From: Cetorhinus maximus
Lineage: Eukaryota
NCBI RefSeq assembly: GCF_964194155.1
Contig: NC_135899.1
Location: 70,990,001-71,054,000, forward strand
DNA: 64,000 nt
Reading direction: 5' to 3'
Part shown: positions 1 to 64,000 of the stretch, piece after piece
Numbering within the stretch: the stretch's first letter is position 1
Layout: each line of letters starts with the position of its first letter
Made by a program: the position numbers and the translations under genes
The notes under the pieces: model-generated
What the model was told of the DNA's origin: nothing
What the model saw: the letters and a program-made list of their open reading frames with translations, nothing else
Databases searched by the model: none

Positions 1-99
1 TTCACGATGGTGCAAACCTGATTTTTTGGTCTTCTCACCATACTGTCCACTCACACCTGCCATGATGCCCACTGCCAACAGGACCAGACGATTCCGCCC

Positions 100-330
100 A
101 CGGTGTGGGTGCTTGTACAGAAGATGCTCTCACAAACAGCTGTGGAGGCTGAATCATTGAATATATTCAAGCTTGATGTAGACAGATTTTTGAACGAGAA
201 GGGAGTCAAGGGTTATGGGAAACATGCAGGTAAGTGGGAGCTGAAACCAAAGATCAGATCAGCCTAATCTTGTTGAATGGTGGAGCAGGCTTGAGGGGCA
301 GTATGGCCTACTCTTGCTCCTATTTTTGTT
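100..330 (+). mobile_element. CR1 LINE 3' end fragment
   Basis: Same 3' tail (gatcagcc...gaatgg...ggcctactcttgctcctat) as the CR1 copies at 20.3 kb and 54.7 kb. Confidence 0.7.
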
Positions 331-399
331 TTTAAAAATTGTGAAGACCCTCTCTTATTCGATTAGGCTGTCTGCAAAAGCAGTATGTTCACAGGATTC

Positions 400-1540
400 T
401 GGCCAGGAATACCATTGGCTGGGAATCTCAGTTTTGCTAGGGCTCTTTGGTGACACCCGATCAAATGCAGCCTTCATGTCATGGGCAGTCACTCTCGCCT
501 CACCTCAGGAGTTTAGCTCTTTTGTCTATGCTTGAACCAAGGTTGTAATGAGGTCAGGAGCGCAGTGGCCCTGGCAGAACCCAAACTGAGCATCAGTGAG
601 CAGGCTATTGCTAAGCAGGTGCCACTTGATAGCACTGTTGATGACCCCTTCCATTACTTATGATCAAGAACAGACTGATTTACTTATGATCAAGAACAGA
701 CTGATGAAGCAGTAATTGGCCAGGTTGGATTTGTCCTGTTTTTTGTGCACAGGACATACCTGGGCAATTTTCCCACATAGCTGGGTAGATGCCAGTGCTG
801 TAGCTGTACTGAAACAGTTTGGCTAGGGGTGTGGCAAGTTCTGGAGCACAAGTCTTCAGTACTATTGCCAGAATATTGTCAAGGCCCATAGCCTTTGCAG
901 TATCCAGTGCCTTCAACCGTTTCTTTATATCACATGGGGTGAATCAAGTTGGCTGAAGACTGGCATCTGGGGACTTTCAGAGGCGGCAGAGATGGATCAA
1001 CCACTCAGCCTTTCTGGCTGAAGATTGTAGCAAATGCTTCAGCCTTATCTTTTGCACTCATGTGCTGGGCTCCTCCTTTATTGAGGATAGGGATATTTGT
1101 GGAGCCTCCTCCAATGAGTTAATTGTCCACCACCATTCACGACTGGATGTGGTAGGCCTACAGAGCTTAGATCTGATCCATTGGTTGTGGGATCGCTTAG
1201 CTCTGTCTATCACTTGCTGCTTATGCTGCGTTATAGCTTCACCAGGTTGACACCTCATTTTTAGGTATGCCTGCTACTACTTCTGGTATGCCCTCCTGCA
1301 CTCTGAACCAGGGTTGCTCCCCTGGCTTGAGTGGGGGATATGCCAGACCATGAGGTTAAGGTTACAGATTGTGTTAAGAGTACAATTCTGCTGCTGCTGA
1401 TGGCCCACAGTGCCTCATAGATGCCCAGTCTGGAGTTGCTAGATCTGTTCGAAATCAATTCTATTTAGCACGGTGGTAGTGCCACATAACACAATGGAAG
1501 GTATCCTCAATGTGAAGGCGGGACTTTGTCTCCACAATGA
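400..1540 (-). mobile_element. Degenerate non-LTR retrotransposon (LINE) RT fragment
   Basis: KALDTAKAMGLDNI...LKTCAPELATPLAKLFQYSY RT-proximal motif with frameshifts; homologous copies at 21.3-22.9 kb and 57.5-58.5 kb; contains a 26-bp tandem duplication at 654-705. Confidence 0.8.
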
Positions 1541-2804
1541 CAGCAAATCAGCGGCTCTCCTTGAACCACCATAACCCAGCCCTCTGGAACAACCCCACCC
1601 CGTAACGAGTATTCCTTAGGATAATGCTTTTCATCACCCTCTTTCATTTCTACTTGGTGGTTACTATTTACCCACCGTTCTGGAGTTTCTTTTAATGTCT
1701 CTATGAGGACTATAGAAAATGAATACTGTTAAGTGATATGGACTCCAGATAACCAACTGCAGCTTAAAGTACAGAAAGCATCAGTCTATGGTGTTTCTGG
1801 TACCATTTGAACTGTTGACAATATATAAAAGTAAAACTATTATATAAGGTATCAAAGACGAGATGTGGCAATACAGAGTCACCTTGGCAAGAACCTTGAT
1901 ATACAAAACTCAAATTCATAAAATAAAATCCAGATGGGAATGAGGTAGGCAGAGTGTGTACTGACAGTTGGAAATCAATAATGGGTAGGCACATGTTGGA
2001 AGCTGCAGAATATCAGCGGTATTATGGAAGTCTGTTAAAGGTATGAATCTAGTCACTCGGTCTTGAGAATATCTGCAAAAAGTGCTCAGGCCCCAATGTG
2101 AATATTCACAGTGACATTTCACACCACAAATATGTTTAATGATATTGCAAATTATGATATAATGAGTTTGGAGAAGAAATAATGATTGGCAAACTCCACA
2201 TAGGAAGCAAAGGCTCACTTACCAGGAGTGATCTCAGGTTCTCAGCACATGAGCAATAATCTAAAAAAACTGTTCCTTTTACCCAAATATAAAGAGCAGC
2301 AGTAAAAATGTAACATTCAAAATCCACACTGCTATTTCCCTATAATTAGCCTTTATTTCTTTGAACAGACAAGTTACAAGCCATAGAAACATTTAAATTC
2401 ACAAATCACCTTTATTGAATTCTGGAAAAACAAAGTGCACATCTACAAAACAAATGAAGGTATTTCTTTGCAGAAACAGAATAAAGTCCCACCTGAAATC
2501 TTGGGTAAATCGCCAGTATTTTACCTGCAAAATAGCAACTTATTTCAGAAGTATTACATTGGGCATGACATTATCACAGCCTAAATATTTGTTACAACTG
2601 TTAAACATGTTACACTACACATGCAGTTTAGTCCAATTACATTTTAAGTAAAAGTTTGGATCAAGCTAAAGCTAGTGCCTCACACGTCAAACTCTCAAGT
2701 GTGTTATCACAATGTTCTGCCTAACTATGCAGTTCTGGCAGGGTGATCAGAATAATTGGTCCTATGTACAAAAATATATTTTTTTTTCTCATTTCAAATG
2801 GTCC

Positions 2805-2951
2805 TCAACGAGCCTTTGTTTTATCCGCGTTCTTGTGGCCATTATGTACCAATACCCACTGTCCATAGGGGTTTCCTTTCCGCTTGTGTTCAGGAGACTC
2901 TTTAGCAGAAGCGTTTGATGTTTTTTGACTCAATGGTTTTGCCACTGTATT
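2805..2951 (-). CDS. RSRP1: RSRP1 last coding exon
   Basis: ttttgcag acceptor; NTVAKPLSQK...KGNPYGQWVLVH...KAR-stop. Confidence 0.88.
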   Translation of the reverse strand, partial: NTVAKPLSQKTSNASAKESPEHKRKGNPYGQWVLVHNGHKNADKTKAR

Positions 2952-5900
2952 CTGCAAAAGAATAAATTAAATAGGTAGCAGCTACCAAAAGCAACCATAA
3001 CTGCAAAGATTTATTTTTACCATTATTGATTAGAGTAATAATTTAAATCCACAGGTACATGGATTTGTCCTGTTTTTTGTGCACAGGACATACCTGGGCA
3101 ATTTTCCCACATAGCTGGGTAGATGCCAGTGCTGTAGCTGTACTGAGACAATTTGGCTAGGGGTGTGGCAAGTTCTGGAGCACAAGTCTTCAGTACTATT
3201 GCCAGAATATTGATTATTCCAGGTCAATCCTAACCAGAATTGGATCGAGGGTTAGCATTTCAGTGAGTTATATAGTATTACATTTTGCATCACAGCAAAA
3301 AGCACAGTACAAATTTGAAACCACCTCAAATAGGTAGTCTTGGATCACCTTTCATTGGTCAACTACACTATAATGTACTAAATACATAACCAAAACATTT
3401 CATACTTCAGGAACCAGTAAAAATCATAATGGTGTAAAAGCAGTAGATAGCATGTAAGTGCAGCATCAGAGCAGGATGAACAAATGCAAATTGTGCTTGG
3501 CAAGATGCTAAAAACTTTAAGCTAAGATTTACAACCACCCACTCAAAATTTAAAGGATGGCAAAGAGGGAAGGAATGCAATAACATTTTGTTTAAAAATT
3601 TTACTTACTTTAACACTGAAAGCTATCCAATGGTTTGTTTCTATCCTTGCAGTGGCACTTGGTAATTTCTGAATTGGTTCATCCTCTTCAGCTTCTTTTT
3701 TGTATTCCTGCACAAAAATACAAAAAAATCTACAAGTTAATCTTAAAAGTGGTCAATGTATTGTAAACTGTGACCCACAATCAGAGAGTCTCTTCAGGAT
3801 GAAGCATTTGTAGCACTGGTTGGACAGACCCAACATTTCAACACTGGCTTTTGAATAATAAATGTCACTATTGTTCTACCTGATGTGGTAGAATCTGCAG
3901 TAGAGTTGCTATTGTTCCTTGTGGCTTGGCACCATACCATTTCTGTATATTTGCACCAATACAGTCAACAGTTTAGAATACTTCAAACCTTATTTTAGCA
4001 TGCTGACCCAAGCAGATACGAGAATGAGACTTGGAATGTTAAAGTTCCAGAATATCTGATCCACTGATCAAAGCTTAATGGGCACCAATTACTTCAATGT
4101 AATCAATGAGTCAGATCAATGAATTACCACTGAACATGTTAGTTATTTCAGTGACAATTTCAACTTCAGAGCTCAAAATGCTTCTGAGCATTTTCAGTAA
4201 CATATTAATCACTACTACAAATGTAGAACTGAACGCAGCTGTGTTGATAAGGTATATTCTAGGCTATAAAAGCCAATAAACTTATCTTCAAAAACTGTTG
4301 GCCTCTTCTTCGGCAAAGATCTGATATTCAAAACTTCCTGGAACACAGTGAATAAGTTATGAGGACAAGAAAATCCTAGAACAAAGCTGTAAAGCATGGT
4401 CAATACTGAATCCAAAAGCTGCATTAGTCAAACCTTAACTTCATTTGCCTTGACCAGAAGAGCAAGTGCAAGAAATAAGAGCTTTTACATTAACTAATAA
4501 ATTAAAATATTTATCAATTTGAAAAACTGGCAGCAAACACCAAGAACTGATGCAAGTACATCAGTAATCTTTGTTCCGGATCATAAGGAATAGATTGTGA
4601 ACTAAATTCTGTCAGATGTAGAATTCTAGCAAAGCATAGAACAGTTATTTTGTTTTGCTTTCCTCTGCTTATTGAGTGCCAAGTGCGCTTTTGGACCCAG
4701 TATCAGACCAGCACTCCAAGGTCAAGTGCAATATTGGTGCATTTAAAGTGAAGTTCCCTCCATACTACCTCCAATATAGATTCACACCTCAACCTCAAAA
4801 AAGCACTAGAACACCACTAAACTTTCAATACCATTACATGATGCTAGAATTAAATAGTCAATCCAATACCAAATTGTGGGCACAGACCTGCTCAGAACAA
4901 AGAGTCAGGCAATCCTATTTGGCTTAAAGACAGACTGTCTGGGCTTTGTTTGAACACAGCACCAACAAAGTCCACATTTTAAACTTGAACTCCAACTGTT
5001 GGAGAAAGAGTCTGGTATGCTGTAGGCCATTTGTGCTGTGCTTTAATCATTAAGGCACAGCACACTGCCTAACTTGTGCAGTGTATTTGCAATGGACGCA
5101 AGTTTTTTTGACAATACTGGCTTTATTGATTTGTCATTTTTATGGAATCCTCAACACTTAAGATTCTATTACAAGTACCTAGAAAACCAATGGGGCGTTT
5201 CTTTTTAATTTGATTCCCAGTAATTAAAGTACCTTTGATAAGGTACCACAGGGTTAATTAGGCTTGTAACATAGGTCAGGGCATGTGGAATCACAAGACA
5301 CACAGGTAGATGAATAGCAAATTGGCTAAAAAAAATAGAAAGCAGAGACTAGGAGATAAGGGTATTATTCAGATTAGAGGACAGTAGAAAAAAAGTGATG
5401 TTCCACAGGATAAAGGCTGGACCACTTATTCATAACTATGATTTGTACTTAGGATCAAATAACTATTGAAATTTCAGATGATACCAAACTGGAGGGTATA
5501 ACTAACACGGAGGAAGAATGCAAGATAATATATGGATACATTAGAAAACTTGCAGGCTGGACAATGAAGTGGCAAAAGAACTTTAACAGATAATTGTGAG
5601 GTGACTTACTTTGGTAGGAAAAATAGAAAATCACCTACACCTTAGAAAATAAGAAACTAAATAGGGTAGAAGAACAAAGGGATCTAGAGATACAGATGAG
5701 CAATTCATTAAAAGCACCACAGGTCGGCAAAGTAATTGAAAATGCCAACAAAACAAAACAAACAAAACATTTCAAAGTGTACAGAATTCAAGAGTAATAT
5801 TAAGCTTGTATAGGACCCTGGTCAGGCCACATTTGGGAGTTCTGTGAACTGTTCTAGTCCCTATGCTATGAAAAGGACATAGAAGCAGTATAGTATAGAA

Positions 5901-8900
5901 AATATTGACAAGGATAGTACAAGATGAAGAAAATAGCTATTGGAAAATATTGAACAGGATGGGGCTTTTGTTCCCCCCGCAACCCCAGAAAAGACTTAGA
6001 AGTGATCTGATAAGAGGTTTTTAAAAATTATGAATGGATTGTACAGCTTAGATAGAGAGAATGCTTCCACTTACAAAATAATCCAAAACTGGGGGTCATA
6101 GATACAGGGCTGTTACTAATAAATTCAATAGGAAAAGGAGGAGAAAGCTTTACTCAGTGGCTTGAACGTGGAACTTGCTATCACAGGAGGTGATTAAGGC
6201 AAACCGATAACGACAAGAAACTAGACAAGTACACGAGAAAAGGGAATAGAAGAACGTGCTGAAAGGCGGACGTGAGGTAAATGGAATAGAGAAGACTCAT
6301 GGAGCATAAACACCAGCAGACGAGTTGGGCTAAACCACTATTTGAGCTTTATATTGTATATAATTAGCTACATTTCAATAAAAGTTCTGACAATTTATAG
6401 AGTTTGATGGTCCTGTATATATATTGGCTGTGGAGAATGGTTCACTTGTCCAAAAATTTATTATACTAAATATCTTTAAGAGTGCCAGAATAAAGATGCA
6501 TCATAACAAGTTTCCTTCATAAATAAGAGTCAATGCAGTATATCAAAGAACCAACATTTTGTCCTGCCTTGTCTTCGGAGTGGCAAGATACAGACCTAGC
6601 TTCCCCCATTCTCCTCAACTCCCCATTTTGACCATACTTCTACAAGTAGGTATCTTGGCATAGGTCACAGATCTCCCTGACCCAAAAAAAACAAAGTAGA
6701 AACTAGGGCAGTAAGAGTGGATTATGTACACTCGTTTATCCTTCCCCACCTTATGGTGGGCAAGCAACTGCAGGACTGCCCTGGCACAGAGCCACGTGGT
6801 TTATGGTTCACCCCTCAGTCACAGGACGTGTGGAAAATTAATGTATTCACAATGGTGACATTTCATCACAAAAATCTTAGAGCTTTCCCACTTAATATTT
6901 GGTAACGGATACACAGAGCCCCGGTTTCTTTTGTAACATGGGAGTTTTTGAAAGCCAATTGTTCCTTTAATCATACTACATTGGCCAAACTGCCCCCAAA
7001 CACTGCACACACGCAGATACAAAGATACCACCTCATATCTTCAAGAAGTGCAGTCCATTTCAAGGCTTCTATAAAACAGAAATAAATCAAGTCACGCAAA
7101 CCAATTTTAGTTTTTATAATATATATATGGGAAGTGTTTGAATGACATGTTGACAAGCAACAGCAGAGCTAAATTATTACTGTACATTACAATTTCTGAT
7201 AATACAAAGTACACAAAAAGTAATTAGCTATAAAGCACTTTGGGATATCCTGAGGTTGCAAAATGCACACTACAATTGCAAGTTTTCTTTTCCTTACAAT
7301 ATAAGACAACATGGAATAGCCTGTCAGTTCGTAGGAATGGCTACATGCTGCAATATCTTGCACAGTCGTGCACCATCAAAAACATTACTCTGAAAATAAA
7401 CTGACTATCAAAGAGTAATTTGGATATTAAACCAATGTAACAATGGTTGAGCTAGAAAAAGACTACAACTCAATTTATTCTACTTCACTGCAGGAACACC
7501 AGTCTGCAAGAGAGTGAGAAAACTGACAGCAGCCACTTTAATAAAAATCATAGACCTCAATGTGCAAGTGAGTGAGTGCTGAAATATTTAGATAAAAAGG
7601 ACCTTCTTCTACATTTAGACATGCTGTTTAGAACACATTTCATTACAGTATACAGAGTTCATTACTCACCTTTCTGGTCAATTCTTTTACTGCATCACTG
7701 TTAGTTTTCATTTCGAAAAGTCTCTCAATTTTAAGAGGACTGGCAGGCTTCAGACTGGGAAGTAAGCGGATGTTATCCTTTCCCAATAACTTATCAGCAT
7801 TTGCCGTTGCTATTTCAAGCAATTTTTTTTTCTCTGGGGTTAAAAAAAAACACAATGATTCACTCAATTTTAGGTTGCAACTCTTCAAAATTTTAGAAAA
7901 CTTAACTTGGATTAAGAATATAAGTGCTGATGGGCAATAACTACCACTTTACAAACAATCCAACTTCAAAAAGCTTAAAGCTATGGCATTTGTGCTCAAA
8001 TCTATGAATGGTGCTGCCACATCAAGAGACTGATATTGACTACACCGAAGATATTTAATCCAGTTTATCTTAAGAAATTATAAGTGTCATTTTCCTTGTG
8101 TTCAATGCACATCACTCCCATAAGTGAGCAGTCAGAGACCCTGTGACTTTAAACATAATACTGGATAATGGAAAATACCCAGGTCTTGGACAGAAACACT
8201 TGGTTGTGGTCTTCAGCTTAATGGATATATCACATGACCAAGTGCCATTTCTCCTTGGCTTTGAAAGTCAGGTGGCTTTGTGGTGGTATGTCACTGATCA
8301 TAAACTACGAAATGGCAACTGTACAGCAGACATACTAAAATAAAAAGGACTTCATTGTTCGAAGCAAAGAAATCACAGCATTTCCAGTGTTGAAACCCTA
8401 TATAAAATGGACCTGAACTAACTTCTGATCATAATTTTACATGGATGGCCACTGGTAACCTTTCACTGAGCCTCCTACCACTGATTTTCAGAAGGACTGC
8501 AGTCTGTTCAAAACACTTACATATTTGATTTCCTTTGTGTATCTCTTTTCCAAGTACACAATAATGGCAAACACCCACAAGACGATAGATAATTGTTAAG
8601 CTCCCCAAAACTTGCTTAAAAAAGTTTTTAATATTTAATAGTTTGTATCTGAGCAGCCAAGTAGAAATATATGCAAATTCATCACATTAAAATAAACCAA
8701 TATAGTCCACCACCTACCCAATAGCTGCTGGAAGAATCCAACTGTCATTTAATTTCAAACAGAGTTGCATTTCAAAATATTTACCACAATGTTTCCCTGG
8801 TATCTTAAAAGGTGCAATCCCAGAGGTTTGGAGGTCTGTAAACATTGTACCATTATTTAAAAAGGGTGCAAGTGATAGGCCAGAAAATTATAGGCCAGTT

Positions 8901-11900
8901 AGTCTGACTTCGGTGGTGGGTAAATTATTGGAAACAATTCTGAGACACAGGATAAACTATCACTTAGAAAGGTACAGATTGATCAGGGATAGTCAGCATG
9001 GTTTTGTTAGGGGAAGATTGTCTCTTACTAACTTATTAGAATCTTGAGTAAGTTACAAGGAGGATTATTGAGGGTTATGCAGTGGATGTTATCGACATGG
9101 ATTTCAGTAAGGCATATGACAAGGTCCCACGTGGCAGACTGGTCAGAAAAGTGAGATCTCATGGGATACAGGGGAAGGTGGCAGGTTGGATCCAAAATTG
9201 GCTCAGTGACAGGAAGCAAAGGGTAATGGTCGGTGGATGTTTTTGCGAATGGAAAACAGTTACCAGTGGTGTTCCACAGGGCTGAGTGTTGGGGCCCTTA
9301 TTGTCCGTTGTATATATTAATGATTTAGACTTAAATATGAGAGGCATGATTGGGAAATTTGCAGGTGACACAAAAATTGGCCATGTAGTTGATAGTGAAG
9401 AGGATAGCTGTCGATTCCAGAATTATTTCAATGGTTTGGTTGAGTGGGCAGAGAAGTGGCAAATGGAATTCCATCCACAAAAGTGCAAGGTAATGCATTT
9501 GGGGAAGGCAAATGAAGCAAGGGAATACTCAATAAACAGGAAGTTACTGAGAGGGGAAATTATTGAGGGGTTGAGAAGTGAGGAGTACATGTCCACAGGT
9601 CCTTGAAGGCAGTAGGACAGGTGAACAAGGTGGTCAAGAAAACATATGGAATGCTTTCCTTTATTGGGTGAAGTACTGAATACAAAAGCAGGGATGTAAT
9701 GATGGAACTGTATAAAACATTGGTTAGGCCACAGCTGGAATTTTGTGTAGTTGTGGTCACCACATTACAGAAAAGACATAATTGCTCTGGCGAAAGTGCA
9801 GGGGAGATTTACAAGAATGTTGTCAAGGCTTGAAAATTTCAGCTATGAGAGATTTGATAGGCTAGGGTTGTTTCCCTTAGAACAGAGGAGGCCAAGGGGT
9901 GACCGAATTGAGGTGTACAGAATTATGAAGTGTCCACATAGAGTAGACAGGAAAGACTTGTTTCCCCTAGTTGAAGGGTCAATTGCCAGGGGCACAGATT
10001 TAAGGTGATTGGTAGAACAATTAGAGGGTACATGAGGAAAAACCTTTTCACCCAGAGGGTGGTGGGCATCTGGAATTCACTGCCTAAGTTGGTGGTTAAG
10101 GCTAAAATGCTCAACTTATTTAAAAAAGGTACCTAGATCCGCATCTGAAGTTCTGTAACCTGCAAGGCTCCAGGTGCTGGAAAATGGGATTAAAATGAAC
10201 GGCTAGTTTTTTTTTCTCATTTTGGCTGACAGATACAAATGGGTTGAATGGCCCCTTTCTGACTGTAACATTTCTATGGTTCAATCTGTTTCCAAGGATT
10301 TTGTGCAGACTGGGCTTTTTGCTTCAGGGAAGTTTAAGATTTTAATCTCAAAGATAGCACAGTAAAAGGACAAAACAAAAAATTATAACCCCATAGACAA
10401 AATAGCCACATTTTAACAATACTTTAAGAGACCCATTTCATACAGAGCTGGTGTGACCAGATTTTGTCCCAATCTTTTAGAAAACACAAACTCTTACTTC
10501 TGTTCTCAAAGCATCTTACCTTTTTGCGTTAAGTGGATAGATCTGCCCCTCGATCTGCTACGGCTTCTTCTGTGAGATGGTGGTTGGGTTCTGCACATAA
10601 AGCCATTATGGCTTCTCTGAATTCTGGATGGAGACCTCGACCATGACCTGGAGCGGGATCTTCTGTACCTCAAGCTGGATCTTGACCTTCTGTATGATCT
10701 AGAAGGGGGCATGTAGCACCTAGATCTGGACCTGTATCTACTTGGTGGCTGATAAGACATTCGACATCCAGATCTTCGGTAACAAGACCTTGACCAGCTT
10801 CTAGACCGGGACCTTGAAGAGGTCCGCCTTGATCTTCTGCAGCTCCTCTTCAGTGAAGCATATCTGCCTCTTGAAGCTAAAGAGATATCATCTGAACTTG
10901 AACCATACCGTTCTGAAGACGACACTGAACCTGATCGGGAGCTGCCTGAAGATGACACTGAACTTGATCGAGAGCTGCCTGAAGATGACACAGATATCGA
11001 TCGAGAGCTACCTGAAGACGATGTTGAACTCGACCGCGAGCTGCTTGAAGAACATGCTGAACTTGACCAGGAGCTGTCTGAAGACGATACTGAACCTGAT
11101 CGAAAAGTGCTCGAAGATGAAACCGAACCTGATCGGGAACTGCCTGAAGATGACAGTGAACTCGATCGGGAGATTTTAGACTTCTTGATACCAAGTGTTC
11201 TGGAACGTGAGGTTCTCTCCTTTTCAGTCTTCTGAGAAGGACAACCAAGTCTCAATTCATCCACACCAACACCTACATTTTCAGTCTTCTGCTCCTGTGC
11301 ACATCCATCTGTTCCCCATTCCATTTCAATGTCTTTCTCAGACATCTGCTCCATTTCTGAATCTGATTTCAAAACATCATATCTTTGTTGCAAATTTGTT
11401 TTACCTAAAAGATCAATAATTACATTCACATGGCAGTGAACACAAACCTTGTTATCTATATTGAACACATACAGAATTACATAATCTAATCTAGTATATG
11501 GCATATTAATTGAATTTCAACTGCTGTTACTATTTTCCATTATTTTACACTAAAAGCTGAATTCAGTGGTTTAACACTAACCAAACATAGCAACATATCA
11601 GAGAATCTTAAGGCATTAGAAGGAGGCTATCCAGCCCATCATGATTGTGCTGACTCCTTGAAGGAGTTATTAGATTAGTTCCATTTCCTGACTCTTTCCC
11701 CATAACCCTACACATTTTTCATTTCCAAGCAAATATTCAATTCCCTTCTGAAATTTACTATTGAATCTGCTTCCACCAACCTTTCAGGCAGTGTATTCCA
11801 GACCATAACTCACTGTGCCCTTTGGTGGCTGACTCATTTGCCACAGGAAACAGTTTCTCTTTACTTACAAATACCAAAACCCCCAATTTTAAGCACCCCA

Positions 11901-14782
11901 AATAAATCTCCCCTTAAACTTTCTCTGTGCTAATGAGAACAATCTCAGCTTCTCCTATCTCTCCACATAACACACCCCTCATCTCTGGCATCATTATGGT
12001 AACTCTCCACTACATCTTTTCAAGGCCTTGACATCCTTCCAAAACTGTATATAAACTTCATATTTTGGAGTTTAACTGCAAACTACACAGTAATTCTTCC
12101 AAGTTTAGAGGTCAACATTTAGCACAATTTTTCTAGAAACCTCAAATTGAATACACAAAGTTCTCAGTGTAGGTAACATGAAACTTTTCAATTTTAGCTT
12201 AGAGAAAATTCCTCCAGTCGGACACTTTCAACTTAAAATCGAAGGAGCTTTTATATTATTTTCCATCTCCAATTTCTGTAGCATAAGTTGCCTGGAGTGA
12301 GTAACCAACAAAACTTTTAGATCAACAACAAAGTCCCAATTTTTATGGATTCTTCTTGCTTGTTGTCAATCTTAATGGGGCTAGTAAATGCACCGCTTCA
12401 TCAGGTGCTGGACATTCTGCTGTTATGTAATGCTGCTACTGTACAAAATTGCAAAGATGCACTACTGTTCACAGGTGTATTATCTAAATACTAATGACAT
12501 GAAATATCAGACATTTGTGCTCCATGCACTGACCAGTGTTACAGCTAGTCAACATTATTTCTGCTATGCACTCATCAAGGGAGACTGGGGGCACCATACT
12601 TTTAGAGCACTCTCTCATGATCGGGTAAACTGCACCAAAGCCCATGACTCAAACAGTTAGTTTCATTCTATCAATTACAAGCATTAAAAGAATTATTTTT
12701 TTTCCCCAATATCCCACCTATTTCCATTATTTTAAATGTATTTCCATCCATTGTTTTATCTCTGCCTTTTAGCATATTTCGATTCCTTCACCCCACCAGG
12801 GCTATCTGTACCTTGCTCGTCCTGCTTTCTACCCTTAATGTCACCTATTAGCACATTCCTTAGATAATATCACCACCTTCAACACCTCTTTGGCCTTTTG
12901 TCTATGACATCTTTTGGCCATCTCCACCTATCACTGGCCCTCTATCCAGCTCTACATGTCCCACCGCCCCCCCTTAAACCAGCTTATATTTCACCTCTTT
13001 TCTATTTTTCCTTAGTTCTGTTGAAGAGTCATACGGACTCGAAACTTTAACTGTGTTCCTCTCCGCAGATGCTGCCAGACCTGCTGAGTTTTTCCAGGTA
13101 TTTTTATTTTTGTTTCGGATTTCCAGCATCCGCAGTTTTTTGCTTTTATTATAAAAGAATTAAATGTCTCACCTCAGTTCCAAAGGGACACTAGAGTAGC
13201 TCAGAGATGCTTTTAGAAACAATTTTAAGTCTAAATTAATACTCTACACAAACCTTCACCACTACACAACCACTCTAATCATTACAGATCCTTTGGCTTG
13301 TAAAATAATGCACAGCAGTCCAAACACCAAGCATAGTTTTCTCTCCCATGCATCATGGAAAGGTCGAACCACTGAGTTTCAAATATAAACTGAAAACAGA
13401 AAAATCTAAAACAATTAAACTTACCACAGCTGGATTTCTCTCCCATCATTTCCCTGGAGAAACCAACTGAATTTAGCCTGTTAACACAAAAGATACTTTT
13501 TGTAAGTGAAACTTAGGCAGCTTAGGTCAGAACCATAAGTAGTTGCATTATATTTATAGCAATGAGAAGAATGGGAACAAAAGGTTTTAACACAAGACAA
13601 CCAACAGCCTCCATAAACTTGAGTTCATTTAAAATGGCACTGCTCAAACTGGACCAAGCCCCACTCACATATTACTACTGTCCTCATTGATCTACACTGG
13701 CCCCAGATCTATGAAAGCCTCAAAATTAAAAGCTCTCAGATTTAAAACCCATCATGGCCTTACCCAATTCCTTCTCCAACTTACTCCACCCCTACAACTC
13801 ACCGCACCAACAGTTTCCTCGAACTCTGCCCACAAGGTGCACCCTGCCCTCCTATTGCCTCCAATCATCTAAGCTCCTCATTCCTTTAACCCTTCCAACT
13901 CCCTCTGTTCCATCTGACATTGTTTGTGATCACCTTTCATATCTCTTCATTCATTTTTGATTGCACCTGTGAAGCACACTGTATTTTTTCTTATGTTAAA
14001 TGTGCTATATCAATGCAACATGCAATTGCATTGCAACTTTCATATATCAATTATTTGATGAAACCTAAAACAAAAGGAATCAAAGGCAAAAAAGCCTGCA
14101 TTTTATTCAGCTTCATCAGCAGCGTCACCCAACAAGTGAGTCAATCGCTTTCTGGAAAATTCTCCAATGCTGGAGAATTGGCCATAGGGAGGGGGCCGAG
14201 AAGGAGCTGCTGATCAGTGGTGAGTCAGCAGCTCGACTCTGAACAGTATAAATATCCTTTATCATGTAGAAATACAGTCTCTCCTTCCCCAGCGCCGGAA
14301 CTAAAATAATGAAAATTATTACTGTTGTCGACTTAACGTAATTTTAACAATATACAACGGGTTACACTCACTGCATTTCATTTTAGGTTATCAACTCATT
14401 TTCATTAGGACAGTATATATAAAAAAAAACAAACACTAATAACCTTGACTTTGACCCCACTCCCTCCCCAAAAACCCAACCCATTGACTTTCACCCCATT
14501 CCCCTGACAACCCAACCCAAACCCTGACTCTAACCATGATCCCAGCCCAAACTCCCTCTTCACTTATCAGCCGGTCAAAAGTGCGCCACACCCAAGGCCG
14601 AGACTTTAAAACTATCGATAAAATCAGGTTCCCCCCCACCCCCCAAAAAAAAATTTCAATTTCAAATAATTTTGCTAGCTGGGTTTTTTTTTGTCCTACA
14701 AAACTCACCGATTATAATCACTGGCTTGATGCTTGGGAGACTCTGAAGTGCCGCACTTCTTACCGTTAGCGAGTATCACCAT
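2805..14782 (-). CDS. RSRP1: Arginine/serine-rich protein 1 (RSRP1/C1orf63), spliced gene
   Basis: Exons 13425-13477 (ATG at 13449), 10520-11404, 7670-7833, 3609-3707 and 2805-2951 (TGA) all have GT-AG ends and consistent phases (1,1,0,0), giving 439 aa from ATG 13449. An optional upstream ATG at 14782 lies in exon 1. The protein has an RS-rich domain, LLEIATANA, IAFS-NTVAKP and PYGQW motifs as recalled for RSRP1. It is syntenic with TMEM50A and RH. Confidence 0.9.
3060..3212. repeat. 153-bp near-identical copy of 726-878
   Basis: Direct comparison shows 2 mismatches. Confidence 0.9.
3609..3707 (-). CDS. RSRP1: RSRP1 internal exon (99 nt)
   Basis: tgcag / gtaagt ends; EYKKEAEED...HWIAFSVK. 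Confidence 0.85.
5150..6340 (+). mobile_element. Old, decayed CR1 LINE
   Basis: Recognisable similarity to the CR1 RT and 3' region at 9-10 kb (gatgataccaaact, ggtcaggccaca). Confidence 0.65.
7670..7833 (-). CDS. RSRP1: RSRP1 internal exon (164 nt)
   Basis: ccag / gtgagt ends; EKKKLLEIATANADKLLGK...ELTRK. Confidence 0.88.
8780..10285 (+). mobile_element. CR1 LINE, 5'-truncated, RT region
   Basis: [39 protein letters not shown] in broken frames. Confidence 0.9.
10520..11404 (-). CDS. RSRP1: RSRP1 large Ser/Arg-rich exon (885 nt)
   Basis: ttttag / gtaaga ends; lies inside ORF 10506..11504; poly-Ser repeats followed by RS dipeptides. Confidence 0.9.
10915..11178. repeat. 33-bp coding tandem repeat, 8 copies (SSSGSSRSGSV-like)
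   Basis: Unit gaagatgacactgaacttgatcgagagctgcct recurs at 33-nt period from 10915. Confidence 0.9.
11600..12045 (-). mobile_element. CR1 3' fragment
   Basis: Reverse complement resembles the CR1 3' tail. Confidence 0.6.
12696..13151 (+). mobile_element. Penelope-like element 3' terminal repeat, 5'-truncated, with 11-bp TSD
   Basis: Matches the reverse complement of about 43770-44210; flanked by taaaagaatta at 12685-12695 and 13152-13162. Confidence 0.85.
13014..13052 (+). ncRNA. Minimal hammerhead ribozyme-like motif (core variant CUGUUGA)
   Basis: agtt-CTGTTGA-a-gagtc-atacg-gactc-GAAA-cttt-aact. Confidence 0.5.
13425..13477 (-). CDS. RSRP1: RSRP1 exon 2 (contains ATG ATG at 13449/13446)
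   Basis: ttaacag acceptor and gtaagt donor; MMGEKSSC+G ends in phase 1, matching the next exon. Confidence 0.75.
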
Positions 14783-14790
14783 TTTGTCAC
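14709..14790 (-). other. RSRP1: RSRP1 putative first exon with two alternative donors (exon ends 14764 and 14709)
   Basis: Lies about 30 nt downstream of TATAAAA; Inr-like TCAGT; donors G|gtaaga and G|gtgagt; ATG at 14782. Confidence 0.6.
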
Positions 14791-15060
14791 TGAAACAAAC
14801 GTAATCGATCTGCTCTTTTTATAACCTGACCGTCCGCGAGAACCCGCCTTCCCCTCTCTCTCATTGGCTGTTGCTTCCAGATCCCTATTATTATTGGTTT
14901 ATTTGGAGGCCGCGCGAGGTATTGGGCTGTAGAACACCGCGTACGGAGGCTGACCCTCTTATCATTGGTCAAGGGAGCTGTCCGTCACAGGGTGGACGCG
15001 GCGGCTGCTGCTGCCAATTCGACGCCCAATTGGTCCATGTGGATGTCAATCAACAAAGAG
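14790..15060 (-). promoter_or_regulatory. RSRP1 promoter: TATA box plus cluster of CCAAT (NF-Y) boxes, CpG-rich
   Basis: TATAAAA on the minus strand at 14817-14823; ATTGG at 14863, 14893, 14921, 14964; CCAAT at 15014 and 15026. Confidence 0.7.
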
Positions 15061-15109
15061 AGAGAGCGCGAGAGAGAGAAAAAAAAAGCTGAGGGGGTAA
15101 AAGCTGAAG

Positions 15110-15480
15110 ATAAAAATAAAATACCGTCGATGCTGGAAATCTGAAACAAAAACAAAAGCTGCTGGAAAAAAACTCAGCAGGTCTGACAGCATCTGCGGAG
15201 AGGGAGACGGTTACCGTTTCGAGTCCGTGTGACTCTCCACCAGAAAGCTGAAGATGTTGGGAATTGGAGATAAAAACGGAACATTCTGGAAATACTGAAG
15301 AGGTCAGTCAGCATCTTTGGAGAGATTAGAACAGTTAGGAAGAGTCACACGGACTCGAAACGTTAACTCAGTTTTTTTCTCTCCACAGATGCTGTCAGAC
15401 CTGCTGAGTTTCCCCCCACCCCCCAGCATTTTCCTGTTTTTGTTTCAGGTTTCCAGCATCCGCAGTATTTTGCTTTTATC
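15110..15480. mobile_element. Cluster of inverted Penelope-derived terminal-repeat fragments (fold-back structure)
   Basis: Two reverse arms (gctggaaa...cagcaggtctgacagcatctg) and one forward arm (cagatgctgtcagacctgctgag); hammerhead stem II at 15211-15243 (-) and 15340-15368 (+). Confidence 0.75.
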
Positions 15481-16249
15481 TTAAGAGCAGCGAATATTTC
15501 GCCTGTGAATTCACCAGCTTAAAATCCTTGCCTGAGCTGCCAGCATTTTCTGCTGATAATAATTGGTCGAACAGCAAACTTTTAGAAAGAAACATTACAT
15601 GACATTTTTAAAAAAAACTTTATTTGAATTTTACACTGAGATCTGACAAGTTTCCAACTTGTTCTTTTTAGCTCTTGGTACTGGTCTCCCTGCCTTTCAA
15701 AACTACGATGATCGCCCATCTCCTCAAAAACAACCCCATCCTCCCGTTCTGCAGGATCAGCGTTTGCCTTGTTGGGCTCCTAGGTGCCACTAGGCAACCA
15801 CACTATAGGTGACAGGTCCTTACACATACAATCACGAAAAGCTACGTAGGAAGTAGGTAATATAAAATTAGTTGATAAAACGCAAGAGTAAACATTACTT
15901 CATTCCACTCCCACTTTGCCCTATAGGACTCCAGAAACAGGCACTTAGCAACACAGTATCAGCAAATATGAAGTGGAAGTCTGTCCCCAGAATCCATGCT
16001 TAAAGTTCAGGCAGAATCCAAGCCCCTGTCCCACTCTCTGCCACTGGGACCAAGTGCCTATGATTCTCCTTTAAATATTAGAGGCATAATGGGTTTTTTT
16101 GTGTAAACAATATAAAGATAAGACCTATTTCATATGACAGTGAACCTGTAGATCTGGCAACAGAGGTATGTTTTTTGTAAACAATATGAAGACTGGGCCT
16201 TTCTCGTTTTGGCAAATGAACCTGCAGAAAAAATCCTTTTGTCTGTGAC

Positions 16250-16625
16250 ATCTTTTGATTATCTGCTCCTATCACGGCTTGCTTATCTCCACAATCACCA
16301 CACCCTCAACTTCTCTCTTCCCCCCCCACCCCCCCACCTTAAACCAATTTATATTTCTCCTTTCTCCTAACTATGCTTCAGTTCTGCCGAAGGGCCATGA
16401 AGGCTCGAAACGTTAACTGATTTCTTCTCCGCCGATGCTGCCAGACCTGCTGAGTTTTTCCAGGTAATTCTGTTTTTGTTTTGAAAAATTAAATAAGCCT
16501 CCTGACTGTGCTTCTTGCCGTGATGCCAATCAGGAAGCAGAAAGTGCTGGAAGTACCCAGTAGGTCTGCGGAGAAAGAAACAGGGTTAAGGTTCTGAATC
16601 AAATTTGAATCTTCTTCTGAACCAG
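16250..16625. mobile_element. Penelope-like terminal-repeat fragments (second subfamily)
   Basis: ccttaaacca...gatgctgccagacctgctgagtttttccagg forward arm, plus a reverse arm at 16540-16622. Confidence 0.7.
16378..16420 (+). ncRNA. Minimal type I hammerhead ribozyme-like motif (core variant CUGCCGA)
   Basis: Stem I tcagtt/aactga (6 bp), core CTGCCGA+A, stem II gggcc/ggctc, GAAA, palindromic ACGT stem III, GUU triplet. Confidence 0.6.
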
Positions 16626-17024
16626 GATCCACAATATGTCACTTTTATTTTAATGTGTCCCGTAGACCATAGGTACCTTTCACTGGATTCACTCGAGCCT
16701 CATGACTGTCTCAGGGCCCTGTCGACTTGCAGAGGTTTCACTGCCAATCTGTCGATGTAAACCAGCACCATATCATATAACCTCCCCCCCGCCCATCTCT
16801 CTCTCTCCAAAGTCCTTGAGCCTCCCAAGTCCATAACCATATCTTTCCTGCAGGTGCAGGGAGGTGAGATGTGGAGCTGCAGTGTCGCTGGCAGAGAGAG
16901 GGGGCGCTAGCGGCTCCCCAGCACCTGCCCGGGGCCGGGGGACGGGGGGCGGGGACTCGCTCTCGGCCGCTCAGCCCAGTTTCCAGGGAACACACTGCCG
17001 GCTGTCGTGGCTCCACCATCTCTA

Positions 17025-17180
17025 ATGCAATACGTTCCCCCGCAGAATATTCTGCCCCACCCGACCCACTTCATACCCCAGCATTTCGGCTATGTGATCC
17101 TGGTATTTATCTACAGCTGGGTCATGCTGGCCTATCTGGCATTGAAAGTGGGCATTGCCAGGAAGAAATACAATGTCAAG
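17025..17180 (+). CDS. MGST3: MGST3-like coding exon 1
   Basis: [10 protein letters not shown]...[32 protein letters not shown] then gtaagg. Confidence 0.88.
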
Positions 17181-20100
17181 GTAAGGGGGAAAAGGAGAAA
17201 ATCCCTCCACAATCAGCACAGGCCTCCCTCCTCTCAATCACAAGCTTTATACCCTGATTATTATACTGCGGACTCTAACCAGCTGACAGTTTCCGCATTC
17301 CTGACCATCGTCTCTAGGTTAAGCCGTGTTATACCATTCTCTCCTGAGGCCTTTATTTTTTTCAATGAACTCTTCCAGGTGAGTTATTTCACAAGGTTCT
17401 GATTTAAGGAACCTGTGGATTTTCTAATAGTCCCACATTGAATTTGAAAGGTGACTAAAGGCATTTTTTTTGCTTCAGGGCCCCTGACTGCATTTCCAAT
17501 GTTAGAACAAATTGAAACATATAAGATTCTTAGGGGGCTTGACAGGGTAGATGCCACTCTAACCTGTCTCTCTCTCTCTGAACTGACTGCACTCCGTTCT
17601 CTCAGGTCCAACCCTGACATTGTCATCAAACCTGCTGACAAGGGTGGTGCTGTCGTTGTCTGGCGCACTGACCTCTACCTCGCAGAGGCTGAGCATCAAC
17701 TCGCAGACACTTCCTCCTACCTCCCCCTGGACCATGACCCACCACTGAACATCAAGCCATTGTTTCCAGGACTGTCACTGACCTCATCTCCTCTGGAGAT
17801 CTTCCTTCCACAGCTTCCAACCTCATAGTCTCCCAACCTCGGACGGCCCACTTCTACCTCCTACCCAAAATCCACAAACAGGACTGTTCCGGCAGACCGA
17901 TCGTGTCAGCCTGTTCCTGTCCCACAGAACTCATTTCTTGCTATCTTGACTCCATTCTCTCTTCCCTTCCCACCTACATCCGTGATTCCTCTGACACCCT
18001 ACATCATATCAACAATTTCCAGTTGCCTGGCCCCGACTGCCTCCTCTTCACAATGGGCTTTCAATCCCTCTCCACCTCCATCCCCCACCGGGATGGTCTA
18101 AAGGCTCTCCGCTTCTTCCTCGAACAGAGGCCCGAACAATCCCCATCCACCACTACTCTCCGTCTGGCTGAACTTGTTTTCTCACTGAACAATTTCCCCT
18201 TAAACTCCTCTCACTTCCTTCTATTAAAAGGTGTGGCTTTGGGTATCCGCATGGGCCCCAGTTATGCCTGTCTCTTTATGGGGTATGTGGAACATTCCTT
18301 GTTCCAGTCCTACTCCGGCACCTTCCCACAACTTTCTCCAGTACATCGATGATTGCTTCGGTGCTGCTTCATGCTCTCGTCTGGACCTGGAAAAATTTAT
18401 TAATTTTGCTTCCAATTTCTACCCCTCCATCATTTTCACATGGTCCATCTCTGACACTTCCTTTCCCTTCCTTGACCTCTCTGTCTCTTTTTCTGGTGAT
18501 AGACTGTCCACCAATATTCATTACAAGCCCTACCGACTCCCACAGCTACCTAGACTACAGCTCCTCACACCCCGCTTCCTGTAAGGACTCCATCCCATTC
18601 TCTCAGTTCCTTCGCCTCCGTCGCATCTGTTCTGATGATGCCACTTTCAAAAACAGTTCCTCTGACATGTCCTCCTTCTTCCTTAACCGAGGTTTTCCAC
18701 CCACAGTGATTGACAGGGCCCTCAACTGTGTCCGGCCCATCTCCCGCGCATCTACCCTCACACCTTCCTCTCCCTCCCAGAACCATGATAGGGTCCCCCT
18801 TGATCTCACTTATCACCCCACTAGCCTCTGCATTCAAAGGATCATCCTCCGCCATTTCCGCCAACTCCAGCATGATGCCACCACCAAACACATCTAGTGG
18901 CTAGTGAGATAATTGATGCATTGGTTTTAATTTTCCAAAATTCCCTAGATTCAGGAAAGGTTCCATTAGATAGGAAAATTGCAAATATAACTCCTTTATT
19001 CAAAAAGGGAGACAGAAAGCAGGAAACTACAGGCCAGTTAGCCTAATATCTGTCATAGGGAAAATATTAGAAGCTATGATTAAAGATGTTATAGCAGGGC
19101 ACTTAGAAAAATTCAAGGCAATCAGGCAGAGTCAACATGGTTTTGTGAAAGGGAAATCATGTTTAACCAATTTATTGGAGTTCTTTGAAGAGGTCATGTG
19201 CTATGGATAAAGGGGAACCAGTGGATGTACTGTACTTAAATTTCCAGAAGGCATTTGATAAGGTGCCACATCAAATGTTATTGTGGAAAAGAAAAGCTCA
19301 TGATGGAGGGGGTAACATTGGCATGGATAGAAGATTGGCTAGCTAACAGGAAACAAAGAGTAGCCATAAATGGGTCTTTTTCTGGTTGGCAGGATGTGAC
19401 GAGTGGTGTGCCCTAGGGATCAGTGCTGCACCTCAACTTTTTACAATTTATATAAATGATGTGGGTGAAAGAATGGCTACTAAATTTGCTGATGACACAA
19501 AGATAGGTAGAAAAGTAAATTGTGAAGAGGACATATGGAGGCTACAAAGTGACAGATATGTTAAGTGAGTGGGCAAAGATCTGGCAAATGAAGTATAATG
19601 TGGGCAAATGTGAAATTGTTCATTTTGGCAGGAAGAATAAAAAAGAAGCTTATTATCTAAATGGTGAGAGATTACAGATCTCTGAGATTCAGAGGGATCT
19701 GGGTGTCCTAGTGCATGAATCACAAAAGGCTAGTACGCAAGTACAGCAAGTAATTAGGAAAGCTAATAGAATGTTATCATCTATTGTGAGGGGAATGATT
19801 ACAAAAGTAGGGCGGTTATGTTTCAGTTATACAGGGCACTGGTAAGACCACATCTGGAATATTGTGTACAGTATTGGTCTCCATATTTAAGGAAAGATGT
19901 AAATGCGTTAAAAGCAGTTTAGAGAAGGTTTACTAGACTAATACCAGGAATGGGCGGGTTGTCTCTTGAGGAAAGGTTGGACAGGTTAGGCTTGTATCCA
20001 CTGGAATTTAGAAGAGTAAGAGGCAACTTGATTGAAACCTTTAAGATCCTGAGGAGTCTTGATAGGGTGGATGCGGAGATGATTTTCCTCTTGTGGGAGA

Positions 20101-23100
20101 ATCTAAAACTAGGGGTCACTGTTTAAAAATAAAGGGTTGCTTATTTAAAACAGAGATGAGAATTTTTTTCTCTGAGGGTCTTGAGTCTTTGGAACTCCCT
20201 TTCTCAAAGGCAGTGGGTGCAGAGTCTTTGAATGTTTTTAAGACAGAACTAGATAGATTCTTGATTAACAAGGGGGTGAAAGGTTATCAGGGGTAGGCAG
20301 GAATGTGGGGTTGAGGTTACAATCAGATCAGCCATGATCTTATTAAATGGCAGAGCAGGCTCAAGGAGCCAAATGGTCTACTCCTGCTCCCAATTCGTAT
20401 GTACCTCTTGCCCAAAACCATAAATCTGTCTCTTAGTTCTTGTAGCATCAGCTAATGGGAATAGATTTTTTTGTCTGCCTTATAAAAAGCTGTCACAGTT
20501 TTGTACAGTACACCTTTATCAGATCTCGCTTCAATCAGTTACAGCCATAAAAAAAAAACTTAATGGAAAACACGTTGGTAAACCTATTTTTTTTGGCAAA
20601 ATACATATACGGTTGATAATTTCAAAATAATTTATAAAAATATTACTGGTGTTTCATTGGAACATAATCACTGTTCAGGTGAGGGTCAGTGGGAGAGGAT
20701 TGGAATCCTGTTAGCCAAATATCATTCAGAACAAGGAACTTAGGTGAACAGGAAAATTAAGATGAAGAAACCTATTCCCTGATTGTCACAAACACTTGAT
20801 TGGATAATTGTTGATAGCAAGGCAACTAACTGACTAGGAAACAATCCATAATCAGCTACTTGTGTCTTGTAGATAGTGGACAAGCTTTGGAGAGTAAAGA
20901 AGTGTTACTTGCCACCGATAAAACAGCTTTTGATCTCTTCTTGTAGACACAGTATTTATATGGTTGGTTTAGTTTTATTTCTGGTCAATGGTGACCTCCA
21001 GGATCTTAATGGTGGGAGATTCAGCAGTGGTAATGCCGTTGGATGTCAAAAAAAGTGGTTAAACTCTCTTTTGTTGGAAATGGTCATTGCCTGGCACTGC
21101 AAGTTCCCCTCCAAACCACACCATGCAGACTTGGAACTATATAGCTGTTTCTTCACTGCCTTTGGGTCAAAAACCTGGAACCCTTCTTAACACTGTGGAT
21201 GGGCCTACACCACAGCGGTTCAAGAAAGCATCTCATTGCTACCTTCTCAAGAACAATTAGGGGATGGGCATTAAATTCTGGCTTTGCCAGTAGCACTCAC
21301 ATCTCAGGAACCAATATTTTTAAAAATGCCACTTGCCACTTAACAGCCTATGCCTCAATGTTGACCAGGTCTTGCTGCACATGAGCACAAATTACTTCAT
21401 TATCTGAGAAACTCTTTCGAGTTATCAACAGTCACAGATTGCAACTCTTTCGAGTACAATCACAGTTCTTGGTTTTCGGGAGTGGGACATGAACCCACAA
21501 CCCTCTGATTCAAAGGCGAGGGTGCTATGAACTGAGCCACAGCTGACACCTCTCATTATCTGAGAAGTTGCAAATGGAACTGAATGCTGCAATAATCACA
21601 AACATCTCCATACTTAACCTTATGATGAAGAGAAGGTCATTGATGAATCAGCTGAAGATGGTTGGGCTTAGGACACTGTCCTGGGGAACTTCTGCAGTAA
21701 TATCCTGGGACTGAGATGTTTGACTTCCAACAACTGCCTTCGTGCTGGTATGACTTCAGCCCGTAGAGAATTTTCCCTAATTCCCACTGACTTCAATTTT
21801 ATGAAAACTCCTGAATGCTACACTCAGTCAAATGGTGCCTTGATGCCAAGGGCAGTCAATCTCTCCTTACCTTTGGAATTCAGTTCTTTTGTCCATGTTT
21901 GGATCCAGGCTGTGAGGGGGTCTCGAGGCGTGTGATCCTGGCAGAACCCAAAACTGAATGTCGGTAAGCAGGTGATTGGTAAGTGCTACTTGATAGCACT
22001 GTTGATGATACCTTCCATCATTTCAGATGATCGAGAGTAGACTTATAGGGCAGCAAATGATCAGATTTGTTCCGTTTTTTGGGAACAGGACATACTTGGG
22101 CAATTTTCCACTTTGTTAGGTAGATGCCAGTGTTGTAGCTCTACTGGAACAACTTTGCTAGAGGCACAGCTAGTCCTGGAGCAGAAATCTTCAGCAGTAC
22201 AGCCGGTATGTTGTTGGGACCCATAGCCTTTGCTGTAGCCAAAGCACGCAGCCGTTTCTTGATATCATGTAGAATGAATCAAAGTAACTGAAGATTACCA
22301 TTTGAGATGGTGGGGACCTCAGCAGGAGGCTGAGATGGATTATCCACTCAGCACTTCGGGCTGAAGATGATTGCAAATGGTTCAACCTTGTCTTTTGCAC
22401 TCGTGCTGGGCTCTGCCATCATTGAGGATGGGTAAGTTCATGAAGCCTCCTGCTAGCTGATTAATTGTTCACCACCATTCATGATTAGGTGTGGCAAGGC
22501 TGCAGAGATCTGATCTGATCCATTGGTTGTGGGATAGCTTATCTCTGTCCATAGCACACTGCTTCCACTGTCTAGCATGCATGCAATTCTGCATTGCAGC
22601 TTCACCAGGTCGATACCTAATTTTTAGACACGCCTGGTGCTGCACCTTGCTTGCTCTCCTATGCTCCTCACTGAACCAGGATTGATCTACAGGCTTGATG
22701 GTAATGGTAAATTAAGGGTATGTAGAGCCATAACAGATTGCAGTGGTATACAATTCTGCTGATGGCCCACAGCATCTCATGTATGTCCAGATTTTAGCTG
22801 CTAGGTTTGTTCTGGATCTATCCCAAGTAGCACAGTGGTATTGCCACACGACGTAATGAAGTAAGAATTTAGTTTAGAAAGTGTATATGCCACCATATTT
22901 CTTCAGCCTTTGCATGGAATGTTAGTCTAATCTCAATGTACAATGTGTTCCAAAGTGACAATGCCAAATAATGTGAAAGCCCCATCAGGAGACTAAGTGG
23001 CAATGTGAAAAATTCTTGCAAAATTTCAGTAATGGTGTGAAATAATTAGGTAAATCAGAACACATGTCAAAATACCATTTCAGTTGTGAATTGATGATCT

Positions 23101-26100
23101 GCAATCTCTGTACGTTGAAATTAATTGCGAGTAGCATAATTAGTAGCTAATATGCAATTTGGACTGTTTTTAAAGCCAACACATTTTTGACAGTTTCCAA
23201 CATGTGTTTTTTTATAAAGTAACATAGTCCGTGGTCATTTTGAAGCAAAAGGAAAATTTGTAATTTCTTTAAAATGTCTGTGGAATCTGTATGCTTTTAA
23301 TAATGTTTGAAAATGGCATTTTTAGGAGTTTGCACCAATTGTAATTTTCTTGTAAAAGAAATACTGGTCCATGTGATCTGGCGACCCCTGACATGGAAGC
23401 AGTACAAACAGGAAGGAAGTTAAAAAAAAGAGGCTATGTGGCTGACAGACACAAAGGAGAGCTACAAGCAGAGGAGTTGGAGGTTGAAGGTTCAGTCGCA
23501 GACACAAAGAGAAAGCAGGCGGAGACAGAAAGAGGAACAGAGAGAGTCCTTGTGAGAAGAGTAAATCACTCTCAAGAAGAGGTTAGTTTTGTTTTGGCAG
23601 AAAAGGAGACAGGAGCTCTTGGAGGACTGTGCAAGCAGCAAAAATCTGGAATGCTATGTGAATAGCTTAGGGACCTTAAGAGCTGGGTGTTTGACCAAAG
23701 GTGGCCATACTCTGAGCAGGGTGTTATCGATTGGTTGGTTGAAAAGGAACTCTGGAAAGCTACAGCATCTGGACTGTTGTGACCCAGGAGAGAGGGTTTG
23801 TAGAAGTGTGTCTTCTGTTGTCAGATGGGACTTCTAACCTACCAAGTGAAGAAAGAGCAGTATATTGTAGAACCATGTAGCTTTGTAGTGCCACAATTGT
23901 GCAAGGAGTGATGCAAATGCTTGTGTTGCATAAGATGTATCTTTGTTGTATTGACTATTTGAAGTGAAATTTACCTTTTTATTTGAAGTATAATTTCCCT
24001 GTTAATTCATGTTTAATTTACATTTGGTTCAGATTCATGTTAAAGTAAAAGTTGCAAGAAGTGAAATCTTGTTGGTAATGTTTTCGCGGGTCATTCAGTA
24101 AATTTGGTTGTTTTGGCTTACGGTTCCCCCATTGAGATCATAACAATAGGAGTTGTTAATTTAAGGATTGAGGAAAAGTTTTAGTTGAAAAATTTCTTAA
24201 TTTAGTCTTTGATTGGTGAATTGGAAAATTATATTGGGCCATAACTTCTGATCCAATGCAGTAAAAGCGCGGGGACATTAATGCACAGCATTAGTTCATG
24301 AGCTGTGCAATATAATTTTAAGCATTAGTGGAAAGCTTAGATCTGTTTAGCTGAATGAAGAATTTTTTTGGATTAATTTCGCATTGACTGTTGTTAACAT
24401 TGGATTTTTGAAGCTGAAACATTCACAAAGTTCTGGAATTGGGTCATACAATCATTCATTTGCTTTGTAATAATGCATTGTATTTCATTTCAGTATCCAA
24501 ACATGTACAGTGAAAAGGACCCAATATTCAATTGCATCCAACGAGCACATCTAAACACACTGGAGATATATCCTCAGTGGCTGATCTTCCAACTGATAGC
24601 TGGAGCTGTCTATCCGGTAAAAATGATGAAATGGCATTGTAGCTCAAAAAATATTTTGCCATGAATTATGTGCTATCTTTTTCCATGCTGCCTCTTAGCC
24701 AGTAAGACAACTAGCTCCATGTTAGTGAAAGTATGATAATTCTTCAGCTTTTATCCAAAGGACTGTAAAATTCACGAGTTCATAACTAACACTGTCTTGT
24801 TTCAACAAAGAACTACATTAAAAAATACAAAATTGAACTTGATTTCTGTGTGCAATTATGCCAAAAATTGATTCTTCAACAAACTGTTACCTGATTGATG
24901 TTAACTTCAGTTGATCCTTGTGTTCACTGTCACTCAGCTCAGCATGCCTTATCTTCACAGAGGGGAATATTGCTACAGTAGTGACTTATTTTTTTCCCTC
25001 AGAACTAACTAACATGAACACTGTGTCCCACAGACAGTGGACAAGTCTGAACGTGCACTGTCTTGTCCTTCTGCTGAAAAAAACTGACAGCGTAGGGGTA
25101 AAATTGAGACGGTTGACATAATTAATTACACTATTAACATTCTTTGGGTAAAGAGGTTTCTCTTTAATTCCCTTTTGGATTTATTAGTGACTCTTATATT
25201 TGTGAATATACAAATTAAAAAGAACAAAAAAAAACTATAATTTGTATGATATTGTATTGCATCTTAGAAACATCTCAACATGCTTTACATACTTTGAAGT
25301 GCAGTGACTTTTGGTATAAACTGAGCAGCCATTTTCTGCACAAGAAGAAAGTATTAATTTTAGACATGCACATGAAGCCTAGTCTGCTAAGTATTTTCAA
25401 TTGATTTTTATCACTTAGTGATATCCTTCATTAGTGCGAGGAGAGTGCAAGAGGAGGACCCTGGGACAGGCAGTCAGCAGCACCTGGAGGAGAGTGTGAG
25501 AGGAGGGCCCTGGGACAGGCAGTCAGCAGCACCTAGAAGATCTAGCATCTAGTCTATTCTCAAGTAGGAGTAAGGGTAAAATAAAAGCAAGGGTTCATAC
25601 CCTATTTAGTTAAGATATGCCAGGGGAACTCAGTCCCATTATTTGCACATCCTGTGCTATGTGCGAAACCCTATACGCTCCTGGTGGTCTGGATGACCAC
25701 GTGTGCAGGAGATGCCTCCAGCTGGACCAACTCGAGCTCCGGGTTTTGGTGTATAGCGCATTTCAGAATGCTGTCACCCCACAGCTTAAGGAAGTGCAAG
25801 CAGAGAGGGAATGGGTGACCACCAGACAGAAGGGGACCAGGCAGGTAGTGAGTGAATCGCCGAGTGCATCTCACTCACAAACCGTTTTGCGGCCTTGGAA
25901 AACGGTGAGAGTGATGGTTCCTCTGTGGAGACCAACCAGAGCAAAGGCCATGGCACTGTGGGTGGTCCAGCTGCTCAGGGAAGGGAGGAAGAAGTGTGGA
26001 AGGGTAATAGTGGTAGTGGATTTGTCAGTGAGGGGAGTAGACAGGCACTTCTGCGGCCATGGACGTGACTCCAGGATGGTATGTTGCCTTTTGGGTGCCA

Positions 26101-29100
26101 GGGTCAAGGATGTTATGGAATGACTACAGGGCATTCTGAAGGGGGAGGGTGAACAACCAGAGGTCGTGGTCCATGTTGGGACCGATGACATAGGAAGAAA
26201 GAGAAGTGAGGTCCTGCAAGCAGACTTTAGGGAGTTAGGTAGGAAATTGAAAAGCGGGTCTTCAAAGGTAGTAATCTCCGGATACAAGGATAGAGCAGAT
26301 GAATGTGTGGCTGGAGAGGTGCTGCAGGAGGGAGGGCTTTAGGTTCCTGGGGTATTGGGACCATTTCTGGGGGAGGTGGGACCTGTACAAGTTGGACAGG
26401 TTACATCTGAATAGGAATGGGACCAACATCCTCAGAGGGAGGTTTGCTAACGTTGTTGGGACAGATTTAAACTAAATTGGCAAGGGGATGGGATCCTGAA
26501 AAGTAGTTCAGAGGGGAGAGAAGCTGAGATGGAATTAGAAGTGAAAACACTGGTAAGTGAGTCTGGAAGGCAGAGGAAACATAGGCTAGATAAGAAAGAA
26601 GTGAGTTTAGCAAGGCTAACTGGAATATATTTTAATGCATGGAGCCTGAGGAATAAGACAGACGAGCTGAGGGCACAGATAGGCATGTGGGAGTATGATA
26701 TCATAGCTATGACTGAGACATGGCTAAAAGGGCAGTATTGGCAACTCAACATTTCTGGTTATAGGGTATTCAGATGAGAAAGAAAGGGGGATAAAAGAGG
26801 AGGGGGGGTTCGCAATATTAATCAAGGAATCAATTATAGCAATGAGGAGAGATGATATCTTGGAAGGATCATCAAATGGAAGCCATGGGTAGAAGTAAAA
26901 AACACAAAAGGGGCAAACACGCTGTTGGGTGTGTACTGTAGGCCCCCAAACATTGGGGAGAGATAGAGGATCAAATATGTAGTCAAGTTTCAGAGAAATG
27001 TAAGAATAATAGAGCAGTAATAGTAGAGTATTTTAACTACCCAAATATTAACTGGGAAAGTTTTAGTGTGCAAGGTAGGGAGGGAGCAAAATTAAGTTGC
27101 ATCCAGAAGTTTTTTAGCCAGTACATAGAAAGCCCAAGGGAGGGGGCAGTTCTGGACCTAATATTCAGAAATGAGCCTGGGCAGGTGGAAGACGTATCAG
27201 ATGGGGAGCATTTTGGAGATAGTGACCATAACTCAGTTAGATTTAGGATAGTTATGGAAAAGGATAAGGTTGGGCTGAGAATAATAGTTCTAAACTGGGG
27301 AAAGGCTAATGTTACTGAGATGAGATACAAGAGTACAGAGCAAATATGTTCCAGTAAAGACAAAGGGGGGGAACCCAAGTCCAGAGAACCCTGGATATTA
27401 AGGGACATAAAGGTTAGGATAAAGAGAAACTTATGGCAGATAAGAGGTTGAGGGGGGGACATGACTGAAGTATATAAAATTATGAGGGGCATAGATCGGG
27501 TAGACAGGAAGGAACTTTTCCCCTTGGTGAAGGGATCAATAACCTGGGGGCATAGATTTAAGGTAAGGGGCAGGAGGTTTAGAGGGGATATGAGGAAGAA
27601 TTTTTTCACCCAGAGGGGGAACCATGGTGGGAATCTGGAACTTACTGCCTGAAAGGATGGTGGAGGCAGAAACCCTCATAACATTTAAGAAGAATTTGGA
27701 TGTGCACTTGTGATGCCATGGCATACAAGGCTATGAACCTAGTGCTGGAAAATGGGATTAGAATACTTAGGTACTTGTTTGACCGGCGCAGACTCGATGG
27801 GCTGAAGGGCCTTTTTCCTGTGCTGTAGACCTCTATGAGATACTGAGGGCTCAATACGGCAGGGTCCTTAGAGCAGTATAAAAAGTGCAGAGGGGAACTT
27901 AAAAAGGAAATTAGGAAAACTAAGTGCTTGAGAAAGCATTGGTGGGTAGAATAAAGAAAAACCCAAAGGGGTTTTTTAAATATATAAAGAGCAAGAGAAT
28001 AATTAGGGAAAGAGTAGGGCCAATTAGGGACCATTGAGGTAATGTGTATGTGGACCCAGAAGACGTGGGTGCAGTCCCTAATGAATACTTTGCGTAGGTC
28101 TTCACAATGGAAAAGGACGACACAGGTATAGACATCAGGGTGGAGGACTGTGAAATATTAGAGGAAATTAACATAGAGGGAGAGGAGGTACTAGCGGGTT
28201 TAGTGGCCTTAAAAGTGGATAAATCCGCATTCAGGGAGGCAAGGAAAGAGATACAAGAGGCTCTGGCAGTAATTTTGAAATCCTCTCTGGCCACAGGTGA
28301 GATGCCAGAGGACTGTTAACATTGTCCCATTATTAAAAAAGGGATAGACCAGGAAACTACAGGCCAGTCACTCTAACCTCGATGGTGAGGAAGTTACTAG
28401 AAAGAATTCCGGGGAACAGAATATATCTGCACTTGGAGAGACACGGATTAATCAGGGTTAGTCAGCATGGATTTGTTAAAGGGAGGTCGTGTTTGACGAA
28501 TTTGATCAAATTTTTTGAGGTAACCAGGAATGTTGATGAGGGTAATGCATTTGATGTCATCTACATGGACTAGGGAATAAATAGAGCCAATTAGGGACCA
28601 TGGAGGTAATGTGTGTGTGGACCCAGAAGATGTGGGGGTGCAGTCCTCAATGAATATTTTGCATCTATCTTCATAATGGAAAATTTTGATATGCCTTTTG
28701 ATAAGGTCCCTCATGTCAGACTGGTCAAGAAAATAAGAGCCCATGGGATCCAAGGCAAAGTGGCGCATTGGATCCAAAATTGGCTGAGAGGCAGGAAGCA
28801 GAAGGTGACGGTAGAGGGATGTTTCTGTGACTGGAAGTCTGTTTCCAGTGGGGTTCCGCAGGGCTCGGAGCTGGGGCCCTTGCTGTTTGTGATGTACGTA
28901 AATGATTTGGACTTAAATGTAGGGGATATGATCAAGTTCACGGATGACACAAAAATTGGTAGGGTGGTAAATAATGAGGAGGATAGCCATAAACTTCAGG
29001 AGGATATCAATGGACTAGTCAGGTGGGCAGAGCAGTGGCAAATGGAATTCAACCCATAAGTGTGAGGTAATGCACTTGGGAAGGGCTAACAAGGGATTAC

Positions 29101-31133
29101 ACTATGAATGGCAGAACCCTGGAAAGAACTAAAGAGTGGAGGATCTACAGATCCCTGAAGGTAGCAGGGCAGGTAGATAAGGTGGTTAAGAAAGCATATG
29201 GGATACTTGCCTTTATTAGCCAAGGCATAGAATACAAGAGCAGGGAGGTTATGCTGGAACTGTATAAAATGCTGATTAGGCCACAACTGAAGTACTGTGT
29301 GCAGTCCTGGTCACCACATTATAGGAAGGATGTGATTGCACTGGAGAGGGTACAGAGGAAATTTACCAGGATGCTGCCTGGACTGGAGGGTCTGAGCTAT
29401 GAGGAAAGATTGGATAGGCTGGGGTTTTTCCTTGGAGCAACAAAGGTTGAGAGGTGATCTGATAGAAGTGTATAAGACTATGAAGGGAAAATAGAGTGGA
29501 TAGGATGGCACTTTTTCCATTAGTAGAGGGGTCAATAACCAGGGGGCATAGGTTTAAGATAAGAGGTAGAAGGCTAAGAGGGGAGTTAAGGAGAAATTTT
29601 TTCAGCCAGAGGGTGGTGGGAGTGTAGAGCTCACTGCCTGAAAGGGTGGTTGAGTCACAAACTCTCGTAACATTTAAGAAGTATTTGGATATTCACTTGC
29701 GTTGCCATGGCCTCCAGGGCTATGGGCCAAGGGCTGGAAAATTGATTAGTATAGTCAGATCTTTGTCGACTGGCATGGACACAGTGGGCCGAATGGCATC
29801 CTTCTGTGCTGTAGACATCTATGAGTCATTGTGGCTTCTTAACGTTTGTTTATATTGCACACGGTGTTATAATGAAGTAATCTAATTTACTTGATATTTC
29901 ACAGATCACTGCTTCGGTTCTTGGTATTATCTGGGTAACCAGCCGATTTACATATGCATGGGGATATTACTCAGGAGGTACATAGTATTCAAATTTTTTT
30001 TTTTAAACACACATTTAGTTTTTCTTCTAAAGTATGAGATAAATGTGTTCAATGTTAGTTTAAAGTACCATATGTACCACTATTGATTGAATGTACACTC
30101 ATTTCTGTATACCACTCTGGAATTCCCTCCATAAATCACTGTGCTCCTCAATTTTCCCCCTTGAGGATCCTCCTTAAAACCTACTTCTTTGACAAAGCTT
30201 TTTGTCACGTCTCGGTTTTTTTTGATTACAGCTTTTCAAAGTGCCTTCAGTCTTTTTTGTTAACTACATTACATAAAGCAAGTTGTCTTTTCCACCATTA
30301 CTTGCATTTTCTGTATGAGTTTCATATTTGCTGCATTTGCAGTCTTATTCCTTTCTCGATGTTTGTTTATTCTCACATTTGCTATATGGCCTGTTATTTT
30401 CACACCTTACTCTTTATACATTCCTACCTTTGCATCATGTCAGACAATCTTTTATATTAGAGCCTTAAGCAGCTTACAGATCATTTAATCAGTTAATTCC
30501 CTCTCTCCAGTTGGTGTATTTGTTGATTCTCTTTTTCCAATCTTACCAAAATGTCCACTTATCATACTTTCTAATGATACATCAGAAAAGTCATAACCAA
30601 TTTAATTTATTTTCAGATGTTGGCTGACTGGTTGTGTATTTCAAGCACTTTGTTTTTGTGCTTTTTTTTCTACTCAAATGTCAGTTTTCCCTCTCTTGCT
30701 CTCCCAGCTTGATTTTCTCATCTCGCCTAGACCCGTTTTTTTTTCTCCCTCTGCCCCCTAAACATTCACCAAACTTTGCTGAAGTCTTTTGAGTCCTTCC
30801 ACCCTCTTCAAATAGTGAGGGGTCTATGAAGTTCACTGGACCATATTATATCATCTGATGAAACTCCTACTTCCATGTGGATCAAAATTTATACATGATA
30901 GTTTTATACAGTACATTGAAATTGTTTGAAAAAAAATAGGTCCACATAGTCTTAGCTATCTCAATTAAACCATGTTTTGTTTCAGCTGAATCAAAGTACA
31001 TAATCTATGTTACCTCTGCTTCTTTACAGTGCCAGAGAAAAGAATGAATGGTTCGTATGGATATATTGGTCTACTGGGAGTCATTTTTCTGTCTATAGTT
31101 GTCGCTTTTAAAACCCTCCTTTCAACGGGATAA
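17025..31133 (+). CDS. MGST3: Microsomal glutathione S-transferase 3 paralog (MAPEG family, fish mgst3b-type), 151 aa
   Basis: Exons 17025-17180, 24494-24616, 29905-29977, 31030-31133 (456 nt, GT-AG, frame intact). Motifs [49 protein letters not shown]. Confidence 0.92.
17555..18895 (+). mobile_element. Penelope-like retroelement RT fragment
   Basis: [39 protein letters not shown]-like, [15 protein letters not shown] motifs with frameshifts. Confidence 0.9.
18896..20405 (+). mobile_element. CR1 LINE, 5'-truncated, with 3' tail
   Basis: NYRPVSL, KFADDTK, W...[10 protein letters not shown]; 3' tail ending tcgtatgta. Confidence 0.9.
20880..22860. mobile_element. Degenerate LINE fragments (same family as 400-1540), with a short tRNA-SINE-like insert near 21460-21560
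   Basis: Sequence similarity to 500-1500 on the minus strand; gggacatgaaccc B-box-like motif on the minus strand. Confidence 0.65.
23279..24144 (+). mobile_element. Possible solo LTR
   Basis: TG start and ...ATAACA end with LTR-like composition; no clean TSD found. Confidence 0.3.
24494..24616 (+). CDS. MGST3: MGST3-like coding exon 2
   Basis: tttcag acceptor; [41 protein letters not shown] then gt. Confidence 0.92.
25440..29830 (+). mobile_element. Near full-length decayed CR1 LINE (ORF1 zinc finger + SGNH esterase; ORF2 endonuclease + RT) with nested CR1 3' fragment at about 27447-27838
   Basis: ORF1 CTSC...HVCRRC and [10 protein letters not shown]...[13 protein letters not shown]; endonuclease [24 protein letters not shown]; [23 protein letters not shown]; about 50-bp tandem duplication at 25441-25535. 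Confidence 0.9.
29905..29977 (+). CDS. MGST3: MGST3-like coding exon 3
   Basis: ttcacag acceptor; [24 protein letters not shown] then gta. Confidence 0.92.
31030..31133 (+). CDS. MGST3: MGST3-like last coding exon
   Basis: tttacag acceptor; [37 protein letters not shown]; AATAAA at 31695. Confidence 0.9.
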
Positions 31134-33470
31134 ACAAAGCCATTATACCTTCTACCACAATGATAGATGTAGGAAAATAACTGTGACTGACTGCTTAGCA
31201 ATAGTTCTGGTATTATACATATTCAGCCATTTTGAAACGAGCATCATCTTAGCACTTCCTGCTATTTGTTTGATTATCAGCCATTCTCTTCAATATGTTA
31301 AGCATTCCATTTTGATTAGGTTTTGTGGGACAAAACATTTTCTATTCCATTTAACATAAATGATGCATTGCAAATTATATTTAAAAAGTTGTGTTTTATA
31401 AACTGGATAATTATAGATAAATCCTAGCAGAAAAATCACATTCCAATTTTAAAAAAAAATAATTGGGCAACTGGCTGTTACATCCTCTGCTGTAAATGTA
31501 GAATTACTCTGTACTCCAGTTAAGGAATTATAATTCTTGGTAGCTTAAATTGAATATAACAAAATGTAACTTTTTCCCCTTAGATTTGTGTTATTTCCAG
31601 TCCTAGGGATACTCAATATTTCAAGCTGTTTTCAATTTGACTTCTTAGCATCAGCATGCATTATGATGTCTTGAAATTAAATCAGTTGAAAGTTAATAAA
31701 CAGATAATGCTAAAGTGTAGATCAGGCTGATGAACACCTGGAAGAGAAAGATAGGTTAACAGGGGGGGAAATTCAACAGAATATTTGCATAACTTTGATA
31801 ATTACCTCAAACACTGAGCATTTCTTTCAAATATTCATTGAACTGCACATTTCCAGCATCCGTTTTTAAAATCAGATTTTTCAGAAACTATTAAAAGTTG
31901 TCAGTTTAAATTCTATTCAGCTAATTAAATAATGATGCCTCAAGGTATAATTTTGTCTTGCTTAGATTTCTATGGAAATCTTAATGTAACCAAATTATCA
32001 GGATCCTATGATAATTAGTTTTGACAGTTTGTTTTGGGTGGGGGGGCTTGACGTAGCTTCATATATTTGGCTACACTATTTCCAATTAAATTATTTTGAA
32101 AACAACGTTTTAGGTTATTTTCTTACCGTAAGATTTGGGAAAGACCAATGCCTTTATCCACAAAAGGAAAGTGGTCACTTGGTAAGAAACTTTTCAGTAT
32201 AGTTCAATCCATCTATAGACAGCATCAAGCCACTTCAATTCACATTATGGGCTGATTAAGAATCAAATAGTAGAAGTTCTCTCATACTGCAACAACATTG
32301 GCAGGTAAAACTCAGACTGATTATTTTTAACTACATACAGTACATAGTTACCAAGTTAAAAGACAAAATGATGAGAATCTGCAACTTTGGTTTAAAAAAA
32401 AAAGCACTGCATTTTGTACTTTAATCTGCCCTCTGCACAAACTAATTGGTAATACAGTTATGCTAGAGATGTTAATTGTCCAAGTTTATGAAAATGAAGC
32501 TTACCCTTTGTAAATTATATTTTATATTCTAACATAGGATATAAGTGGGGAATGGCAGCTTTATTCCACGAGAAGGGATTTACATGGGCCAGAAATGTAC
32601 AATTCCTGCTATTAAAATGACACACCAAGTTTCAGGTCCAAAACACCAGCTTCATTACATCCTTTATAAGGCAGCAAAAGAAACCAAATCTGTCCAAAGT
32701 ATGATATTTATTACAGATTTTAAAAACTTATTTGCACCACTAAATAAAGGATTGCAAAAAAATGCAACAAAACAAGTTCTGTTCAACATCAGTGCACTTT
32801 CAAGTTAAGATTTTCAGCTGGTTGGTTCAGCTACCCAAAACTATCATAGAGAAAGAAATAAGTTCCATATACAATTTAATCCAATATGTTATGGCTCATA
32901 GCTTTTGTACAGTCAGATGGGTCAACCACAGCAGTGGGCTTTGGGATCTCTTAATAAATATAAAAGATTCAGACCGTCAAAAAAACAAGGATTTCCAAAT
33001 ATCCACTCGCTTTCTAGCCAAGGAATGACATGTGGCACTGGAAGGTTAGAAACCAAATGGACAATTAGAAAGCCAAAATGCCTTTTAAATGTCAAATACA
33101 ATGGAGTAATATGCCTTATAGCCAGAAAAATGTTACAGAAGACGTCTGTGTTTTCTGTAAAATCTAGAGGAAGCCAGAATATCAGTGAACCACCCTCTCG
33201 AAACTGAACATTACCCACTTCCAAGTGTAAATCGAGATTTCAGAGAGTACATCAGTCGGAATCACTGATGGCTAGGCAGAAATTCGCTCACGTTAACCAA
33301 GACTGGCCGCAAGTAAGGAAGATGGCGGCTAACATGCGACTTGCTGCAATTTGTTAACAAAAGACAATTACAAATCTGATCTTCAAAAGGCGACTCCGTC
33401 CTCCGACTGCCTTTGCTTCAGGGGAATATGAAAAGCTGCACTGAGTAAACCTCCCTCCTTAAGTCACCGT

Positions 33471-33956
33471 TTATCTTCCCGAGCGAACCAATCCGGGTCT
33501 GGAAGGAACCATCATGGGCCGATGAGGCCCCATCATCGGCCCCGGCATCATGGGCATGGGGCCGCCGATCGGCGGTCTCATCCCGGGGCCGACCAGCATC
33601 ATCCCGGGGGGCGCCGGGCCCATCATCGGCATCATGGGCGGCCCTCCCATCGGGGGCCCCGGCAGGATGGCGGGCCGCGGCGGCGGCACGCCGACATTGC
33701 CGGGCGGCGGCGGGATGGCGGCCCCGGCGGGAGGCGGACCAGCCGGCGCCGGGAAAGGAGCGGTGGGCGGGATCTTCCCCTGGCGGAAAGCGGCGGTGGT
33801 CTTATCGATGAGGCTCTGGGCCTGCTCCTCCATCCATTTCTGATAATAGTCTTTGACGTTCTCTTTGTGCTTGCGGCCCTCGCAGTGGGTTTTGCGGACA
33901 GACGGGGAGTCGTGTGTCAGGTAAGTGTCGCAGTAATCGCAATAATACTTCGGCAT
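33471..33956 (-). CDS. SNRPC: U1 small nuclear ribonucleoprotein C (U1-C), intronless, 161 aa
   Basis: [57 protein letters not shown] (matrin-type zinc finger) followed by a Pro/Met/Gly-rich tail; uninterrupted ORF. Confidence 0.95.
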
Positions 33957-34160
33957 CTTGTCAACTGGGCGGCGGGGCTGTGCGCATGCGCCGCTTGCTC
34001 GCCCGCCAGGCCCTGATATACCCGAGCGCGTCACACGCCCTGACGTCACTCCGATCATGTGACGGCCCCGCGCTAATGGGCATGCGCGTATCCAGTTGGC
34101 TGCCGAGGGAGGACTGAGCTTTTGTTTGCGACCGTCTTTCCCGGTGACCGAGCAAGTATG
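33957..34160. promoter_or_regulatory. Bidirectional CpG-island promoter shared by SNRPC (-) and TMEM50A (+)
   Basis: NRF1-like TGCGCATGCGC at 33981-33991 and GCATGCGC at 34080-34087; CRE TGACGTCA at 34041-34048; E-box-like TCATGTGAC at 34055-34063; candidate + strand donor gtatgg at 34156 for a non-coding TMEM50A exon 1. Confidence 0.7.
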
Positions 34161-35899
34161 GGATTCGTTTCGTAGATCGTTTTTCTTTTAAAGTTTATCA
34201 GTTTTTATTTCGTATGTTTACTTTATTATATAGAGTGCAGCCGCTGTTGTCGTTGTAAATGGTGATACTCTTTTTCAGCTGGGGCTCGAGAATTAAAGGG
34301 TCGTCGCAGCTGTGGAGTGAGCATGCGCACAGCTGTCCCTCCTGTAGTGGGAGATGTAGTTTTCTGGAGGCTGGATTTTCAGCCTCAGGGAAGGAGTGGG
34401 AGTCATGCAGGACTATAAATCCCGAGAACACTATAGGGCCTAGCCTTTCACTCCTCAGGCTTGTCTCGGTAATATTTTGTGACCGCATTACATTCCCCCA
34501 GTCGTGCGGCTGCCATTAATTTATCTAAAATATTATTTCAGATAATGGGCAAGTGGGTCTTGTTAGTCGTTCAAACAAATATTAAGCTTTTCTTGTTGAC
34601 AATATTTATGGCTTAGGTAAATTTAAGGTTGTAGTTATTTCACTATATTTAAGAATATTGATTCTAAAGTGGAAGAAATTGGTATTGATTTATTTTGAGT
34701 GCAGGAAGTACCTTTTAAAGTATGCTGGTGTGCCAGAGTTGTCCTGACTCCTTCAGTAACACCAAATTAGTGAACAATGCTTGTATTACTCCATTAAGAG
34801 CACTCTTTTTTTATTTTGGTCTCATGCTGAATTGACCATAAAGCATGATCACTCTATCACCTATCTTTGGGTTTCCACTAAACCCTGTACCAGTCACTGA
34901 TTGCTCCCAGGTTTCTGCCTCTGGCTGAAACACACTTGCAATCCTAGCATCCTGTCCAATCTTGAATTGAGTTTATGATCTCATATTCTCTGTAATATGG
35001 CCTGCCTGTCCCTCCCTTCGCCCATCTGTCACAGAAATCCTCATCCGTGTGTTTATCACATCTCAGATTTGACTATTCCAATTTCCTCTTGGCAGCTCAT
35101 TCTACACCTTCCCCTAAATGTCAGTTTGTTGAAAGCTCTTCTCGCATCCTGCCTTGGACGCATCATCCCTGTCTTTGCTTGATTACATTGACTCAGTGTT
35201 CCAATGCTTCCAATTTAAAATTTTGATCTGTGTATTTAACCCCTTCATTGCCTTAACCCTTCCTATTTGTGTAACTTCATTCGGCCTACAACCTCCCTTG
35301 CAATCAGAGCACTTCTCTGATTTCTTTCATTTGTGCATCTTGCCTGCACCCCACTATTGGTGGTTGTGTCTTCATTTTTTTGGGCTCTAGATTGTGGAAT
35401 TCTCCAAACCTTACTGCTTCCATTTTTTTTTCTCTTTTTTGAGGCTCTCCTTAGATCCCACCTCTTTGGTCATCCCTCTTAATATCTCCTATCCCTTAAG
35501 TTATTTTTGACTGCTTCTAAAGCACTTTGGAGGCATTTTTCAATAGTAATTGAAAATGTAAGTTGTTGTTTTTCCTATCCTTTGTTTTTGCTTCTTTCCC
35601 GATGTCCTCTTCTCTCTATCTTTTCTTCCAAGTGGTGTGGCCTGCTGCGGCAGGCTGGATTTGAATTGGGGTTGTGAAGATCATGTGATCCTGTGTAGCT
35701 CCTTTTCTCTTATCACTCAGCTAGTGATTTAAGGCATGTTATGTGCAAGTTCTTTCTTTAAATAATATGATGCATCAATGACACAATGTCCTAGCATTTA
35801 CATCTGTAACAATTTTCCATTTTGTGCTTATTTTTACATTGTACTGGTACTATTTGTTAATACATGTGACTGGGAGATCAGTCGTATTTCAATTGGTCC

Positions 35900-46290
<10,391 letters not shown>

Positions 46291-46699
46291 ATATCCAGGC
46301 ATTGCAGTGTATTGCCTATATTTTGTATTTTCTCATACAACCTGTCTTGCTGTATTTGTTCATACTTCTTGCTGTTGAGTTTACATGTTGCCACCTCGCT
46401 ACAACTTTCCTTTCGGAGTTTGTCACTCATATCTGACTTTAATATGTGGTTTGTTTATTAATGGACATTGTCAGGATGAGTGACATAAAATAATGTAGAA
46501 CAGATTAAAATGTCACCCCTAGCAGTAGCAGAATTCAAAATGATGAAGGATTGTAGATTAAGTATAGCATGATTATTTTTTAAAATAATACATGGGAATT
46601 TCCATGTCACGAATCACTGATTTTGTTGCTAATCTTCCCAATGTGAACTTGTTCCATAATTTCCTATAAAACTAATTTACACACCGTGCAGCAAACTTG

Positions 46700-47470
46700 C
46701 CATCCCATGATCCTTGGAAGAAGTGTGACCAAGGGTGGGCAAGGTTTCACACAGGTGCTCAATTATTTCTCTAAGTGCTGTCTGTGCATGCACAGCTTCT
46801 CTGGCGGGCTCTAGTATGATCATTGTGCCCTGTAATCTTCATTCTTTGTAGCATTGCTTGGTGGATCACATGTCTTCATTTCTCACGGTCCTAGAGAAGA
46901 TCTCCATGTTCTAGGACCTGGGACCAGTTGCAAGGTTCGAGTCAAGTGCTTCTTGGTCGCTTAGGGGTCGTTTTCATGTCTTCCAAGGACAAAGAATGAG
47001 TGCCTTGGAGGTGTCATGTGACTTCTTGACAGCACCACAAGCAGTGCTGAACATCTTTTGGTCATTGTGACACTTGGAGTTTTCTGACCTGATAAATGAG
47101 GGAGTGGTCATATTGGCAAATGCAGCAAAGACACCACTGGTTTGCTGCATTAACTTCTGCAGTGCTGCATAGGAGATGATCCAAGTCTCCATCACATACT
47201 GGAGAATTCAAATTATGTAATTATTTGTATAGGCAAAACTTTCGTGGAAGTGGGAGGTGCAACAACAATGCTCGTGTCCAGCTCCATCAATGCTTGGCAC
47301 GTTCGCACAATTCCATGTCTTATTTCTGCTTTGCTTCAATGTGACGTACATCTGGGATTATTGATCTATAAATTGCTCCACCCATTTCACAACCTCACTT
47401 GAAAATCCAGAGATTGTAAACCCATCCTTTACACTCTTTTTGGGGTGGGCAGGAACACCATGTTTGTTGC
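46700..47470 (-). mobile_element. Decayed RTE-like LINE fragment
   Basis: Minus-strand remnants resembling the RT C-terminal region; weak signal. Confidence 0.4.
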
Positions 47471-49261
47471 TATCTCCTGTCATGGTTACTCACACACCAT
47501 GCCTCCTGCCTCGGCCCTCCTCCTCTAGGATAACAGGAACATGCCTATTGTGACAACTAGTGGAGCTACTTTGCCATTCTGAATGCAGTGTATAGAGTGG
47601 AATTCTACAAATATTAGTACTGGGAACCAACAGGTGTCTGGGTGTGGAAAATGGATTCAAGCAAAGTAAGTAACAAAAAAAGAAACTGGAAGAGATCAAT
47701 TCAAAAGTTCAGAAATCAAGCTGCAAATAGTTCTGCCTGGCTGAGAGCCCTAAGTGATACTACTAGAAGGTGATATCAGCATGAACCCAAGAAATTGCAG
47801 CTATTTTAAATAGGGACAGAGCTGTTTTAAATTTTGGAGGGTTTTGTTCTGTAAAGAGCACTTTACCAAATTGACAAATGTTCCAGCAAATTAGAATAGG
47901 GTTAATCAGTTTATCTCATACCATACCTTCCACTGGTTCTTGCCCTTGAAAAAAGCTTTACAACGTAGATGCGCCACTGTCGCAGCAGAAGCTTCCAGGA
48001 AATTCCCAACCAATGTATTTTAAATATAGAAGCTCCTGGTTATAAAACTAACTTTAATTTGTATGATGCTTTGCACAACCTCAGGATGTCTTGCAGCCAA
48101 TGAAATACTTTTTGGGTAGTTACAGTTTCTGTATATTTGCCTACTAAGCAAGGTCCTGTAAATGACAGTGGGCTAGTGGATACTGTAAGTTGCATAAAGG
48201 GTTTCAAGGCTTGTAAGTCAGAGAATCCTGACGAAAGTTCCTCATTAACTTGACTGATTCTCTCTCTCTTGCTCTTCCTTTTCTGATCTGCCATAATGCA
48301 GGTTGCCTGAATCCCATTACTGAATTTAGCCTGGACAGGAAAAGCAAGTTGCAGTAAATTACTTGGGGAGCTCAGAGATAGAGGACAATTGCCAGATCTG
48401 GGGGAGCAATAGTAACACAGTAATTATAATTAGTTTTACATTAGTTAAAATGAAGGTTACTGTGTCAACTGTACCTAACCATATATTTAATGCTGATGAT
48501 TTGAAAATCTTCAGTATAAGTGGCTAAGTTGGCAGCCATGTCCACTATGAGCTACGTTGATCCCCCACACATACGCACACTGACTTGGCATCTAATTAGT
48601 AATTATGTTTTGTATGTAGTGCTGTAACTGTTGCTTTACTGATAATAAAATCAAGTGCAAAAGAGTCCCATAAAAATGTTCTTGTAATAATTCTTTTGTG
48701 TATATAATTCAATTTTGCACAGACAGGTAAAGCAAACTTGAGTGCACATTTATCATTTATGACCTTTCTCTTGCTTTGGTAAAGTTGCTATGGGGCTCAA
48801 TCAAACTTTAATGACTTGCTATTTTATGTAATCAATATTTTTTCATTTGTGTTTTTAATGATAAAGTGTACATGCAATGTAACAATTGCAAAATTACTAA
48901 GTATTAAAATCAGTTCCATAAATGAATAAACTTCAAAAATAGTGGAACAATGACTGGATCTATTTATTGTAATACTTGGAACTTTGTGCTGTGCCATTGA
49001 AGATAAACTATATGTCCATAATTCTCTGCATTGTGAATGCTTTATCTTGGTCATATGCTTGAGTCAACATTAAACATTGCTTCCTCATACGGAGGAGTGG
49101 AAAAGTTGAGTATGTTGCTCAGGGCTGCACTTGTATTCAATTCATCGGCAGATCAGTGTGCTGGTTGTAGAAATTTGGGAACTGTTTTTCACTGGTCCTG
49201 ATTTGGGAGAGGAATATGTAATTTGGGAAAACTTATAGGGCAATTAATAATGTGGAAGAAA

Positions 49262-49470
49262 TTAAACAGAAGATGCAGGAATTACTCGGGGCCTGGCAGC
49301 GTCTGCGGCTAGAGAAATAGAATTAATATTTTAGGTCTCTGATGGTTGCAACCTGAAACATTAACTCTTTGTTTTTTCTCTTACCACAGATGCTTCCAAA
49401 CCTGCTGAGTATTTTCTGTTTTTTATTTCAGATTTCCAACACTCAGTTGCAGTGTTTTGCTTTTGTATTT
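49262..49470. mobile_element. Palindromic Penelope-derived element
   Basis: Reverse arm cctggcagcgtctgcgg, then degenerate ctgatg...gaaacattaac, then forward arm cagatgcttccaaacctgctgag. Confidence 0.65.
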
Positions 49471-50129
49471 GGAAGAGGTGGTTTGGCAAAACCTGTCTCA
49501 TTGGTGCTTCTATTAGGGTTAGTATAGGATGAGAGAAATTGAAAACGTGGCAGGTAATTTGTGGATTCTGCATTTTAAGAATGAATCTGAAATGTTCTGT
49601 AAACAGCACTTTAGATTTGTTCTCAGATGGTCTGTATAAGAAAGCATTCATATATCGCTGGAACCTTTTGGGTGTGTAATCTGACACAGATTGATAACAC
49701 AGATAATAATGAGGCCTAGAATTTTGTGAAAGTGGTGAGCATTCCATAGTAGAAGACCCAACTTGGAGATGATCAGGACTAATAGGTTAAAATATTTTGC
49801 TGATGGACATTAGCATCGTGTGGTATAAAATGAACGTAACTGTAAGCTTACATTACAGTAGCAATCGCCCTCTGTCCTTCATCTTTCTATCCCCACTGTA
49901 ATTTCTAGACCATCATGGTAGTCTGATGTATCCGAGGGACCAATTTCAAGTAAATTTGTTTGGCGGTTAAAGGTGGCATGCCTACCAGTGGAAGCAGGAA
50001 ACTAAATGAACCTTTTGTGGTAAACTCTGTAATCTGATATCTGGGTACGGTTAGGTCCACGGTACTCCAGGACACTTTTAATTTGTCAGCCAGTCTGATT
50101 CATTAATGGAACATTGAGGCATTGCCAAT

Positions 50130-51470
50130 TAGGACATGAAACAATAAGAACTAGGGGCTGCAGTAGGCCATTTGACCTTTCCAGCCTGCTCAGCCATTCA
50201 ATAAAATCATGGCTGATCATCTACCTCAATTCAACCTTCCTGTACTATCCCCATATTTCTGAATTCTCTAAATTCCCAAAAATCTATCAACCTCAGTCTT
50301 GAACATATGCAACAACTAAGCATTTACAAGTCTCTTGTGGCACAGAATTCTAAAGGTCCACAATTCTCTGAGAGGTGTAATTTCTCTCCATCTCAGACCT
50401 AAATGGCTGACTCTTTATTCTGATACTGTGACCCCAGTGTTCTAGATTCCTCAGCCAAAGGAAACAATTTCTCGGCACCTATCCTGTCAAGCTCCTTGTG
50501 AATTTTATGGATTTCAATTAGATTATTTTTTTATTCTTCTAAACTCTAGGGAATATAAACCTAATCTACACAATCTTCAAAGGACAATCCCTTCATCCCA
50601 GGGACAAGTCTAGAGAAACTTCGTTGCATTGCCTTTAGGATAAGTATGGCCTTGGGTAGGGAGGTCTTATGGCACAGTGGGAGCATCTCTACATCTGGGC
50701 CAGAAGCTCTGGGTTCAAGTTCCACTTCAGGACTTGATGGCCATGGAAGGTGTATTCATAACATGGCCAAACAAGTTGATTACCAGCCTGTAAATCTTTT
50801 CAATACACCTGATGGCAGACAAGAAGAGCAGGAGAATTTCCTGGTCAGTCATACTGAAGAAGGCAACGGCAAACTGCTGCAGTGCTTTGCCAAGCATAAT
50901 CATGGACCAATCCAATGGAAGCCCATGGTCGCCAACACCCCCTTAGGACATGGTACCTGAAGGAGGAGGGGAATGTCCTTGGGTAAGCCAACCAAACTTG
51001 CCTACAAGACTCCAGGTGTGACCTCAACCTGTACAGTTGTATTAGATTCTTTACCCTTTTCTCCAATTCCTTTGTAACAAAAGTTAAATATTTGCCTTCC
51101 TAGTTGCTTGCTTCACCTGTATGTTAACTTTGTGATTCACGTACAAGGACACCCTCGTCCATCTGCCAACATTTTCTAGTCTCTCACCATTAACAAAAAA
51201 TCTTGCTTTCTTCTATTTTTCATACCAAAGTGAATAGCTTTACACTTTGCCCCATTATACTCCATATGCTATGTTCTTGCCCCCTCACGCAATCTGTTTA
51301 TTTATATCTGCAGCCTCTTTGCAACCTCCTTACTGCTTACCTTAGTATCATCAGCAACTTTGATGTGCTACACTCAATCTGCTCATCTATGTCATTAGTA
51401 TAGATTGTAAATAGCTGAGACCCAAGTACTGATCACTGTGGGGACCCACAATTACAGCCTGCCAACCCTT
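50130..51470 (-). mobile_element. CR1 3' fragment with an inserted tRNA-derived SINE (about 50655-50965, + strand)
   Basis: CR1 tail in reverse; SINE A box tggcacagtgg and B box gggttcaagttc; second SINE copy at about 51750-51940. Confidence 0.7.
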
Positions 51471-53544
51471 TCTTTTCACTTACAACCAACATGCTGGATT
51501 ATTGAGAGCCAAGTGGACAACCAACAGGAAGTAACGCTGGGAAGTTACAAAGTTTTAGCTGATTGAACTCCAGTAGCAATCCTGTGCACACTTGGCTCTG
51601 CTAACTTACCCAAGTCCACAGAATTTCAGTGTAAGTGGAATGTGCCCCTATTTGGGGAGGGTGCAGTTCATTTTGGATAAATGAAAACCCCTAAAGGTCA
51701 ATATAGATTTCCCAGTAACTGAATTTGGAGGTCATCACATTTGAGTTTGAGAGTCTTGTGGCACAGTGGGTATCGTCCCTTGCCTCTGGGTTCGAGTCCC
51801 ACTCCAGGACTTGATGGCCAAGGAAGGTGCATTCATGACGTGGCAAAAAGATCGACCTGCAAATCCTTCCAACACATGCCAATGGTAGGCGGGAAAGAAT
51901 GGGGGAGATTCCTGGTCAACTTTTTGATGGAAATAATGTTGAAGCTTCTACCATCACTACCCATAGCTCCAGACTACATGTGCTTGTAAGAGTGCATATT
52001 GCCATAGCAACTCTGACTCCCTGAGTGAAATGTAACACACCACCACCACTATGTTCGAGTTTCTGTGTCTTCGCTAAGTTTTGGCTCACTGAAAGAAATC
52101 ATAAGTTGGATCATCAATATAACAAAAACAAGGAGTAACCTCTGTAGAAACCATGTTGCAATTGAAATAGGTTTAATACATTTGTTCTATGGAAACATTC
52201 TAGGATGTAATTAATACATATTTGCATCAGACAAAACATGTCACTTAATCTTTTTCAAATGATTTACTTGACAGATAAGGAAATCAGGAAATTATAGTCT
52301 GTTGCAAAAATGTGTTTCACAGCATAAGACTAACATTGCCACCACCCTGTATCTTACGTTTAAAAAGATTTTTTTTTTAAATGCCCTAAAGCTGATACAA
52401 AACTATTTTGGTGGAATATTGTAGTTAGAAATGAGATTTTAAAAAGTTTATGAGTGATGCTAGGTGGAAAAAGTCATACTGAGTGGATATATGGATTTGT
52501 AACGATGGAAATTATTGAATCCCATTCCACTTCTCATTGTTTATAACACCTATAAAATATTTTCAATTTTAAAAAGGTTTTATTTAGAAGAAGCTAGGAG
52601 AAAACATGTCAATTTTCAGTGGTGGTGTTGGATCAGTAGAAATATAAAGGTAAAATTTGCAAATTTGCACTGCTGCTGAGAAGCTTCACATGCAACAGAA
52701 TGTGTCAGAAATTTAGACTTGCTGTCCAGTGGAAACTATTTTTAAAAATGAATTGAGAAACACTTGGCTGACCTTCATGCCTAAATCTCTGATATATGCT
52801 GTTGGCAAACAAAGCTTCAAACTGGAGGACAAATTTGTGAAGTCTATAAAATTTCAAAACACACCCAGTAATGTTCCCAAATGACCATTCTTCAGGTGTG
52901 AGCCCAGACAGTAGGCATTGGCAGGTTGTTTGAATGTGAGAAATATAACAGCCAACCTTGATTTTCTTATTCACAGACATTTTTCCATCAGGAGCACTGG
53001 GTAGTGATCAGGGATGGAAACTCCATCTGATTTTCCATTCCTTTCCAAGGGACACTGAAGTCATTACAGAACACTATTGTTGGCCTGGCTGATATGACCT
53101 AACTCAGCACAGACTGTGGAACCTGGAACCTTCCTGGTCTATATGGCTCTTCCAAAGTTTGCCATGTGCTTCGTGAGGGAAGCTCACTCTTCCTGAATAT
53201 TTGCTTGTTTAACATCTCTTCAGCTATTTTTAATGCTAGGTTAAAAGTTTCACATGAGCAGGAAAAGCAAACTTGTACACATTCAATACAATGTTTAAAT
53301 AAAAAAACAGAAAAAATATGAATAATGCATTAGCTATAGCTTTTTGACAAAAGGACCTCCCAATCCAGTGGGTTTTCAACATGTATGGACTCACTTCATG
53401 ATACGTTAATCCTCTGCTAAAATTCAAGAGATTTTTGTTCTTTTTCTTGGTACACTTCTTGTGAAATTAATTCCAACCTTCTGAAATGACTCTTCACCTC
53501 TTGCCTCTGTTGTTTCCAAATAGGAACCATGTTGGTGAACGTTT

Positions 53545-53571
53545 TCAGAATGTAGTTACTAAATGTGGATA
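53545..53571 (-). CDS. RHCE: RH exon 10 equivalent (terminal coding exon)
   Basis: Acceptor ctaatatag after a T-run; [11 protein letters not shown]. Confidence 0.82.
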   Translation of the reverse strand, partial: YPHLVTTF

Positions 53572-56500
53572 CTATATTAGAAAAAAAAATTGAATCAGCT
53601 CTATTGTTAATTACTTGCAGTGCAGTTATAGAAGAGACTCCAGAGCAAAACTTGCCACATCTTAATAGTACGTAACAGAGTTCCTCTTAGAAAAAAATAG
53701 ATTTAATGAAAGGTTGATGTAAACAGCAGTTTACTTATATTAATTACTTCAGCTGTTCAGCTTTTATGCCATTTAGAATTGCATACATTTTAATCTATAA
53801 CATTATAATTTGAAAGATTGGAGTTTGTGTTTATTTAAAATGCCTGATGCCTGTGTCATTGTTATTTCAAATGAGACGGCATGTTGCATTTTAGGTTAAA
53901 GCCAGAGGCAATTATTTAAAAGACTTAGAGTTATTTTATTTCCATTGAGGAAAGCCCTTTTGGGCCACCAAGTCTGATTTAGATAGAGACAACTCTAGCT
54001 TTTCAAATGATTTACCGTCAGGGGGGTTGTGCGGGGGCCGGAGCGGGCAACTGCGGACGTGATCGGCGCCCCTGATCGGGTCCGCGCTGCCATTTTACGT
54101 GGGCGGGCCAATTAAGGCCCGCCCGGTGTGACACGCACCCGGAAGCCCTTTGTGGGCTGGTGGGGGGGGGGGTTCCCTGAGTCGGGAATGTACTCTTTCG
54201 TGCATGCGCGTGAAAGAGTGCAGAAATCTCCCTGAGACACAGAGGTGCCTCCAGGAGATAGGTTTTAAGTTTTAAAAATGTTAATAAAGAAAGAAAAAAA
54301 TTTAAGACATGTCCCCTCATGTTACCAGACTGATTCCTGGAATGGCGAGACTGACATATGAGGAGAAGTTGAGTCAGTTAGGATTATATTCGCTGGAGTT
54401 CAGAAGATTGAGGGGGGATCTCATAGAAACCTATAAAATTCTAACAGGACTAGACAGGGTAGATGCAGGAAGGATGTTCCCGATGGTGGGGGAGTCCAGA
54501 ACCAGGGGTCACAGCCTGAGGATATGGGGTAGACCATTTAGGACTGAGGTGAGGAGAAATTTCTTCACCCAGAGAGTGGTGAGCCTGTGGAATTCGCTAC
54601 CACAGAAAGTAGTTGAGGCCAAAACATTATAGGTTTTCAAGAAAGATTTAGATATAGCTTTTGGGACGAAAGGGATCAAAGGATATGGGGAGAAAGTGGG
54701 AGAAGGCTATTGAGTTGGATGATCAGCCATGATCATAATGAATGGCAGAGCAGGCTCGAAGGGCTGAATGGCCTACTCCTGCTCCTATTTTCTATGTTTC
54801 TATGTGACATTGTCACATGAGATGGGACATGTCAATGAACTTTAATTAAAAAATTTATTTAATTTATAAACCCTTCACGAAACATCATCCCACAAGTGGA
54901 TGAGCTTCCATGAAAAATGCGAAGGCCGCCTAGGCTCTTCGCCTGCCCGCCAACCTTAAGGTTTGACAGGCAGCTTTCTCAATAGGTTTAATCAGTTAAT
55001 TAATGGCCTTAACAGGCCTTTGACAGTTCGGCGGGCGCGCAGATGACTTGGCTGCACTCCCACCAAACTGAAAATCTAAATGATGCACAGTGATGTCTGG
55101 ACACAAGCCTGATGTGACCCCATGTCATTTTACGCCTTGGCGAGCAGGCCCCGCCCCTTCTCACCGAGCCGAAGATTCAGCCCTCAGAATAGTTTACTGA
55201 TAAACCTGTTGCCACTTAACAATTCTATGACGTGAATCTTCAGGCACTGGCGGCGTCTGTGCATTTAGCCTGCAGTCCAGTGGAACTGCTGTGCTCTGCT
55301 GGTGCTACATTTAGAATGAGACAACTGACAATTTTTCTTGAACAGTCCATTCCTTGGACAGGAAGAAAAACAAGTGAAGAGAGAATGAGAAGTGGAGGAG
55401 GAGGGACAGAGAAAGAAAAGTGGAAGTAGAGAGAGATAAAGATTAGTGAAGGAAGAGAGAGATTTGAGAGAAAGACTAAAGTCACTGGGAAAGAAAATTG
55501 CATGGTGCGTATTTTGATGACTCATCATTGCCTATTTTTTGTTGCCACTCAACATGAATTTCACCCCCGTTATTTTTGCAAAGATCACCGTCAGTGCACT
55601 GAGGTAAAAGAGCGTTAGAGTTTTGGACATTTTTGGTGGGGCCTAACCTAATAGGGTTTGAGAACTACTGAATCAGCCAGTCTGGTTCAAATCCATGATT
55701 AAGAATGACAGCAGGCTTGAGCAAGAATATTTTTCACTTATTTAGACAATGGTACAGTGCATACGAGTACTCATGCATATTGCCAGGGGGATACTGGTTC
55801 ATTTCTGCATCCCCATGAATTCTTGATCTTAGCTGCACCACTGCTGAAGTGAAGCAAGGTAATTCCCGAGAAAAAGGGAGAGACAATCATATTGAACTGT
55901 CTCCTACTCTGGCTCAAGAGCAATGTAGTTGAAACCTGCGACCAGGTTGTTTGTCCATTGTTTTAGGTATAGAAGGTGCATCACCCAACGAAGCAAATGA
56001 AAAGAGAAATAAGAAGATAAAACAGTACAATTCTGCCCAAAAGATACTGTTTAAAATATTGGTTGTAACTGGTGAGTTCTCAGGCAAAAGGACCAAAGAG
56101 AATAGAAAGTTCCCATCCAAAATAGCGCTGCTACACAATATATTATGTGCACCAGTCAATAATTATTCATAAAATAAAAACTCGTTCAGAGATAATTTGA
56201 ACCTGTGAGTAAAATCTCATTTGGAATAATTAACTCAATAACAGTAACATTTCCCAAAGGGAAATAGGGTACTTCTCTTGTGCACAGGTGGTTTCCTCCT
56301 TACCTCCCAATATGCTTGGTCGTCATAGCATTTTAAATCAGGGGGCTGCTTCCAAATATTTAACTTCAGAATAAAACCTGCAAACAAAATAAAAGGGAAA
56401 GTTATAAAGTAGCATCTTTAAAGGCACAAACTATTTATTAAAAATATATTCAAGTTCCACTCAGGACTTAAGCATCTAAATTGACACTCCAGTGCCATAC

Positions 56501-59500
56501 TGAGGGGATGCTGCATTGTCAGCGGTGCCATAATTTGGATAAGATGTTAAACTGAGGCTCCATCTATCTGCTCTGACACTTGAAATGGATGATATATTAT
56601 TCCAGGGAGAGCAGAGAGCTGGTTCTTAATGTTCTGGTCAACATCTTAACCAAAATCAACAAAATGCAGAATAACTGACAATCATTACAATTTGTAGGAT
56701 CTTTTAACGGCTACAAACATTTGCCCGATACACCAACAAGCCACTGCACTTCAAAGCAGGTCACAGAACAAGAGACACCTTGAGACATTTCTGGAAACCA
56801 TAATTCAATTCTTTCCCCCACCCCCGCCCCTAAATGATATAATCCTGTGAGCACTGAAGTCCCTTCAGTTTTATGTATATCTGCAGCATAGCACCAGTGC
56901 ATATGGTTTCCTACTTTGGGCTCTTCACAATGCTCATGAACAGGTGAGGCAGGTTGCCATTTTCATTTGCCATTGGTAAACATTAAATGCTTGGTTTTGT
57001 TCGAATCTTCATTGCAAGACAGTTGTTCCAGGAAGGCCTTCTATTGCATGCATGAAATAAATTTAATATTCCAAATATAAAATGATGTAATGAGTATACA
57101 TCATGTGTTTTTCTAGGTCACATGTTGTTTGGGGAAAGGTTAATGCTAAGGAATGGGAGTCTGTTGTTTTGATTCATCTTCAGATGATCCAAAGCCAGAT
57201 TCTAATTTGAACCCATCAGGAAAATCTAATTTCAATATTAAGAAATACATGTATTTTAAATACTGTTATTAACTACTGATAGTTACTTTCTTTGTTCTCA
57301 GGACATAGGGAACATTGTCAAGGCGACATTTATTCCCCATTCAAGGTTGCCCTGACAGAGATAGGACTATTAATGAAGCCATTGTAGATAGGTGGGCTGA
57401 GAATGCTTCTCTGAGGAATATATGGAGGGATGTTCTGGGGCTCTGGTGGCAATCACAGCCACCTTATTTTGTGTCAAGTATGACTGTAGCCACTGGAGAG
57501 TTCCCCCTTTGCTCTTCATTGACTTGAGCTTCTTAAGGATCCTTGGTGCTATACTTGTCAAATGCTGCCTTAATTGAAGGCAGTTATTCATTCCTCTCTT
57601 TTGGAGGCTTGTTTCCGTGTCCCAGTTAAGGTTATAATGAGATTTGTCACCAAGTAGTTCTGGTAGAATCTGAACTAAGCATTACTGAAAGTTATAGATG
57701 AATAGGTGCCACTTGTGACAATAATGATAACTTTTACCATTATTTTGCAGATGATTTGGGAGGTTGCTATTCAGGTGCTACATGGGCAAATTAGATTTAT
57801 CCTGGTTTTTGTGGCTAGGACATACTTGAGCAATCTTCCAAGTAGACACCAGTGTCATGTCTGTACTGGAACAGTTTGATTAGAGGAGCAACTAGCTCTG
57901 GTGCACAGTTACAGCCAGGGTGTTGCAGCGCCCATTATTTTTGCAGTATCACAAAAGACTTAGCTACTCCATAATGTCATGTGACTTGAACTAAATCGAC
58001 TGAACACTGATATCTATGTTGGTGGCAACCTCACCCACTCGGTACTTTTATGTGAAGATGTTGCAAACACTTGCCTTGTCTCTTGCACTCATATGGTTGT
58101 GAACAGTGTTGTTATTGATAATCCTCCTCCTGTTTGACTACCTTCCATTTGACCAAATGTGATAAATCCACAAAGCTTTGCTCTGATCCATTGATTGTGG
58201 AATTGCTTAGCGCTATGCCTGTGGCCTGTTGTATTACATGTTTCACACGCAGCCAGCCCTGTGCAGTAGCTTCACATGGATTATACCTCATTCTAAGGTA
58301 TGCCTGGTGCTGCTCCTGGCATGCCCTTCTACACTCTGCATTGAACCAGGGATGCTTTTCTGCCTTGATGTTGGCTGAAAGATATGATTTTGTGAGCATG
58401 ACTACATTAGGCTGTTGCTTGAATAATCTTTGGGACAGTTCTCCCGACTTGGGCACCAGATGTTGGTAAAGAGAACTTCTCACGGTTGATCGGGCTGAGA
58501 TTGCTTTAGTCTTAGTCTGATTTTATGGCTGAATCATCACTGATAAATCTGTCCCTTTTTTTTTCATATCATTTTATTCTGTAGTGATTACTGACAACCT
58601 GCTAGGTCACTACAGAGGCATTAAGAGTCCATCACCAAGAGTGGAACTAGAAGCCCCTGTAGGCCAGGCTGGGTCAAAACGGCAGACCCCTTTCCCTAAA
58701 GGACATTAATGAACCAATTGGGTTTTTATAGCAATCTAGGAGCTTTCATATTTATTCTTCCAAACTTTGATAAATAGTGTTAAAATGAAGTTTTTTTAAA
58801 AGAACTTTCATTTTTATTAACAAACCCATTATTACGCTCTTGAAAGAGACACTGGCGCAATGACCTATTTGACCTGTAGATGGAGTGATTGTGCTCCTTT
58901 CATAAAGTTGAATACTCAATGTGGTTCAGTTGCTAAATACAATGTCTGAGGTAGTGCTGAATCAGAAAGCTGCAGTGTTCCTTAATTCTCAATCTGGAAA
59001 GTTGAAAATCACTGACAGCTCTATAAATAAAAACACTTTATTTTTACAATGTTGTTATGAATATTCAAATAACATTTTCATTCATGCTTCTCTACTTCCA
59101 ACAAATTTAATGTGCTGTTATAGTTTCTGCTCAATCAAATTAAGGAAGTTTCATTCTGGAATCTATTTGATTTGTTAATCCTATAGTTTTTTTAGGTTAA
59201 CGCCGCCCAAGGTTCATCATTGTTCTTTCCGAGATCCCTGTACAATTTAAGCATTAGTGGCATCTGTCCTAATTTACAAATGAGTTCCCCACTTTGCCAT
59301 GATCACTTAATTTATCTCTACCAAAATCCACAAGAATTATAGCTAACTTGCCTCCACTCTTCATTATCCCCAAGTAAAAATAAGCTTTTCTTTCCTGAAA
59401 CTAAGCGCCACAAGACTAAACCAAGTACCTGAGCTCCACCATCAATGATAGACTTTCTCACCTTGATGGATCATGCGATCTTAACAGCCTCTTCAAAGAT

Positions 59501-61894
59501 GTCACCACTGTCTGTGAGGGCACAACTAGCTTCACAAGGCTGTTGCTATTCTCCTTATTCTAGTCCAGCAGAATATATAACTAAATTTATAATGTGATTC
59601 CTTTACTTGCCTATCAGAAACTCACTCTCCTCATCCCCCACAACGTAAATCCAGTCTTTGGCTTGCTTAACCACACCATCCTCCTCCAAAGCCTCACCAC
59701 CATTGTTAGCTGGGTGGCACTGCACTTGCCTGGTTTCATTCTTATCTTTCCAGTCATAACCAGGAAATCACCTGCAATAGCTTCCCTTCCTGCTTCCTCA
59801 CCTTTACCTCAGGTGTCCTCCGAGGATCCATCCTGGGCTCCCTCCTATTTCTCATCTACATGCTGCCCCTCTGTTAAGGCAACAGTAAAAACAAATAGAT
59901 TTAAATAGACCCAAGCAAAGCAACACAATGCCCTGGACAGTGACATTTCATAGTGAGTTTTCTTAGCGTCAGTTCCTGTAGACAGCAATTTAGTGCATAG
60001 AGGCTGGAGGCTTTTCACACTTGTGTTAGATCTTAGAATGCCTTCTCCCCTTGCCCATAGTCTCATCTCCTTTATACATGTTTCTCCATTTTTAATGCAA
60101 ATTCCATTGTTCCAATATATCTTTGCAACTTTACTTTTCTCATAATATAAATCTTTCATAGTGCTAATGTGATCAGTAACGTTTGGGAAAAATAAACACA
60201 GTGTTTGGCTTAGCTTCTTCTGGCTAAGTGTAACATCTTACCATCTCTTTGAAATTCAAACTACTCTGTTTTATCTAAAAATGCTAATTTTCCTTATACC
60301 TCACATTCTGAAACTTCAGCCACGTTTACTTATTTAGCATTTCAAACCTAGCTTCCTTTTTGATAACTCAAAGCCTCCAGACCAGCTGACTCCAACGTAA
60401 TTAAATCCCACACACGCACACTATCCAAACCCCACTATTAACCTACCTTTGCAATTAATCACAATAATACTATGAAAATTATTATATTTTCATAACGCCC
60501 TCCCTTCCATGTAATCTCCTCCAGCCCTGCAACCTTCCAAACCTGCACTCATCCAGCTCTAGCCTCCTGAGCACCCTGAGATAATAATTGCTCCCCCATT
60601 GATTGTCATGCCTTCAGCTGCCTAGGCCCTAAGCTCTGGAATTCCCTGCCTAAGCCTTTTCACAAATTTTTCCTAATTAAGACACTCCCTAAAATCCATC
60701 TCTTTGGCCAAACTTTTGGTCATTGACCCTAGTATCTCCTCATGAGGCTCAGTGTCAAACTTTGTTCTTGTTCGTGCTTCGAGGTGAAGGTGACTATGTT
60801 CAGCACCTGGGCTCTTTGGTAGGGTTCCAATGAGTACGTAGGTGACTGCTAAGGTCAATTTGTGCCTGGCAGGTTCTGCTGCAGATAGAACACTGCAGAT
60901 GATTCAGTTCTGGATGAGTTGCAGGCTCAGGATTTCGTCTCCTTGCATTTTCTCTTTAGCTCTGATATTTGCTTGCTTTTAACAGAGGCAGCACCATTTT
61001 TTAATGTGGTTGAGCCAGGTGCAGTGATCCTGGGTGAACTTCTCCCAGGACTCGAAGTTGATATCAAAGCTCCCAAGTAAAGCCTTCAGAGTGTCCTTGT
61101 AGCGCTTCTGTTGACTGTCATGAGAGCGCACCCCAGACTCTAGCTCTCCATAGAAGATTCACTTTGGTAAGCGAGTGTCAGGCGTTCTGGCTACCTGACC
61201 AAGGCAACTCAGTTGCGACTGTCACAATAAGGTGCAGAAGTTTGTTCTGTCAGCCCAGGTGAGCACCTCAGTATCGAGTATTTTGTCCTGCCACCTGATC
61301 TTCAGAAGCTTCTGAAGGCAGCTCCATTGAAAGTGGTCGACCTTCTTAGCATGATGTTGGGACACAGCCCAAGTCCGGCAGGTGTAAAGCAGAGTGGGCA
61401 GGACTATTGCTCTATAGCCTTTCAGCTTGTAGGCAGAATTATTCCTTCTCATTCCCAGACTGATGTTCGAAGTCTGCTGAAGGCTACCTTTGCTTTGGCA
61501 ATTCTTGCATGTCATCTATATAGGCAGATGCTGTGAAGCAACTTGGGAGATTTCAGTACCTTAAAGGTACTATGTAAATACAGGTTGTTGTTACCATGAA
61601 AGGCAAAGAGCTGCATTCTAAAAATTCTAAGATACTAATTTAATATTATCAGTTGCACAAATCTGTTCACACACAATGACGTAAAATACCTAGAATATCA
61701 TTAGGTGGGAGAAGACATGATTTTTAAGTTCCTGACATTACTCAGAGCTAGCTAAGGCATTCTCCTGCATACAGATTCTACATCATCACTCCATAAATGA
61801 CAGCTGTCTCTCACCTGTGATTATTCCTGATAGAATGCTCATTGCCATGGTAACAAGCATAGCTGTTGGCCAGTAGTCAGCGTACATTGTCTTT
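53545..61894 (-). CDS. RHCE: Rh blood group Rh30 (RHCE/RHD-like) gene, 3' part (exons 8-10); 5' exons are outside the window
   Basis: Exons 61815-61894 (80 nt), 56304-56377 (74 nt) and 53545-53571 (27 nt) have the sizes and phases recalled for human RH exons 8, 9 and 10. C-terminus ...[26 protein letters not shown] versus human ...YFDDQVFWK-FPHLAVGF*. Confidence 0.88.
54011..55183. mobile_element. MITE (same family as 62891-63809, opposite orientation) with nested CR1 3' fragment at 54322-54805
   Basis: Shared internal palindrome catgtgacattgtcacatg; end aagattcagccc; CR1 ORF 54309..54632 and (ttctatgt)n tail; ATGT on both CR1 flanks. Confidence 0.85.
56304..56377 (-). CDS. RHCE: RH exon 9 equivalent
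   Basis: tttgcag / gtaagg ends; [25 protein letters not shown]. Confidence 0.9.
56440..56760 (+). mobile_element. DeuSINE/SacSINE1-like SINE
   Basis: gacactccagtg...actgagggg.tgctgcattgtc.g.ggtgcc...ggat.agatgttaaac.gagg central domain as recalled for DeuSINEs. Confidence 0.6.
57480..58500 (-). mobile_element. Decayed LINE (family of 400-1540)
   Basis: [22 protein letters not shown]; direct similarity to 700-1320. Confidence 0.7.
60780..61530 (-). mobile_element. RTE (BovB-like) LINE 3' fragment
   Basis: [15 protein letters not shown]...[14 protein letters not shown]. Confidence 0.75.
61815..61894 (-). CDS. RHCE: RH exon 8 equivalent
   Basis: ttttcag / gtgaga ends; [27 protein letters not shown] (last transmembrane helix). 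Confidence 0.8.
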
Positions 61895-62890
61895 CTGAAA
61901 ACAAAAAAATCCACAAAGCTTAGAACTGTGCCAAAAAGAAAACTACAGGTGCATCTTTTACAAGTCTGCAGAGCCAATGGGGAGTCTAACCTGCCAGCAG
62001 CAGAAATTGGTCATTCAGGTGAACAATATTAAAATGAACACTGAGAAAATGGTGAGTGACGCATGCCTGTATTTCTGATTTGTACTTCTGGTGGGCTTGT
62101 AAAATTACATTTAGAAAACACAGATTGCAGGAGGCATGATAACCTCTCTACAACGTTGTAGCTACTTCTTGGTAAAATACAGAATGTGTTTTGCTTCTTG
62201 AACTGATGTGACTGCAGGGCAATAGGATAATTCTCCAATTTTAGTTCTGTATTAAATAGAATCCCTAGAATCCTGCAACACTTCAAAGCCAATCTCTGCC
62301 ACAAGACGGTTAAATTCTGCAGGATAGGATAGACTCGTAATCTTACAGCTTTAAAGAGGCTATTTGGCTCATTGTGACAGTGATGGCTTTTCAAAAATGC
62401 TCTACAATTTAGTCAATTTAGCAAAGAAATGTAGATTCTGTGGAACATTGCCAAGGGAGCTAAATATATTTATGTCTTTAGAAGGTGTAACAGCAGATAC
62501 TTTTGGATCCAACAACTCTTGAACTTTAAATTTATGATCCCTGATGAGAAGGAGAGGATATAGAGAGCAACAGCAGATGAAGTGCTAATACGGTGATCAT
62601 CAGCAGCATCATCAGCCGACCACACAATCCATAGCCAGCCAGTCTTCCTGTGGTCAACCACCCACCCTGCAACAACACCTTCAGCAAAGATTACTGCCCT
62701 CAAAGACTATTGCAGCTAAATTTAGAAAAGGAATGCTCCATTTATTTTCAGTTCACCCCATAGTAGTGGAGGAGATCTTCCCCACAGCCATCAAACCCCC
62801 TATTTTTTTTTAGTATAAAACCAGAAAATGCTGGAAAAACTCAGCAGGTCTGGCAGCATCTGAAGATGAGTCATACGGACTTGAAACATG

Positions 62891-63809
62891 GGGCAGGACT
62901 TTACCGTCGGCGAGCGGGGGGTGGGGGGTGCCCACTCGCCGACGCGGGATGACATCGGGCGGAACTCCCGATGTCACCGTGCGGCATTTAAATTTTCAGG
63001 AAGGCGGGGGTGCAGAAAAATCAGTTGCAGGCCCGCAGACCTGTCAATGGCCAACTGAGACCATTGACAGAGCAATTAAAGTAATTAGTGGACCTGCCCG
63101 TCCAACCTTAAGGTTGGCGGGTCGGCCAGGAGCCCCGGCGGCAACTAGAGAAAACATGAAACCTCATCCATCAGCGGGATGAGGTTTCATGTCGGGTTTT
63201 AAAAATTTTAATAAAGTTATTTTGGAAATTATGAACATGTCCCAACTCCATGTGACATTGTCACAGGAGGGGACAGGTAAGGGAATTATGTTTTCTATTT
63301 TTAACATTTTTGAAAGTAGAGCCGATCTCCCTGAGGCTGCACTTTAGCCTCAGGGAGATGAGTGCGCTCTTTCGTAGCCTCAGGGAGATGAGTGCGCTCT
63401 TTCGTAGCCTCAGGGAGATGAGTGCGCTCTTTCGTAGCCTCAGGGAGATGAATGCGCTCTTTCGTAGCCTCAGGGAGATGAATGCGCTCTTTCATAGCCT
63501 CAGGGAGATGAGTGCGCTCTTTCATAGCCTCAGGGAGATGAATGCGCTCTTTCATAGCCTCAGGGAGATGAGTGCGCTCTTTTGTGCGCATGCGCGAAAG
63601 AGCGCACTCTTGATTTTAGGGATTCCACCCCCCCCCACCCCCGGCCTGCACAGGGAGCGCATAGCGCTTCCCTGCGGACATCACGCTGGGCGGGCCTTAA
63701 TCGGCCCACCCATGTAAAATGGCGCCGCGCCTCCGATCGGGGCACCGATCGGAAGCGCACCCGCCCATCAACTTCCCCCCCCAACGGGTGGGGGGGGGAA
63801 ATTCTGCCC
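62891..63809. mobile_element. MITE with GGGCAG termini inserted in a Penelope-derived palindromic element (62820-62890 and 63810-63920)
   Basis: gggcaggactt / aattctgccc ends; flanks ATG/ATT; host arms are contiguous once the MITE is removed. Confidence 0.8.
63346..63585. repeat. 30-bp minisatellite, 8 copies
   Basis: agcctcagggagatgagtgcgctctttcgt repeated with 1-2 variant positions per copy. Confidence 0.95.
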
Positions 63810-64000
63810 ATTATCTCTGTTTCTCTCTCCACAGATGCTGCCAGACCTGCTGAGTTTTTCCAGCATTCCCTGTTTTAATTTCAGATTTCCAGCATCCGCA
63901 GTATTCTGCTTTTATCCCTATTTTTTAGACCGCCCCACCTGTCGGTGCTGCATCGGCCGATATCGGATTGGCAATGGCTGAGCTACTAATTTGTAACTGA

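What the first reader, a model, noticed from the sequence alone, without database searches (positions are those of the whole stretch)
33471..34160. Intact intronless U1-C (SNRPC) retrogene apparently driven by the TMEM50A promoter
Seen: a complete 161-codon U1-C ORF with no introns, stops or frameshifts. It is CpG-rich throughout, unlike the AT-rich neighbouring genes, shows no visible poly(A) remnant or TSD, and its ATG is about 200 bp head-to-head with the presumed TMEM50A first exon across NRF1/CRE/E-box sites. A minus-strand AATAAA lies at 32560-32565. Known: vertebrate SNRPC is multi-exon and is not part of the human RSRP1-TMEM50A-RH locus. Relative to the human sequence as I recall it, the changes are F4Y, S26E (next to the zinc ligands) and Q58R. 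Inference: an old, selected retrocopy of a core spliceosomal factor that captured a bidirectional promoter. It is either a second U1-C paralog, which could give variant U1 snRNPs, or a replacement for the parental gene.
Basis: partly seen in the sequence, partly recalled or inferred. Interest (0 to 1): 0.75.

Follow-up and report, generated by a model that had tools for sequence, protein, structure and literature searches.

The report
Shark splicing gene replaced by retrocopy
The only gene for the core splicing protein U1-C that could be found in this shark-like genome has no introns and sits head-to-head with an unrelated gene; it is most likely an old reverse-transcribed copy that replaced the original gene, a known kind of event that my literature searches did not find reported for this gene.

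Summary
Observation confirmed: an intact, intronless 161-codon U1-C (SNRPC) ORF at 33956-33471 (-), inside a CpG island, head-to-head with TMEM50A. Five searches of the 3.99-Gb assembly found no second U1-C locus or exon. The ILRUN-BLTP3A interval, where bony vertebrates keep SNRPC, holds no remnant (38 kb, one 200-N gap). The protein is 93-99% identical to the U1-C annotated in six other cartilaginous fishes; in two other sharks and a skate that gene also lies away from ILRUN. A probable RNA contig of a related species shows 5 synonymous and 0 non-synonymous changes. The amino-acid changes are unremarkable: Y4 is ancestral, position 26 is variable, all listed RNA-contact residues are kept. 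Not shown: strand and start of transcription, promoter sharing, intronless state in other species, and the pre-gnathostome location (lamprey U1-C is not beside ILRUN either). Verdict: most likely an old orphan retrogene of a core U1 snRNP subunit, a new member of a known kind. Interest 0.45.

The parts
33471..33956 (-). Single-exon U1-C (SNRPC) coding sequence, 161 aa: zinc finger and long helix (1-61), Pro/Met/Gly-rich tail
32486..33470 (-). Probable 3' UTR, about 985 nt, colinear with the ORF and unspliced
   Evidence: one 1,300-nt contig of run X19 (RNA by guess, organism C) covers 32486-33793 with no joint; 23 substitutions and 16 gap letters fall in this part. Strand cannot be read from contigs
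32560..32565 (-). AATAAA candidate polyadenylation signal (a second AATAAA at 32707-32712)
   Evidence: the X19 contig ends 74 nt beyond it, so the real cleavage site is not fixed
33201..34400 (.). CpG island covering the ORF, the intergenic gap and the presumed TMEM50A first exon; no other island between it and the TMEM50A coding exons
33957..34100 (.). Presumed shared (divergent) promoter: NRF1-like 33982-33991, weak TATA-like element 34014-34020 on the minus strand, CRE 34041-34048, E-box-like 34055-34062, NRF1-like 34080-34087
   Evidence: motifs recalled, function inferred
34090..34155 (+). Presumed non-coding first exon of TMEM50A, ending at a GT donor-like site at 34156 (start approximate)
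   Evidence: sequence only; not tested with RNA
38073..42939 (+). First four coding exons of TMEM50A (38073-38171, 39580-39692, 42039-42106, 42847-42939)
   Evidence: AG/GT borders and an open joint frame; Pfam UPF0220; an Rh-family gene lies tail-to-tail 17-33 kb beyond the window's end region, at C22:71.061-71.077 Mb (-)
10520..14830 (-). Downstream neighbour: Arg/Ser-rich gene (RSRP1-like) with its own TATA/CCAAT promoter near 14820, so U1-C does not lie in its first exon
   Evidence: the name rests on composition and recalled synteny, Pfam RSRP gave no match

Best explanation
This intact intronless ORF is the only U1-C gene found in the assembly, and it is most likely an old retrogene that took over from a lost intron-containing parent. 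Inferred steps: a spliced SNRPC mRNA was reverse-transcribed by retroelement machinery in an ancestor of at least sharks and skates; the copy landed head-to-head with TMEM50A, whose housekeeping CpG promoter likely fires in both directions and would give the broad expression an essential splicing factor needs; the parent then decayed beyond recognition. The protein is predicted to work as ordinary U1-C, stabilising the U1 snRNA/5' splice-site duplex. What differs is gene regulation: its mRNA would need no splicing, would be co-regulated with TMEM50A, and cannot make the splice variants seen in bony vertebrates.
For: Shown: (1) No other U1-C locus in G000 in 5 of 5 searches: full protein, residues 1-61 at E<=10 (the 4 other hits are LINE reverse-transcriptase pieces), Pfam zf-U1 at E<=1 (the 4 other hits are other zinc-finger genes), 1,334 nt of DNA, a sturgeon U1-C protein at E<=1. 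Sensitivity: one search picked up a 19-codon exon of the distant relative WBP4 (name by recognition); a 36-codon U1-C exon from 6 of 6 test animals would score 65-74 bits, about E 1e-14 to 1e-17 on the scale. (2) G000:C8 keeps the order TAF11(+), BLTP3A(-), ILRUN(+); the 38-kb interval between the BLTP3A and ILRUN start codons, and the whole 290 kb fetched, holds no U1-C zinc-finger match. ILRUN and U1-C have consecutive record numbers in sturgeons (4 pairs), two elopomorph fishes and a frog, and human SNRPC neighbours ILRUN and UHRF1BP1/BLTP3A (passages of PMC7270589; PMC9402578). (3) U1-C and ILRUN lie on contigs of different length in Chiloscyllium plagiosum (51.7 v 53.3 Mb) and Scyliorhinus torazame (426 v 191 Mb) and about 2,800 record numbers apart in Amblyraja. 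(4) Database gene models break off exactly at K3|4 in 38 of 205 non-chondrichthyan proteins (crude pattern; hagfish included), at S17|P18 in 8 (11 flagged, 3 discounted; lamprey and sturgeon included), and 11 carry an insert near residue 120; 0 of 9 chondrichthyan records do any of these. These breaks mark introns in outgroups on both sides of sharks (inference); the ORF reads through all three. (5) Purifying selection: 5 synonymous changes in about 86 sites, 0 non-synonymous in about 232 sites, codons 56-161, against the X19 contig (Fisher p=0.0013); no indel in the coding part. (6) 93-99% identity to six other cartilaginous fishes, one clade 97/97.
Against: A 200-N gap lies inside the 38-kb slot at C8:43,243,628; its true size is unknown, and withheld or unassembled DNA cannot be searched. 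Lamprey U1-C is neither beside ILRUN nor beside TMEM50A-like by record number and contig length, so the ILRUN position is shown to be ancestral for bony vertebrates only. No poly(A) remnant or target-site duplication survives. Intronless state and TMEM50A adjacency were not shown for any other species: the search meant to fetch shark TMEM50A records returned 1 lamprey protein, and the DNA runs X5 and X9 laid no contig on the ORF. Expression rests on 1 of 2 probable RNA runs laid (X15 laid nothing), with library type guessed and strand unknown. The 5' end and promoter were not covered by any read-laying run.
Confidence: 0.8

Rival explanations
1. The gene is not a relocated retrocopy but the original gene (or a whole-genome-duplication sister copy) that lost all its introns in place by recombination with its own cDNA; the bony-vertebrate position next to ILRUN would be the derived or alternative one, and the divergent promoter would be old rather than captured.
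For: Lamprey does not polarise the location; no insertion scars; no trace of a parent at the ILRUN slot.
Against: It needs loss of every intron plus a separate single-gene move or reciprocal loss; TAF11, BLTP3A and ILRUN keep their order here with only SNRPC missing. Absence of parent traces is the rule for orphan retrogenes (24 of 25 in PMC3548309, section 14). That wholesale intron loss in place is rare in vertebrates is recalled.
Confidence: 0.11
2. The parent still exists but is missing from this assembly (in the C8 gap or withheld DNA), so sharks would have two U1-C proteins and possibly two kinds of U1 snRNP.
For: The 200-N gap lies in the expected slot; only 120 of 776 homologues and up to 15 members of 15 U1-C clusters were seen.
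Against: All 5,087 contigs were searched; the whole gene would have to fit in the gap, with no exon in the other 37.8 kb. The top-120 list runs down to insect U1-C, yet every record named as a cartilaginous fish is of this one type (E26 in 10 of 10 including the window protein, in 0 of 205 others); none of the listed members of 10 bony-vertebrate clusters was a cartilaginous fish.
Confidence: 0.07
3. A recent or silent processed pseudogene, or an assembly artefact.
For: No run on record as RNA was laid over the 5' end; strand unknown.
Against: Intact frame, 5:0 synonymous to non-synonymous changes, high CpG content, 98-99% identity to other sharks' only annotated U1-C, four runs of organism A hold 97-100% of the sampled words (possibly the assembly's own source).
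Confidence: 0.02

Closest known systems
Orphan retrogenes (Ciomborowska et al., PMC3548309: 25 human cases; Carelli et al., PMC4772013: 10 mammalian families), e.g. RNF113A, IMP3, RRS1, UTP3, ZNF830
   Same: Single-exon copy at a new locus, parent lost without trace, strong purifying selection, CpG-island promoter (9 of 10 in PMC4772013), housekeeping RNA-processing functions well represented.
   Different: Cartilaginous fish rather than mammal; a stoichiometric core subunit of the U1 snRNP; SNRPC is not in the 25-gene table and the term does not occur in that paper's main text. RNF113A and ZNF830 as spliceosome-associated factors is recalled.
Head-to-head retrocopies that recruit a neighbour's bidirectional promoter (11 human, 12 mouse cases; HTR7P1/HEBP1 in PMC4772013)
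   Same: Divergent orientation within 2 kb of another gene's presumed start, on one CpG island.
   Different: Co-expression and start sites were measured there and are untested here.
Vertebrate SNRPC / U1-C (PDB 6qx9, 4pjo; PMC4383343)
   Same: Zinc finger and helix identical to human but for 3 of 61 residues; all ten residues that PMC4383343 names at RNA or SmD3 (T11, Y12, T14, H15, S19, R21, K22, H24, R28, K29) are kept.
   Different: No introns, different chromosome neighbourhood, no possibility of the human finger-less isoform (PMC9402578) or the 25-residue cassette of sturgeon, bowfin and eels.

Membership tests
U1-C / SNRPC protein family | zf-U1 domain above the curated cut-off | tested here: met
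   83.6 bits v cut-off 22; E 9.9e-23
U1-C / SNRPC protein family | RNA- and SmD3-contacting residues and long helix conserved | tested here: met
   58 of 61 residues identical to human; residue list from passages of PMC4383343
U1-C / SNRPC protein family | Pro/Met/Gly-rich C-terminal tail | tested here: met
U1-C / SNRPC protein family | Incorporation into U1 snRNP and 5' splice-site stabilisation | not testable with these tools
   inferred from conservation
Orphan retrogene | Uninterrupted across the parent's exon junctions | tested here: met
   ORF is continuous; three junction positions inferred from breaks in outgroup gene models; the six-exon human structure is recalled
Orphan retrogene | Different genomic location from the parent's orthologue | tested here: met
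   C22 beside TMEM50A v empty ILRUN-BLTP3A slot on C8; met against bony vertebrates, lamprey uninformative
Orphan retrogene | Parent absent from the genome | tested here: met
   5 of 5 searches found only this locus; caveat: one 200-N gap in the slot
Orphan retrogene | Purifying selection on the ORF | tested here: met
   5 synonymous, 0 non-synonymous v organism C; one species pair, codons 56-161 only
Orphan retrogene | Transcribed, broadly | tested here: inconclusive
   one contig at depth 133 in 1 of 2 probable RNA runs, stopping at 32486 where DNA runs have pieces further out; library guessed, strand and tissue unknown
Retrocopy (young-insertion hallmarks) | Poly(A) remnant and target-site duplication | tested here: not met
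   expected to erode in old copies (general knowledge), not required by either cited definition as far as the passages read show
Bidirectional-promoter recruitment | Divergent starts on one promoter and co-expression with the neighbour | not testable with these tools
   geometry fits; no start-site data

The most novel reading that the evidence does not exclude
All living cartilaginous fishes, chimaeras included, make U1-C from one intronless retrogene that replaced its parent before their radiation: a whole vertebrate class in which a core U1 snRNP subunit is made without splicing, is tied to the TMEM50A promoter, and has lost splicing-based control and isoforms, giving a natural experiment on whether U1 snRNP homeostasis needs introns in SNRPC. 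Parent-dependent retrocopy surveys would miss it by design.
Probability: 0.45. Interest if true: 0.6.

Novelty: new member of a known kind. Interest (0 to 1): 0.45.

Why it matters
Orphan retrogenes are catalogued mainly in mammals; a deeply conserved one for a core spliceosome subunit in sharks and rays would extend the phenomenon to the sister group of bony vertebrates, where retrocopies are reported as 95.7% species-specific and least often ORF-bearing (bioRxiv 10.64898/2026.06.26.734816, passages). The survey method in PMC13320880 aligns a species' own mRNAs to its genome and needs a parental exon junction, so such cases would be missed, which suggests more are waiting. It also gives a clean test of whether U1-C needs its own introns: the known U1C/U1-70K feedback acts on U1-70K pre-mRNA (PMC3798272, abstract), so loss of SNRPC introns is predicted to be tolerated. 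It would serve as a rare genomic marker for cartilaginous-fish phylogeny. It does not point to a new spliceosome chemistry.

Tried and rejected
Variant-U1-snRNP idea from the substitutions: rejected; Y4 is ancestral, position 26 is S/G/T/N/A/Q/E across the 191 proteins with the motif and is not among the contact residues named in PMC4383343 (term 'Ser26' absent); position 58 is K in insects. Idea that U1-C sits in the first exon of the RS-rich neighbour, giving a U1-dependent choice between cleavage and splicing: dropped, that gene has its own promoter-like region 18 kb away. No RNA holder on record was listed. Run X15 laid no contig, and X5 and X9 none on the ORF; a filter drops records, so this says nothing. 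Read-laying over the promoter and TMEM50A exon 1 was not obtained. Pfam RSRP found nothing anywhere. Search for shark TMEM50A database records gave 1 lamprey hit, so adjacency in other sharks is untested; chimaera ILRUN had no contig on record. Earlier-findings look-ups returned nothing. The protein tree (25 of the proteins fetched) groups all cartilaginous fishes but cannot date the retroposition. Literature: 9 searches listed no title or abstract on an intronless or relocated SNRPC in cartilaginous fish; one search was too loose to count; 'SNRPC' is absent from the main text of PMC3548309, PMC10751288, PMC13320880 and the 2026 pseudogene preprint. Supplementary retrocopy tables of those papers were not seen and may bear on novelty.

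Full report
Observation. The window carries an uninterrupted ORF at 33956-33471 (-) of 161 codons. It is U1-C: Pfam zf-U1 83.6 bits, human U1-C at E 2.6e-71 over 1-160, with F4Y, S26E and Q58R the only differences in residues 1-61. The ORF is 66.7% GC with 52 CpG (o/e 0.97) in 32-40% GC surroundings. NRF1-like, CRE and E-box-like motifs lie between the ATG and 34100 (consensus recalled, no chance control). TMEM50 coding exons begin at 38073 on the other strand; the only CpG island upstream of them is this one, and a donor-like GT at 34156 would close a non-coding first exon (inferred). An Rh-family gene follows tail-to-tail and an Arg/Ser-rich gene with its own promoter-like region lies 18 kb downstream of U1-C, which fits the recalled RSRP1-TMEM50A-RH order. 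No poly(A) tract or flanking direct repeat was found.

Is there a parent? Five searches of G000 (3.99 Gb, 5,087 contigs) returned only this locus as U1-C: the full protein, residues 1-61 at E<=10, the Pfam family at E<=1, 1,334 nt of 3' UTR and C-terminal coding DNA, and a sturgeon protein at E<=1. The 8 weak extra hits were read out: 4 LINE reverse-transcriptase pieces and 4 other zinc-finger genes (identified by recognition). One of them is a 19-codon exon, so short exons are seen; the central 36-codon exon of a parent would score 65-74 bits (6 of 6 test proteins). Short exons of TAF11, BLTP3A and U1-70K were found the same way; U1-70K matched only over profile positions 1-46, as a split gene would.

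The expected slot. In bony vertebrates U1-C and ILRUN records are consecutive: four sturgeon pairs, Albula, Synaphobranchus, Eleutherodactylus; for human see PMC7270589 (one passage) and PMC9402578 (passages). In G000, C8 shows TAF11(+) at 43.03 Mb, BLTP3A(-) with its start codon at 43,215,314 and ILRUN(+) with its start codon at 43,253,458 (ILRUN exon 1 is 100% identical to shark ILRUN records). I fetched 290 kb: no zinc-finger match by tBLASTn with 9 U1-C queries, a short-match matrix, or blastn (part of that output was cut, the visible rows hold only proline-rich or chance matches). The 38-kb interval has one 200-N gap with repeat on its left flank. This is the main loophole.

Other species. 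The best database cluster (7 members) is U1-C of Chiloscyllium plagiosum, two Scyliorhinus, Amblyraja, Rhinoraja and Callorhinchus, 93-99% identical (one low-quality chimaera model 89%), one clade at 97/97. E26 occurs in 10 of 10 cartilaginous-fish sequences including the window's and 0 of 205 others. No second type was seen, but only 120 of 776 hits and partial cluster lists were visible. U1-C and ILRUN are on different-length contigs in Chiloscyllium and S. torazame and far apart in record number in Amblyraja, so the separation is probably shared by sharks and skates. Against a neat story: lamprey U1-C is not beside ILRUN or TMEM50A-like either, chimaera could not be placed, and I could not show a single exon or TMEM50A adjacency in any other species.

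Were there introns to lose? Database models diverge exactly at K3|4 in 38 of 205 non-chondrichthyan proteins (hagfish included), at S17|P18 in 8 (lamprey, sturgeon; 3 of 11 flagged rows dropped as point changes or truncation), and 11 fish proteins carry a conserved 25-residue insert near residue 120; none of 9 cartilaginous-fish records does. I read these as intron positions shared by cyclostomes and bony vertebrates, which makes the intronless state derived. The records are not independent and the pattern is crude.

Selection and expression. Run X19 (organism C; RNA by guess, transcriptome-sized) gave one 1,300-nt contig at depth 133 over 32486-33793 with no joint. Of 28 listed substitutions (29 counted), 23 are in the 985-nt UTR and 5 in the ORF, all 5 synonymous; all 16 gap letters are in the UTR. 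That is 5 of about 86 synonymous v 0 of about 232 non-synonymous sites (p=0.0013). The contig stops at 32486 while DNA runs X5 and X9 have pieces at 31800-32170; with one study this is at most a weak hint of a 3' end. X15 laid nothing. Strand, start sites and tissue range are unknown.

Mechanism. Shown: one intact, conserved, intronless gene; empty bony-vertebrate slot; divergent geometry on one CpG island. Inferred: retroposition, recruitment of the TMEM50A promoter, loss of the parent, ordinary function of the protein. All ten contact residues named in PMC4383343 (passages) are kept, Y4 is ancestral and position 26 is variable, so a variant snRNP is not indicated. The U1C/U1-70K feedback works on U1-70K pre-mRNA (PMC3798272, abstract) and would be untouched.

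Comparison and novelty. This works like, and by the tests I could run belongs to, the orphan retrogenes of PMC3548309 (passages and section 14) and PMC4772013 (passages), which also describes head-to-head promoter recruitment. Nine literature searches and term look-ups in four papers found no report for SNRPC in cartilaginous fish; supplements were not seen, and public annotations already name the orthologous proteins U1-C, so the gene is annotated even if its history seems unremarked. Verdict: new member of a known kind; confidence 0.8; interest 0.45.

Noticed in passing
database proteins P0026, P0090, P0207-P0215: Sturgeon, bowfin, eel, tarpon and bonefish U1-C isoforms carry a conserved 25-residue insert at the last inferred intron, probably a conserved cassette exon; no trace of it in G000.
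   Followed up: partly
G000:C9:116,040,066-116,040,251 (L047): A TMEM50-like stretch reading through exon borders in one frame with stops nearby, probably a decayed processed copy of TMEM50.
   Followed up: partly
G000:C13:33,271,301-33,272,917 (L053:3301-4917, -): A single-exon 538-codon Rh-type ammonium transporter ORF, while the other Rh genes match exon by exon; resembles the intronless RhP2 group (recalled).
   Followed up: partly
database protein P0092 (Narcine): A shortened, diverged U1-C-like record of the E26 type with a long branch, possibly a decayed secondary copy of this gene.
   Followed up: no
window 10520-11400 (-): The RSRP1-like exon contains about eight imperfect Ser-rich repeat units of about 11 codons before the RS stretch; Pfam gives no match.
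   Followed up: no
window 33987-33961 (-): The ATG inside the proximal NRF1-like site opens an 8-codon out-of-frame reading frame that stops 4 nt before the U1-C start; relevant only if transcription starts upstream of it.
   Followed up: no
window 32486-33470: The presumed 3' UTR differs from organism C at 2.3% of sites, fewer than synonymous sites (5.8%, 5 changes only), hinting at constraint on the UTR or CpG mutability in the ORF.
   Followed up: no
G000:C8:43,243,628: 200-N gap inside the BLTP3A-ILRUN interval.
   Followed up: partly
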